Assembly: GCA_034189385.1 (NCBI GenBank)
Contig: JAXHVD010000027.1
Location: 1-56,361 of the forward strand
From: Thermodesulfobacteriota bacterium
GTDB lineage: Bacteria > Desulfobacterota > Desulfobacteria > Desulfobacterales > C00003060
Reading direction: 5' to 3'
DNA length: 56,361 nt
In this document: piece after piece, positions 1 through 56,361 of the stretch
Position numbering within the stretch: the first letter of the stretch is position 1
Layout of the letters: every line of letters begins with the position of its first letter
Translations under genes and position numbers: made by a program
The notes under the pieces: model-generated
The model's database searches: none
What the model was told of the DNA's origin: nothing
The model's input: only the letters and a program-made list of their open reading frames with translations

Positions 1-221
1 CTCCCGTCCCTGGTACCCATGTCCCCTGCCACAAGCCCCATGGGCATTTCCAGCCCAAGTTCCTGACAGATGATGCAAACGACGCTCATCATGGTCGCTG
101 TCCCCCTGTCAAGATCTAATTGGCGACCATGAATCTTGATGCCTCCGTCAACAAGTGAGACTCTACCCAGCGAAAGGGGCAGGTCTTGAATCGGTGCAGC
201 TCCCACGAGTAATAACATCAT
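1..221 (-). CDS. 5' part of a YjeF/carbohydrate-kinase-like protein of the type usually paired with DUF3343; continues past the window edge
   Basis: Read by hand: ATG at 221, open to base 1, MMLLLVGAAPIQDLPL...LDRGTATM...VAGDMGTRDG; starts 6 nt below the DUF3343 stop; family recognised from memory. Confidence 0.6.
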   Translation of the reverse strand, partial: MMLLLVGAAPIQDLPLSLGRVSLVDGGIKIHGRQLDLDRGTATMMSVVCIICQELGLEMPMGLVAGDMGTRDG

Positions 222-226
222 TCACC

Positions 227-772
227 TTACACAATTCTTGCCAATTCCTCATAGGCCATGTTTAGGGAGTAGGCACAAAGCGAGAAGCCAATCATTCCGG
301 GCTCTGGCGCTTCTGAAAGGGATTTGCCCACCATCTCCCGTGCCACTTGGGGAATGTCCGGGCACCCCCCACCGGAAATGTTCACGATCGTGTCGGTTGT
401 CTTATCAAGAGTGATCTTCATGTTGGCTGCTCTGACCATGAGATATCGTCCGAAGTCTTTGGTTCGATACAACTCCAACGGTTTCATGCCGTTTCCAGAT
501 ACAGGTAGGACATCCATGGGAGCTAGGCCTATGTTTTTGAGCATCTTGATGATCTCTGCTGCTTGTAGCAAGGGAATTTCTATGGACAAGTCACAGCCTG
601 TTCTGTGTTCTGGGGGCGGACAGACGACGCGAATGTCATAGTCCTCTTCTTTGAGTATCTGTTCGACATGCATCACCGTGCTGGTATCAGGATAAATGAG
701 TAACCCTTTTGTCACGGGTTCAGATTGAGCGGGTTTCTTCTTTCTTGTGAGTCTCCTAAGCCATTCATTCAT
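227..772 (-). CDS. DUF3343 (putative Se/S carrier-like) domain protein
   Basis: PPPEHRTGCDL, VRAANMKIT, NISGGGCPDIP and CAYSL motifs; start moved to MNEWLRR because the longer ORF runs through the promoter. Confidence 0.75.
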   Translation of the reverse strand: MNEWLRRLTRKKKPAQSEPVTKGLLIYPDTSTVMHVEQILKEEDYDIRVVCPPPEHRTGCDLSIEIPLLQAAEIIKMLKNIGLAPMDVLPVSGNGMKPLELYRTKDFGRYLMVRAANMKITLDKTTDTIVNISGGGCPDIPQVAREMVGKSLSEAPEPGMIGFSLCAYSLNMAYEELARIV

Positions 773-902
773 TGCTTTTGTCCCTCTTTCAGGCCGTTCC
801 AAGTGACGATTCCTACAAGGATTTTTCTCAAGCCCATTTGCCTTTTTTGACTTTATTGGGCTGTGTAATTGCACACTTTCACAATCTATACTATTTCTGT
901 AT

Positions 903-931
903 ACTATAACGACAAACCTCCGTGATGTCAA
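903..931 (-). promoter_or_regulatory. sigma70 promoter for the DUF3343 operon
   Basis: Minus strand TTGACA (931-926), 17 nt spacer, TATAGT (908-903). Confidence 0.7.
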
Positions 932-1119
932 GGACAAAGGTGTTTCCTCTGCCCGGAACAGCGGGAGCCTGTTCATGGAAGGTGAAAAGGTGTGCCAGTA
1001 CAGGGGGGAGGCCTGTTTTTCCGTCGAAAAGATATCCTACGTGGCAGGCATCCCACTAGCTTTCCGGGAGCATGATGGCCACCGGTACAACTGGCCGGAT
1101 GTCAAAAAAGATTGGGCTC

Positions 1120-1569
1120 TTATGGTTTTTTGAGGGGAGGGCAGGCCTGGGCTTTCTTTCGGTGCCGGTCAATCATATCGGCTAACGTCGTTGAATCTAA
1201 GATCTTGTACATAGCCTTCTGGATATCGTTCCATATTTCGTATGTGACACATTCCTGGGCCCTATCGCAAAGATTATCATCATCCAGGCAGTCTACCAAG
1301 GACCAAGATCCTACCAGGGAATGGACAATATCGTGCAATGAAATTTCATGGGGATCTTTAGCGAGCAGATACCCGCCTTGTGCCCCCCGGGCACTTCTTA
1401 TAAGTCCCGATGCCTTCAAGGATGGCACAATCTGCTCCATGTATTTCATGGAAACACCTTGCCTTTCCGCCAGTTCTCTCAATGAAACAGGTCCTTCGCC
1501 CTGGTGTTCCCCAATATCCAACATGGCCCTGGTTCCATACCGTGTCTTAGTAGATATCCTCATCTTCAC
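1120..1569 (-). CDS. Rrf2-family transcriptional regulator with three Cys (probable Fe-S binding)
   Basis: MRISTKTRYGTRAM, SARGAQGGYLLAK, DCLDDDNLCDRAQEC. Confidence 0.92.
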   Translation of the reverse strand: MKMRISTKTRYGTRAMLDIGEHQGEGPVSLRELAERQGVSMKYMEQIVPSLKASGLIRSARGAQGGYLLAKDPHEISLHDIVHSLVGSWSLVDCLDDDNLCDRAQECVTYEIWNDIQKAMYKILDSTTLADMIDRHRKKAQACPPLKKP

Positions 1570-1929
1570 CCCTCATTTCCTGAAGAAAAATTAAGCTGTG
1601 GCCTGCTCAGGGCATTATGGCCCATAGGAAGCCAGCTGGCTTCCACCGTTCCTGCCCTGAATACACGGCCGCCTGCCGGGAATAGTCATGGGACCCGCTG
1701 CAATGTTGCCTCACAGTCAGGACCTCCGGTCATCCAATGGCGTTCAGGTTGGTCCAAAGACCTGGAATGCATGCAGCTGCACCATACGCAAACTTTAAGG
1801 TTTTGTGAAGTATCAGTTACCATTACGGGCAAGGCCGGCCAAAGACAAAGGCCCCTATTAATCGTCAAATCAACAAATTGTGCTTTCAGGGCAGAGGTTA
1901 GGGAAAAGCCACGTGGGTGACAAAAAAAG

Positions 1930-1958
1930 TTGACATTGTGAAAAAGTTGTCCTAGTTT
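1930..1958 (+). promoter_or_regulatory. sigma70 promoter for the Fe-S oxidoreductase gene
   Basis: TTGACA (1930-1935), 17 nt, TAGTTT (1953-1958); AGGAGG RBS before ATG 2033. Confidence 0.6.
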
Positions 1959-2032
1959 AACAGTATGAATTATAGGATTTGGTTGAGAGAAAATCAACAG
2001 TGGAATTCTGAGGACGCTGAAAGGAGGACGGC

Positions 2033-3382
2033 ATGCAAGAACCTATGGAGACGGAAAACATCCAGGAGCCCATCAGGGTGGACAAAACAAAACGGACCGT
2101 ACCGATTTCTCCAGAGCTGGCAGACAACTGCTTGACGTGTGGGACTTGTGCCAGTGGCTGCCCTGCAACGGGGCTGGTGCCGGGCTGGGATCCCAGAAAG
2201 GCTATTCGAGCCATCTCCCTGGGGTTGGAACAGGAAGTGATCGATTCCAAGTGGCCATGGGTGTGCACCCTTTGCGGTCGCTGCCAGTACATGTGTCCCC
2301 AAGCTATCCAGCTGTTGAAGACCTTCCGAAGCTGCCGGATGAAGAGAGAGCGGGACAAGGTGCCAGGGCCCCTGCACAAGGGAACGATCATGAATCTGGA
2401 AAGGGGAAACAACCTGGGTATACCCCGGGACGATATGCTGTTTCTCTTGGCAGAGTTGGGAGTCGAGATGGAAGAAGACGAAAAGCATCCCACACCAGGG
2501 TTCTACGTGCCGGTGGATAAAGAAGGTGCCAATATCATCGTGACCGTCAATTCCAAAGAGCCCTTTGCCGAGCCGGATGACATGAAGTTCTGGTGGCGGA
2601 TTTTCTATGCAGCCAAGGAGGACTGGACCATTTCATCCACAAACTGGGAAGGGGTCAATTGGGGTCTCTTCGCCGGGGACGACGAGAACATGAAGATACA
2701 GGTGGAACGTGTGCTGGAGAATGCCCGGAGGTTGAAGGCAAAAACAATCCTCTATCCGGAATGAGGCCACGCCTACTTTGCGACCCGGTTCGGGCTGCAG
2801 AATTGGTTCCCAGAGGCCTTTGATGAATTTAAGATTGTGAGCGTATTTGATCTTCTCAAAGAGTACATTGAGACAGGAAGAATAAAGATCGACAAGTCCA
2901 AACACCCACAACTAACGACAGTCCACGATCCTTGCAACTACGTGAGGAAGTCCGAGATGTCATTCGGCGATCACTACGGCGACATGTCGCGATGGATCAC
3001 AGCACAATGCTGTGAGAACATGGTGGAGATGTGCGACAGTTCGTTGAACAACTTGTGTTGCGGCGCTGGTGGCGGTGCCTGGGCAATGCCTTATTCGGAG
3101 GAGCGTTTGGCTTACGGCAAGATGAAGGCAGATCAGATCAAGAAGAGCGGTGCAGAACTGGTTATCGCACCGTGCCACAATTGCCGTGACCAGATCATGA
3201 AGGCTCTCCCAAAGGAGTTTGACATGGGCAACTACCATGAGACCCTTTACATCTGGGAACTGGTAGCTGAGTCATTACAGTTCGAGCCATGGAGCGATGC
3301 AGAGATAGAAAAGGCCCATGCTGAGCGGGATGCACAGTTCGAAAGGGACGGGGTTGAGTTAGAAGAAGAGGAATGGGGATAG
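2033..3382 (+). CDS. Selenocysteine-containing HdrD/GlpC-like Fe-S oxidoreductase (4Fe-4S dicluster plus CCG domains), 449 aa
   Basis: ORFs 2033-2764 and 2837-3382 are in frame and separated only by TGA 2762-2764, reading ILYPE-U-GHAYFATR at the family's PECGH Cys; motifs CxxCxxCxxxCP twice, HDPC, CCGAGGG, PCHNC. Confidence 0.9.
2777..2801 (+). promoter_or_regulatory. bacterial SECIS-like hairpin
   Basis: TTTGCGA-CCCG-GTT-CGGG-CTGCAGA starting 13 nt after the TGA; G-led apical loop. Confidence 0.75.
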
Positions 3383-3421
3383 ACGAGTCAGTAACCAGAC
3401 CGATGGCTGCGTAATCTTTAG

Positions 3422-3461
3422 AACCTGGTGACGCTTTGCAGGGCGCCACCAGGTTTTTTTT
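3422..3461 (+). terminator. intrinsic terminator
   Basis: AACCTGGTGACGC / GCGCCACCAGGTT stem followed by a T tract. Confidence 0.85.
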
Positions 3462-3723
3462 GCTAGGGGCCACATGTAGCGGGAGTTCTGGGCTCTTCCT
3501 TTGAGGTAAAGGGCAAGAATCCTTTATTCAGGTGCCAAGGCCGTAGGATGTTTTGCTTAGTCGGGCACGGCGAGCGTCTTTAACACAGCCAAGAGGCAGA
3601 ACATGGCACCAAGATAGTGGCAGACTCAAGGGGGCCAAAAGGAGCCTTGAAACACCCAGTCAATGCAAGCAGCCACTTACGGATTGACAAAGAGAAAGAC
3701 AGAGGACTGGAGAGGATGGGACT

Positions 3724-4416
3724 ATGCTGAAATGTGTTGGATGTGCTATTGCTGTTGCGTTACTCACCATAGGGGTGTGCCAAGCTGCTCCGTGAGGTTG
3801 CAGTCCTTCCTCAGGCGGAGGAAGCGCTATTATCAGGGGGGGAGGCCTGTTGAGTTCACGCCTCTTTGACCCCACACAAACTCGTGGGATCATTGGAAAG
3901 GGAGACCTGGCTCTGGGCTCATATTACCTCGGAGGTGACGATCATGACACTGTCTCATTTCTCGTGGCAGGTCTGACCGATCGCTTAGAGGTCGCGGTGA
4001 ATCAGTATTATCAGGATTCGGACTGGACGGCATCAGCTAGGTTCGGAGTCATGAAAGAGGGTGAACGGTGGTGGCATCCTTCCTTGGTGGTGGGGGCACA
4101 CGATATTGGTAGGCCTGAGGACGCTGCCATCTCTCTGACAGGCTTCAAGTATCTTGAAGTTCCCTACCTTGAAGGACTTTGGGTCCATGCCGGCATCTTC
4201 ACGGAGACCGAAAAGGACGGTGATACAAGAGGGTTTGGTGGGGTTTCCACACCATTTGCGAAGAAGTTTGATTTTTCCCTCCTCCATGACGGGGCTGACC
4301 TCCATGCTATTTTAGGGGCGAATTATAAGGGCCTGAGGATATTTGTGATGGCCTATGAAATGGACCATTTTGGGGTGGGGCTCTCCTACCAATTTGATTT
4401 CTTCGATCCAAAGTGA
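3724..4416 (+). CDS. Putative selenoprotein: signal peptide, AP-U-GC, Gly/Ser linker and probable outer-membrane beta-barrel (YjbH-like), 230 aa
   Basis: AGAGGA RBS and ATG 3724; MLKCVGCAIAVALLTIGVCQA-AP-TGA(3793-3795)-GCSPSSGGGS continues in frame into ORF 3850-4416; amphipathic strands and GVGLSYQF near the C-terminus. Confidence 0.75.
3806..3824 (+). promoter_or_regulatory. bacterial SECIS-like hairpin
   Basis: Perfect 7-bp stem CTTCCTC/GAGGAAG, loop AGGCG, starting 11 nt after the TGA. Confidence 0.7.
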
Positions 4417-4764
4417 TGTGGCAAGGCGTTGATGGTAGGCACGAAATCAGCAGTTTTGTCACGTCAGTCTCTCGTATTTCTCACCGAGGTGCTGTTGTTC
4501 AACGCCACGAGCAGCGGCCCCATTAGCTCAAAAGGCACATGTAAGAGCATCTAAGCAGCTAAGATACCATTACAATGGACCGTTGGCACAGACCTGGGCA
4601 CTGAGGCAGCCACAGAGTCATTGCCTACAAGAAAAGGTCTTCAGCCGTTGTGAAAACAATACGGAGTGGGCACTGCTGTCCTATCTGTGCGCGGTGAATC
4701 TGGCAGGACGATGGACTGAAAAAGGTCTGAAGAGGCCTCTGACTTGCAAAACCCGATATTTTTC

Positions 4765-4793
4765 TTGACAAGGACCCCGCGGATATGTAGGGT
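4765..4793 (+). promoter_or_regulatory. sigma70-like promoter upstream of 4924
   Basis: TTGACA, 17 nt, TAGGGT. Confidence 0.45.
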
Positions 4794-4923
4794 GCGTGCT
4801 GCTTGTTTGGTAAGTACTTAAAAATCCTAGCAGAAATGGGGGTGATTGTCACAACTTGCTGAAATCATGGGTAGTTATTTCGGTTAGGATCAACCTGTTA
4901 ATCTTATATAATAAGGAGTCAAG

Positions 4924-5787
4924 ATGATGTTTTTGAAAAGGGGAGTACTCTCTCTAGTGGCAATATGCATCGTGGCTATTGCCGGAATCTCCTGGGCGAG
5001 CCCCCCGGTCCCGCCACCGCCAGAGGGTTTCGGGATCGTAACGACCACCGATGTGATAGTCACCGGAGATTTCACGCACGAGTCGTCTCTTAACTGGACC
5101 TACATGCATGATACGGAGGAGAACAACGGTGGGGGAAGCACCCTTGCCCATCCGGGGGTGAACCAGGTCCTTGCCGCGGGCGGCCGTGCAGGCCAAATCC
5201 GCTACGCCAACGAAGTGGATGCCATTGATGGTTATGTGGAGTTCAAGAACAACTTCGAGGCCAGGTCTGACGAAGAACCCAATCTGAAGGTGAGCAAGGA
5301 TTTCGGTTACGTTGCCTCACCGTCAAGTCTCATTGCAACGGCCGAGGATGAAGAGCGCGTTGGTTTAAGCATCGTGGCCAATGGAGATGATGAAGGGCTG
5401 GGTGACATGCCTTCTCTGTGTCCTTGGGCCTCAGGGTCGGAGATACCGGCCACAAATGAGTTCATCGCTGCTGGGAGTTCGACTAGAACAACCAGTGCCA
5501 TGGTATCTCACACCGATACCGACGTGACGTCAACGGGCCCACCGTCGCTCAATCACAGCATTTCTGCCGTAGGTGAAGGTACTGTGACGGCAAGCATGAT
5601 CGTGAGGTTGATGGAAGGAGGGGACGTGCATGTGCCTGGCGAGGCTGCACCCAATCTCGTCAGTAAAAACACCTATGAGGAGAGGACTTCGGCTTCCGGT
5701 GTCATTGAGAAGTTTGAGAAAAGCATGCACTATCATTCTACGATCCCTCAATATCAAATGCCTGAGCCGTGGTACGAGATTCAGTAG
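4924..5787 (+). CDS. Secreted beta-rich protein resembling the Methanomicrobiales sheath-protein-like family
   Basis: TAAGGAG RBS, signal peptide ending SWA, PPVPPPPE, LCPW...IPA, TYEERTSASGVIEKFEKSMHYHS; family similarity from memory only. Confidence 0.55.
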   Translation: MMFLKRGVLSLVAICIVAIAGISWASPPVPPPPEGFGIVTTTDVIVTGDFTHESSLNWTYMHDTEENNGGGSTLAHPGVNQVLAAGGRAGQIRYANEVDAIDGYVEFKNNFEARSDEEPNLKVSKDFGYVASPSSLIATAEDEERVGLSIVANGDDEGLGDMPSLCPWASGSEIPATNEFIAAGSSTRTTSAMVSHTDTDVTSTGPPSLNHSISAVGEGTVTASMIVRLMEGGDVHVPGEAAPNLVSKNTYEERTSASGVIEKFEKSMHYHSTIPQYQMPEPWYEIQ

Positions 5788-5814
5788 TCTAAAGCGTCAC
5801 CATTTTATGAAAGC

Positions 5815-5845
5815 AAGGGGGCGGGAGTGTCCGCCCCCTTTTTTT
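5815..5845 (+). terminator. intrinsic terminator
   Basis: AAGGGGGCGG / CCGCCCCCTT stem plus T tract. Confidence 0.9.
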
Positions 5846-5960
5846 GTGACAGAGCCAGCCTTTTGTCCTTGCCTTTGATCACCTGTGTTCTGTAAAAATG
5901 CTTTCCATGCCATGAAAGCGTGGACGCAAGATCCCAGAAAATGCTCAAGGGAGGATTGTC

Positions 5961-6395
5961 ATGACCACGGCCGATATAGGGCATTATGCCGGCAAGCACG
6001 GATCCGAGACAGTGGCGAATCCCATGATCCGCCATGTCCTCATGAAACGGGCCGCTGACGGGAGGCTTCCCTGTGCAGTGGCCTTTGACGTGGCACGGGA
6101 GCTTGGGGTAACACCTGAGGCGGTTGGCACGACAGCCGACCTTATGGACCTGCGTCTAGCAAAATGCCAACTCGGCCTTTTTGGCTATAGTCCCGAAAAA
6201 AAGATTGTAAAACCAGCCACATCAATCTCCCCCTCACTGGAACGGGCCATCCGGGAGGCCCTTGTGGAGGACTGCCTGCCCTGCCAACGTGCATGGAAAA
6301 TCGCAGAGGCCTGTGGAATCCACAAGATGAAGGTTAGTGCTGCCTGCGATGCCCTGAACATCAAGATTCGGCCATGCCAACTTGGAGCCTTTTAG
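5961..6395 (+). CDS. conserved hypothetical protein with an internal duplication (LPC...CQLG.F twice)
   Basis: GGAGG RBS; two similar halves GRLPCAVAF...KCQLGLF and DCLPCQRAW...PCQLGAF. Confidence 0.75.
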   Translation: MTTADIGHYAGKHGSETVANPMIRHVLMKRAADGRLPCAVAFDVARELGVTPEAVGTTADLMDLRLAKCQLGLFGYSPEKKIVKPATSISPSLERAIREALVEDCLPCQRAWKIAEACGIHKMKVSAACDALNIKIRPCQLGAF

Positions 6396-6420
6396 CAGGC
6401 TGGCTTGTGCTAGGAATGCC

Positions 6421-7296
6421 GTGAAGTGGTTTCTCCTCTCTTTGGCCTGTGCCTATCTCACGTCCACGGGCGAGGCCTTTTCCAAGTTTTTGATGCGCCA
6501 GAACGACGAGTGGACGACAGGCTGCGCCACCATATTAGTCTCTCTTCCATTCATCACCTCCCTTCTCATAGGAAGGGATGCCTTCCCCTTGAGCATGGGT
6601 CTCTTGCTCCTCTTGTGTATCCAGATTCCCTTTGAAGTCCTGGCCTACTATCTATATCTGAAAGCCATCCGGATCTCCCCTCTTTCCATGAGCGTACCGT
6701 ATCTGAGCTTCACACCGGTGTTCACGATACTGACAGCTGGTATTATCTTGGGGGAAAGCGTATCCGTTCAAGGCCTTCTCGGCATCTTCATGGTAACGGT
6801 TGGGGCCTATGTGCTGAATCTGGAACGCGCTGCGTCCCACCCACTGGCCCCCTTAAAGGCCATCGTGAAGTCCCCCGGCTCCCGGTACATGCTCTTGGTT
6901 GCCCTGATCTGGAGCCTTACCTCCGCCCTAGGGAAAAAGGGCGTTCAGCTTTCTGACCCTCTGTTTTTCGGGGTCTTCTATATGATAGCCCTATCCCTTC
7001 CCTTGACGGTCATTGCAGGCTGGAGGGTGAAGCGACATGTGGCCAACGTCAACCTGAAAGGTCGAAATACCCTGTGGCTTGCCTTGGCGGGCCTGGCCAC
7101 GGCACTGGCCATGATCGCCCACTTTCACGCCATCCAGCTCGTCCCAGTTGCCTACATGATCTCCGTGAAAAGGACGAGCTTGATATTCAGTGTCCTATAC
7201 GGCGGGGTGATATTTGGGGAAAGACACATCAGACTCAGACTCTTTGGGACCAGCATCATGTTATCTGGTGTGGCGGTCATCTACCTGGCAGCGTAG
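6421..7296 (+). CDS. EamA/DMT family transporter
   Basis: About 10 hydrophobic segments; AIRISPLS, GE and VAYMISVKRTS motifs; GTG start inferred. Confidence 0.88.
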   Translation: MKWFLLSLACAYLTSTGEAFSKFLMRQNDEWTTGCATILVSLPFITSLLIGRDAFPLSMGLLLLLCIQIPFEVLAYYLYLKAIRISPLSMSVPYLSFTPVFTILTAGIILGESVSVQGLLGIFMVTVGAYVLNLERAASHPLAPLKAIVKSPGSRYMLLVALIWSLTSALGKKGVQLSDPLFFGVFYMIALSLPLTVIAGWRVKRHVANVNLKGRNTLWLALAGLATALAMIAHFHAIQLVPVAYMISVKRTSLIFSVLYGGVIFGERHIRLRLFGTSIMLSGVAVIYLAA

Positions 7297-7310
7297 GGGA
7301 CAGACAGAGG

Positions 7311-9146
7311 TTATGTCTTCAATTGCCCGCTTTTTCTTAAGGCCTCAAAAAGGCTTTGGGCTGCAGGAGCGGTCATGCCGGAGACAGCGCGGAGTTCTTC
7401 AACAGAGGCGGCCCTGATGCCCTTCATGCTCCCAAAATGCCTCAGCAGCTGTGACCGGCGCTTGGGTCCGATACCCGGGATACCCTCAAGGGCGGAACGG
7501 CGGTAGGTCATAAGTCTGCGCTTTCGGTGGTAGGTAATCACATACCGGTGGGCTTCGTCGCGAATCCTTTGAAGAAAGAGAAGGGCTGTAGGGTCCCTCC
7601 TGAAGTTTACAGGATTTTTTCTTCCTGGTCTGTATATCTTGTCCTCTGTTTCACCGTGCTCCATACTTTTTTTGGCAATGCTGATGAGGTCAAAGGAACC
7701 ATGGAGCCCAAGGCCCCTGAGGACGGACTCTGCTACATTGAGATGTCCCTTTCCTCCATCTACCATCAGAAGATCTGGAAGGGATGTGCCTGCCTTTCCT
7801 GGGCCGTATCTGCGGGTCAGCACTTCTCTGAGCATGGCATAGTCGTCTGCCTCAACGGCCTTCTTGATGCGATACCTGCGATATTTCTGGGGGGCATTGC
7901 GCCCCCTTTCAAAGACCACCATGGCACCCACGGCCCCAGTGCCGGCTATGTTGGAAAGGTCAAAGCATTCGATGCGTTCAGGGCAGCTTTTGAGACCTAG
8001 TCGTTTCTGAATGCGATTTCCCATGCCCTCTTCAACAACGGGGGCGGAGAGGTGCTCGGCAAGGCTCTTTTCGGCATTTTGAACAGCCATCTCAAGAAGT
8101 CTGGCCTTCTCACCTCGTTGGGGCGTCATGATATAGACCCTTTCCCCCTTCATTTCCCCTAGCCATTCTTCCAACAGAACGCCGTCTTCTGGCTCCGTTG
8201 GCAACAGAACCTCTTTTGGTATGAAGGGAGCGTTTCCGTAGTACTGCTTCACAAATGAAGAGATCAGTTCCTTGTCAGAGGCCAGGGTCTCTGGGAGGAA
8301 GAATGGCCGACTACCCATGAAGAAGCCCTGCCTGACAAAGAGGGCCATCATGAGGGCGTTATGGTTCTGTCGGGCCATACCGACTACGTCGCGGTCCTTG
8401 AAATCCGCGGAAAAGGCCACCTGCTTTTCCAGGGTCTTTTCCAGGGCAAAGAGCCTGTCCCTGTGGGCTGCCGCCTCCTCAAATTCCTGCCTTGCTGCAG
8501 CGCCTTCCATCTCGTCTTTCACACTTTTGACCAGTTCCGGCATTCGTCCTTTAAGGAATAGGACAACTTTTTGCACCTCTGCTTCATATCGATGGGGATT
8601 TACAGGCAGGCTGCAGGGGCCAAGGCAAAGGCCCATCTGAAAGTTCAGACAAGGGCGTTCCCGCTGCTGCGGGGAGTTGCCTTTACATTTACGAAGCTTA
8701 AAGGTCCGGTGAATCCATTTCAGCGTTTTTCTCACTGCACCGGCAGAGGCAAAAGGGCCGAAGTAGAGTGCTCCGTCCTTCTTCGGTTTTCTCACAACGG
8801 TCAGGTTAGGGTAGGGATTTCTCACGTCAAGACGGAGGCAGGGATACCGTTTGTCGTCTTTCAAGATGACGTTGTACCTGGGACGGTGCTTCTTGATCAG
8901 GTTGGATTCAAGGAGCAGGGCTTCTTTTTCCGTATGTGTAACAATAGTGTCAACGCCTGCTGTCTTGTCCATAAGCACACGGGTTTTCAGATTTTTACCC
9001 GCCGCTTTCCTGAAATAGGATGTGACCCGTCTTTTCAGATGTCTTGCCTTGCCCACGTATAGGACCCGACCCTTGGCATCCCGCATCAGGTAAACGCCCG
9101 GTGAAGACGGCAGGGCTGCAAGTTTCTTTTCAATCTCTTCTGTCAT
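7311..9146 (-). CDS. uvrC: excinuclease ABC subunit C
   Basis: GIY-YIG PGVYLM/YVGKA, RIECFDLSN, DGGKGH, RDEAHR, HhH GIGPKR. Confidence 0.98.
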   Translation of the reverse strand: MTEEIEKKLAALPSSPGVYLMRDAKGRVLYVGKARHLKRRVTSYFRKAAGKNLKTRVLMDKTAGVDTIVTHTEKEALLLESNLIKKHRPRYNVILKDDKRYPCLRLDVRNPYPNLTVVRKPKKDGALYFGPFASAGAVRKTLKWIHRTFKLRKCKGNSPQQRERPCLNFQMGLCLGPCSLPVNPHRYEAEVQKVVLFLKGRMPELVKSVKDEMEGAAARQEFEEAAAHRDRLFALEKTLEKQVAFSADFKDRDVVGMARQNHNALMMALFVRQGFFMGSRPFFLPETLASDKELISSFVKQYYGNAPFIPKEVLLPTEPEDGVLLEEWLGEMKGERVYIMTPQRGEKARLLEMAVQNAEKSLAEHLSAPVVEEGMGNRIQKRLGLKSCPERIECFDLSNIAGTGAVGAMVVFERGRNAPQKYRRYRIKKAVEADDYAMLREVLTRRYGPGKAGTSLPDLLMVDGGKGHLNVAESVLRGLGLHGSFDLISIAKKSMEHGETEDKIYRPGRKNPVNFRRDPTALLFLQRIRDEAHRYVITYHRKRRLMTYRRSALEGIPGIGPKRRSQLLRHFGSMKGIRAASVEELRAVSGMTAPAAQSLFEALRKSGQLKT

Positions 9147-9462
9147 GGACTCAGGCTGGCCGGGTTTTGTGGTTCAACGCAGAGTCAGATACCACTATGC
9201 CAATATTCGAAGACAAGGGCCGTCACTTCTTAGACTATTCTTGGCCAAAGCGTGGAGTCGCCGTCGCTTCTTGTCGGAACCCTTGTCTATATGATATCAG
9301 CACATAGTGATGAGGTGCAACAACAACTCTGCTCGGAAAGCAGGTTAGACGAAGAGAGCTTTGTCGGCGGACCATTGCTCTCCACAGGGTGGCCGGGTGA
9401 TTGTCATGGGCCCATGACGGAGGTTTTCAGCTCTGGAAGGTGAGAGGCGAAAGGATGTTGCT

Positions 9463-10050
9463 ATGTCACAAGAGATGAAGTCGAAGACGTGGCCAGATCG
9501 GTTTGAAAGCATAGCCAAGAACGCTGATTCCGCCACTGGCCTGCTTCACAGCCTTGCAAAAGTGCTTATCGCTGATACTGAATCAGAGGAGGAGATACTG
9601 GATGTCGATCTCCGTGAAAAGGTGTCTAGGATTTTCCGCGACCTGGATGAAGCGTTGGCCAATATTGAAAAGACCAACGGCGAGCTGAGAGACTATTTTT
9701 GCAGCCTTCCCGTTAGAAAGCTCTTGACAGGGCTGCCATTGACGAGACAGGAGTTCTATCTCTTGGCAGCCGCTGGAGCCATTACCATACCTTCTGAGAG
9801 CGGCGAGGGACCTTACAGGGAATTCATGTATTACTTGTATGAAGACAACGAACAATGCGGATACATCAACTTGTCGGAGACCCATTCAGAGCAGTGGGCT
9901 AACGTGGAGGCCAAGGGATGGGAAACAGAGCCTCGTGTCACACTCGGAGTGATGCCTGAAGACGTTGACATCAACTACTTGGGCGATGACCAAAAAGCGT
10001 TCCTCAAGAAGCACCGGCCCAAACTCTACGCACGGTTCAAGGCTGAGTGA
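9463..10050 (+). CDS. hypothetical protein (acidic, no family recognised)
   Basis: 195-aa ORF, AAGGA RBS. Confidence 0.6.
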   Translation: MSQEMKSKTWPDRFESIAKNADSATGLLHSLAKVLIADTESEEEILDVDLREKVSRIFRDLDEALANIEKTNGELRDYFCSLPVRKLLTGLPLTRQEFYLLAAAGAITIPSESGEGPYREFMYYLYEDNEQCGYINLSETHSEQWANVEAKGWETEPRVTLGVMPEDVDINYLGDDQKAFLKKHRPKLYARFKAE

Positions 10051-10463
10051 ATACCATGCATGTGAGCCTCTGCGCTGCAAAGGGAGACGCAAGATACCAG
10101 CATGATCTTGGACGCCTTCTTTATCCTTCACCGCACTGAACGGCTGACCTCTCTTCACTCTCTTCGTGCGTTGCCAACATACTGTTCTCAGACACGATCC
10201 GCCTGGATCTTGAAAACATCTTGATTCGGTATAGAGCGAATGATATGTACACGCTCACCTCAAGGGGACGTGGTCTCGGCCATCCGTGAGGGGAACAAGA
10301 GCAGGCTCATCCATGGGATTCCTCTCTGGAGGATTCCTCTCTGGGTTCTCTGGGTCCTGCCAAAATGGCTTGGCGCAGCCCTTGGCTGAGGCTGAAACCA
10401 AGGCCATGTTCGACCAAGAGGGCTTCTGAGCTTTTGATTTTCCAGATTCTGTGAGAGTTGGCA

Positions 10464-11900
10464 ATGCTAAAAATCTACAATACCTTAACGAAGAAGAAAG
10501 AGATTTTCAACCCCATTGAGCCGGGCAAGGTCAAGATGTATGTGTGCGGACCTACGGTCTATGATGCCTGTCATATTGGCCATGCCAGGTCCGTGGTCGT
10601 TTTTGATGTGATAGCCCGTTACCTGAAGGCGGCTGGCCATGAGGTCACCTATGTGCGAAACTTCACGGACATAGATGACAAGATCATCAATCGGGCCAGG
10701 GAACTGGGTATGACCACCAAGGAGTTGTCAGCGAGATACATTGAGGCGTTCTATGAGGACATGGATGCCCTCAAGGTGGAAAGGGCCACCGTGGAACCGA
10801 GGGCTACAGACCATATGGATGCTATCATTGATGTGATCCAGCACCTCTTTGAGCAAGGTCACGCCTATCAAGGTGGAAGTGATGTCTTTTATGCGGTGCA
10901 GTCCTTTGAAGGCTATGGCAAGCTTTCAGGTCGTAGGCTAGAAGACATGCAGGCTGGTGCCCGCGTGGCAGTGGACAAGAATAAGCGCAGCCCCTTTGAT
11001 TTTGCCCTCTGGAAGGGTGCCAAACCTGGAGAGCCTTCTTGGGACAGCCCTTGGGGAAAGGGCCGGCCAGGCTGGCACATTGAATGTTCGGCAATGAGCA
11101 CGCAGTTCTTGGGCCGGCACTTTGATATCCATGGCGGTGGCAAGGACCTCATATTCCCCCATCACGAAAACGAGATCGCCCAATCGGAAGGCGCCTTTAG
11201 CGAACCCTTTGTGAATCTCTGGGTCCACAACGGATTTGTGAAGATCAACCAGGAGAAGATGTCAAAGTCCCTTGGGAATTTTCTCCTCATCAAGGATATC
11301 CTGAAAAAATATCATCCCGAGGCGGTGCGCCTCTTCCTTCTCTCCAATCACTATCGCAGCCCCGTCGATTTTACAGAGCAGGCCATGGTCGAGGCTGAAG
11401 GGGGCCTTGAGAAGATTTACGCCCTGTTGGACAGAGTGGAGAAGTCCACGGATAGGGCCCTGTCCGAGCCTGAGGGGCTAGGGCCAGGTGAGCTTTGGTC
11501 CCATTTCTGTGAGGCCATGGATGATGATTTCAACACCGCCCGTGCCGTGGGGTTGATCTTTGATGCTGTGAGGCGGGTGAACCGGGTTTTGGATGAAGGT
11601 GGCTTCACCGGGGATCAAGGTTGGGTGGAGAGTCACTGCGTTCGTTCAGATTTCAGACGCATGGGGGCTGTTTTGGGGATTGGCACTGAGCCCCCCTCGG
11701 ATTTTTTTGAACATAGAAAGTCCAGTGCCCTTGAACGCAAAGCCATTGACCATGGCTTGGTGGAGCAGCTCATCACCGAGCGAACCCAAGCTCGAGAAGA
11801 GAAGGATTGGGTCCGGGCAGACGAGATTCGTGAACAGCTTTCTGCCATGAACATTGTCATTGAAGACCGGCCTGAAGGGACTGTGTGGAAGGCGAAATAA
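10464..11900 (+). CDS. cysS: cysteine-tRNA ligase
   Basis: [29 protein letters not shown]. Confidence 0.99.
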
Positions 11901-13894
11901 TGTCTGCCTTCAAGCTGGTCTCAAGCTTTGCACCGAAGGGGGACCAGCCCAAGGCCATTGAAGAGCTCACCAAGGGCATCGAGACAGGTCATCGCCATCA
12001 GGTGCTTTTGGGTGTCACCGGTTCTGGTAAAACTTTCACCATGGCCCATGTGGTGGCCCAAGTTCAAAAGCCTACCTTGGTGATCGCCCCCAACAAGACC
12101 CTGGCTGCCCAACTCTACAGTGAGTTCAAGACCCTCTTTCCTGAGAATGCTGTCGAATACTTCGTCAGCTATTATGACTATTACCAGCCTGAAGCGTACC
12201 TGCCTGCATCAGACACCTTCATCGAGAAAGACGCTTCCATCAATGAGATCATTGACAGATTGAGACACTCGGCCACCCGCTCTGTGATTGCCCGACGTGA
12301 TGTGATTGTCATTGCCAGTGTGTCGTGCATCTTTGGCTTGGGTGCCCCTGAGGATTATCTTGAGATGTGCCTGGAGTTGAAACCTGGTGTTTCCTTTGAA
12401 CGAGATGTGATGCTCAAGCGTTTGGTATCGATGCAGTACAGTCGAAACGATTATGACTTCCACCGCGATACGTTCCGGGTCAGAGGAGATCGTGTGGAGG
12501 TCTTCCCGAGCTATGAGGATGAAAGGGCCATACGGATCGAGTTTTTTGGTGACACCATCGAAAAGATTCTTGAGATAGACCCACTCTTGGGAAAAGTGGT
12601 GCTGCCCCTTAAGCAGGTTGTCATCTTTCCGGCCAGTCACTATGTGGCTACGAGGGTGACCTTGAAGAACGCCATGAAATCCATAAAGGAGGAGCTTAAA
12701 GAACGCATTTCGTATTTCAGGTCAGCCAAGAAGTTGATTGAAGCCCAGCGCATAGAAGAACGGACCGATTTTGACCTGGAGATGATGCAAGAATTGGGAT
12801 ACTGTCACGGCATTGAGAACTACTCGCGGCATCTTACGGGAAGAGGTCCAGGGGAGCCTCCGCCCACGTTACTCGATTACTTTCCCGACGATTATCTCCT
12901 CTTTGTTGATGAAAGCCATATCGGAATACCGCAGTTGAGAGGCATGTTCCGTGGAGATCAATCGAGAAAGAAGACCTTGGTGGAATATGGGTTTAGGCTC
13001 CCTTCTGCCTTGGACAACCGGCCGCTGAGCTTCGAAGAGTTTACAGGCAGGATCCCTCAGGTGATCTTCGTCTCAGCCACACCTGGGGATTATGAGATGG
13101 AGATGGCGAAAGGGCAAGTAACGGAGCAAGTTATCAGGCCTACCGGACTTATTGATCCTCAGGTGATCATCAAATCTGCCGAGCATCAGGTGGACGACCT
13201 TCTGGAAGAGATCAGGCTCCGGGGAGACCGCAACGAAAGGGTCTTGGTTACTACGCTTACCAAACGGATGGCAGAAGATCTCACGGACTACTATGGGGAT
13301 TTAGGGGTTCGGGTGCGCTACCTCCATTCAGACATCAAAACCATTGAGCGGATGGAGATTATCCGTGATCTTCGTGTAGGTGCCTTTGACGTGCTCGTGG
13401 GCATCAACCTTCTGCGAGAGGGCCTAGACCTTCCGGAGGTCAGCCTGGTGGCCATCTTGGATGCTGACAAAGAAGGGTTTCTCCGTTCAGAACGCTCTCT
13501 GATCCAGACCTGTGGCCGGGCTGCGAGAAATGTGTTTGGAACTGTCGTCCTTTACGCAGATCGTGTGACAGCTTCCATGAGGACAGCAATAGACGAGACG
13601 AATCGAAGACGAAGCCTTCAAGGGGCCTACAACCAAAGACACGGCATCACCCCTCAGACCATACAAAAAGAGATCACCAGCATTCTGGCCTCCGTCTATG
13701 AGGCAGACTATGTGACTGTGCCTGCCGTATCAGAGCCCGCTGCTGAGTACACCTCGCTAGACGAGCTGGAAAAGGCCATTGAAGAGCTGGAAGAGGAGAT
13801 GAAAATGGCAGCCAAAGACTTGGCCTTTGAAAGAGCGGCAGACCTCAGGGATCAGATCAAGGAACTGCGACAACTGGACATGGACTTGAGATGA
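11900..13894 (+). CDS. uvrB: excinuclease ABC subunit B
   Basis: [34 protein letters not shown] overlap with cysS. Confidence 0.99.
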
Positions 13895-14017
13895 GAGCCT
13901 TCTCCGGATGTTGCTTTGGCCCGTGGTTCCAAGGTTCTGGAAGGCATAAGAACCCAAGAGGGGCAGATTTTTGGACTTGCCATACAGGTTGGTTTTCCGA
14001 GTCTGACGGTGTTACCC

Positions 14018-14854
14018 ATGGATAGACGATCCATGCTTTGTCCCCATTGCCGGAAGCTTATCAGTGCCGATGAACTGGTTTGCCCCCATTGTGGCATGTC
14101 AAGACCGGGGTCTTGGTGGACGCGGCATGTGGTGGGCAGGGGATTCTTACATGGAGAAACGATCGTTCGTTCCATCATCTATGCCAATGTGGCCATGTAC
14201 GTGGTCTCCATTTTGCTAAATCCCACGCAGTTGGGTCTGTCTGTAAACCCCTTTACCCTTTTTTCCCCTTCTGACAGAGCTCTTTTGCTTCTGGGCGCCA
14301 CAGGTAGTATCCCCATCGGTCGTCTGCACCGCTGGTGGACCCTTGTGTCTGCCAGCTACCTCCACGGTGGCATTCTTCATATTTTCTTCAACATGGTGGT
14401 CCTAAGGCAGATCGGCCGTTTGGTAGTGCAAGAATACGGGGTACACCGCATGGCCGTTCTATACACCCTTGGAGGGATTATTGGCTTTTGGATATCTTAT
14501 ATGGTCGGCATCCCTATGACTATCGGGGCTTCAGCGGCTGTGTGCAGCCTCATTGGTGCGACCCTTTATTACGGCAAGAGTAGAGGCGGGACTTACGGAC
14601 AGGCTATCTACAGGCAGGTGGGAGGGTGGGTCATCGCACTGTTTTGCTTTGGCTTCATCGTTCCCGGAATCAACAACTGGGCCCACGGTGGGGGGATAGG
14701 GGCAGGGATACTTATCGGTTTCTTGCTTGGTTATAGAGAAAAAAGAGCGGAGAATCTCTTTCATCGGCTTTTGGCTACTGGTTGTCTCCTTGTCACAGTC
14801 ATTATTCTTCTGTGGGCTGTGACATCGGCGCTCTACTACCATCTATTTGCTTAG
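14018..14854 (+). CDS. rhomboid-family intramembrane serine protease with an N-terminal zinc ribbon
   Basis: CPHC..CPHC, HGGILHIFFNM, GASAA, NNWAHGGG. Confidence 0.93.
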   Translation: MDRRSMLCPHCRKLISADELVCPHCGMSRPGSWWTRHVVGRGFLHGETIVRSIIYANVAMYVVSILLNPTQLGLSVNPFTLFSPSDRALLLLGATGSIPIGRLHRWWTLVSASYLHGGILHIFFNMVVLRQIGRLVVQEYGVHRMAVLYTLGGIIGFWISYMVGIPMTIGASAAVCSLIGATLYYGKSRGGTYGQAIYRQVGGWVIALFCFGFIVPGINNWAHGGGIGAGILIGFLLGYREKRAENLFHRLLATGCLLVTVIILLWAVTSALYYHLFA

Positions 14855-15020
14855 CTTCTTGTTGTATTGGCGTTCAATCTTGATAAGTTAGCCCAATTAT
14901 GGCATATGAAATGTCATATCTGGCCTCTGTCCACTTTTTCGCAAGAAAAGGAATTTGCTGCGAGGCTCATGAAAGGCCTATCGGCAAGGGACGATGACAT
15001 GGGGTAGGGGAGGTGGAAAT

Positions 15021-15566
15021 GTGCAAGTCATGATCGGGTCTTCTGTATTGGAGTTGGTGCAAGGAGATATTACAAAGCAAGATACGGAGGCCATCGTGAA
15101 CGCAGCCAATCGAACCCTTCTGGGCGGAGGAGGTGTGGACGGAGCTATCCACAGGGCAGCGGGGCCGGAACTGCTGGCAGAGTGTCGAACCCTTGGAGGA
15201 TGCGAAACAGGAGATGCAGTCATGACAAAGGGCTATAGACTCCGGGCCAAATATGTGATTCACACTGTGGGACCAGTCTACAGAGGGCCGAATCCGACTG
15301 CAGAGCGTTTGCTAAAGAGTGCCTACAAGAGGAGCTTGGAAGTGGCCCGCGCCAAAGGGGTCCGCTCCGTGGCCTTTCCGTCAATTAGCACTGGTGCCTA
15401 CGGGTATCCGCTGGACCAGGCAGCGCCAGTGGCAGTGAGAACTGTGGCGGACTTTCTTAGAGACCATGCAGGAATTGGCAGGGTGCGCTTTGTTTTGCAT
15501 GGCGGGAGAGCATTTGGGGTTTTTGAAGAGACACTCGGGAGGCTGATCCAAGATCATGCCAGATGA
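15021..15566 (+). CDS. macro-domain O-acetyl-ADP-ribose deacetylase (YmdB-like)
   Basis: [41 protein letters not shown] then GTG start. Confidence 0.93.
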
Positions 15567-15720
15567 TCCCTCCATCGTTTTTGAGAGAATATCCGTGACG
15601 GAAAACAGAGGCGCAAGGTGTAAGAAGAATCCGCAAGGCCAGATGGCGTATGGCGTGCAGGCCATGGGCCATGTCCAATGTCTAAGAGTCATATCTGAAT
15701 GACTATTGGAAGGGGGAAGC

Positions 15721-16899
15721 ATGGGCGTTTGTAGTAAATTAGGGCTCTATGGGTTTTGGCTTGTGTCATTTTTGGTGATGTTCCTCAGCTTTGAATCAAG
15801 AGGCCTCGGAACCAGTTGGGAAACTGAGAATGTGGACTCCAGTGGCAGCGTGGGTAGTTACACTTCTGTGGCAGTGGACGGATCAGGTAACGTCCATATC
15901 AGTTATTATGATGATACGGACGATAACCTCAAGTATGCGACGAATGCCTCTGGTTCGTGGGAGAGCGAGACAGTTGACGACACTGGCAACGTGGGGAGGT
16001 ATACGTCCATAGCAGTCGATGTGTCAGATAAAGTCTTTATCAGCTACCATAATGACACGAACGGTGACCTCAAGTATGCGACGAATGCCTCTGGTTCGTG
16101 GGAGAGCGAGACAGTTGACGACACTGGCAACGTGGACAGCTATACATCTATAGCGGCTGACGCGTCAGGTAACGCCCATATCAGTTATTATGATAACACG
16201 AACGATGACCTCAAGTATGCGACGAATGCTTCTGGTTCGTGGGAAACAGAGACTGTGGACAGCACTGGTGACGTTGGCCAGTATGCGTCTATAGCGGTGC
16301 GCTCGTCAAGTGAGGTTCATATCAGTTATTATTATGACACCAACGATGACCTGAAGTATGCGACCAATGCTTCTGGTTCGTGGGAAAGCGAGACAATAGA
16401 CAGCAATGGTGTTGTGGGCAAGTATACTTCTATTGCACTTGAGTCACCAGATGAGGTCCATATCAGTTATTATGATACAACGAATAGCAACCTCAAACAC
16501 GCGACCAATGCTTCTGGTTCATGGGAAGCTGAGACAGTAGACAATAGCGGCAGCCTAGGCAGTCATACGTCTGTGGCTATTGACTCAGCTGGTGACATCC
16601 ATATCAGCTATTATGACATTACGAACAGCAACCTCAAGTATGCCACGAATGCTTCTGGTTCATGGGTAAATGAGACAGCAGACAGCAGTAGTGGGTCCGT
16701 GGGCCAGTACAGTTCTGTAGCCATCAACTCGTCAGATAAGGTTCACATCAGCTATTATGATGCCACGAACTTCAATCTCAAGTATGCTATTGGAGCCTCA
16801 GATAGTAACGGGAATGGTAATGGCGGGTCCTCTGACCCAGACGTGTTCTTCAATTGCTTCATCTCCACAGCATGGAATGGATTGGGCACAAAACCGTAG
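15721..16899 (+). CDS. secreted protein with seven ~47-aa repeats (probable beta-propeller) and a C-terminal CFISTA motif
   Basis: Signal peptide; repeats W.xETVD...HISYYD....LKYATNASGS; Gly/Ser/Asn linker then CFISTA. Confidence 0.8.
   Translation: MGVCSKLGLYGFWLVSFLVMFLSFESRGLGTSWETENVDSSGSVGSYTSVAVDGSGNVHISYYDDTDDNLKYATNASGSWESETVDDTGNVGRYTSIAVDVSDKVFISYHNDTNGDLKYATNASGSWESETVDDTGNVDSYTSIAADASGNAHISYYDNTNDDLKYATNASGSWETETVDSTGDVGQYASIAVRSSSEVHISYYYDTNDDLKYATNASGSWESETIDSNGVVGKYTSIALESPDEVHISYYDTTNSNLKHATNASGSWEAETVDNSGSLGSHTSVAIDSAGDIHISYYDITNSNLKYATNASGSWVNETADSSSGSVGQYSSVAINSSDKVHISYYDATNFNLKYAIGASDSNGNGNGGSSDPDVFFNCFISTAWNGLGTKP
15817..16790 (+). repeat. intragenic tandem repeat, 141-nt unit, about 7 copies
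   Basis: CTCAAGTATGCGACGAATGCCTCTGGTTCGTGGGAGAGCGAGACAGTTGACGACACTGGCAACGTGG occurs at 15928 and 16069. Confidence 0.9.
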
Positions 16900-17003
16900 G
16901 CGAAGGGGCAACAGGCCGTGAAAAGCTAAACAAGCCTATGGGCAATCCATCTGGTGTCGTCCAAGCAGACAGCATGGGGCATGAAAAGGGGGTAAAATCC
17001 GAA

Positions 17004-17678
17004 ATGATCATCATGGGACATCGCGGGGCTGCGGCCCTGGAGCCTGAAAATACCCTTCTTTCCATCACAAGGGCCATGGAGACTGGCGTTGACGCAGTAG
17101 AGATCGACGTGCATCTGACCAAAGACAGGGAGGTGGTCGTCATTCATGACTCGACTGTGGACCGGACAACCAATGGCAGCGGTCTGGTCTGCAGTTATAC
17201 TCTCACAGAACTGAAAAAGCTTGATGCCGGAAAGGGTGAGTCCATCCCAACGCTTCAGGAAGTCGTGGATCACATTGACAAGAGAGTAAAGCTGGTCATT
17301 GAATTGAAAGAAGAAGGGGCCGAGGGTCAGGTTGTTGGGCTCATAAATGAGAATAACCTTGTTCACAACGTTTACGTCATCTCTTTCTGGCATAGGCTTG
17401 TCCAGAGGGTGAAAGAGATGGGACAGAGTATCAAAACAGGGGTGCTCCTTGTAGGATGCCCAGTGGACACCTCTGTGGCCACACAAGCATCTGCCGATGC
17501 CTTTGTGATGCGATACACTTTTGTTGACAAGCCTTTTGTGGAAATGGCCCACCGGGAGGGCTTGAAGGTCTTCATATGGAATATTGACGATCCCACCCTT
17601 GTTAAGCCTTATGCCGACATAGGAGTAGACGGCATAGGCAGCAACGATCCCCGGATTCTCGTCGAGTATTTTAGATGA
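17004..17678 (+). CDS. glycerophosphodiester phosphodiesterase family protein
   Basis: GHRG...PENT, EIDV, HDSTVDRTT, IELK. Confidence 0.93.
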   Translation: MIIMGHRGAAALEPENTLLSITRAMETGVDAVEIDVHLTKDREVVVIHDSTVDRTTNGSGLVCSYTLTELKKLDAGKGESIPTLQEVVDHIDKRVKLVIELKEEGAEGQVVGLINENNLVHNVYVISFWHRLVQRVKEMGQSIKTGVLLVGCPVDTSVATQASADAFVMRYTFVDKPFVEMAHREGLKVFIWNIDDPTLVKPYADIGVDGIGSNDPRILVEYFR

Positions 17679-17795
17679 GGAATGCACTTTTTTAGCGCTC
17701 TGTGGGATTTCATGTCAACAAAGCGGCAGATTCCCCCTTGCGTGTCCATCCGAGGGAGGTCTTGTCAAGGCCTATGAAAGAAAACGGAGCAAGCC

Positions 17796-18671
17796 GTGTC
17801 TTTTAATGACGTGGGCGACAAACCTCCAGGCGGGGTCTACCTCTGCCAGGTAAAAGGGCAGGTTTCCTGTGCAGCGTGCTGTGGCTTGTACAATGTGGCA
17901 GACCCATCCGTAGAAGCCTTACAGGCAATGCTGGCTTTTCGCACCCGCACCTTTGAAACCTTTGCCCGTGATATCGATTCTATCCTTGACTACAAAGAAC
18001 AAGTGGAGGAGAGAGAGAATCAGCAGAGGCCCTTTCCTGGATTTCACCACTGCCCGTTCATAGGTCTAGTGGGGGCCAGACAATCCCGTGTGGGGTGCCT
18101 GTTGCATCCTTCGGCCCATGGAAACAAAGGTGTAGATTTCAGGGGGCTAAGCTTTTATGGGGGCATGGCATGCAGGGTTTACTTCTGTCCGTCCCACTAT
18201 CATCTATCTGACTCTTTTAAAGAGATTGTCCAAAAAGCATTGGGAGATTGGTATCTCTACGGCCTTGTCATAACGGAGACGGAAATGTTGAGAAGCTTTT
18301 CCCTGGAGGTGGAAAGGCGTCTCAATGGGCCAATAAGAACGGAACAGGTCCTTGGTAGCGCAGAATGCCTCAAGGCTTTTCGGGAATTCCTGGAACTCAA
18401 GGCCCATTGGCCTTTCAAGCCAGAGGCCTACACAGTGCTGGGCAATTACTTTTTTGAAGACAAGCTCTATGCCCGGCCCTCCATCAATTACAAGGCCCTA
18501 GGGGAGACCACATCCAGATATGACACTATCCTCACAGCGTTGGCATCCGGCTTTGATTCAGTCAGTCAGTTGCGAGAGGCCGAGGCTCTGCTGGACGGTC
18601 TCATTGAGAGGGCAGTGTATCATATGTCCATGAGGCGCCGAGCCTTTTCCTTATCTGGGGCCGCAGCCTAA
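17796..18671 (+). CDS. conserved Cys-rich hypothetical protein (possible metal/Fe-S binding)
   Basis: SCAACCGLYN, CPFIG, GCLLHP, ACRVYFCPS. Confidence 0.75.
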   Translation: MSFNDVGDKPPGGVYLCQVKGQVSCAACCGLYNVADPSVEALQAMLAFRTRTFETFARDIDSILDYKEQVEERENQQRPFPGFHHCPFIGLVGARQSRVGCLLHPSAHGNKGVDFRGLSFYGGMACRVYFCPSHYHLSDSFKEIVQKALGDWYLYGLVITETEMLRSFSLEVERRLNGPIRTEQVLGSAECLKAFREFLELKAHWPFKPEAYTVLGNYFFEDKLYARPSINYKALGETTSRYDTILTALASGFDSVSQLREAEALLDGLIERAVYHMSMRRRAFSLSGAAA

Positions 18672-18741
18672 AGGGCGAACTCTATTACGCCTATCCTGTT
18701 GTGGTCAGAAATTACGAAAAGCCCTTTCTGTCCAGATCTGA

Positions 18742-19230
18742 CTACTTGCCAGACAGCGATTTCAGTGCCTGGTCTGCGTCTGGGACATGGAAGACATACA
18801 TGGCTGTCTCGCCGGTTGAAGACCCAGAACCATACACATAGTTGATGTTGATATTGGCGTCTCCAAATCTCCTCGATGTCTTGGCCAGTTGGCCTGGACG
18901 GTTTTGGAGCATCATGACCAAAACCTCGGAACGATGAACCCAGTAATCGGCATCCTTGAGGACCCCCATGGCCTTGTCGACCTGGTCTACGACGATCCTT
19001 ATAAGGGAGTATTCTCTGGCCTCCTTGATCACTGAACCGTAACTCGCTGCAGAGGCAGTTCTCTTTATCGACTTGCCCCGGGCCTCAAACATCTCTTGTA
19101 CATAGTCCGCAGCATTCTGGATGAACATGGCCAAGATGTTGATGTCGGACTTTCCCATCGTTTCTGCGAATCGGCCCAGTTCACCCGGGACATTTCTCAA
19201 AAAGACCGAAAGCTGTATCTCTTTTTTCAT
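18742..19230 (-). CDS. tandem ACT-domain protein
   Basis: QLSVFLRNVPGEL and NRPGQLA...ININYVY. Confidence 0.85.
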   Translation of the reverse strand: MKKEIQLSVFLRNVPGELGRFAETMGKSDINILAMFIQNAADYVQEMFEARGKSIKRTASAASYGSVIKEAREYSLIRIVVDQVDKAMGVLKDADYWVHRSEVLVMMLQNRPGQLAKTSRRFGDANININYVYGSGSSTGETAMYVFHVPDADQALKSLSGK

Positions 19231-19358
19231 TCGTCTTAATCATCCCTTCAGCCTGAATTGAAGATCAGTATCGACCTGGTCCCAGGAAACAAACAGGTTC
19301 CTGCCGGCGGCCAGACTCTCAACGGACGGTACGCTCAGAAAAAGTTGTCCACCTTTTC

Positions 19359-20144
19359 TTAGAGCTTGACATGTTCCAGTTTCCCAATCCCCTTGAGGAT
19401 CTTCCTGGCCAATCGCTGCATGTGTTCAGTCACATCGGATACATAGAAATGGCAAGTTCCGTTTTTTTTCAGACCCCGTGCAACGTCGGGATTTTCGTGG
19501 AGGAACTCCTTGACCGATCCAGACAATGCCTCCGACGAGTCAATAATCCTTACACGTTTGCCAATCTTCGCTTGAATAATGTTCTTTAATGGTGGATAGT
19601 GCGTACAGCCTAAGATCAGCATGTCAATTTGTCTCATTTTGAGAGGATGCAGGTACTTCTTGACAATCCTTCTAGTCTCGCCCCGTTTCAGCCACCCCTC
19701 CTCAACCAAGGGTACAAGCAAGGGACAGGCAGTTGAGTAGACTTCCATATCGGGGCGTTTGGCTTTAATCTGCTCTTCATACACGCCGCTGTTAACGGTT
19801 GCCCTCGTTCCGATGACGCCGACCCGTCTTGCTTTGGGCCGGGAAACTGCCTGGCGGACCGCGGGCGATATGACTTCAAAGATAGGGACATCAAACCTGT
19901 TTCGTAGGGTATTTGTGGCCACGCTGGAGGCTGTATTGCATCCCACTACGAGAAGTTGGGCCCCTCTCTCAAGGAGGATGTGTGCATCCTCCATGGCGTA
20001 TTCTATGACTGTTTCTGGGCTTTTTGTGCCGTAGGGAGTGCGCGCTGTGTCACCAAAGTACAGGATGTCATACTCAGGGAGATATTGGTTTAAGGCGCGG
20101 ACGACTGTAAGACCACCGATACCAGAGTCAAATACGCCGATCAA
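19359..20144 (-). CDS. murI: glutamate racemase
   Basis: IGVFDSGIGGLTV, GCNTAS, LGCTHYP. Confidence 0.97.
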   Translation of the reverse strand: MIGVFDSGIGGLTVVRALNQYLPEYDILYFGDTARTPYGTKSPETVIEYAMEDAHILLERGAQLLVVGCNTASSVATNTLRNRFDVPIFEVISPAVRQAVSRPKARRVGVIGTRATVNSGVYEEQIKAKRPDMEVYSTACPLLVPLVEEGWLKRGETRRIVKKYLHPLKMRQIDMLILGCTHYPPLKNIIQAKIGKRVRIIDSSEALSGSVKEFLHENPDVARGLKKNGTCHFYVSDVTEHMQRLARKILKGIGKLEHVKL

Positions 20145-20608
20145 GATGACAGCCCCTTTGGAGATTCAGGGAGAGACCCCTTGTCCGTGACTGTTACTCC
20201 TGAGACAGACCATTGTCTTTCGTATTCAGCGACCACTTGGCGCACACATTGGGCGAGGTCCTCGTCACTGATATCTCCGAGGATACCTGGACACACGGAT
20301 TTTACGATGGCCCAGTTGGCAGGATCCACCAGCATGCTATCGATGAAGGGCCACATGCAGCACATGCGAGGTTTGACTTCGTGAATGGTGCACACCTTGT
20401 CCCAGAAGATACAATAGCCCGAATCCGAAGTTTTGATGAGTGGGCGTCTGCCGGACCAATGGCAATACTCCCTGAGAAAGGAGTCTGGATCCATATGGAG
20501 ATATTGGGAAATGCGCTTAATCTCTCGCTCGCTCACAAAGGCGCCACCATAGCCCTTACAGCATTCCCCGCACATTTTACATTGAAAAAAATCCGAAGGT
20601 TTGGCCAA
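20141..20608 (-). CDS. YkgJ-family cysteine-cluster (CxxCxxCC) protein
   Basis: FQCKMCGECCKG, CIF...CTIHEVKPRMC..WPF, CPG; TTG start just below the recR stop inferred. Confidence 0.85.
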   Translation of the reverse strand: MAKPSDFFQCKMCGECCKGYGGAFVSEREIKRISQYLHMDPDSFLREYCHWSGRRPLIKTSDSGYCIFWDKVCTIHEVKPRMCCMWPFIDSMLVDPANWAIVKSVCPGILGDISDEDLAQCVRQVVAEYERQWSVSGVTVTDKGSLPESPKGLSS

Positions 20609-20609
20609 T

Positions 20610-21209
20610 TTACAGACTCTCTCTCTTATCCATGGCACGCTTAATGGTAACTTCGTCAAGATATTTCAGGTCACTGCCCATGGGGACCCCAGAGGCTATC
20701 CGTGTCAGTCGTACAGGATAGGCACTGAGGCACTGAACCAGGTATGATGCCGTGGCCTCCCCTTCCACATTCGTATTGGTGGCAAGGACTAGTTCTTGGA
20801 TATCATTATTTGCCACTCGTGTGATGAGTTCTCTCACCTTCAGGTCATTCGGTCCGATGCCGTTCATGGGAGACAGCGCCCCATGAAGGACATGGTACAG
20901 GCCATTGAAGGCGCCTGATTTCTCGAGGGCCACCAGGTCACTTGGCTGTTCAACGACGCAGACGGTGGTCCGATCTCGATTCGGATTGATACACAGCCTG
21001 CATGGGTCCGTGTCAGCAAGGCCAAAGCACATTGAACAAAGTCTTACTTTGTCTTTCACTTCGAGAATGCTTTGTGATAGTTCCTTGGCCCTGTCATAGG
21101 GGGACCGCAGAATATGGAGAGCGAGACGGGTGGCAGTCTTTTCGCCTATGCCAGGCAGTCTCGACAGGTCCTTGATAAGACGTACGAGAGATGGCGGATA
21201 GTAGTCCAT
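20610..21209 (-). CDS. recR: recombination mediator RecR
   Basis: LPGIGEKTATRL, C4 zinc finger, YHVLHGALSPMNGIGP, EGEATA. Confidence 0.98.
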   Translation of the reverse strand: MDYYPPSLVRLIKDLSRLPGIGEKTATRLALHILRSPYDRAKELSQSILEVKDKVRLCSMCFGLADTDPCRLCINPNRDRTTVCVVEQPSDLVALEKSGAFNGLYHVLHGALSPMNGIGPNDLKVRELITRVANNDIQELVLATNTNVEGEATASYLVQCLSAYPVRLTRIASGVPMGSDLKYLDEVTIKRAMDKRESL

Positions 21210-21224
21210 TGCTGCTACCTGTGT

Positions 21225-21542
21225 CTACATTAGACCCGGGGGGAGGTTCAAGCCACCGGCCAGCTTGGTCATCTCCTGAGATACCATCTCTTTTGCCTTG
21301 TGCAAGGCGTCATTGACGGCAGCCAAGATGAGATCCTCAAGCATCGCTACATCATTGGGGTCCACAACTTCTGGATCGATCTTTATGGAGGTCAACTCCT
21401 GCTTGCCATTGGCCTCAGCCCTTATCATGCCGCCGCCTACGGTTGTTTCCACTCTCTTATCGGCCATCTCCTCCTGAAGTTTGAAAATCTTGGACTGAAG
21501 TTTCTGTGCTTGCTTCAACATGTTTCCCATACCTTTTGCCAT
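21225..21542 (-). CDS. ybaB: YbaB/EbfC nucleoid-associated protein
   Basis: KQAQKLQ, GGG, MLEDLILAAVNDA; dnaX-ybaB-recR synteny. Confidence 0.96.
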   Translation of the reverse strand: MAKGMGNMLKQAQKLQSKIFKLQEEMADKRVETTVGGGMIRAEANGKQELTSIKIDPEVVDPNDVAMLEDLILAAVNDALHKAKEMVSQEMTKLAGGLNLPPGLM

Positions 21543-21665
21543 TTTCTACCTCCAAACGGTGACAACGGCCTGAAACCAAATACGTTGAGGTTAGGCCCAA
21601 GTCCAAAGAGACATTTCCTATGCGACCGTTAGTCCAATTGTTCAAGGATGCTTGCATTATACTTG

Positions 21666-23300
21666 CTATAAAATTTTCACACTGACAACCTTTCCCTGGA
21701 AGACTTCCAGCGCCTCGCCAACCATTGGATGATTCAAGGCCTCCCTTCTCAGACGCCTCGTTCTGTCGCTTTCCTTGGAGCGGTTATTATTGGAAGCAGT
21801 GTCTGGCGCTTCCACAATCTTGATCTTCATATCACGTCTAAAGACCTGCTTGCAGATGTCTTGAATAGCCGCCATGCTTTTTTCGTCTTGAAGTCGAGCT
21901 GTGTAGAAGGAATTTCCGTGCACGGTGATTTCCAGGGTGCCTTTGGCAACCTTTGTAAGCAATGCCTTTTCCAAACTAGGCATCAGGGAAGGACAGCGGT
22001 CGTTGAAGACTGAAAGCAATTCTTGCCAAGTTTGAGTAAGATCTTCAGGGGATCCTGTGACCGCATATGGCAGCTCTTTGTCTTCTGACACACCTAGAGC
22101 ATTTTGTTTTGGCTCCTCAAATACGCCTCTTTGTTCAGGCAAGGCAGAGCCTTTTGCGAGCCCTTTTACCACAAGGTCGAGCTTTCCAACAATTTGATCA
22201 AAGGATTCAATTTTCTTGAACTGGGAGAGCTTGATGAAAAGCGCCTCAAGGGCCAATCTCGGCTGAGCAGAACGTTTGATACTCCCTTCTGCGGCGAATA
22301 GCGTGGTAAAGACCTGATTGATAGACTCGAAAGAGACCTCTTCTACCTGTTGTCTCATCAGCATGGCTTCTTGTGCAGAGACATCCACCAGCGACGATGC
22401 CCCGTTGCCCATCTTGACAACAAGGAGGTGTCTGAAGTGTTTAACTACTTGAGCGTACAGCCGTCTTAGGTCATGGCCATGGTTGTAAACCTCTTCAAGA
22501 AGACTCAGGACTTCGATTACATTGCCAGCGAGCAGACTGGACGCGAGGTCAAAGACGACCCTTTGATCTATGGCTCCCAGGCTATCCACTACCTCGGCCT
22601 CGCTAATACTTCCTTCAGAATAGGCCATGACTTGATCGAGGAGGCTCAAAGCGTCGCGCATACTTCCGCCAGCCTCCCTGGCCAGTAGGACAAGACTTTT
22701 GTCACCAATGTGGAAGGACATTTCCTGGCTGATATGTTTTAGGCTTGTCACCATATCTTCAAGGCCGATACGCCTAAAGTTATGTCTCTGGCACCGCGAG
22801 AGTATCGTGATAGGGATCTTGTGGGCCTCTGTGGTGGCGAAGAAAAAAAGGACGTGAGAGGGCGGCTCCTCAAGGGTTTTGAGTAAGGCGTTAAATGCTT
22901 CGGTCGTCAGCATATGAACCTCGTCCACGATGTAGATCTTGAACCGACCGTGGCTAGGCATATACTTAATACTCTCTCTAAGCTCACGGATTTCATTAAT
23001 TCCTCTATTAGAGGCGCCGTCGATTTCGAAAACATCCAGAGAAATACCCTCTGTGATTTCCTTGCACGATTGGCAAGCGTTGCAGGGGGATGGAGTTGGT
23101 CCGCTTTCACAGTTCATGGCCTTGGCCATTATCCGTGCCACCGACGTCTTGCCAACACCTCTAGGGCCAGAGAACAAAAGGGCATGGGCTACCCTGTCGG
23201 CACGGATGGCGTTTTTCAGTGTTCGTGTGACGTGACCCTGGCCCAAAACTTCTTCAAAGGTCTGAGGCCGGTACTTGCGTGCTAGCACCAGATAGGACAT
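21666..23300 (-). CDS. dnaX: DNA polymerase III subunit gamma/tau
   Basis: LARKYRPQTF, GPRGVGKT, DEVHML, TILSRCQ. Confidence 0.98.
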   Translation of the reverse strand: MSYLVLARKYRPQTFEEVLGQGHVTRTLKNAIRADRVAHALLFSGPRGVGKTSVARIMAKAMNCESGPTPSPCNACQSCKEITEGISLDVFEIDGASNRGINEIRELRESIKYMPSHGRFKIYIVDEVHMLTTEAFNALLKTLEEPPSHVLFFFATTEAHKIPITILSRCQRHNFRRIGLEDMVTSLKHISQEMSFHIGDKSLVLLAREAGGSMRDALSLLDQVMAYSEGSISEAEVVDSLGAIDQRVVFDLASSLLAGNVIEVLSLLEEVYNHGHDLRRLYAQVVKHFRHLLVVKMGNGASSLVDVSAQEAMLMRQQVEEVSFESINQVFTTLFAAEGSIKRSAQPRLALEALFIKLSQFKKIESFDQIVGKLDLVVKGLAKGSALPEQRGVFEEPKQNALGVSEDKELPYAVTGSPEDLTQTWQELLSVFNDRCPSLMPSLEKALLTKVAKGTLEITVHGNSFYTARLQDEKSMAAIQDICKQVFRRDMKIKIVEAPDTASNNNRSKESDRTRRLRREALNHPMVGEALEVFQGKVVSVKIL

Positions 23301-23680
23301 GAGAGAAAAAATCCCTTTTGCAGTTGTTCAGAGCTATTCGGTGAATGACAAGTGATTTGGTCTCTGGAAACAAGGCCGTTCGTCTGGCCTACTTGAGACC
23401 CTTGCACGATCCCTCCTCACTTGGTTCTGGGAGCTTCTTGAACCAAGTGCATCTCCCTTGGCCAAAGCGGCAGTTTTTTTGTTCAATGTGAGGCGAAATC
23501 TTGTGCTCAAACTCTGGCTAATGGCCTAAAGATTACGGTTTGGCCGGTTCTCGGGCCGCGTCGCGGCAGCCAGCTGATGATCCCAAAAAGCTGATGATGA
23601 ACACACGGAAGCGTTATGGGAAGATTTCTAATTTGTATCTTGCATCCCCCGAAGGTTGCCGTGGGGGGCTTCCACTCCAG

Positions 23681-23774
23681 TGGCGGAGAGAGAGGGATTC
23701 GAACCCTCGGTACCGCTTTTGGCAGTACACACGATTTCCAGTCGTGCTCCTTCGGCCAACTCGGACATCTCTCC
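23681..23774 (-). tRNA. tRNA-Ser(GGA)
   Basis: GGAGAGATGTCCGAGTTGGCCGAAGGAGCACGACT-GGA-AATCGTG, long variable arm, GGTTCGAATCC, encoded CCA. Confidence 0.97.
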
Positions 23775-24602
23775 GGCTTGCCAACTCTTAAGGTGTGCAA
23801 TGTTGCTTCTCTACCACCGCCTTTCAGGGAAGAGCCCATGAGATGGGGGCTGTCCCGACTCCGATCCTCAAAGACCAAGTGTGTATGGCCTAATAGCCTC
23901 TGGCCACTTACTTGTCAAGGCTGACATTAAGTCCATCTGTGAGCCAAGGCTATGGCCGGTCCTAGAACCAATAGGAGCTATTTTCAGCGGTGGGAAACGT
24001 TCCTTCTATGCCCCCCGGTTTTTCTTGGCACCATGGTCCCACAGGACCTCATAACAAACTGAAAGTATTATAACAAAACTATGTCCTTGCTCACGGCAGA
24101 AGCCATGGTCATGGACTTGACAAGAGGCGCTTCTTGAACGAAAGTGACGGTACCGATTCGGTGAGTCTCACACGAACGTGACAACAGCGTACCATAGAGA
24201 GGCTGGGAAGGTAAACAATATATGGGGGGTTCAAAGAATTCCATGGCCTATTCTTCCCCCAACTTTCCCTTAAGGTCCGATCATCCCATTCCAGATGCCT
24301 GATTTGTGGGAGGCATGAGCGGTTCGGAAGAGGCACGAATTTTGCATGACCTTCCCTGGGGCTCAACCATGTGACTCCTCTTGACGAGGCAAAAAGGGGA
24401 GCCATCATAGCGTTGGGCGAGGGTTCTGTTTGGGCTGTTTGTTTTCGTGATGTGAGTTGACAGGAAGTCTTTGATTTGATAGATTTTAATACAACTGCAA
24501 AGAGCGACTCGTGGGGAAGTGCGGAAGTCCATGGCCCAGAGCCACAAGGGGTGCGGGGGGCTCAGGTTGTGAGCTTAAGAGGAATCCTGGTTAGGTGCTA
24601 GC

Positions 24603-25508
24603 ATGTCTGATGAAGACTACATAAGGTCGTCAGTGAAGGAGGCTGAGCTTTATAGGACCCAGGGTCTTTTGGATGAGTCGAGAGACAAGTACAAAGAGGT
24701 GCTTGGTTTTATCCAGAAGAGTCCGAAGTATTCCAGTCACAAGAAGCTCATCGAGGGCGTGAAAGAGAAGATTCTGGCCCTTGAAAAGGATTCGGTTTCG
24801 AAGAGAGATGAAAGGGCAACCCCCATGCTTTCTGAGGATGTCCAGGGGCTCATTAAGCGGTTGTTTTCTTTCTCTGAGGACAAAAATGCCAGGGCGATCG
24901 AGGGCGCTGTGGCGCTGGCCAAGTTTGGCCAGCATGGACTGGCCTTGAAAGAATTTCGGAAATTGTTGAAGGACAGGACTGTGCCTGTTGTGGCGGCCAA
25001 GAACATCATTAGGTGTCATTTGGCCCTTATGGCTCCCCGTGCAGCCATCGACGAATTCGGCCAATGGCTCTCGGGCGACGTGCTGTCAAGGAACGAATTG
25101 AAAAGCATACGCATGTTCCTTGTAAGCGTGTTAGATAAGCAGGGTATGGGCAGCGAGGTGCCAGAGGTGATGGATGGCCCTTCCCCAGGACCTGAAAGTG
25201 TGGAAAAAGAAGAGGATATTATTGACATTTGTTCTGTGAGACTCAAGATGGAAGATGGCGCTGGTACGGGCAAGATGTTGGAGTTTGACGTCACCTTTCA
25301 GTCTGGCAATGTTATTAGCCTGATCATTTCGGCTAAACAGAAAGAGGTGGTACAAAATCTGAGCGTAGGTATTCAATTGCCTGACATGGAATTCTATTCT
25401 CCTATAGCCATCTTTAGAGGCAGTGGAGTCGTTTCCGGTAAGACGAAAATAAGGTCTGGCCCAGAGAAAGGGGCCTACATGTTGGACATAAAGTTAGACA
25501 GCGCCTAG
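24603..25508 (+). CDS. hypothetical protein (helical TPR-like N-terminus, beta-rich C-terminal domain) heading the mgl cluster
   Basis: 301-aa ORF co-oriented with mglA; EAELYRTQGLLDES motif. Confidence 0.7.
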   Translation: MSDEDYIRSSVKEAELYRTQGLLDESRDKYKEVLGFIQKSPKYSSHKKLIEGVKEKILALEKDSVSKRDERATPMLSEDVQGLIKRLFSFSEDKNARAIEGAVALAKFGQHGLALKEFRKLLKDRTVPVVAAKNIIRCHLALMAPRAAIDEFGQWLSGDVLSRNELKSIRMFLVSVLDKQGMGSEVPEVMDGPSPGPESVEKEEDIIDICSVRLKMEDGAGTGKMLEFDVTFQSGNVISLIISAKQKEVVQNLSVGIQLPDMEFYSPIAIFRGSGVVSGKTKIRSGPEKGAYMLDIKLDSA

Positions 25509-25650
25509 GGTCTGAATGACAGGATATGTGGCACGTCAGTTGCGAAAAGACCGTTAGAAGGGCGGGAGTCTTCTTGTCGGCTTGATTGCAGCATCCGGTG
25601 CCAAACGATTTGGACAAAGGGGTCAAAGAAGAGCTTTTTGCTTAGGTCTT

Positions 25651-26265
25651 ATGGCGGTTTTCAACGTAAGAGATAGGGTCATTGAGTGCAAGATCGTTTA
25701 TTTCGGTCCGGGCCGATGTGGCAAGACCACCAACCTGGAATATATCTTCAAGGCCTTTAAAACGCAGGCCAAGGGTGAGATGGTCTCCATTAATACCAAG
25801 GGTGATAGGACCCTCTTCTTTGACTTTCTTCCCATGGGGTTTGGCAAGATCAGGGGGTGCGAGGTCAAGGTTCACCTTTACACTGTGCCAGGTCAGGTAA
25901 GATATAGTTCTACCAGGAAACTGGTGCTCAAGGGTGTTGACGGCTTGGTCTTTGTTGCCGATTCTCTTGAAGTACGGCGGAAAGAGAATATGTTATCCCT
26001 AAAAGAGCTCCAGCAGAACTTGGCTGAGCAGAGTAGAAGCATATTCAAGGTCCCGCTGGTGCAGCAATACAACAAGCGCGATCTTGCTGAAGAGGGTATT
26101 CCAATCATGCCTTTGGAAGGTATGGCGCGGGATCTGAACAGCAAGCTCAAGGTGCCTTTTCATGAAGCAAGTGCTTTAACGGGACTGGGAGTGGGAGCTA
26201 CCCTTAAGACATGCTTGAAGCTGACATTGCACCATCTCCAGCAAGAACTCAAATGGGCTCGATGA
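25651..26265 (+). CDS. mglA: MglA-family small GTPase
   Basis: KIVYFGPGRCGKTTNL, DRTLFFDF, YTVPGQ, DGLVFVADS, NKRD. Confidence 0.9.
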   Translation: MAVFNVRDRVIECKIVYFGPGRCGKTTNLEYIFKAFKTQAKGEMVSINTKGDRTLFFDFLPMGFGKIRGCEVKVHLYTVPGQVRYSSTRKLVLKGVDGLVFVADSLEVRRKENMLSLKELQQNLAEQSRSIFKVPLVQQYNKRDLAEEGIPIMPLEGMARDLNSKLKVPFHEASALTGLGVGATLKTCLKLTLHHLQQELKWAR

Positions 26266-26274
26266 GGTATTCCC

Positions 26275-27465
26275 ATGCCTGGTGAAGCGGTATTTGCAGG
26301 TGATTTGACCTTTATTGGCCTGGCAGATATTCTCCAAATGCTTGGTAGCAATCGTAGCACAGGAGTGGTGCGGATAACAACAAAACAGGTCTCTAGCCCT
26401 GGCGTGATTTACTTCAAAGACGGCAACCCCATCAATGCGACCAACGGTTCGCTGCAAGGGGCTGAGGCCATTTATCCCCTTTTTGGATGGGCCGAGGGGA
26501 AATTCGTATTTCATAGACAGAAGGTCTCTGTAGAACACGTCATCCGGAGTAGCAGGATGGAGATTATCCTGGACGGAATGAAGATGTTGGACGAGGGGTT
26601 ACTGGAAGAGATTGGTGCCAAGTCTGCAATCAAAGTCAGGGGCAGAGAAACTGACGGACCCAAACATGACAGAAAGGATAGTTTGCCAATCCTGAAAGGT
26701 CCTTCAGTAGATTACATGTATCTTATTGATGAAGAGCAGTTCCGTGATGGAGAAGAGATTGTCACGGAAGGGGGCCACGGCAATTGGATTTGGGTGATCC
26801 TGGAAGGAAGTGTTGCCATCACGAGGCAGACCGCCAATGGCACGATGACCTTAGGACGGCTGGGGGAGGGTTGCTTTGTGGGGGCCCTGGCATCTTTTCT
26901 GGTTAGAGGACATGTGAGAAGCGCCACAGTAACAGCCGCCGGTGACGTTCAGCTAGGTGTCTTGGATGCACGGCGTATTTCCGGGGAATATGCAACCCTA
27001 TCATCTGATTTCAGAGGACTTCTTCTTAGTCTGGACGGCAGGTTAAGGAAGATTACGGATAGGGCTGTTGAGTTGTATTCGAGGAAATATAAGAGCAACG
27101 GGTTGGCCAAGAACAAAAGATTGGTAATGAAAGAGGATTCCCCCAAGAAGGCGGTCTACACCATCACGGCGGGCGAGGCCTATGTCATGCGAAAGACGGC
27201 AAAGGGGTATCTGCCCCTGTTGACGCTCGGGGAGGGGGATGTCTTTGGGGATCTGCCTTTCGTGGATCTGGGCCATGAGCCGCGCCGAGCCCGTGTGTTG
27301 GCATCAGACGATTTAAGAGTAGACAAAGTCGATGGGGAACTGATCACTAGAGAATACCATGGCCTATCTCCTACACTCAGGAACTTGGTGGACAGTATGG
27401 CCTCTTGTGTGTCTGTGACAACGACCGTTGCATGCCACCTGAAAGAAGGCAAGCGGTTTGGTTAG
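26275..27465 (+). CDS. DUF4388 (PatA-N-like) plus cyclic-nucleotide-binding domain protein
   Basis: GDLTFIGLADILQML...GVIYFKDG...WAEGKFVF; cNMP motifs GEGCFVG...RSATV and GEGDVFG...PRRARV. Confidence 0.85.
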   Translation: MPGEAVFAGDLTFIGLADILQMLGSNRSTGVVRITTKQVSSPGVIYFKDGNPINATNGSLQGAEAIYPLFGWAEGKFVFHRQKVSVEHVIRSSRMEIILDGMKMLDEGLLEEIGAKSAIKVRGRETDGPKHDRKDSLPILKGPSVDYMYLIDEEQFRDGEEIVTEGGHGNWIWVILEGSVAITRQTANGTMTLGRLGEGCFVGALASFLVRGHVRSATVTAAGDVQLGVLDARRISGEYATLSSDFRGLLLSLDGRLRKITDRAVELYSRKYKSNGLAKNKRLVMKEDSPKKAVYTITAGEAYVMRKTAKGYLPLLTLGEGDVFGDLPFVDLGHEPRRARVLASDDLRVDKVDGELITREYHGLSPTLRNLVDSMASCVSVTTTVACHLKEGKRFG

Positions 27466-27608
27466 TCGGTTATACAGTCTACAATTTGACATAAATGGGA
27501 GCGAGTGGACAGGTAAGCATGCAGGGGGCTTTGGCCATGATGGCGTCTTGTTGGCCAGCGGTATTGGACCCCGAGTATTTCCTCCAGATATGCGTGTTCA
27601 AGGATTGA

Positions 27609-28040
27609 GTGCTTGAGCAAGATAACCCATTGATAGGAGGCGGATTGTTGGGACATGTACTTGGCCAGAAACACCTGGATAGCATAGAGGAGGTCTTACG
27701 GCAAGACCTTGTTGGGCTGGGTGTCCATGCTGTCATTTTGGTTGATATGGCGGGCAACATTATCGCAGGGCTTGATAATGGGGAGATGAGGTGCGACGTT
27801 TACTCCCTGGGGGCTCTGGCGGCAGGCAACTTTGGAGCAGTAAGCGCCATGGCTAAGATCATTGGGGAGGAAGAGTTTCCCTTGCTGTTCCACAAAGGAA
27901 AAAAGAAGAACGTTCAGTTTAGTAAAGTGCCGGGGGATTTCTTGCTGGTTACTATATTCGGCAAGGAGATATCTCTGGGCTTTCTGCGTCTAAAAGTGGC
28001 AGAGTCCATCGACAAGATAGAGAAGATTTTAGGATCGTGA
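27609..28040 (+). CDS. mglB: MglB-like roadblock/LC7 protein
   Basis: LVDMAGNII, SLGALAAGNF.A...MAKIIGEEEF.LLFHKG, SLGFLRLK; start uncertain. Confidence 0.85.
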   Translation: MLEQDNPLIGGGLLGHVLGQKHLDSIEEVLRQDLVGLGVHAVILVDMAGNIIAGLDNGEMRCDVYSLGALAAGNFGAVSAMAKIIGEEEFPLLFHKGKKKNVQFSKVPGDFLLVTIFGKEISLGFLRLKVAESIDKIEKILGS

Positions 28041-28244
28041 CAGACTCCATGATATTGACGTCGGCCTGTGTCCTTTGAAGCTTTTCAGCTGGTTGAAACA
28101 GGCAGAGGGGGCCGGCCTTTAGGAAAAGGCGGTTTGTTGACGCCTGGGGAAAAAGATGGATATCCATCTGTTACCAGCCATGAGAGGGACTATCCTGATA
28201 GCCATAGCCTCTATGGCAAGGGAGCTCAAATAGGAGATACCTAA

Positions 28245-28931
28245 ATGGATGGAAAGAATGATGTGGGTGTAACCGATGAAATAGAAAACCGCCTGGAAGA
28301 GCTTTTTGAGCAAGGTGGCAGGGGACATGCCTTTGTGGAAGATGGTGGGCTTCCTGAGCACTTTGCCCTTAGAGACTTGAAAGCTACTATTTTGTCCATA
28401 GACTGGGAAATCACCGACGAGGCGGTGAAAAGTCTTATTGAGGAAAGCAGGAGATTGGCTGACGAGTACAAGGACGACAAGAACACTCTCATGTTCCTTA
28501 GGCTCCTTGATTCGGCGGGAAAGTACATCAGGAGCAAGAAGGCCAATGCCCACCCCGATGCCATCAGGCTATTGAACTCCGTTTACAACAGCTTAGAAGA
28601 GGTTTTCCTTTCTGAAGGTGTTACAGAAGGAGAGAAAAAAAGGATTCTTCTCGGCCAGGTGGAAGAATTCAAGCGGCTGAAAGGGCAGATAGCCCTTAAC
28701 AAAGCCGATGGAGCTAAGGGAAAAGAGGAGCAGCTCCCTGAGGGGGCAGCTGCTCCTGTGAAAGGACAGAGAAAAAAGGTAGCCATTCCGGCAAAGGGTG
28801 GCGGCCCTGACGTGAGTCGAATGGCAGCTCACGAAGCTTTTGCCTTTGCCTTGGACGAGATCAAGGCGGTGATCCAGGCGGAGTTCAGAGCCTTGAGGGC
28901 CGAATTGAAGCTATGGAGAGAGGAAGAGTAA
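28245..28931 (+). CDS. conserved helical hypothetical protein
   Basis: AGGAG RBS; LKATILSIDWEITD and IQAEFRALRAEL motifs. Confidence 0.75.
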   Translation: MDGKNDVGVTDEIENRLEELFEQGGRGHAFVEDGGLPEHFALRDLKATILSIDWEITDEAVKSLIEESRRLADEYKDDKNTLMFLRLLDSAGKYIRSKKANAHPDAIRLLNSVYNSLEEVFLSEGVTEGEKKRILLGQVEEFKRLKGQIALNKADGAKGKEEQLPEGAAAPVKGQRKKVAIPAKGGGPDVSRMAAHEAFAFALDEIKAVIQAEFRALRAELKLWREEE

Positions 28932-28932
28932 T

Positions 28933-29265
28933 CTAGGGTTGTTTGATGGTCTCAATAGCCTTCAATACGTCCAGATATAGCTCTGCCTCTTCTGGTTTTA
29001 TCCTTGTGTAACTCCTCCTGGCATCCCTTGGAATCCATGCCTTAGATTCGAGGATGAGCCCCACATACTCTCCTTCGCCACCATAGAATTTGTAATTTCC
29101 CTCCTCGGTTTTTCTGACCGTAGCCACCACAACATTGCCAGTCTTGCTGTACAAGCCCCATTCACCTTTCTCATGGGGCCTGAGTGCCAATGGTTCTGAA
29201 AATACAAGCGCTGGGCCAACCCACACGATGGAGGCTATTGTGGCTATTAGCATCCCCCTTTTCAT
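28933..29265 (-). CDS. small secreted hypothetical protein
   Basis: AAAGGA RBS, signal-peptide-like N-terminus. Confidence 0.7.
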   Translation of the reverse strand: MKRGMLIATIASIVWVGPALVFSEPLALRPHEKGEWGLYSKTGNVVVATVRKTEEGNYKFYGGEGEYVGLILESKAWIPRDARRSYTRIKPEEAELYLDVLKAIETIKQP

Positions 29266-29376
29266 GGTATCGTCCTTTCTCTTGTAGCAGAACTCACCTA
29301 TCCTTGAGCACCTTCCACTGGTGATGGCTCGCCGCGCCAGGTGGGCCCGGACTTCTGTTTCTTTAGCATTGGAAAA

Positions 29377-29670
29377 TCAAACCGAACTCTTGCCCTTCAG
29401 CTTATCTCTCAACACCCCAGAGCACTTAAAAGTGACCACTCTCATGGGCCTCAACATCATCTCTTGACCCGTTTGAGGATTCCTTCCTCTCCGGCCGCGC
29501 TTCTGCCTCACACAGAATCTGCCGAACCTGCTGATCATGACGTCTTCGCCGCCCGCCAGCGTCCGCTTAATGATTTCCAACATGGATTCAACTACCTCAG
29601 AAGACTTCTTCTTGGGCAAGTTGAGCCTCGTGTACATCTTATCCACAATGTCGTTCTTAGTGAGGGCCAT
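29377..29670 (-). CDS. ihfA: integration host factor alpha-like protein
   Basis: MALTKNDI, ISRFGRF, RRGRNPQTG, VVTFKCS. Confidence 0.9.
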   Translation of the reverse strand: MALTKNDIVDKMYTRLNLPKKKSSEVVESMLEIIKRTLAGGEDVMISRFGRFCVRQKRGRRGRNPQTGQEMMLRPMRVVTFKCSGVLRDKLKGKSSV

Positions 29671-29784
29671 TGGTCGTCACTCCTGTGAAATGGGATTGGC
29701 TTTGATATGCTGCGTTTTCAATAGCATGAGTGCCATTGCCCGTCAAGATGTTTCGTCTTGATATCAACTACTTTTGGCTCCTTT

Positions 29785-32700
29785 TTACCCAACACGCCTC
29801 TTTAGCATATAGGCTCCGGCCAAAAGTCCGACCATCACAATCAACAGATGGGCGGCACAACCAGAAGTGATAGGAGGCTGAGTGCCCTGCCCGGATGAGA
29901 ATCCAGAGACCGCTGTTTGAACGAAGCAGTTGTCGTCGTGATCATTTTTGGTTTTAAAAGTCATATCGTCTCCGTAGGCTGTCCCAGCGCTATTCATAGC
30001 CACCAGGCGGAAGTGATAAACCGTGTTGTCACTCAGTTTTGTTATCTTCACACTGAGGGAGACGTCATCGACCCCTGACCCTGCATCTGTCTGAGGCGTG
30101 GACTTGCCATATTGAGTGTCTTTTCCGTATTCGAAGTAATAGCCCGTAGTCAGCCCATTGGGATTTACCGTTCCCGTGAGAGTAGCAGTCTTTGATCCCA
30201 ACTTTTCTGCTGATCCTGTCGTTACTGCGGGCGCTCCTCCACCTCCCACGCCGAACACGGAGGCATGCCTGAGCCAGAAGCTTACCAATCCGTTCAGATG
30301 GTCTTCGTAGGCGATGTCCTCCACGGGAACACTTGTCACGTCGATCCCATTTCTGAGGTCATCGGCCGTGTCCGCATAGTAAATGGTCGCTATGCCCGCC
30401 TGAAAGTCCCCAGGATTAACGTCGCTTGTGTCAAAAGGAATGGTGACTTGAATGGGGTTACTGGGGTCGATGGCTGCACCTGTGATAACAACCTCCACGA
30501 GTGCCAAGGAATTTCTGGTAAATGGTGTCTCGGGGCCCACATCGATGTTGCAGAGGAGATCGATCTGAGCGGTTCCGTCCAGGGCACCTGCCGGAATGTC
30601 GATGAGGCACTGCCCTGAGATGAGGGTGCCGCCTTCGGTGCCCACATCATCGCCTGAGCCCAGTGACGTCAATACGAAGTCGGGGTTAACGAGAATCTCT
30701 TGGGTCTTTGCCGCATATCCTGGAGCGGTTGCCCTAGCAAATAAATCAGTGGTCGCTCCGTTCTGCTTGGTCAAATGGAGATCACTGCCTCCCGTACAGG
30801 TAACACCGCCTCCGGTCCAGGTCCATGTCCATTCCCCATAACCCTCGGTGCTGGATATCAGGGTAAAAGTGAGGGTCTCCGTGGCTATCCCACCATCATC
30901 TATATATGTTGTAGAGAGTTCGTAGTCTGAGCCAGTGGCAATGCCTCTGTACGTCGGTCCATCATCCACGACTATTGTCACTGCGTTGGCGTTTTGTGTC
31001 AATGTGGCCGTGCCTGTATCATCCTCTTCTGGCGGGCAGCCCTGTGCCGTATTATTCGTCGTTTCGTAATACCATGTTCCACTTGGATCGTTTTCAGAGT
31101 CCACCTCTTCAGCCAAAGAGAGGTCGTACGCGCCATCAGCGTCCGTATAGGCCAGGCAGGTCTGTTCACCTGATGTGCACTCTACCACGGCCCCTTGGAT
31201 GGGCTCTCCTTCTCCCACCGTATTTTTGACTGTTCCACTTACAGACGAAACAGCTTCAGTAAGCTCTATGGTCTCACCGTTTTCCAGGTCCCAGCCTTCC
31301 GTGGACAGATCCGAGCGGGACAGATAGTTTTCAGCCCAGATCACGACGTCATACTCTGAACCTGTCACCGCCGGCGAAGGAAGTGAAGCGGCAAATCCTC
31401 CGGCAACGCCAGTGGAGATCGGCTCACCTTGGATGGCATCCCCTAGCTTGAAGAGAACATGAGCGTCCCGGATCGGCAGGGGCGAGTCCATCCTCTGCAC
31501 CTTTCCGTTGTATGTCACTGAAGGTAACACACGGATCCACCCTGTGGTGGCAACGTTCAGACCGTTTGATGCAGTCAAGTCTGAATCGCCGCTGACCGTT
31601 GCCCTGAGCTGGAACCGCTTGGCCTCCGTCACGTTGGCCCCTGTCAGCATGAGGGTGGCTTCAGAGTCACCTAAGAACCTGATGGGAAGAGGAGGGACAA
31701 AGGAGGCATACCGGTCCATGTCTTCTGTTGGGACCACATTCAGATCCTGGTCGAGAAACTCCACAGTGGAGATTCTGGCAGCCGGGTCGGTGACGGGATT
31801 AGGCCCGGCCACACGGGCGCCGGCAAGAGCGAGGTCAAATGTGTCTCCTCCCAAGATGTTCATGGATTGGGGGGTAAACGTCATGGGAACAAAGATGACG
31901 AAGCTATCGCTGAAGAAGTTCCCGTCTGCTCCTGTCACCATGTAAGGACCAGCAAAGGCTCCACCGCTTGGCGGTGTCAAGGCATAGGAATCACCTACTT
32001 GGACATCAACGATGGCGCCGCTGGAGGTTGTCGTGGTCCAGGTGTACGTTCCATCACCCCCCTCAATCGCGAAAACCTTGGAGGTGCGACCGGCCTCTAC
32101 AATGAGGGGTTCAGTGGGCTTGTCTGGGATCACGACCGGTTCGAAGACATTGATGGTGGCCTCTGATTCGCTCGATTCTACTGGGCTACTGTCGGTGACC
32201 GTGATGACAATGCCGATCGTTTCCGTTCCGGGGGCCGTGAACACGACTCTTTCGTCCTCCGTTTGGGTGGTTGATTTGTCAATCTCACCACCGCCATTGA
32301 CGTTCCAGGTGTAGGGTGGCACCCCTCCTGCCACGTTGAATTCCTGCGTGTCGTTTAACAGGAGGGCGAGCGGTTCCTTAGGCTCGATGTTGAAGGGAAG
32401 ACGGGTTATCACGACCACCGCGCCTGGAGCAAGGGGACCCTGAGTGCCTGTTGCATTGGCCGTGCAGGCAATGGCACCGCCCGTGGGATGTACATTAGAT
32501 ACAATGACAATTGTGGCCACCCCATTTGTGGCAACGACCGGATTCGTCTCTCCGACTCTGATATCGCCGTAGGTCGGGTCTGTGACGTTGAAGAAGACCT
32601 CTAACGTGGAATCTGGACCGGCGGTGACGACACGGTCATCCCCATCCAGAATGGTTGCTGTGAGCGTGGACTCTGAAGGCGTCTGGGAGGAAATACGAGT

Positions 32701-33270
32701 GGGATCTGCCTCTAGTACAATCTTGGTCGCTGCGGGGATGGTAACGTTGATGACCGAATCTGTCGAACTGGTCGCATACCCACCTGCGCTGTTGGAAAAG
32801 GACACGTTGACCGGGGTAAGTCCTCCGCTTGCAGACCCATGCACCAAGAATCCTAATTGCACCAACTCAAGTGGCAGGGTTGCATTGGGCCAGTTCCCCG
32901 CAGGGGAAAACCACCTGATGGTAACGTATTTGTCCGTGCGAGGGTCATCATCTAAGTCCAGGATAGGGAGGTCGTTTCGGACGTTGTCCTCTACCAGTAT
33001 CAAGCCAGTCTGCAAGACGTTGCTGTATCCTGTGAACTGGAGCTGACTTGAATCGAAGTGAAACCTCACGCCGAGCCCTGTCAGCGTATTGTCGCCGTCA
33101 TCCACCTCATAAAAAGCAGAGAGGGTGAAACTGCTCTCCACTGGTTGATTCGCAGTGGTTGGCGAGAGCGTTACAGACTGCTCAGCAGCAAAACCGTATC
33201 CGCCCCCTGTTCCTATGAGGAGCGCCACGGTGACCACAGATAGCAATAAGCTACGGAGTTCTGTTCTCAT
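29785..33270 (-). CDS. large secreted/surface protein: cohesin-like, Ig-like, carboxypeptidase-regulatory-like and FN3-like domains; CFVQTA, TM and basic tail
   Basis: Signal peptide; LTGLGVRFHFDSSQL; PAVTTG...TVNPNG...YYFEYG; hydrophobic C-terminus ending KRRVG. Confidence 0.85.
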   Translation of the reverse strand: MRTELRSLLLSVVTVALLIGTGGGYGFAAEQSVTLSPTTANQPVESSFTLSAFYEVDDGDNTLTGLGVRFHFDSSQLQFTGYSNVLQTGLILVEDNVRNDLPILDLDDDPRTDKYVTIRWFSPAGNWPNATLPLELVQLGFLVHGSASGGLTPVNVSFSNSAGGYATSSTDSVINVTIPAATKIVLEADPTRISSQTPSESTLTATILDGDDRVVTAGPDSTLEVFFNVTDPTYGDIRVGETNPVVATNGVATIVIVSNVHPTGGAIACTANATGTQGPLAPGAVVVITRLPFNIEPKEPLALLLNDTQEFNVAGGVPPYTWNVNGGGEIDKSTTQTEDERVVFTAPGTETIGIVITVTDSSPVESSESEATINVFEPVVIPDKPTEPLIVEAGRTSKVFAIEGGDGTYTWTTTTSSGAIVDVQVGDSYALTPPSGGAFAGPYMVTGADGNFFSDSFVIFVPMTFTPQSMNILGGDTFDLALAGARVAGPNPVTDPAARISTVEFLDQDLNVVPTEDMDRYASFVPPLPIRFLGDSEATLMLTGANVTEAKRFQLRATVSGDSDLTASNGLNVATTGWIRVLPSVTYNGKVQRMDSPLPIRDAHVLFKLGDAIQGEPISTGVAGGFAASLPSPAVTGSEYDVVIWAENYLSRSDLSTEGWDLENGETIELTEAVSSVSGTVKNTVGEGEPIQGAVVECTSGEQTCLAYTDADGAYDLSLAEEVDSENDPSGTWYYETTNNTAQGCPPEEDDTGTATLTQNANAVTIVVDDGPTYRGIATGSDYELSTTYIDDGGIATETLTFTLISSTEGYGEWTWTWTGGGVTCTGGSDLHLTKQNGATTDLFARATAPGYAAKTQEILVNPDFVLTSLGSGDDVGTEGGTLISGQCLIDIPAGALDGTAQIDLLCNIDVGPETPFTRNSLALVEVVITGAAIDPSNPIQVTIPFDTSDVNPGDFQAGIATIYYADTADDLRNGIDVTSVPVEDIAYEDHLNGLVSFWLRHASVFGVGGGGAPAVTTGSAEKLGSKTATLTGTVNPNGLTTGYYFEYGKDTQYGKSTPQTDAGSGVDDVSLSVKITKLSDNTVYHFRLVAMNSAGTAYGDDMTFKTKNDHDDNCFVQTAVSGFSSGQGTQPPITSGCAAHLLIVMVGLLAGAYMLKRRVG

Positions 33271-33356
33271 TTTGTTCCCCCTTTTTTGTTGTGATTCGAC
33301 GTTCGTCCCTCCAGCTCTGGAGAGATCATCTCCTTACAGACAGTTGCACCCTTCAT

Positions 33357-36300
33357 CTAAGACCGTCGCAACCTTATGGATGCCCCCACCACAAGACCGA
33401 GCATGACGATCACGGGTAGTGCCTTATGGGCAAAAGTAGCCGGAGGCGGAACACGTTGCTCAAGAGACAAACCAGAGGCTGCTGTTTGAATGAAACAGGT
33501 ATCGTCGTCATCATCTCTTGTCTTGAAGGTCATATCCTTCCCGTAGGTGACCCCCGTGCTGTTCATGGCTACCAGACGGAAGTGATAGACAGTGTCGTCC
33601 TTCAGCTTTACGATTCCGACCTTTACTTCAACATGATCACTTCCTGATCCTCCATCAGCTTCCTGTGTAGACTTGCCGTAGTTTGTGTCCTTGCCGTACT
33701 CAAAATAGTAAGTCGTGGCTAGGCCATTGGGATTGAGGATTCCTGTCAATGTGGCCGTGCTTTCCCCCACCGATGTTGCAGGGCCTGTCGTCACGGCGGG
33801 TCCTCCGCTACCTCCGACTCCGAACACGGAAGCATGGGTGAGCCAGAAGCTTACCAGTCCGTTCAGATGGTCTTCATAGACGATATCTTCAGTGGGCACA
33901 CGGTTCACATTCGTTCCATTTCTGAGGTCCTCCACAGTCTCGGCATAGTTAATGGTAGCCATCCCTGCCATGAAGTCCCCAGGGTTCACATCGGTGGTAT
34001 CAAAGGGAATGGTAACCTGAATGGGGTTATTGGGGACGATATTTGCCCCGGTCACAGTGATTTCCACCAATGCTACAGAGTTCTCGGTGTAGGGGGACTC
34101 AGTCCCCACATCGATGTCACAATCGATCTGGATCACCGCAGTGCCGTCCAAGGCCCCTGCTGGAATGTCGATGGTGCAGTCGCCGGAAGTCAGGGCGCCA
34201 CCTCCAAGGCCCACTTCATCGCCCGAGCCTAGGGCGGTCAACACGAAGTCGGCATCATCTAGGATATCTTGTCTCACTGAAGTATATCCTAGGGCGCTTG
34301 CCGTGGCAAAGATCTCCGTGAGCCCACCCCCGTCTTGCTTGGTCAAAGTGAGGTCACTTTCCCCACTGCATGTGACGCCATCGTCCCTGCAAGACCAGGC
34401 TAAGGTGCCCGAGCCTTCCGTACCGGATAATGAAAGGGTGAAATCGACGGTCTCCGTGCATGTCTCTGCACCATCCGTGTATGAAGTGGTGAGATGATAG
34501 GCTGAGCCATCAACCGTCCCAGTGAACGTAGGGCCATCGTCAACGACGATGGTGACATTATTACCCTCTTCGGTCATCGTCGCAGTGCCCGCATCGTCGT
34601 CCTCAGGTTCGCAGGGATCGGCATAGTGATTTGTCGTTTGGTAAGTCCATGTGGTCGTTTCACTGTCTCCAGCGTCGAGTTCCGGCACGTAAAGCGCGTA
34701 ATCGCCATTGTTGTCGGTGTAAGCTAAGCACGTCTGTTCACTTACTTCACAGGCAAGCCGGGCTTGTTGGATGGCCCCTCCTGCGACATCGTTATGGACG
34801 GTTCCAGTTATAGATGAGACCGCTTCAGTGAGCTCTATGGTTTCGCCAGCTACCATGTCCCAGCCCCCCGTGGTCATGCCGGTGCTGGACACATAACCGT
34901 CAGCCAAAACCTCGACGTCATACTCAGGACCCCCAGGAGCAGGGGAGGGAAGTGAAGCAGAAAAGCCTCCGCTTTCGCCCGTGAGGACAGGTTCCCCCTG
35001 GATGGCCTCTCCAAGCTTAAAGATGACAACAGCCGTCTCAATGGGTGATCCTGTGGCCGCCTCTTGTACGATGCCGCTGTAGGTCAGTTCCGGAAGGACA
35101 CGGATCCAACCTGTGGTGGCCATGTTCAAACCGTTTTCTTCCGTCAAATCCGCATCGCCGGTGACCGTTGCCCTGAATTGGAATCTCATTGCCGCCGTTA
35201 CATCGGCGCCCGTCACTGTAATGACAGCCTCAGAGTTTTCGTCAAAGTCAATGGGAAGATCAGGGGCGAACGTGGCGTAGTCGGCCATTCCCTCTGTGGC
35301 CACGACGTTCAGATCCTCGTCAAGAAATACGGCACCGGAGATCTGGGCACTGTCGGAATCGGCGCCTGCGAGAGTGAGGCCGAATGCTTCACCACCCAAG
35401 ATGTTCATGGATTGGGGTGTGAATGCCATTGGCACATAGACATCAAAAGTGTCGCTGAACTGGTTTCCGTCTCCCACCGTGATGGTGTACATGCCGGCAA
35501 AGGGACCGTCCATTGGGGCCGTGAAGGCATAGGAAGGGCCTTCCTGCACGTCAACAGGCGTGCCACCAGCGTCCGTGGCAGTCCAGACATAGTTTTCGTC
35601 CCAGCCTCCAACGGTGAAGGTCACAGAGCTGTCCCCGGCTTTTACGATAGGCGGCTCGGTCGGCTTGTCAGGGATGGCAACAGGGTCGTAGACATGGATG
35701 GTGGCCTTCGAGCCGATTTGGTTGGCGTCAGTGACCGTGAGAGTCATGTTCAGGATCTCTTGCTCAGGCGCGGTGAATGTCACCTTTTCATCGGCCCTTT
35801 GAGTCGTTGTCTTATCAAGGGAACCTCCGCCTTCCACACCCCAGGTGTAGGGTGGAGCACCTCCAACGATACTAAACTCCTGCGTTTCGTTTACGAGCAG
35901 GGCAATCGGTCCTTGAGGTACAATGGCAAAGGGGGCCGTTTCTACGATCACTGTGCCTTGGTCAAGGAGTTCTTGCCCTTGAGCGCCTGTGGCATCGGCT
36001 GTGCATAGAACCTCGCCGCCTTCATCATCCAACTTGGATACAATCATGATGGTCGCCACGCCGTTGGCGGCAACAGCCGGATTCGCGTCGCCGACCTTGA
36101 TGTCCCCAAGAGCAGTGGGTGTAGCAATAAAGAAAACCTCCAGTGTGGAATCTGGCCCGTTGGTTACGGCGTAGCCGTAGTCATCCATGATAGTTGCCGT
36201 AAGGGTGGACTCTGACGGCGTCATGGAGGAGATGCGGGAAGGATTTGCTTCCAGAACAATGTTTGTGGCTATGTGGTACACGGTAATGGTTCCCGCGTCC

Positions 36301-37904
36301 ACAGATTGTGCCGAGACCACAACGACTGGAGCTGGGGCCTTGCCTGCCGGCTCACGATCTGGGGTGCTCACAAGATCCAGCTTTGCGCCTATGTAGTAAG
36401 TCCCAGGAGGGACGTCGGCTATTTCAAAGCCGCCAGGAGCATCCTGCGTAGTCTCTGCAACGAGGTTTTCCAACTTCTCATCGCTATAGGCACCAATATC
36501 AAAGGTGCCCGTGGCGTTGCCGTCGTAGGCAACCGTACCTGTAATGGAGCCGGGAGGGAAGGTGGCGGTGATGGTTGAGCCGTTTCCGGCAAATTCATAA
36601 CCAATATCTCCGGTGACCTGTGATACATTAACCAAGGTTTGACCTGCAGCCGCCTGTGCCTTTACAGTGAATTGTAGGGTGACAAGATCCAATGGAAGGG
36701 GCTCGCTTGGCCAGCTTTGACCCACAAGATCTGGGTAGTGTATTAATATGAAGCTGTCCGTGCAGGCATCGTTGTCATGGTTGGAGGTATCGTCATGGAC
36801 TTCAGGGTCCCCCGATTTGTCAGTCTCAAAGAAATCCTGGAAGGCAATGTAGTCAAGCTTGGTCGAATCAAAGTGAACCCGCACACCAAAAGAGGAAAGG
36901 GTGTTGTCGCCGTCACTCACATCGTACTTAACAGTGAGAGCGATATCACTCCCCGGCAGGGCAGGCAGGACCTTTGGAGCCATGGAGGCTACCTGGTAAG
37001 GCCCACGATCATCTGTCGCAGGATCGTAGTGGGGCAAAGCATAAGCCCCGTCATCCACCACTGGGTCTGTATTGTTTTGGCTGGGTTGTTCATATCGATC
37101 CAAATAGCCGTCCTGATCGAAGTCAGTGGTGTCATCGGCAGTATCCAAGTTGCCGAAATGCTGTATCTCCCAATCATTGTCAATAGAGTCATCGTCCAGC
37201 ACAAGGAGGACAAGGGACGATGGAGTAAAAGGGGTCGTGTCGCCGCCTAACAGGACGGGAAAGGCCTCAGACAGGTCATCCCAATGATCATCTTCGTTGT
37301 CTACAGCCCCCACAAGTACGGGCACTGTGTCCTTCTCATCGACCCCGACGTCGTATTGGCCGTTGCTGTTATTGTCCGTGCCATACCCGGCCTTAAGATT
37401 CCACAACCCACTCTGGGTAAGTGAGAATTGAAAGTGACCAAAGGGGGCATTGTTTCTCACCGAAAACTTAACGGTAAAGAGAACGGTTTCTTGAGCCGAA
37501 TCATATCTGCTTCCGCCAGTAGGAGTATTGATGGCAGCACCGCTGAAATAGATCTTACCAGATTCCGATGCATTTTCCCGGTGGGTATGGTTGCTGTTGT
37601 AAGTAAAGGGGAAACTCGACACAATGTCTCCCTGGGTTACAGGGGTGCCTTGTGCGGTAGTATCTGGCCCATTGACAACATCGGCGGGATACATGAGTGT
37701 GAAGGCACAGCCGGCCACACCTGTTGGGTCGTCCAGGAGAATGTGAAGGTAGAGGTCATCGCCTCGCTGAAATCCTGTCTTCGGTGTTGATCCATCACTT
37801 GTGGCCAGGAGAGACAAGTTGTAGCCAGCCGAGGCAAATGAGAATATGCCAAAGACCGCAAGAAACACAATTAAGCATGCAAGCATGAACTGCCTGTGCT
37901 TCAT
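33357..37904 (-). CDS. large secreted/surface protein, paralogue of 29785-33270, with two cohesin-like domains and an Asp-rich Ca-binding segment
   Basis: GVAGCAFTLMYP and SSFGVRVHFDSTKL; DWEIQHFGNL...DFDQDGYLD; CFIQTA, TM and RLRRS. Confidence 0.85.
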   Translation of the reverse strand: MKHRQFMLACLIVFLAVFGIFSFASAGYNLSLLATSDGSTPKTGFQRGDDLYLHILLDDPTGVAGCAFTLMYPADVVNGPDTTAQGTPVTQGDIVSSFPFTYNSNHTHRENASESGKIYFSGAAINTPTGGSRYDSAQETVLFTVKFSVRNNAPFGHFQFSLTQSGLWNLKAGYGTDNNSNGQYDVGVDEKDTVPVLVGAVDNEDDHWDDLSEAFPVLLGGDTTPFTPSSLVLLVLDDDSIDNDWEIQHFGNLDTADDTTDFDQDGYLDRYEQPSQNNTDPVVDDGAYALPHYDPATDDRGPYQVASMAPKVLPALPGSDIALTVKYDVSDGDNTLSSFGVRVHFDSTKLDYIAFQDFFETDKSGDPEVHDDTSNHDNDACTDSFILIHYPDLVGQSWPSEPLPLDLVTLQFTVKAQAAAGQTLVNVSQVTGDIGYEFAGNGSTITATFPPGSITGTVAYDGNATGTFDIGAYSDEKLENLVAETTQDAPGGFEIADVPPGTYYIGAKLDLVSTPDREPAGKAPAPVVVVSAQSVDAGTITVYHIATNIVLEANPSRISSMTPSESTLTATIMDDYGYAVTNGPDSTLEVFFIATPTALGDIKVGDANPAVAANGVATIMIVSKLDDEGGEVLCTADATGAQGQELLDQGTVIVETAPFAIVPQGPIALLVNETQEFSIVGGAPPYTWGVEGGGSLDKTTTQRADEKVTFTAPEQEILNMTLTVTDANQIGSKATIHVYDPVAIPDKPTEPPIVKAGDSSVTFTVGGWDENYVWTATDAGGTPVDVQEGPSYAFTAPMDGPFAGMYTITVGDGNQFSDTFDVYVPMAFTPQSMNILGGEAFGLTLAGADSDSAQISGAVFLDEDLNVVATEGMADYATFAPDLPIDFDENSEAVITVTGADVTAAMRFQFRATVTGDADLTEENGLNMATTGWIRVLPELTYSGIVQEAATGSPIETAVVIFKLGEAIQGEPVLTGESGGFSASLPSPAPGGPEYDVEVLADGYVSSTGMTTGGWDMVAGETIELTEAVSSITGTVHNDVAGGAIQQARLACEVSEQTCLAYTDNNGDYALYVPELDAGDSETTTWTYQTTNHYADPCEPEDDDAGTATMTEEGNNVTIVVDDGPTFTGTVDGSAYHLTTSYTDGAETCTETVDFTLSLSGTEGSGTLAWSCRDDGVTCSGESDLTLTKQDGGGLTEIFATASALGYTSVRQDILDDADFVLTALGSGDEVGLGGGALTSGDCTIDIPAGALDGTAVIQIDCDIDVGTESPYTENSVALVEITVTGANIVPNNPIQVTIPFDTTDVNPGDFMAGMATINYAETVEDLRNGTNVNRVPTEDIVYEDHLNGLVSFWLTHASVFGVGGSGGPAVTTGPATSVGESTATLTGILNPNGLATTYYFEYGKDTNYGKSTQEADGGSGSDHVEVKVGIVKLKDDTVYHFRLVAMNSTGVTYGKDMTFKTRDDDDDTCFIQTAASGLSLEQRVPPPATFAHKALPVIVMLGLVVGASIRLRRS

Positions 37905-37998
37905 CGTCTGCCTCCTAAAAGGAATATCTGGTTTGGAGAAGAGTCATTTTTTACTCTTCTTCTGATGATTGCTTGGTCAGTGTGGTTTGACAGCAGAC

Positions 37999-38412
37999 TC
38001 AGACAGCTCTGGGAGGGGGTGAAACAGGTTCTGGTTCAGCTGATTCACTATAGAAGGGTGCTTCAGGTACTTCAGACTCAATATCTGGTAGTGCCGACCC
38101 GTTGCATGAGGATGCAAGATAGGGAAGTGTTGGAGAGGAACAACTGCTTCCTGATTGAACGTCCTTTGCTGGAGTAATCACCGTCTTTAAACCGGCCAGC
38201 TGTTGTAAGGTCGAAAGGAGCGCTGTAACACTGGCTGTAAAGGCTGAAGGATCTTGAGCAGTGTGTGTAAAGTCCTTCATGAGCACGATGGCATCTTCCA
38301 GGTCCATCCTGCCGTTGGTTGAAGGGTCATCTCTCCACATGGCCATGCTGAGCCACGAGGTCATCAGCAAGGGAAGAAGCAGTACAGAGATACATCGCTT
38401 CAACGTCATCAT
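37999..38412 (-). CDS. small secreted protein with one dockerin/EF-hand-like loop
   Basis: Signal peptide, DPSTNGRMDLEDAIVLMK...LQQLAG, C-terminal PPPR. Confidence 0.65.
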   Translation of the reverse strand: MMTLKRCISVLLLPLLMTSWLSMAMWRDDPSTNGRMDLEDAIVLMKDFTHTAQDPSAFTASVTALLSTLQQLAGLKTVITPAKDVQSGSSCSSPTLPYLASSCNGSALPDIESEVPEAPFYSESAEPEPVSPPPRAV

Positions 38413-38566
38413 ACTATTAATAAAGCACATCTTTGTATTAAATGCAAGGACTTACGGATTTGGCACTCCTTTTAGCAGCAGCATTTTACCACCTCCATGC
38501 GTGGCGCACGGGGCCTTTCCTACTAAAAAGGCAATAAATTAAATGGGTTTTAGGTGGCCGGAGCAA

Positions 38567-39091
38567 TCACTCGCCCTGCGACACTTCTTCGTGAATAAGA
38601 GGTTGTTTGCGATGGGGAGAAATCTTCAAGGGATGTATTTTTATATCGCACGTGATATTTTTGAGTTGATCCGTCATGAGTTCCATTTCAGTAAGAGCTG
38701 GTTGCGTCGTCATACTTTTCGTCAGCCCTTTTTGAACGCTAAAAGTAAGCGTCAAGATGGGAAAGGCTTTGCCCGTTATGCCTTTGGCACCTGCCATGAC
38801 GATAATCAACCTGCCCGGGTTTCTGTCATTAATGACATGCATGAAGCAATCTGTGTGCCTTGTCCTAGCTCCCTTTTGGAAGGAAAGGATCTTCGGATCA
38901 TATTCCATGACCAGTTTTACACCAGCTAGATTGTCTACACGGTCAATCATGATGGGAATGTCAACAGACTCACCGGATGTTCCCTTTATTTCCGGGACGT
39001 AGACCACAGCCGCCCGGGATGCGTCGGCTCCCAGCATGATGAGGGCTGCGCACAGCAACCAGGTGATCCATGTTCCAGGGGGCCAATTCAT
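38567..39091 (-). CDS. single cohesin-domain secreted protein
   Basis: Signal ending [39 protein letters not shown] overlap with the fbp stop. Confidence 0.85.
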
Positions 39092-40098
39092 ACCTTTCCC
39101 TGTACATACTCCTCCGCCAGCCTCACGTCCTCCTTGCTCCCGATAAACAGGGGCACCCTTTGATGGAGCCCTTGAGGTTCTATGTCCAGGATCGCCTCCT
39201 CCCCAGTGCTGGCATAGCCGCCCGCCTCCTTGACCACAAAGGCCAGCGGATTTGCCTCGCACATGAGACGAAGCTTGCCATGGGGTTTCTTGGGGTCTTT
39301 GGTGTCTGCCGGATACATGAAGATTCCGCCTTTTAGAAGGTTTCGGTGGAAGTCGGCAACCAAAGAGCCCACATATCGAGCGGTATAGGCTGGCTTCGTG
39401 TCAGGAGACTTGAAATGGTCCACCAGTCGTCTGACGCCATCTGTCCAGTATTGGTAGTACGATTCATTCACACTGAAGATTTTTCCCCGTTCAGGAATCC
39501 GGATGTTTTCATGGGAGAGCAAGAATTCTCCTATGCTCGGAAAGAGGGTGAAACCATGAACGCCTTGGCCCGTGGTGTAGACCATCATTGTGCTTGAGCC
39601 GTAAATGAAATAGCCCGCTGCAACCTGCCTGTGCCCAGATTGCAGCACATCACTTAATGTGGCGTCGTCTTCATTGCTTGTCTTGCGATGAATAGAGAAG
39701 ATCGTCCCAATGGTCACATTGACATCAATGTTGGAGGATCCATCCAGGGGATCGAAAATGAGGACGTATTTTCCCTTGGGGTAGTGTGAGGGAATTGGGA
39801 TGATGTCTGCATTTTCTTCAGACGCCATCACGCAGAGCTGGCCAACATGGCCCATCCTTTCTATGATGGTATCGTTGGCAAAGGTGTCGAGTTTCTGCAC
39901 ATCTTCTCCCTGGACATTTTGGCGGCCCGCGTAGCCCAGGATGTCTGCGATGCCCGCCTTGTTGACCTCTCTGGAGATGATCTTAGCGGCCACAATCATC
40001 TCTGACAGGAGTCGTGTAAAGGCACCTGTGGCCTCAGGGTTTTCTCGCTGTTTTTCCAGGATGTGCTCCGTAACCGTCATGCCGATGGATGATCTCAT
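39088..40098 (-). CDS. fbp: class 1 fructose-1,6-bisphosphatase
   Basis: [42 protein letters not shown]. Confidence 0.98.
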
Positions 40099-40444
40099 AG
40101 TCGCCTCCTCGCAAGCGAAAAAGTGTGCCGGCCTGTGTCCAGTGCTGAAACAATACTGGTCGAGCCCCTATGTGTCAAGACCGGACTGACCAACGATCTG
40201 GAGGGGTTGAGGCCCCCGTGTTTGGGCCTCTTAGAACTGGTTTAAGAGGCAGACGTCAGTGCCTAAGATTGGCTGTTTGGCCCCAATCAGGTCCTTGACT
40301 GTGTTTTCCATTGCTGTTAGTGTTTCAACGGTGCTTGAGGCCATGGGGCTATGGGCGAGATCACCTTTGGAGGGTTGGAGAGGATGGATGGGAGTCAACC
40401 GTCAACAAATAGGAAAAACCTATGAATCAATGGGAGGGGTTGCC

Positions 40445-40933
40445 ATGGAAGTCGTGAAAAGGATTGGGCTAGTTGTTGGCATGTTGGGACTATTGGTTGT
40501 TGTTACGAGCTTTTGTGGATGTGCCACCTGGCCGCCAAAGACCACAGGTGCGGAAACGCCAGAGGTCGAGGGGATAGAAGGGCCACAGGCACCGGAACCT
40601 GTGTACTATGATTTTGACGATGTGTTGGTTCCATTAGAACTTAAGGTGGATAAGGGGAAATCCTTTGTCTATCATGCCCCTGATTTCAAGGCCGGCATTC
40701 TCTCCCTGTCAGGACGCGTAGAGATCGACTCTGTCATCAGGTTTTTTGAAAACAATATGGCAAAAGACAACTGGCGTCTCCTCAGTGCCTTTAAGTCGCC
40801 ACGTACGATCATGTTTTTCAACAAACCGAATCGCAGCTGTATCATCAACATCACCGAGAGGCAGTTTAGGACAGAGGTGGAAATCTGGGTGGCCCCCACC
40901 GCGGAACAGGAGGAGGTCCCAGAGTTGAAGTAA
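40445..40933 (+). CDS. conserved lipoprotein
   Basis: GGAGG RBS; lipobox-like FCGC; YYDFDDVLVP, FFENNMAKDNW. Confidence 0.8.
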   Translation: MEVVKRIGLVVGMLGLLVVVTSFCGCATWPPKTTGAETPEVEGIEGPQAPEPVYYDFDDVLVPLELKVDKGKSFVYHAPDFKAGILSLSGRVEIDSVIRFFENNMAKDNWRLLSAFKSPRTIMFFNKPNRSCIINITERQFRTEVEIWVAPTAEQEEVPELK

Positions 40934-40990
40934 CGGACACCTTAGAAAGGCAAAAGGGTGGAACCCGTTGCGCCATGGGCAAGAACTGGC

Positions 40991-42211
40991 ATGGCAGAAC
41001 TACTCAAGGATAAGCAGATTGTTCTGGGAATCTGTGGCGGGATTGCGGCATACAAGGCTGCAGATTTCCTTCGACTTCTAGTCAAATGCGGTGCCAATGT
41101 GCGGGTGGTCATGACCAGGGCTGCCCAGGCCTTTGTCGGACCTGTCACATTTGAAGCCCTGTCAAAATGTCCTGTGTGGACCCATCTTTTCAAGGGCCGA
41201 CATGACGGAGCCCTTAAACACATTCAATGGGCCGATGAGGCCGATGGGGCGGTCATTATACCTGCTACTGCCAACACGATCGGCAAGATGGCCCATGGGA
41301 TTGCAGATGATCCTCTTTCCACGCTGGTGCTTGCCCTTGGGGCCCCTATTCTGGTCTGCCCCGCCATGAACGTCAACATGTACGAGAACGCATTGGTGAA
41401 GGAGAACATAGAAAGGCTTCGCCAGGCAGGTTTTCATTTTGCAGGCCCTGAGACCGGGTCGTTGGCCTGTGGCCACGAAGGGGCCGGCCGCCTCGCCCCT
41501 ATAGAGGACATAGCGGAGCAATTGAGGTGTCTGCTGTCGCCTCAGGACCTGGCAGGGGTTTCTGTGTTGGTGACAGCAGGCCCTACACGGGAGCCGGTGG
41601 ACCCAGTGAGGTTCATTGGCAATCCTTCTTCGGGCAAGATGGGATATGCGTTGGCCCGGGCTGCCAACAGACGGGGGGCCAAGGTCCTCTTGATCAGCGG
41701 ACCAACGGTTCTTTGTGACCCTCAGGGAGTATCGGTCATTCGCGTGAAGACTGCTCAAGAGATGTTTGATGCCGTTATGGCCCATGGGGATAACCATGGC
41801 GTGATCATCAAGGCCGCAGCAGTGTCGGACTGGAGGCCCATGAGTGTATCTCAAGACAAACTGAAAAAGGGCGAGATGGAAAACACCCTTTCCCTTGAAA
41901 GGACCCCGGACGTCTTAAAAGCCCTTGGTGAACAGAAAAAGGGCCATCAGATTCTGGTTGGCTTTGCGGCTGAGACCCAGGACTTGCTGCAAAATGCAAG
42001 GGCCAAGATGGCTGAGAAGAACGTGGACCTCATGGTGGCCAATCTTGTCGGTACAGGCCATTCTGGGTTCGGTTCGGACACCAACCAAGCGAGCATCCTT
42101 TCTAGAGACGGTGGGGTCGAGGCGTTTCCGGTGATGGACAAGGGTGACCTTGCTGACATCATTCTGGACAGGGTGCTAGCCTTTGAGAGAAGGACCACTC
42201 CTGAAGGGTGA
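40991..42211 (+). CDS. coaBC: phosphopantothenoylcysteine decarboxylase/ligase
   Basis: GGIAAYK, PATAN, PAMNVNMY, TAGPTREPVDPVRFIGNPSSGKMG, GFAAET. Confidence 0.98.
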   Translation: MAELLKDKQIVLGICGGIAAYKAADFLRLLVKCGANVRVVMTRAAQAFVGPVTFEALSKCPVWTHLFKGRHDGALKHIQWADEADGAVIIPATANTIGKMAHGIADDPLSTLVLALGAPILVCPAMNVNMYENALVKENIERLRQAGFHFAGPETGSLACGHEGAGRLAPIEDIAEQLRCLLSPQDLAGVSVLVTAGPTREPVDPVRFIGNPSSGKMGYALARAANRRGAKVLLISGPTVLCDPQGVSVIRVKTAQEMFDAVMAHGDNHGVIIKAAAVSDWRPMSVSQDKLKKGEMENTLSLERTPDVLKALGEQKKGHQILVGFAAETQDLLQNARAKMAEKNVDLMVANLVGTGHSGFGSDTNQASILSRDGGVEAFPVMDKGDLADIILDRVLAFERRTTPEG

Positions 42212-42241
42212 TACCCCGGTGGGGTAGAGGCAGGATGCGAT

Positions 42242-43009
42242 TTGACCGGACCTGAAAAGAGACCTTCCCCTGCGGCTTTCAACATGTTGAGAGGTTATCC
42301 TAGCTCTTTGAGAAGTGATGATATCAATTCTCATCTATCTGAAATTACCTATGATATCAGAGAGTATCTCCAGTATATGGCGCGCTTGGGATACAAGGGC
42401 ATGTCTTTGTCTGAGGGGTCTGTGAAGATCTTAAAGGGTTGGGGTCAGGGGGGTGGTTCAGAGACCCTGGACATGATCGAGGCCGACCTTGGCGACTGCC
42501 ACAGGTGCAAGCTTTACAAGAAACGCAGGCACATTGTGTTTGGAGCTGGAAATCCTAAGGCCCGATTGGTCCTTGTGGGGGAAGGGCCGGGCCATGAGGA
42601 AGACTTGCAGGGTCTTCCTTTTGTGGGCTCGGCAGGTCAGTTGCTTACCAAGATCCTTGCGGCGATTCACCTGGGGCGGCAGGACGTGTATATCTGCAAT
42701 GTCATCAAGTGCCGTCCTCCTGGGAACCGGAATCCAGAGCCTGACGAGATCGCGGCCTGTATCCCTTTCCTGCACCGTCAGATAAGGGCCATTAAACCGG
42801 ACCTGATTTGCGCCATGGGGACCTTTGCAGCCCAGAAACTCCTTGATACGGATAGGCCCATTTCGCGATTGCGGGGTCAGTTCCATGCCTATGAGGGCAT
42901 TCCGCTGTTGCCCACGTATCACCCTGCTTTTCTTCTGCGCAATCCTGCGAAGAAGCGCGACGTTTGGGAGGACATGCAAAAGCTTCGGGACGCCTATGAA
43001 AACGCTTAA
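42242..43009 (+). CDS. uracil-DNA glycosylase family 4
   Basis: CHRCKL, GEGPG, PFVG, KCRPP.NR.P, TYHPA; start uncertain. Confidence 0.93.
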   Translation: MTGPEKRPSPAAFNMLRGYPSSLRSDDINSHLSEITYDIREYLQYMARLGYKGMSLSEGSVKILKGWGQGGGSETLDMIEADLGDCHRCKLYKKRRHIVFGAGNPKARLVLVGEGPGHEEDLQGLPFVGSAGQLLTKILAAIHLGRQDVYICNVIKCRPPGNRNPEPDEIAACIPFLHRQIRAIKPDLICAMGTFAAQKLLDTDRPISRLRGQFHAYEGIPLLPTYHPAFLLRNPAKKRDVWEDMQKLRDAYENA

Positions 43010-44282
43010 AACGATCCTTGTCGGGATGCTGGTTGCGCCCCTGCTGTTCGGCACCATGGCATGCGACGGACTGGCTGCAGAGGGAGACGTCTACGTGATT
43101 GAATGCGGCGGCACCATTAGTCCGGGCCTTGCAGAGTATTTGATAAGGAGCATGGAGAAGGCCGCTTCAGAGGGGGCCGGTTGCATTGTCATTCAGCTTG
43201 ATACCCCTGGTGGCCTGGCCCTGTCTATGCGTTCCATTGTGATGGCCATCCTCTCCTCAGAGGTCCCCGTGGTGGTGTATGTGTCGCCGAGCGGGGCCCG
43301 GGCCGCTTCTGCCGGTGTCATGATTACCATGGCCGCCCATGTGGCGGCCATGGCGCCTAGCACAAACATCGGCGCCGCCCACCCGGTGGATCTTGGGCAG
43401 AAGATGGACGACACCATGGCGGAGAAGGTGATAAACGACATGGTGGCCTACACCAAGACCATTGCCGAAAAACGGGGACGCAATAGCGAATGGGCGGAAA
43501 AGGCTGTCCGGGAAAGTGTCTCTGTGACGGAGAAGGAGGCCGTGGAACTCCAGGTCGTGGACCTGATCGCAGAGGACCTGGAGGATTTGCTTGAGAAGAT
43601 CGACGGTCGAGAGATAGAGGATAAGGGGCCGTTGCGCACCAAGGGGGTCGGCCGTGTAGTCCTCAAAGAGGGTTTCAGAGACAGAATCCTGAAGACCTTG
43701 AGCGATCCTAACATTGCCTACCTGCTCATGATGATCGGCCTGGCAGGCCTCTATTTCGAGCTATCCCATCCCGGGGCCATCTTCCCGGGTGTCATCGGCG
43801 CGATTTCTCTCATTCTGGCCTTTTTTGCCTTTCAAACGCTTCCGGTCAACTACGCAGGGATGTTGCTTATTGGGCTTGCCATCGTCTTGTTTGTGCTGGA
43901 AATGAAGGTGACCAGCTATGGCCTCCTAAGCCTGGGGGGCGTGATTGCCCTTTTTTTGGGCTCCCTTATGCTTTTTGATGGGTCTGCCCCCGGCGTGCGC
44001 CTAGCGTGGCGGGTCATGATTCCGACAGTGGTCATGATCTCGGGTTTTTTCATTCTGGTGGCAGGCCTGGTCTTTCGTTCCCAGGTGTCAAAACCCAGGA
44101 CAGGCGATAAGGGGCTTATCGGCGAGATTGGGATTGTCAGGAGCAGGCTTGCTCCAGAGGGTAAGGTATTTGTTCATGGAGAGCTGTGGAATGCCGTGGC
44201 AAGTGCGACAATTGAGTCGGGTGCCAAGGTCCGGGTGGTGGGAGTGGAGCGTCTTAAATTGAAGGTAGAGGAAGTGGAATAG
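42996..44282 (+). CDS. nfeD: NfeD-family membrane-bound serine protease
   Basis: LDTPGG, AASAG, IGAAHPV, C-terminal GKVFVHGELW OB fold. Confidence 0.95.
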   Translation: MKTLKTILVGMLVAPLLFGTMACDGLAAEGDVYVIECGGTISPGLAEYLIRSMEKAASEGAGCIVIQLDTPGGLALSMRSIVMAILSSEVPVVVYVSPSGARAASAGVMITMAAHVAAMAPSTNIGAAHPVDLGQKMDDTMAEKVINDMVAYTKTIAEKRGRNSEWAEKAVRESVSVTEKEAVELQVVDLIAEDLEDLLEKIDGREIEDKGPLRTKGVGRVVLKEGFRDRILKTLSDPNIAYLLMMIGLAGLYFELSHPGAIFPGVIGAISLILAFFAFQTLPVNYAGMLLIGLAIVLFVLEMKVTSYGLLSLGGVIALFLGSLMLFDGSAPGVRLAWRVMIPTVVMISGFFILVAGLVFRSQVSKPRTGDKGLIGEIGIVRSRLAPEGKVFVHGELWNAVASATIESGAKVRVVGVERLKLKVEEVE

Positions 44283-44613
44283 ACCGTGGTCGTTTACTAA
44301 CGTTCAGGATGTGGCATCCGTCTATTTGTAAACAAACATTCGGGACAGGGACAATCACTTCTCTTCGGCATCCAATGCCTTTAAGTAGCCTATGCCATTC
44401 ACGCAGATGGAGATGGCTGTATGCCTACGTTCAGCGATCCTCCCTGTCCCTTTAACTGGCTGCAGAAGGGCTTTGCCTCAACTTTTGAACCGAATAAGCG
44501 AGCGCATTCTCCACAGGAGAGCTACCGCAGCCCCCGTAGGTTCTGCTTGACGGCAGTGCGTCGCAGGCTGTGGGGTTAGCGAGCGTATAGTTAAAAAGAC
44601 AACAACCTTACGG

Positions 44614-44758
44614 TGAACATTCCCCGTGGCTGGACTTCGACGGGCTCCATTCGGCCCGAGCCCTTCGGTTATGAGCGGTTGGACTTGAGTTCGCCGACAA
44701 GTCTCAGGGTCGAATGACTCATGGCCGAGGGCAGTCGAGTCGCCACGGGGAGGGTTCA
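44614..44758. repeat. nested palindromic (REP-like) element
   Basis: CCCCGTGGC (44622) / GCCACGGGG (44742) enclosing further inverted pairs. Confidence 0.7.
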
Positions 44759-44910
44759 ATGTTACCAGTCGCTTAGTTGGCTGCAGATGGTTGATCTGGA
44801 TACTCTGCTTGATATTGGACTGGGTGTCAATGGAACGCTTGTCAGTGAGACAACAGGCTATGGCTGAAAGAACCGAAGACCCATGACCAGTGACCAATAA
44901 GGAGGTTCCC

Positions 44911-45684
44911 ATGTACACCATCATTTCAGGCATTGTCATCGTCGTACTCTTTTTGGCCGCTGCCATCCGTATTCTGAACGAATACGAGCGGGGTGTCATA
45001 TTCCGTTTAGGCCGTGTGATTGGCGCCAAGGGGCCTGGCTTGATCATCCTGATCCCTATTGTGGATAAGATGGTGAAGGTAAGTCTGCGGTTGATTGCCA
45101 TGGATGTAGATCCTCAGGACGTGATCACCCGTGACAACGTGTCGGTCAAGGTAAATGCCGTGATCTACTTCAGGGTCATGGATCCTGTAAAGGCAGTGAT
45201 CGAAGTGGAGAACTACATGTATGCCACGTCCCAACTGGCCCAGACCACCCTGCGGAGTGTGTGCGGACAGGCAGAGCTGGATGAACTGCTGTCCGAGCGG
45301 GACAAGATCAATAGCCAGCTGCAAGAGATCCTGGATACCCACACGGATCCATGGGGCATCAAGGTCTCCACCGTGGAGGTGAAGCATATTGACCTTCCTC
45401 AGGAGATGCAGCGGGCCATGGCAAAGCAGGCAGAGGCAGAACGGGAGCGGCGTTCCAAGGTCATCAATGCAGAAGGGGAGTTCCAGGCGGCCACGAGACT
45501 GGCAGACGCTGCTACCATCATCAGGGACCATCCCATGGCGTTGCAGTTGCGCTACCTGCAGACACTGCGCGAAATCTCGGCTGAAAACAACTCAACCACC
45601 GTATTCCCCATTCCCATCGACCTCTTCAAGCCCTTTCTTTCCCTGGTCGGCAAGGGTGAGGAGAAGGCATCGCGGCAAGACTAA
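44911..45684 (+). CDS. slipin / SPFH (stomatin-like) protein
   Basis: [47 protein letters not shown]. Confidence 0.97.
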
Positions 45685-45690
45685 GGGCCC

Positions 45691-46365
45691 TTATCCCTTT
45701 TCCACTTGCCTTTCAGGCAGGTGCTTTAGGCTCGTATGCTCCTGTGGGATCGCAAAGATCTTGTCTTTGGCCTTCCAGAGGACAGCCCTGCTCGTTGTGC
45801 GCCTATTTGACAACTTGTCCTCAATAGTCGCTCTTAGAAGGTTGGCCTCTTGCTTCTTGAAATCCACGAGGGCCTCTTTGGCTGTGACGACCAGCGAGAG
45901 GTTATCGCCTTTATATATCTCCAAGACGAGGCCCTTTATGATGCCCCTTGTGATGACGCCCATCCCCGTGACACGAGACTTCCCCTTTTCGTTCATGTGG
46001 AAGATATCTTTGCCAAGAGAAAGAAGATCAAACCCCGGAGACGCTCCTTCATTGAGATAGACCTCTAACCTGGCATTGGTGACGGTGGCCTCATTAAATG
46101 GCCTGATGTTGAAGACGAAGTACTTCCTGGGATTTACCTTGAACTCATCAGCCTCTATTTTCAGGATGGGTTTTTCTTTATCGTAGGTGACGTAGGAGAA
46201 CCCGGTGATCCTCATGGGATAAGGAGAGGGTTCTTGTTCTGGAAAAGGAGATGAGGCTTTTCTTGTCTGGCTCAGAGACCAGAGAAGCAGTAAAAAGGAT
46301 AGAAGTGAAACCGATATTAAAGCAATTCTTGCGGAGCGACAAGTGGCCATCAGCACAAATCTCAT
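45691..46365 (-). CDS. hypothetical protein with an N-terminal membrane anchor
   Basis: Hydrophobic N-terminal segment, beta-rich body. Confidence 0.65.
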   Translation of the reverse strand: MRFVLMATCRSARIALISVSLLSFLLLLWSLSQTRKASSPFPEQEPSPYPMRITGFSYVTYDKEKPILKIEADEFKVNPRKYFVFNIRPFNEATVTNARLEVYLNEGASPGFDLLSLGKDIFHMNEKGKSRVTGMGVITRGIIKGLVLEIYKGDNLSLVVTAKEALVDFKKQEANLLRATIEDKLSNRRTTSRAVLWKAKDKIFAIPQEHTSLKHLPERQVEKG

Positions 46366-46411
46366 GAAGGGGCACCCAACCAGAAAGCTGGAGTGCCCCT
46401 TGACTTACGGT

Positions 46412-47974
46412 CTATTGGAAGACGTCAGGAATGCCATCTTCGGGATCGATGTCTTCATTTAGGTCTAAACCCTGGACGATTGTTCCTTCCAAGAAGGGCT
46501 TCGGAAACAACCCAGACACGTCATCACCAGTAAATGGCGGGAACAGGGTATTTAGGTCTATGCCTGCAAGGAACTTGCTTGCATCCAAAACAACGTCATC
46601 CGACGGATCGGTCGTGTCATTATCATCCACAGTGCATCGGTCATATAGACACTGCTTGGCAACGACGATGCTTTGCCTGGCCTCTTCTATGTCTTGAGGT
46701 GTCTCATCAGCAAGGTTGATAAGATCATTACCCTGAGGGTCTGTTTCTTCCTGAATCCACACGATGGCTGCGTCCAGGTCGTCTAAGGCATCTTCAGCGT
46801 AAGCCTTGGCGAGATCCAAATAGGTGGCAAAACCATCTCTTAGCGTTCCAAAGGCGTCGTTTTCTATTAGAAAAGCCTCGATCGTCTGCTGGTCGTTGTT
46901 CACCGTTTCATCGATATCCGCATCAAGATCGTAGGCGTACTGGATCAAGAGCTGGCCCAGGATCGCTTCGGCTGCAGCCTTGAAGACCAGGACATCTCCG
47001 TAATCGCTCTCAACGGTAGTGTGATCAAAGGGCACGGCCCACGTCTTATTGAAAGCCTCGGACACAGCTTCAAGATTGGCAATAGATCCTTCAATCTCTG
47101 GGCGAACGACATTATAGAGAAAGTCTTGCATCTCTTGCCCTGTTGGAGCGTCATCCGGCAGGGGTTCAGCGCATGAAATGGCCTCAAAGTTTGCCCGTGC
47201 CGCATCAAGAGCAACACAGCCCAATCTGTCCAGGATGTCTCCCAATGTGTTCATATCCGTTGAGTTCCCGTCTGAATAGGTGTCAAATCCCAGAGCAGCA
47301 ATCCTTGTAAGGGCATAAAGAAACCTTGCCGTATCCGCATCATTAGAGGTGGCCGCACCTGCCAAGGACTCTGCGGCCTTAAAGTAGTGGTTTGCCTTAA
47401 GCACCCAGCCATCCATGAGGGCATCAAAGCCATTTGATAGCAACTTCTTTAACGAAAGGTCTGAGGTGTCCGGTTCATTAATGGACATCGGGATACTGGT
47501 ATCCTCTGTTCCCGCATTCACGCCCGAAGTGTCTGTTGGATTGGTTTCCGGGATAGCTATCCCGCTATATTCCTCGGCTACGTCCGTTGTCACAAATCCA
47601 AGGTCAACCCTTGCAGGAGAGGTGAAAGAAAAGACATTCGTGTCAGGCAGGCCATCGCCGGTGCTGTCAAAGTACATGGGATAGATACCACCTTCCACGA
47701 GATAGACCTTGACATCGACACCCACAGGGATTCGGGAAAGGGTGAAAGCATAGTGGCCATTAGCATCAGGCGTTTTCCCTGTTGTGTCATCTTCGGAGAC
47801 AATATCTCCGCTACTATCCACCGCGATAACGGTTGTTCCTTCCACGGTACCGGAGATAGTCCCCGTTTTTTTCCCCCCGTGACTGCCCCCACTACACGCA
47901 AGAAACGAGCATAGGGCTGTGCTCAAAAGCCCAACAAGAAATACTGCCAACAGACCCCTTCTCAGATGTCTCAT
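46412..47974 (-). CDS. large acidic putative lipoprotein
   Basis: GGAGG RBS; MRHLRRG...FLAC-SGGSHGG lipobox. Confidence 0.75.
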   Translation of the reverse strand: MRHLRRGLLAVFLVGLLSTALCSFLACSGGSHGGKKTGTISGTVEGTTVIAVDSSGDIVSEDDTTGKTPDANGHYAFTLSRIPVGVDVKVYLVEGGIYPMYFDSTGDGLPDTNVFSFTSPARVDLGFVTTDVAEEYSGIAIPETNPTDTSGVNAGTEDTSIPMSINEPDTSDLSLKKLLSNGFDALMDGWVLKANHYFKAAESLAGAATSNDADTARFLYALTRIAALGFDTYSDGNSTDMNTLGDILDRLGCVALDAARANFEAISCAEPLPDDAPTGQEMQDFLYNVVRPEIEGSIANLEAVSEAFNKTWAVPFDHTTVESDYGDVLVFKAAAEAILGQLLIQYAYDLDADIDETVNNDQQTIEAFLIENDAFGTLRDGFATYLDLAKAYAEDALDDLDAAIVWIQEETDPQGNDLINLADETPQDIEEARQSIVVAKQCLYDRCTVDDNDTTDPSDDVVLDASKFLAGIDLNTLFPPFTGDDVSGLFPKPFLEGTIVQGLDLNEDIDPEDGIPDVFQ

Positions 47975-48339
47975 CACGCGCCTCCTTTCTGTCAATTCCT
48001 TCCAGTCTATACCTTCATATTCCAACTTACCCAGCTGCCGTAAAAAAGAAAACGTGTATATTACTACAGATTCAGTGTTTTGTCCAGCATCCTAGTATGT
48101 TATTACTCTTTTTTGCGTTTCTTCTTTGAGAACATGCGTCAATGGTTCCATAAGGAGATGCGCTATCATTCAACGACCCCTGACTATCCAATGGCCGAAC
48201 CATGGTATGAGCTTCGGTAGTCTCTAAATCTGTGCAAGGATAAGAAAGGGGATGATAGGGCAAAGTGGCTATACCCAGAGAAAGGACTTGAGAGGGACTA
48301 GAACCTGGCGGTTAGATATTATCTAAGTGCCTTAACGAC

Positions 48340-48423
48340 TTATAAAAACCAGCCTTTACTACGTATAGTCTGCCGCGATCGCATGATCCTGTGGTGGGCA
48401 GCTATCAGAATCTTTATGGTCAT
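48340..48423 (-). pseudogene. remnant of a NarL-type response regulator (first ~15 codons)
   Basis: ATGA overlap with the kinase stop; MTIKILIAAHHRIMR resembles the MTIKILIADDHxIxR receiver start, then unrelated sequence and TAA. Confidence 0.7.
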
Positions 48424-49583
48424 GAGACCTTCTGTTTTTTGTTCTTCCCATTGTGCTTCAGCGGCGCTATGAGAGCCACCCGAGTTCTCTGGCCTGGTTT
48501 GGAATCTACCTCCGTGTGTCCGCCAAGAGGCTCCAATCGCATGCGGATGCTGAACAAGCCAAACTTGCCGCTTGTGTCCACACTGGGGCCAATTTCAGCG
48601 ATGTCGAATCCAACCCCGTCATCTTCCACGTCAACTCGGACCTGATTGCCATCTCTTGTAATGGATACCTTTGCAGTGCGCGCTTTGGCGTGCTTGGCAA
48701 TGTTGACCAGCAACTCGCGGGCTGCCTGAAACAAAAGCACACGAACATCTTCACTTAACGGCTTGGGCTGGCCGTCATCCTCAAAGTCCACCACGATACC
48801 ATGCTGACGCTCGGCTTGTTGGGTGAGCCACTCCACGGCTGGCACAAATCCTAGTTCGTAGAGAATTGAAGAACCGAGTTCAGAAACCAGAGCTCGAGCG
48901 TTTTGAATGGTCTCATCCACAAGCTTGAGGACTTCGTCCATAATTCCTGCAACACTGCTGGAAGAGGTCGATGCTCGGAGCTTTCCCAACTTCATCTTGA
49001 CGAAAGCCAAGTTCTGATTGATACGGTCATGCACTTCAGTTGCAACACGGCGCCGTTCTCGCTCTTCGGCCAAAGACAATTCGGATGCCAGAGAACGGAG
49101 TTTTTCATGAGAGTTGAAAAGCGCCTCTTCTACCCGTTTCCGCATAGTGACTTCCAAGGTGAGCTCAGTCATAGCCACTATCTGACCACTATCGTTTCGG
49201 ACCGGATAGCCCTCTATGTGCCACCACCGTCCATCTGGGGTCATCTTTTCAACCGTATGCGGCTGTCCAGTGTCACGTGCCTTTATTACAGGACAATCCT
49301 CACAAGGGCCCTCTGGGCCGCCCCACACCTCATAGCAGTGCCGGCCGATGAGGTCCTCTCGTGTTAAGCCCGCCGAGTGGCAGGCCGCTTGATTGGCCCA
49401 CAAGACATTCATGTCGACATCCTGGTACACGACATGCTCTAATAGGCTATCAAGGATGACGCTCTTTTTCTGTTCAGACCCCTTTAAGGCCTCCTGTGCC
49501 TGTCGGCGTGCAGAGGCTTCTTTCTCGAGTTTTTTGACCCTTTGTTCGAGTTCTTCGTAGCTGGGTTTGTCGGTCATTGTCAT
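48420..49583 (-). CDS. PAS-domain sensor histidine kinase (HisKA_3, NarX/UhpB type)
   Basis: EERERRRVATEVHD, ELLVNIAKHA, DDGVGF, FGLFSI. Confidence 0.93.
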   Translation of the reverse strand: MTMTDKPSYEELEQRVKKLEKEASARRQAQEALKGSEQKKSVILDSLLEHVVYQDVDMNVLWANQAACHSAGLTREDLIGRHCYEVWGGPEGPCEDCPVIKARDTGQPHTVEKMTPDGRWWHIEGYPVRNDSGQIVAMTELTLEVTMRKRVEEALFNSHEKLRSLASELSLAEERERRRVATEVHDRINQNLAFVKMKLGKLRASTSSSSVAGIMDEVLKLVDETIQNARALVSELGSSILYELGFVPAVEWLTQQAERQHGIVVDFEDDGQPKPLSEDVRVLLFQAARELLVNIAKHAKARTAKVSITRDGNQVRVDVEDDGVGFDIAEIGPSVDTSGKFGLFSIRMRLEPLGGHTEVDSKPGQRTRVALIAPLKHNGKNKKQKVS

Positions 49584-50029
49584 CCTAGTACTGCCCTAAC
49601 AAAGCATGAACCACTGGAAACACACTTACATGTCAACACGTCCCACAAGAGCGTTTCTGTTCCGAAAGAAATCGCAATTTGACTTTGGTTGCTTTTGCAG
49701 ATAGTACCGGAGCATGTTGGACGATTGGGGCCACTCAAGGTCCCTTGCCAACACCAAGCCAGAATCAACCAAATGATTTTACTACGTATTTGTAACGTAT
49801 ACCAGAAGCTTTGTCAAGCTCCTGGAGCCATTTCCCTAATCTTTCCGTGGAAGTGGACGGCAAGATGACATTGTTGGGTAGATTCACAAGAGGGGTTGAG
49901 CGGTGATTGGTTCTGAATACCGCCAAGTTTAGGCCTTTCAAGAGACTACCTCCATAGGATCAACAAAAATTCGCAGGGTCAACCCATTGATGCACATAGA
50001 CGACTAAAATCATAACATCTGGCACTCCC

Positions 50030-50057
50030 AAAAAGATAAGGGGGCCAAAAGGCCCCC
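50030..50057 (-). terminator. intrinsic terminator below the small peptide gene
   Basis: Minus strand GGGGGCC-TTTT-GGCCCCC followed by TTATCTTTTT. Confidence 0.75.
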
Positions 50058-50105
50058 GTCTCTTATTGTTTCTTGCAGCCACACTGGCTGTTAGTTGCAA
50101 CTTCC

Positions 50106-50345
50106 TCAACCGTTGTTGGCTGGTTTGAGCATTCCCCAGAGCCAGCTGGGTATCGTAGGAAACCGGCCCAGGATTGTGTAGGGGGGGAACGGATTTGCCA
50201 TGACCATGTATCCTCCGCCTCCGCCTAAGATAGCCGTGTTGTCAGATAGGTTGTTGGGATCCGGGCAACCGCCGAATACGTTAGCCATCTCTTTCTCATT
50301 CAGGTCCTTTTCCATCTCCAGGTCTCTGATCTCGATTCTCGTCAT
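50106..50345 (-). CDS. double-glycine-leader peptide (bacteriocin/RiPP-precursor-like), 79 aa; extends to 50091 if the TGA is read as Sec
   Basis: AAGGAG RBS in an A-rich leader; MTRIEIRDLEMEKDLNEKEMANVFGG/CPDP... Confidence 0.75.
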   Translation of the reverse strand: MTRIEIRDLEMEKDLNEKEMANVFGGCPDPNNLSDNTAILGGGGGYMVMANPFPPYTILGRFPTIPSWLWGMLKPANNG

Positions 50346-50403
50346 CTTCTTTCTCCTTTTCTTTTGTTCTTTGTTTCTTCCGTTCTTTTGTTTTACCCTT
50401 GTT

Positions 50404-50420
50404 TGCACTCGCCATGCCAA
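50404..50420 (-). promoter_or_regulatory. sigma54 -24/-12 promoter
   Basis: Minus strand TTGGCATGGCGAGTGCA (GG-N10-GC) about 60 nt before the ATG; AT-rich tract further upstream. Confidence 0.7.
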
Positions 50421-50917
50421 CTCAGAGATGTTCTGAGCGCACTAGTCCATAACATACATAAATATAGATAAAAAACTAGCATGCCTGCCCTCGGTCGACT
50501 CACTCTGGTATCTTTTCTTGACAGGGCATTGTTGTCCAGAACCACACATGTTTCAAAAGAGTGTTTACTGCAAGACAACACGTCGACAGGGATAGAACCT
50601 GGAAGGTTTGGGACCGGCCGGTAATGGAGGCTTTGCCAGGACGAAACATGGTGGGGCCTGATGAACAAGGCAGGGCCAGTTACCCCCCCATCAGGCTATA
50701 GACGCTGGACTTTTGTTGTTAACCTTTCCATGTTTACAATCAATACTTACGAACACTTATTTGAGTCTCTCTGGGCCTGAGATATGGCGCCTGCTCCTTG
50801 ACAAATGACCCCATCCCTTCTAAAGTGCCTTCGCTAACGAGGGAATCTCATTATTGATGACTGTAGGCGTGGCTTGCACGGGAGTTGGTCGGCTCCATTT
50901 AAGGATGGTGAGGGATA

Positions 50918-51379
50918 ATGAGAATGAGGATCATTTTGTGTCTGTGTCTTTTGACTAGCCTCTGCATTGCCTGTGATGGTGGCAGTCACGGTGATAGTAA
51001 TGTCACCCCGTCCATTGTGGGCGGGGCCTGTTACTACGTGGATATTCCAGGCATAGCAAGAATCGTATCAATCACTACCCCTGCTTCAAATGACAACAAC
51101 TGCAACAACGCCGTGGAGGTGACCTTCGATTTTACCCCAGACGATCCCGCGGCTGCTGACACCTATCTCTTCCCAAACTGGTCGGACACAGGCCAGCACC
51201 TCACCGTGGGAGATGGGAAGAATCCTCCGAAAGAGTGGGTTTTAGCGCAAGGTCTAACGCCAAGCAGCAAACATCGTTGTGTGAGATCGGAAATCACTGA
51301 CGGTGCCTGTACGCCAGTTGTTTTTTCTTTCCCGGATATTGATTTCAGCAGATGGCCAGAATTCTGTTTTGGCAGTTAG
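50918..51379 (+). CDS. Cys-rich putative lipoprotein
   Basis: LCIAC-DGGS lipobox; GGACYY, GACTPVVF. Confidence 0.75.
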   Translation: MRMRIILCLCLLTSLCIACDGGSHGDSNVTPSIVGGACYYVDIPGIARIVSITTPASNDNNCNNAVEVTFDFTPDDPAAADTYLFPNWSDTGQHLTVGDGKNPPKEWVLAQGLTPSSKHRCVRSEITDGACTPVVFSFPDIDFSRWPEFCFGS

Positions 51380-51959
51380 TATCAACCAAAATGTCACAAG
51401 GAGAGATCAATTGCCACGAGACATCCTCTGGAATCACTAACTTCCATTCTACGACACATGAGCGGCAACGTGACTGGTCTGTCTTTCTAAGAGGCCTGGG
51501 AGGTTGGATTCGTGATGCAATGGTATTTTTAAGTAAAAAGAGGCAGGGTCGTCTCAATCCAGCACCCTCTGTTCTGCCAGATTCTGTGGGCTAGTATCCC
51601 CGTGTCAGGGTGTAGCTTTGCTTGGCAAGAGATACACTCGCTGACCGGAAAATGTTATCAAATATTTGTATAAGATATGACTGACTTTGTCAGCCTCTGG
51701 ACTAGGATTCGGATCAACTGACAGGCTGGATAGGCTTTTTCAGGGGTGAGGCCGAAAAATGGGGGCTTAAACCGTTGGGGATAGTCCTGGGAAAAACACG
51801 CTTTTGAATACCACACGTTAGAAAGAAAAAATCGCTCTTGCCCGCCTAATTTCCACACAGGGTATATTTGATGATCCTATCCCCTTTTTTGATACCGAGG
51901 TACCCGGCTATAAGTAGGTCACTTGGCCTGGAGGAGATAGAACATGGGCCTGCTCACTT

Positions 51960-52307
51960 TCAGGCAGCAAAACCCTCACATGATACCCAATTTAGGTACT
52001 CTTCGTAAAGATGCTTGTCGAGTTCATGGATTCCTTCACTGTCGAACTTCAGCAGTCTCCAGGAAAGGCCTCGCTCATGCTCTATCTCCTTACAAAGACG
52101 TATCAAAGACGGAACCGCATTCTGCTCATGCTCCACAGTGCTTCGTGCAAACATCATTTCGCCGTCACTATGAATACCGCACATGATGACTTCTGCAAAG
52201 AGGCCATCGCCGGCCGGCACTTTAAAAGCCGCCACATAGAGTTCTTCGACCCGTCTCGTTCTTGGCCTACTGCCGATCGCTTTCGGTTTGTGACCCGTAG
52301 TCGACAT
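51960..52307 (-). CDS. hypothetical protein
   Basis: 115-aa ORF with a GGGGG RBS-like sequence; no family recognised. Confidence 0.4.
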   Translation of the reverse strand: MSTTGHKPKAIGSRPRTRRVEELYVAAFKVPAGDGLFAEVIMCGIHSDGEMMFARSTVEHEQNAVPSLIRLCKEIEHERGLSWRLLKFDSEGIHELDKHLYEEYLNWVSCEGFAA

Positions 52308-52591
52308 ATTTCAGGCCCCCCTACTGTTCTTTCGCAGTTAGGTTGTGGGGGAAATCCCAAGTCGGGGTCGTTGTTCTCTTTTCAAGTTTTTATTTCTTGT
52401 ACGAAGAGAAAAATTTTCGCCACTGACCCGAGACTTCCCCAGCCGACCCGAAGAGCAAGCTCCCCGTACCCTCCTGTAAAAGGAATTTGGCCGGGCTTGA
52501 TTCGGGGGTTGACTCAAATGTCAAGGTGTTAAGTCAAGTCCGTTCTATGGCATCTGACCCTGAGATACTCTTCGACAATTAAACATTTTAC

Positions 52592-52747
52592 TCAACAAGC
52601 TTGTACAGTTCTCTTGCTTTTCCTCTTGTCCCAGCGAATTCTTCGGTCTTGACCGCTTCGTCTTTCTGGTATGTAGCGGGCGTAAGAAAACTTTCTTCGC
52701 TCAAACCCGGAACGTCTTCCTCCGTTATCTTGAAGTATAAATCTCAT
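52592..52747 (-). CDS. small Arg-rich protein (DNGGRRSGxERR family)
   Basis: GGAG RBS; DNGGRRSGFERRKFSY..YIPERRSGQDRR, recalled as a small Desulfobacterales protein. Confidence 0.7.
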   Translation of the reverse strand: MRFILQDNGGRRSGFERRKFSYARYIPERRSGQDRRIRWDKRKSKRTVQAC

Positions 52748-52775
52748 TTGATTCGCTCCAAGAGGCGGTGGGATA

Positions 52776-53096
52776 TCAAAGGTGTGTGAACTCAATCGGG
52801 ATAGCCTTGGCAATGCCAGCCACACCCAAAAACAATGTCACTGCACATGCGAACACCAAAAGCATTTTCATTATGATTCTTCCATGTGTAGGCCTGCAAG
52901 TCCGCACCGCAACTATCGTAAACGAGACAAACCAACTGTAGATGAGAATTTCGTAATATCTACATACTGATAGAGAAAATCTCTTGTTCATCCCCCTTTC
53001 TATCAAGCGGCAATACACATGGAGCGGGTTGAAACGGTGCTGAATGTTCAAGATTTTGTCCTGCAATGTATCTTGTCCTTGATTAGAGTCAAACAA
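52776..53096 (-). CDS. small hypothetical protein (HRFNPLHVYCRL) running into a signal-peptide remnant
   Basis: QHRFNPLHVYCRL...CRYYEILIY; last 31 aa resemble a PEP-CTERM protein N-terminus. Confidence 0.55.
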   Translation of the reverse strand: MFDSNQGQDTLQDKILNIQHRFNPLHVYCRLIERGMNKRFSLSVCRYYEILIYSWFVSFTIVAVRTCRPTHGRIIMKMLLVFACAVTLFLGVAGIAKAIPIEFTHL

Positions 53097-53484
53097 TGGC
53101 GATCAATTGCTGATTCGAGGCCTTTCATGGCAAAGGCCATAAAAAGTCAACTTAATTTCAACGCCTGTTCAGTTTCCATCTATTTCGCGGACTATTCGGA
53201 GATATACCTCAGTCTAAGAGGATAGCTGGGGCTAGTCAATACAGGCTAATACCGATTTGAGGGCAGAAAACTCCCATTTTTCAATGGGGTTTTTTCGTAT
53301 CAAGGAGTGGACAGATAGAGGGTTTATCCAAGAATCACGGGAAAACTACGGGCTTTTCCGGTGGACTCCCAGAGTTTGAAATTTGCTCCGCTGACAGCGA
53401 CTATTCAGAATCGGGTAGGTCTTATGGTTGTGCAACTGAGTGGGGTACTGGCGGGTGCCGTTTCAGAGATCGGTCCCTGCCCTA

Positions 53485-54069
53485 CTATTTCCTGAGAAGC
53501 TTCTTCCTACCAAGGCCTGCCAGGCCCACCAGGCCCACCAGGCCGGTGCCCATCAGAAGTATGGTGGCCGGTTCGGGTACGGGGGTGTTGTATGTAATGG
53601 TTAGATCTGATTGATTGATTGCAAAATCTCCCCATAGCGAGGCAAGTGTGATGGTGAACATGCCATCAATGAGATAAGATGCTGTGACATTGTAGCTATA
53701 GGTGCCTGTATCTACTCCCCCAATGTCCCAAGAGCCATCCTCCGCCCCGCCGATGCCAAATTCCCATGTTCGAGGCGGCCATGTGTCGGGCTCATCATCT
53801 TCGAGCCAAAGCGTGAGTTCTCCACTCAAGACCTCGCCTACCGGTGGCGAAAAATCAAAGTGGTGGGTCCACGTCACGAAGTCAGCAATATGTTCAAGTT
53901 TGTTTACATAATCACCATCGTAATCAACCAGATCCACGTTGGGATCTGTGCCGTCATCGTAGAACATCGTGGTGTCAGTGAAGGTTATGGGAAGGGGACC
54001 TGCCCCCCCAGGTCCGGCTATCCCAAAAACCAATATCACTGCGCCGAAAAAAACAAGAAACTGTTTCAT
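53485..54069 (-). CDS. PEP-CTERM sorting-domain protein
   Basis: Signal peptide; PVPEPATILLMGTGLVGLVG...RKKLLRK. Confidence 0.95.
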   Translation of the reverse strand: MKQFLVFFGAVILVFGIAGPGGAGPLPITFTDTTMFYDDGTDPNVDLVDYDGDYVNKLEHIADFVTWTHHFDFSPPVGEVLSGELTLWLEDDEPDTWPPRTWEFGIGGAEDGSWDIGGVDTGTYSYNVTASYLIDGMFTITLASLWGDFAINQSDLTITYNTPVPEPATILLMGTGLVGLVGLAGLGRKKLLRK

Positions 54070-54543
54070 TTTACTTCTTCTTTTGCTTTAGTTTAAGCGT
54101 TCATAATTATCTTTTTTATCTTAGTGCACAATAAACGACGGAGTCAATCATGGTAATTGACTATTTTTCCTTAAAAAAACCATCTTTTTCTTGGGGAGAT
54201 TACTTAGTCCGGGAAGGGGAGAGCACTTATGGACAGAAACGGGTTTGGTTGGTGGGTTGCCAGGGGCCCACGTGACCCCGAAACCGAACAAACCTTGTCC
54301 CCACGCACGTGGATTCAGACGGTTGAGCTTCTCAGATAAAGTACTGCCACAGGGGATGTCAATAGGAAGGAATAAGGGGGCCCAAGAGAGGCACAGAGCA
54401 GAAAGATTGCCACTGAATATGACCAAAATATCGGGCTTTCAATCGGTTGACTCCATTCACCAAGCTGAAGCCCACTCGGCATGTTTTTAGAGCGACAAAA
54501 GATATTGTTAGTACTAAAATGATGGTCCGAAGGGGGGCACACC

Positions 54544-54936
54544 ATGATGGAAAGACATTGTGAAGAGATGGGAATCGTTTTCCAGAATGATGCCGAAGCG
54601 GTGTCCTTCGTCGCAGGATTGTTCGACATTTCAGAATTCAGACTCTTTGAGATTGCCTACGTAAATTGGTTTGGCAGTGAAGCCACAAAAAAAGCCATGG
54701 ACCGTTTTTTTGGCAGCTATCTCAAAACTGGGTTCGTACCGTTTTGGTTGCGGGACATGGTGCGAAGGATCATCAGTAAACACCGAAAAGGAAATCTAAC
54801 TCCCAGTGAATTTGGCATTAATCGTCCATGTGTAAGCCGCTTTGAAAGGAGACTCGGATGGATTTTGGTCGGCCTTTTCAGTGTTCTTGTCTTTGCCATT
54901 GTATGGGTTTCCGCAAAGTATAAGCCAACTTGGTAG
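54544..54936 (+). CDS. hypothetical membrane protein
   Basis: SEFRLFEIAY..WFG, VPFWLR, C-terminal TM. Confidence 0.7.
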   Translation: MMERHCEEMGIVFQNDAEAVSFVAGLFDISEFRLFEIAYVNWFGSEATKKAMDRFFGSYLKTGFVPFWLRDMVRRIISKHRKGNLTPSEFGINRPCVSRFERRLGWILVGLFSVLVFAIVWVSAKYKPTW

Positions 54937-55164
54937 TTATGATACTCACCAGTAGAGACGCTTCAGAATGGAAAGCGCCCGTCCTATATTTTTCCAGAAT
55001 GCCAGAAACTTAGGCTTTCCAAATAGGTGTGTATTATAGAAGCAATATTGAACATTCGCCGACACTTAATTGGGTAGGTGTGATCTAATGGCAGGCGCGG
55101 TCTATATGTTATACCAACTTTGGGATGTAATGCTTCGGTTTACGTGCCGGCGCAGCAGGGTGGC

Positions 55165-55552
55165 ATGGAACCGGATCTTGAAAACCCCTGCAGTACCCCC
55201 ATGCTCAGAAAGCTCTTCCAACGGGCGAAGTTCCCACCTTGTAGCATCCTGGAAAAGGAGACTGTAGACGAGATCATTTTCAGGACCTTGAAACCGCGGA
55301 ACCGGCTCATGCTAGATGATGGCCCGCGGTGGCATGAGGATCAGCGAGGTGCTCAACCTCAGACCCGAGGATGTGGATGGTCGCAAGCTGATTTTGAGAG
55401 ACCCGAAAAGCGGCAGAGAGGCTGAAGTGGTCTTTATCCCACACAAGGTTGCTGACAGGATCATAGACTACATCGAGCAAAAGGCATTTATCTCTGCTCC
55501 GGAAAGCTTTGTTCGCAGCACAACATGTAGGCACAAAAAAGGCAGGCTATGA
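55165..55552 (+). pseudogene. fragmented tyrosine recombinase/integrase
   Basis: NPCSTPMLRKLF...EKETVDEIIFRT..RNRLML, frameshift near 55315, then MARGGMRISEVLNL...PKSG...VFIP; lacks the N-terminus and the HxxR/Y region. Confidence 0.8.
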
Positions 55553-55586
55553 GACCTGCCCGATGCCCTTTGAATCTCCGATAGCG

Positions 55587-56361
55587 TTACTTCTTGAACC
55601 TCTTCCTGAGGTGTAATACTGCTAGACCGAGTAGGCCCGTGCCCATGAGTAGGGTGGTTCCGGGTTCGGGCACTGGATTGGTTGACCTCATGAGGAAGAC
55701 CTGCCTTTCCCCGTTGTACCGACCATACCCTATGATATCACCCATATCATTAATATCAAGTCCGGCTGTGAGATTCCATCCAGATTCAGGCGAAATCAGC
55801 TCATTTAGGGACACCATTCCAAGTACTGCGTCCCAATAAAAGGCCTCATCATCAAAATCGGCATTCCAACTCATGCCGACAATCTGACCATTGTTGTTTA
55901 TGGCCTCTGCTACGCTAAACGGCCCTAAATAGCCTGCTAGATTGCCGAGCCATCTCATTCCATCTTCTTCTGTCCAGATAAAAGCCTGGCCTTCATCCAA
56001 CCAGTGATCTACATCGCACGTGCCCACAATGTGGCCGTTGTTGTTGATGTCAGTGATATGGAGGTCGTCTCCATACAAAGTGGAAAGGTGTTCAACAGTG
56101 CCGTCCATTTTATGAAGGAAAACATCCTCTCCAGACTCGGTCACGTATTCCCCATAATCGTTTGTACCAACACTATACCAACCAGGGAGTTCATCGATTG
56201 TTTCTATCGTATACATGAGGGCAGCCACAGTCGATGTTCGGTAAGCGTCTAGTGAACCGCTCCTAGGGGGGCCTGGAGATACTGGCCGCGGTCGAGATAC
56301 TGAGGCAGCAAGGATTTGAATTCGTCCTCATTGGTAGCAGTAGGCAGGTGGTCAAAGAGGA
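55587..56361 (-). CDS. PEP-CTERM protein with HAF-like extracellular repeats; 5' end beyond the window
   Basis: INNNGHIVG, INNNGQIVG and INDMGDIIG repeats; PVPEPGTTLLMGTGLLGL...RKRFKK; frame stays open from 56228 to the window end. Confidence 0.9.

Follow-up and report, generated by a model that had tools for sequence, protein, structure and literature searches.

An outer-membrane barrel with an N-terminal Sec-Gly-Cys motif: a probable new selenoprotein family from Thermodesulfobacteriota

A gene of a Thermodesulfobacteriota bacterium in all likelihood encodes a genuine selenoprotein that folds as an outer-membrane barrel. We analyzed a stretch of 56,361 nucleotides (contig JAXHVD010000027.1 of GenBank assembly GCA_034189385.1; hereafter the window), in which one continuous frame, 3724-4416 on the forward strand, runs from a signal peptide through A-P-TGA-G-C and a Gly/Ser linker into a predicted barrel. 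The UGA at codon 24 is very probably recoded by SelB as selenocysteine (Sec). By sequence comparison, the protein appears to found a new family of selenoproteins, built on a barrel fold that is already known; this family is not in the inventory that we checked. The frame, the TGA, and the hairpin behind it are confirmed as observations, and their coordinates are collected in Table 1.

The gene is longer than gene callers make it. An earlier note, made by a model from the sequence alone, had held that the translation table 11 ORF at 3850-4416 (188 aa) lacks a signal peptide and that an ATG in the same frame at 3724, preceded by a ribosome-binding site, supplies one; reading of the sequence bears this out. 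From that ATG the N-terminus is MLKCVGCAIAVALLTIGVCQA, followed by A-P-TGA(3793-3795)-G-C, and translation confirms the motif, the Gly/Ser linker behind it, and the lack of any further in-frame stop until TGA 4414-4416. In the relative L014, AAAGGA precedes the start by a comparable distance. The hydrophobic character of the signal peptide is kept in L014 and in the homologue P0026, sequence inspection finds no canonical lipobox in it, and the structural model places a low-confidence helix at residues 3-16 within it. The mature protein has 209 residues, among which Sec24 and Cys26 are the only Sec or Cys; residues 47-230 contain no Cys at all. The motif GVGLSYQF, which the same note took for the end of the protein, is present but is not the terminus, as the chain continues to DFFDPK. 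Among the homologue clusters, 5 of 12 end at an F or L two residues past this motif.

Truncated calls are the rule in this family, as had been anticipated. Besides the 188-aa call from 3850, the calls of 35 of the 37 relatives in the database lack a signal peptide (judged as protein calls, and including some partial calls on short contigs); the two full-length sequences are the Cys forms described below. Called lengths among the relatives scatter from 94 to 196 aa and their starts differ widely. Thus, the family has escaped notice: gene callers break it at the UGA, and the signal peptide is lost from their calls.

The genome carries a complete Sec machinery. We detected selA, selB, and selD, each scoring above cut-off and the last with one TGA of its own, together with a tRNA-Sec of 72 bits; the only TCA-anticodon tRNA is the one that scores as tRNA-Sec. 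The TGA column could be read in DNA for three loci: the window, L013, which is a near-copy (97% identical), and L014 (81% identical). Signal peptide, A-P-TGA-G-C, and stem are all kept in both relatives. L014 departs from the window at 37 of 97 four-fold sites (38%), yet all eight four-fold sites in codons 23-33 are unchanged, for which the probability by chance is ~0.02 (~0.15 for the stem sites alone). That TGA and stem persist despite this divergence speaks against a fault in the assembly and against a pseudogene in decay. In a contig alignment, none of the 40 differences listed falls in the TGA or the stem, and several diverged contigs, among the matches listed, align from about 3766-3772 on through the motif; neither result was counted as proof. 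Two further homologues, P0026 and P0029, which form one cluster, are 43% identical to our protein (E 9e-67), full-length, and have C-P-C exactly at the position of U-G-C. The homologue column proposed as a test therefore holds TGA (L013, L014) or Cys (P0026/P0029), which supports Sec, and the N-terminal extension is kept wherever the homologues can be read there.

Taken alone, the hairpin is weak evidence, modest against chance. The perfect 7-bp hairpin with a G-containing loop that had been described 3' of the TGA is there, and the 11th base after the TGA is the first of its stem. A bSECIS prediction had also been suggested, and we wrote our own script after the model as given in PMC13188914 (a G among the first two bases of the loop, a spacer of 16-37 nt, and a folding energy of -7.5 kcal/mol or lower). 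The hairpin fits this model in both a strict no-bulge and a bulge-tolerant version, but specificity is low. Under the strict version, 103 of 3000 random genomic TGAs pass (3.4%; 48 as stable), and both internal controls, selD and a neighboring U-G-H gene, fail. Under the bulge-tolerant version, the target and the two controls pass, and so do 410 of 1500 random TGAs (27%; 94 as stable). Fold z-scores are ~0 for 58-, 78-, and 81-nt windows and -2.2 for a 36-nt window, a competing structure being preferred in two of the longer ones. In this genome the hairpin of selD is built almost alike, with an upper stem of 7 bp, a loop of 5 nt, and a spacing of 16 nt. Across the three DNA sequences compared the stem is invariant, and so shows no covariation; loop base 3816 varies (C/A/T).

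Table 1. Features of the barrel gene and its surroundings in the window, with the loci of the sister family.
Feature	Position or locus	Strand	Description
Full gene	3724..4416	+	230 aa with Sec24; ends at TGA 4414-4416; colinear with L013 and L014 over residues 1-228 of 230
Ribosome-binding site GGAGAGG	3709..3715	+	9-15 nt before ATG 3724; read in the sequence
Signal peptide (predicted)	3724..3786	+	Residues 1-21; probable cleavage after C-Q-A; judged by eye
U-G-C motif	3793..3801	+	Sec24 (TGA 3793-3795) and Cys26; TGA in all three loci read as DNA; corresponds to C-P-C in P0026/P0029
Ser/Gly-rich tether and short helix	3802..3903	+	Residues 27-60; joins the U-G-C motif to strand 1; helix 50-54
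Bacterial SECIS-like hairpin	3806..3824	+	Perfect 7-bp stem; 5-nt loop with G at position 2; loop 17 nt after UGA
Predicted 12-stranded outer-membrane beta-barrel	3904..4398	+	Residues 61-225; model and fold search
Conserved residues, inferred pore-facing	4099..4350	+	His126 (16/17), His155 (17/17), His194 (17/17), Met209 (12/16)
Terminator-like hairpin and T run	3420..3457	+	After the upstream gene; -22.6 kcal/mol; absent from the consensus terminator scan
Sister loci	L018-L021, L025, L027, L028		TlpA-linker-U-P-x-U-barrel fusions in genomes G462, G897, G937, G845, G1014, G1009, G982

The fold is predicted to be a 12-stranded outer-membrane barrel. A model from 13 sequences was unusable (mean pLDDT 37); with 140 rows, 120 of them from the sister family described below, the mean rose to 72. 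Blocks of this model have pLDDT 77-90, the exceptions being a loop block (60) and the end of the barrel (73), and residues 1-46 stay under 50. In a fold search, the best matches were KdgM (4pr7; Z 17.5, rmsd 2.5, 155 aligned), FapF (5o65; Z 16.7, rmsd 2.5, 174 aligned), NanC (2wjr; Z 16.5), and the COG4313 channel (4rl8; Z 15.7). Barrels of autotransporters gave comparable scores. PcoB (7pge) ranked 20th, below oligosaccharide porins (Z 11.6, rmsd 3.7, 156 aligned, 11% identity). The barrel is even-stranded and amphipathic, follows a signal peptide, and has a C-terminal beta-signal, with four residues after the beta-signal F. The outer-membrane barrel that the earlier note had supposed is thus upheld by a 12-stranded model whose best matches (KdgM, FapF, NanC) are 12-stranded outer-membrane barrels. 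We infer that four conserved residues, His126, His155, His194, and Met209, face the pore, an assignment made from the hydrophobicity parity of the strands rather than from model coordinates; the equivalent of His194 is found in 120 of 120 sister sequences. The N-terminus of an outer-membrane barrel lies on the periplasmic side, and the U-G-C arm should therefore be periplasmic.

The stand-alone U-G-C branch is rare. Protein searches gave 12 clusters, from which 37 sequences were taken; the named members come from a Thermodesulfobacteriota MAG and from Syntrophaceae/Syntrophobacterales MAGs. We found no barrel paralogue in the genome itself, and no copy of the gene among 60 relatives, 36 other genomes of the family, and 400 genomes of the order, nor in 400 genomes of the phylum or in a largely overlapping draw of 401, to which a close-family profile was applied without a positive control. 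Pattern scans of genome contigs and viral contigs gave no matches. In a tree, the Cys form (P0026/P0029) has no firm placement that would favor Sec-to-Cys over Cys-to-Sec or the reverse, and the distant match P0027 sits on a very long branch. P0027 (E 2.6e-6 among 1.8 billion proteins) fits positions 2-133, the N-terminal part, of Pfam YjbH (PF06082); it is the only sequence with a Pfam match, our protein and five close or bridge relatives having none. Two proteins, P0028 and P0030, the latter from an Armatimonadota MAG, bridge our protein and the sister barrels. Both are called without a signal peptide, which suggests that Sec may be hidden upstream.

In the sister family, a related barrel is fused to TlpA. 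The search of the phylum gave one weak extra match (E 5e-6), the pursuit of which led to seven carriers among 401 genomes of that class. All seven loci have, in one frame, signal peptide-TlpA(CxxC)-linker-V-P-S-TGA-P-[V/L/G]-TGA-P-G-E-G-R-A-V-barrel, and gene callers split these fusion genes in two. The frame of L021 (G845) breaks near the barrel end; in the same genome selA (C11) too is broken up by frameshifts, a sign that the assembly is probably prone to errors. TlpA/ResA matches lay below cut-off in the three fusions tested. Both TGAs are invariant, the flanking codons vary synonymously, and in four of four loci tested the loop of the hairpin is 17 nt downstream of the second TGA, the same spacing as in our gene. 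A GAGGG or GAAGG before the sister GTG could act as a separate start; the product would then lack a signal peptide. His/acid-rich linkers occur in three of the seven fusions and an N-terminal CCxxC domain in three others. All seven carriers show Sec genes, whole or partial, a co-occurrence that we rejected as evidence, since selA is present in 76 of 101 genomes of the class in any case. The sister barrel is widespread: at least 2,728 clusters were found among 8,000 candidates scored, with source names that include Blastocatellia, and the top 120 are nearly all 174-175-aa calls starting just after the TGAs. A literature search found no publication on this TlpA-UxxU-barrel family.

Homology between the two barrels is remote and has moderate support. 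Alignments by hhalign gave 88.5% (E 2.7e-6) and 79.5% (E 1.5e-5), and the bridge proteins P0028 and P0030 scored 41 and 50 bits on the two HMMs, against at most 4 bits for reversed controls. The rise of the mean pLDDT from 37 to 72 once sister rows were included also speaks for homology. Identity is ~22%, and HMM cross-scores are mostly 9-24 bits. Both families have Sec just before the barrel, the 17-nt hairpin spacing, and truncated database calls. The sister family, however, has two Sec (U-P-x-U), a fused TlpA, and at least 2,728 clusters, whereas our protein has a single Sec in U-G-C, a barrel that stands alone, and 12 clusters; U-x-x-U and a thioredoxin domain are both absent from it. By analogy, the TlpA-fused sister family, which the earlier note had overlooked, is the best mechanistic clue that we have.

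The barrel gene lies directly downstream of a gene for an HdrD/GlpC-like Fe-S protein (2033-3382, +), which callers split at TGA 2762-2764 and which reads through as P-E-U-G-H. L013 and L014 show this split too, and the gene matches the “Fe-S oxidoreductase-like, UGH” selenoprotein family listed in PMC13188914. The terminator-like hairpin after this gene suggests that the barrel gene is transcribed separately. Two minus-strand genes (227-976 and 1120-1569), divergent from the HdrD-like gene, are a putative Se/S carrier (PF11823), ~3 kb from the barrel gene, and, upstream of this carrier, a regulator that we take to be Rrf2/IscR-like. The 500-nt intergenic stretch that follows the barrel gene (4417-4923) has several hairpins, one at 4418-4462; Rfam has no match in 3300-5000. 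Next comes a gene (4924-5787, +), syntenic in L013 and L014, for an exported 287-aa protein with a Pro-rich N-terminus, one conserved Cys (S-L-C-P-W), and no Pfam or NCBIfam family. The annotated neighbors include no metal genes and no cop gene, and TlpA is neither fused to the barrel nor encoded in adjacent genes. Elsewhere, the genome has six redoxin matches, two of them with one in-frame TGA each (G000:C19:27839-28264 and G000:C23:169016-169378); these two are likely selenoproteins and candidate reductants for the arm of the barrel.

We propose a mechanism in which this protein would be a signal-peptide-bearing, 12-stranded channel of the outer membrane with Sec-Gly-Cys at its periplasmic mature N-terminus, on a tether of ~35 residues. 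SelB would read UGA24 as Sec with the aid of the in-frame hairpin. The Sec/Cys pair would cycle between selenenyl-sulfide and selenolate/thiolate, and a periplasmic TlpA-type thioredoxin, fused in the sister family and a separate protein here, would reduce it. At the periplasmic mouth of the His/Met-lined pore, the reduced arm may capture soft thiophilic metals (of the Cu(I), Hg(II), or Ag(I) type, or other transition metals), the least certain step, and the captured metal might then be handed on. Soft-metal capture is favored because of the inward His and Met and because of the His/acid-rich linkers and CCxxC domains of the sister fusions. Three near-invariant inward His together with Met209, the presence of PcoB in the same fold class, and the entry, in the PMC13188914 inventory, of a family of Cu/Zn efflux transporters with a UxC motif all count for metal. 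Against metal, the neighbors of the gene are not metal genes and PcoB came only 20th in the fold search; among 42 ORFs around the seven sister loci (picked heuristically, fusion ORFs and some picks being omitted and some antisense shadows included) there is no metal transporter or metal regulator (Pfam, E<=1e-10). Against the chain as a whole, the link to the sister family is remote, its motif is UxxU rather than UxC, and the Cys form is one cluster. From selenoprotein barrel through TlpA-type reduction to soft-metal capture at the pore, the chain is a tentative proposal, in which we would somewhat sooner expect a link to fail than all to hold. A broader reading comes nearer to a balanced judgement, while still falling a little short of it: the protein may be the single-Sec, stand-alone branch of a large, unannotated superfamily of small barrels (thousands of clusters, including soil Blastocatellia) that makes up an envelope module with TlpA, a heme-free thiol/selenol relay of the outer membrane whose selenium-tipped swinging arm would regain electrons in the periplasm and work at the mouth of the pore on metals or on sulfur/selenium species.

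The main rival to metal capture keeps the same selenoprotein and makes its arm a catalytic redox shuttle, passing reducing power from a TlpA-type protein via Sec/Cys to polysulfide, persulfides, selenite, or small disulfides that enter by the pore. Thioredoxin reductase uses a swinging arm, and TlpA is fused in all seven sister loci. The surroundings also point this way: our gene is downstream of the U-G-H selenoprotein and close to the Se/S carrier, a sulfite-exporter family gene is near one of the seven sister loci, and a gene that we take to be cysteine-synthase-like is beside two. Furthermore, the Geobacter porin ExtI, which lies beside a selenoprotein and is not itself one, has been tied to selenite reduction (PMC5877670, in its accessible part). 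These neighborhood hints are nevertheless few, they are not conserved beyond close kin, the upstream gene is apparently terminated separately, and such a shuttle has no need of inward His or His-rich linkers. We regard sulfur or selenium reduction as unlikely, without being negligible. Less probable again is that the arm, on the same selenoprotein, moves no cargo and serves as a redox-controlled plug or sensor of a solute channel (KdgM/NanC-like) or a secretion pore (FapF/YjbH-like). The best folds are indeed solute porins and FapF, a short helix (50-54) precedes strand 1, and P0027 matches the N-terminal part of YjbH, the barrel of which is described as FapF-like and 12-stranded in the accessible part of a paper on multi-barrel proteins (10.1101/2021.02.17.431615). 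Yet the model does not place the tether with confidence, and a dedicated fused reductase together with Sec would suggest turnover rather than a switch.

Readings without Sec would be a considerable surprise even when taken together. If the UGA were a true stop, the gene would be a nonsense pseudogene, an assembly error, or a leader peptide followed by a separately started 188-aa protein. Gene callers do find downstream starts, many random TGAs pass the hairpin test, and the gene was not found in the 36 other genomes of the family. But the TGA is present in three independent assemblies with frames intact at 38% four-fold divergence, the called starts vary and none has a signal peptide although a barrel needs export, and the Cys orthologue is full-length, all of which makes a true stop very improbable. 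It is scarcely credible that the UGA is read as Trp or Cys through a variant code or a suppressor. ARAGORN does find no tRNA-Trp(CCA) in this 90%-complete assembly; against this, the only TCA-anticodon tRNA is tRNA-Sec, the homologous residue is Cys and not Trp, and TGA terminates the barrel gene and others, such as a uvrB-like ORF.

The selenoprotein family matches none of the catalogued ones that we checked, as the earlier note had surmised. Pfam and NCBIfam have no family for the protein at E<=0.1, and a PDB sequence search gave no relative, with one irrelevant match at E 0.022. A 2026 inventory of 119 families (PMC13188914) has no such entry, and the accessible parts of PMC9312934, of deep-Sep (PMC12013277), and of BSepDB (PMC13326102) show no further barrel selenoprotein; a search of the BSepDB supplement gave no match, but it gave none even for TlpA. 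Literature searches found no description of this family, which the unvalidated candidates of Deng et al. 2026 might include.

The protein adds a selenoprotein family on a fold without a listed Sec member and, together with its TlpA-fused sister, points to an outer-membrane pore as a site of Sec/Cys chemistry. It offers a small, testable system: a mature protein of modest size that occurs in nature with either Sec or Cys, and a fusion, also found in nature, from which the likely reductant can be named. The family bears on the handling of soft metals or of sulfur and selenium at the surface of anaerobes and soil bacteria, and on why some of them use Sec; its reach comes from the sister family, the U-G-C branch being rare.

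Among known systems, the nearest by fold are FapF, KdgM, NanC, and COG4313, which share the 12-stranded architecture (Z 15.7-17.5, rmsd 2.5-2.7 over 155-174 residues) at 7-16% identity. FapF is a trimer with an N-terminal helical plug, and to our knowledge none of the four carries a Sec/Cys arm. YjbH/GfcD (PF06082), with two barrels per chain and genes in an exopolysaccharide operon, resembles the family via the distant match P0027; we rejected membership, since our protein has one barrel in 230 aa, no match to the profile, and no exopolysaccharide operon around it. PcoB is likewise a small outer-membrane barrel and a functional analogy for the metal reading, with a comparison that concerns fold class alone and no cop operon context seen for our gene. 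Elsewhere, the UGC/UxC motif sits in a thioredoxin, an Ig-like protein, or an inner-membrane protein. The UGC-containing TlpA, DUF1573, the SO_0444 Cu/Zn transporter, and Sec.2, all listed in PMC13188914, share the three-residue Sec/Cys motif on unrelated folds. The same inventory lists two barrel selenoproteins, GSU2204 (MtrB/PioB-type, NF041027) and the TonB-dependent receptor FCYXU (NF049945), which, like ours, are exported barrels with UGA-encoded Sec from Desulfobacterota-type bacteria. Our protein differs in having a 12-stranded barrel of ~165 residues, no CXXCH, no TonB plug, and its U-G-C on an N-terminal tether; we rejected it as either of the two because it has no NCBIfam match and lacks the motifs CXXCH and CxxU. 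By analogy, then, the protein would work like other Sec/Cys redox or metal-binding motifs and fold like FapF and KdgM.

Follow-up and report, generated by a model that had tools for sequence, protein, structure and literature searches.

A candidate bacterial homologue of the archaeal sheath subunit and its genomic association with a CsgG-like pore

The 287-residue protein P0001 is encoded at positions 4924..5787 (+) of the stretch of contig JAXHVD010000027.1 that we analyzed (56,361 nucleotides; the window). ORF calling and comparison with homologues and profiles support its homology to the archaeal sheath (SH/MspA) subunit. In the text accessible to us, Medvedeva et al. (2024; PMC11576556) report no structural homologue of SH in Bacteria and regard the sheath as likely unique to Archaea; at the sequence level, the family described here is a clear counter-example to an archaea-only distribution. 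A literature search of titles and abstract openings, covering few subscription journals, returned no bacterial SH homologue and no link between SH and CsgG. We think it fairly probable, judging from the genes, that such SH-family subunits are secreted by Sec, passed through a CsgG-like pore and assembled edge to edge as a cross-beta polymer on the cell surface.

Protein features and predicted fold

The N-terminus of P0001 is hydrophobic and forms a helix at residues 3–20 in the AlphaFold2 model. Together with Ala25, which is invariant across 100 homologues, this indicates a predicted Sec signal peptide at residues 1–25 (4924..4998, +), with cleavage after residue 25 read by eye. The mature protein has a pI of 4.4 and contains 10.3% Ser and 8.4% Thr. 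The model (mean pLDDT 83.6) comprises 12 beta-strands forming a core at residues 36–271 (5029..5736, +), in which the order of strands and loops is that of the M. lacunae model considered below. Within this region lie a variable insert after strand 2 (residues 64–86, at the cap position) and a linker (residues 153–176). The linker bears Cys166 (5419..5421, +), the sole cysteine of the mature protein, which is invariant in 100 of 100 homologues and aligns with the linker cysteine of the Methanospirillum family. The core is followed by a tail ending in QMPEPWYEIQ (5737..5784, +), which is conserved in the homologue alignment and has no counterpart in the Methanospirillum family. The initial annotation of this DNA had described a secreted, acidic, Ser/Thr-rich protein of beta-strand-like segments; the predicted signal peptide, the pI and the modelled strands agree with that description. 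The motifs it listed are present in P0001 and correspond to the conserved columns of the bacterial family.

Searches of P0001 against Pfam, NCBIfam, the PDB (by sequence or profile), the ESM Atlas and phage records yielded no informative match, nor did a search of viral contigs with the bacterial family alignment. With the model as query, Foldseek against the PDB returned generic beta-sheet matches with TM below 0.2, BFVD gave nothing at E<=0.001, and a VIA fold search again gave generic beta-sheet matches (best Z 6.2). Fold matches to perforin, gasdermin and porin were rejected as long-strand likeness.

Homology to the archaeal sheath subunit

Early homologue searches gave no named archaeal protein among the matches listed, and the archaeal side was reached through a published viral SH-like protein. 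A motif from the accessible part of the supplement of Medvedeva et al. led to a viral contig protein that reads, by eye, the same as the SH-like vir387_00084; eight of the nine matches of this motif search were to an unrelated protein and were dropped. The homologues of the viral protein constitute a multi-copy Methanospirillum family (342 matches among 718 candidates) that includes RefSeq proteins of M. lacunae, and the 120 of the 342 matches that were listed served as the reference set. By eye, the consensus N-terminus of this family agrees with the M. hungatei rows in the accessible portion of the published alignment. The Methanospirillum family stands in for archaeal SH, MspA included, throughout.

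Comparison of the two families by hhalign yielded an end-to-end alignment of 255 columns (97.8%, E 1e-12), and a second comparison gave 96.6%. With the signal peptides cut the value was 95.7%, and that of a reversed control was 0.3%. Of the 120 listed Methanospirillum-family proteins, 116 scored more than 20 bits with the bacterial HMM (median 35, maximum 51.5), and no score above 4.1 bits was seen among 240 reversed or shuffled controls. Conversely, in a search of the 28,583 ORFs of the source genome with the archaeal HMM, P0001 came first, though with an E-value of 0.029, and three paralogues were among the five best. The AlphaFold2 models of P0001 and an M. lacunae family member, compared by their strand and loop patterns, contain 12 strands each, with the same strand order, spacing and loop places, and in both a low-confidence, cysteine-bearing linker follows strand 6. 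These features fit the description of M. hungatei SH as two six-stranded sheets plus a linker, as given in the accessible text of PMC10593813, which states that only EM maps were deposited; our PDB searches found no SH atomic model. The kinship to the archaeal sheath family that had been suggested for this gene is thus borne out by profile comparisons with controls and by matching strand patterns.

As judged from the accessible parts of the published descriptions (WP_011449234.1; PMC6242892, PMC10593813, PMC11576556), P0001 resembles the Methanospirillum-type subunit in its signal peptide and short Pro-containing N-terminus, in the order of the 12-strand core, the variable insert after strand 2 and the linker cysteine. 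An acidic Ser/Thr-rich make-up, many paralogues and a gene that itself stands outside an operon are also shared. P0001 differs in its bacterial host with an outer membrane, in an identity of only 20–25%, in the absence of the helical cap, in its extra C-terminal tail and in having one mature cysteine, where M. hungatei SH is reported to have two. Unlike Methanospirillum SH, the bacterial family, which is known from genes alone, is linked to a CsgG-like pore.

Distribution and authenticity of the bacterial family

The source genome (G000) is that of a sulfate reducer, with dsrA above cut-off. A paralogue count, proposed in the initial annotation, gave six full copies on six contigs and several fragments, the other full copies being 49–66% identical to P0001. 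A protein search with P0001 returned 134 relatives among 2002 candidates, and the best 120 of the 134 are 40–94% identical. Among the matches listed, all organism-named relatives are Thermodesulfobacteriota, and two locus-tag prefixes account for at least six and at least seven family copies. With the source genome counted each time, 2 of 37 genomes of the genus, 1 of 401 drawn from the order and 2 of 401 drawn from the phylum contain the family; it also occurs in G061, one of eight genomes of its own taxonomic family. The family is rare in the surveyed genomes, many of which are incomplete. Scanning metagenomes gave 63 loci.

Some members (L082, L091, L096; P0120, P0129–P0139) diverge further and have no known host; a number of them stand in tandem arrays, and L082 has a bacterial-looking membrane protein as its neighbour. 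Bacterial groups beyond those named here may also have the family.

Contamination of a bacterial bin by archaeal sequence, or misassembly, a concern with an assembly of 64 contigs and 4% estimated contamination, is largely refuted and extremely improbable. The six copies reside on six contigs (GC 0.51–0.53; genome 0.518), five of which are 56–195 kb long; close homologues carry the label Thermodesulfobacteriota, and next to one copy lies a gene for an outer-membrane pore. The GC3 of the copies (0.55–0.64) matches the genome mean (0.60), which makes contamination or very recent arrival unlikely.

Expression signals of the window copy

The ORF of P0001 was confirmed as real and is intact. It is preceded by the ribosome-binding site TAAGGAG (4912..4918, +), whose GGAG is invariant among the aligned upstream regions, and by a candidate sigma-70 promoter recognized in the same alignment (TTGACA, 17-nt spacer, TAGGGT; 4765..4793, +). 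TTGACA (4765–4770), with a hexamer starting in TA 17 nt further on, is kept in 7 of the 8 aligned upstream regions, and the element is also found upstream of the P0001 relative in the CsgG cluster described below. A consensus promoter scan listed no + strand promoter upstream of P0001. Downstream lies a hairpin resembling an intrinsic terminator, with 11 pairs (8 G-C) and a T run (5815..5847, +). Such sites numbered 3 in the scan, with 2.7 expected, a count that alone is not above chance; judged by eye, similar hairpins are located downstream of five of the six paralogues. Flanks of about 500 bp and 170 bp that hold no long same-strand ORF are consistent with a monocistronic gene. An individual promoter candidate, a strong ribosome-binding site, a terminator and monocistronic organization had all been noted initially, and the conserved elements and flanks agree with this. 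The window neighbours are ordinary (uvrC, cysS, uvrB, an Rrf2 regulator and an EamA transporter) and include no export or assembly gene; P0001 is an orphan copy.

A leader motif, an A-rich run followed by a G run (4820..4844, +), consists of invariant columns in the upstream alignment; an Rfam search of the upstream region including this motif gave no match at E<=1. The motif is common to the orphan P0001 gene and the cluster copy on contig C18, and is possibly the site of a common regulator.

The window copy could be an orphan that is idle or of minor importance, or the family could by now be, in bacteria, a soluble, non-polymerising secreted protein. Family fragments scattered in the genome would fit this reading, as would the statement in the accessible text of PMC11576556 that most paralogues are barely transcribed in sheathed archaea. 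We regard this reading as very unlikely in view of the intact ORF, the conserved promoter, ribosome-binding site and terminator, the orthologues at 87–98% identity on other contigs of the metagenome scan, and the retention of all 12 predicted strands.

Relatives in ANME-1 and probable exchange between domains

The closest archaeal relatives found are copies on ANME-1 (Methanophagales) contigs, the best of which is 38% identical to P0001 over the full length (E 4e-46). These loci (L078–L081, L083–L085, L094; 31–38% identity where compared) were assigned to ANME-1 from neighbour clusters named Methanophagales or ANME-1 archaeon, with one Methanosarcinales member, the subunit cluster itself carrying no name. 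Bacterial and ANME-1 sequences (L078–L085) share, besides their full-length similarity, an N-terminal proline run and a Cys-x-Trp linker motif. In addition, the ANME-1 subunit gene is followed by a gene for 218–231 residues whose product is 34% identical to SH2, the protein encoded after the subunit (SH1) in the bacterial cluster. The common SH1-then-SH2 order and the SH2 identity point to a two-gene cassette present in both domains. All three inspected ANME-1-type loci adjoin an Sso10a-family gene, and two of the three also a CARDB/S-layer-like gene, where the bacterial cluster has csgG and csgF-like genes. A word search of the accessible published SH alignment did not find these ANME-1 sequences.

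The motifs LCPW, PxxNExxAxGS and YxExTxAxG occur in 6–7 of 7 ANME-1 sequences and in 0 of 12 Methanospirillum-family sequences. The parallel to Methanomicrobiales drawn in the initial annotation holds for the Methanospirillum family, but the nearest archaeal relatives found are those of ANME-1, and it is with these that the quoted motifs are shared. Its inclusion of Methanoregula conflicts with the accessible text of Medvedeva et al., which reports SH as absent there (PMC11576556).

The ANME-1 sequences group in one starred branch of the tree, placed among sequences from bacteria and from unknown hosts, and Methanospirillum is placed on a long branch. A constraint uniting both archaeal groups, tested without one long-branch row, could not be rejected (p-AU 0.36), so that the tree gives neither donor nor direction nor order of events. 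Exchange of the family between the domains, which had been raised as a possibility, now appears likely with the cassette shared across them.

With ANME-1 copies as the closest archaeal relatives, the protein might also serve in docking or mimicry, binding to, or co-polymerising with, the sheath of a neighbouring archaeon such as ANME-1 instead of building a layer of its own. The accessible text of Medvedeva et al. (PMC11576556) proposes that SH-like proteins encoded by viruses join the SH of their hosts, and it notes that bacteria have been pictured inside ANME-1 sheaths. A full subunit gene set with its own pore, and six copies whose expression signals are strong, are nevertheless more in keeping with a self-built structure, and the presence of the family in only 2 of the 37 genomes of the genus likewise argues against docking, which we hold to be decidedly unlikely.

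A gene cluster with a CsgG-like pore

Outside the window, contig C18 of the source genome carries, in this order, genes for a CsgG-like protein, SH3, SH1, SH2, an acidic secreted protein, a csgF-like protein and an Hsp20-like protein. The same order is seen in G013 and two metagenome contigs, and six of the seven genes are present in G061 in a different arrangement; the cluster is contained in loci L016, L002, L052 and L060 and, reordered, in L004. The pore protein scores above the cut-off of PF03783 and matches E. coli CsgG over residues 51–260 (E 2e-10). Its scores of 41.7 bits against CsgG and 18.6 bits against HfaB, the latter weak, do not reach the curated cut-offs.

Four genomes contain both the subunit and this CsgG subfamily. 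Within the genus both are found in the same 2 of 37 genomes; these two are part of the query alignment, and the informative part is thus that the other 35 score at most 26.5 bits. The 400 other genomes drawn from the order contain neither the subunit nor the CsgG subfamily at E<=1e-30. Genome G632, which lies outside the order and was found by the subunit alone, has the same CsgG subfamily (420 bits); its csgG adjoins SH3, acidic and csgF-like genes, and the subunit gene is on a different short contig. G000, G013, L052 and L060 are apparently close kin, which reduces the association to about three independent lineages. In 2 of the 63 metagenome loci csgG lies beside the subunit gene, most loci being short or holding orphan copies. 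No curlin repeats were detected in the four carrier genomes, which are incomplete, and the E. coli control was positive.

The remaining cluster genes are less readily named. The csgF-like protein gave no CsgF match in Pfam, NCBIfam or the PDB. The N-terminus predicted for its mature form can be aligned gap-free to CsgF positions 5, 6, 8, 10 and 13, but not to Phe7 and Phe12, which are needed for CsgG binding according to the accessible text of PMC6957492. Pfam detected no CsgE among the cluster genes. SH3 resembles the archaeal upstream gene weakly (hhalign 9%, E 0.004) and shows no relation to SH1; SH2 resembles SH1 weakly (17%, E 0.001) and shows no relation to the Methanospirillum family. 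The SH-type label of SH2 and SH3 is accordingly tentative.

The polymer might form in the periplasm or follow another export route, the CsgG-like pore serving the small cluster proteins or some other substrate. Five of the six full copies, P0001 included, are unlinked to csgG, archaea assemble SH without CsgG, and the CsgF identity of the csgF-like protein is putative. This route is nonetheless unlikely in our view, as the subunit accompanies the CsgG subfamily in different lineages and gene orders and no curlin substrate was detected in the four carriers. To our knowledge, no assembly factors are known for archaeal sheaths.

Relative to curli and type VIII secretion, as described in the accessible text of PMC6957492, the cluster has a CsgG-family lipoprotein that keeps the barrel hairpins, Sec-exported beta-rich candidate substrates, and a small secreted neighbour partly in register with the CsgF N-terminus. 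The Caulobacter holdfast anchor, in which a CsgG-family pore (HfaB) is used with the non-curlin proteins HfaA and HfaD, offers a precedent, although its substrates are unrelated. The curli substrate is built of beta-solenoid curlin repeats, whereas the candidate substrate here is a two-sheet subunit of the SH type. CsgA is also smaller than the 262-residue substrate proposed here.

A multi-pass membrane protein is encoded in or next to the cluster (L060:6006-8078, L004:1978-4050, L082:1-1113), with TPR repeats in two complete copies. It is presumably similar to protein glycosyltransferases and could modify the subunits. The cluster Hsp20-family protein (L016:13084-13656) has an apparent signal peptide, unusual for that family, and is a candidate periplasmic holdase.

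Proposed assembly and its implications

In the pore-dependent assembly that we favour, the subunit would be exported to the periplasm by Sec, cross the CsgG-like outer-membrane pore as an unfolded chain and fold into two six-stranded sheets after the pore. Subunits would then extend the sheets of their neighbours, as those of M. hungatei SH do, and a cross-beta ribbon would grow by sheet augmentation. Cys166 could cross-link ribbons, the csgF-like protein could tether the polymer to the pore, and SH2 and SH3 could act as minor subunits or nucleators. The window copy, whose promoter pattern is common to the cluster copy, would use the pore in trans. The ribbon might either close into rings, yielding a sheath, or stay a fibre or mesh. 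It is possible, though doubtful, that some uncultured Desulfobacterota possess a true archaeal-type amyloid ring sheath outside the outer membrane, with a cassette exchanged with ANME-1, a re-purposed curli pore and dispersed paralogues acting as interchangeable surface variants.

An envelope polymer of archaeal type paired with a bacterial pore for amyloid secretion would mean that type VIII secretion is not limited to curlin. The family further suggests that a cassette of cell-envelope genes was exchanged between ANME-1 and sulfate reducers, two groups known for their syntrophy. The small bacterial cluster of pore and subunits, expressible in E. coli, would offer a practical handle on SH polymerisation and ring formation.

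Additional observations

The source genome also encodes a protein of more than 600 residues (L109:2900-5311 (-), on G000:C14) in which an SH3-like domain (138 bits) comes first and is followed by Ig-like domains. This arrangement is reminiscent of the 'sheath adhesins' reported in Methanothrix and ANME-1. In the window, secreted repeat-rich proteins are encoded at 15706-16899, the product of which has no Pfam match, and at 46412-48025. An ORF of 28 codons (48134..48220, +) comprises only the family's final strand and its tail (tblastn 47% over 34 aa) and is probably a family remnant.

The sequence IPQY at the start of the P0001 tail resembles the CsgA recognition peptide, as given in the accessible text of PMC6957492; its Gln is not conserved in the family. 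The family tail is also present at the end of an otherwise unrelated, secreted-looking protein of 169 residues and of a half-length secreted subunit, and a further half-length relative has no such tail (loci G000:C6:4122-4631 (-), G000:C2:104604-105212 (-) and G000:C2:7237-7710 (-)). This C-terminal tail might serve as a portable tag for export or assembly.
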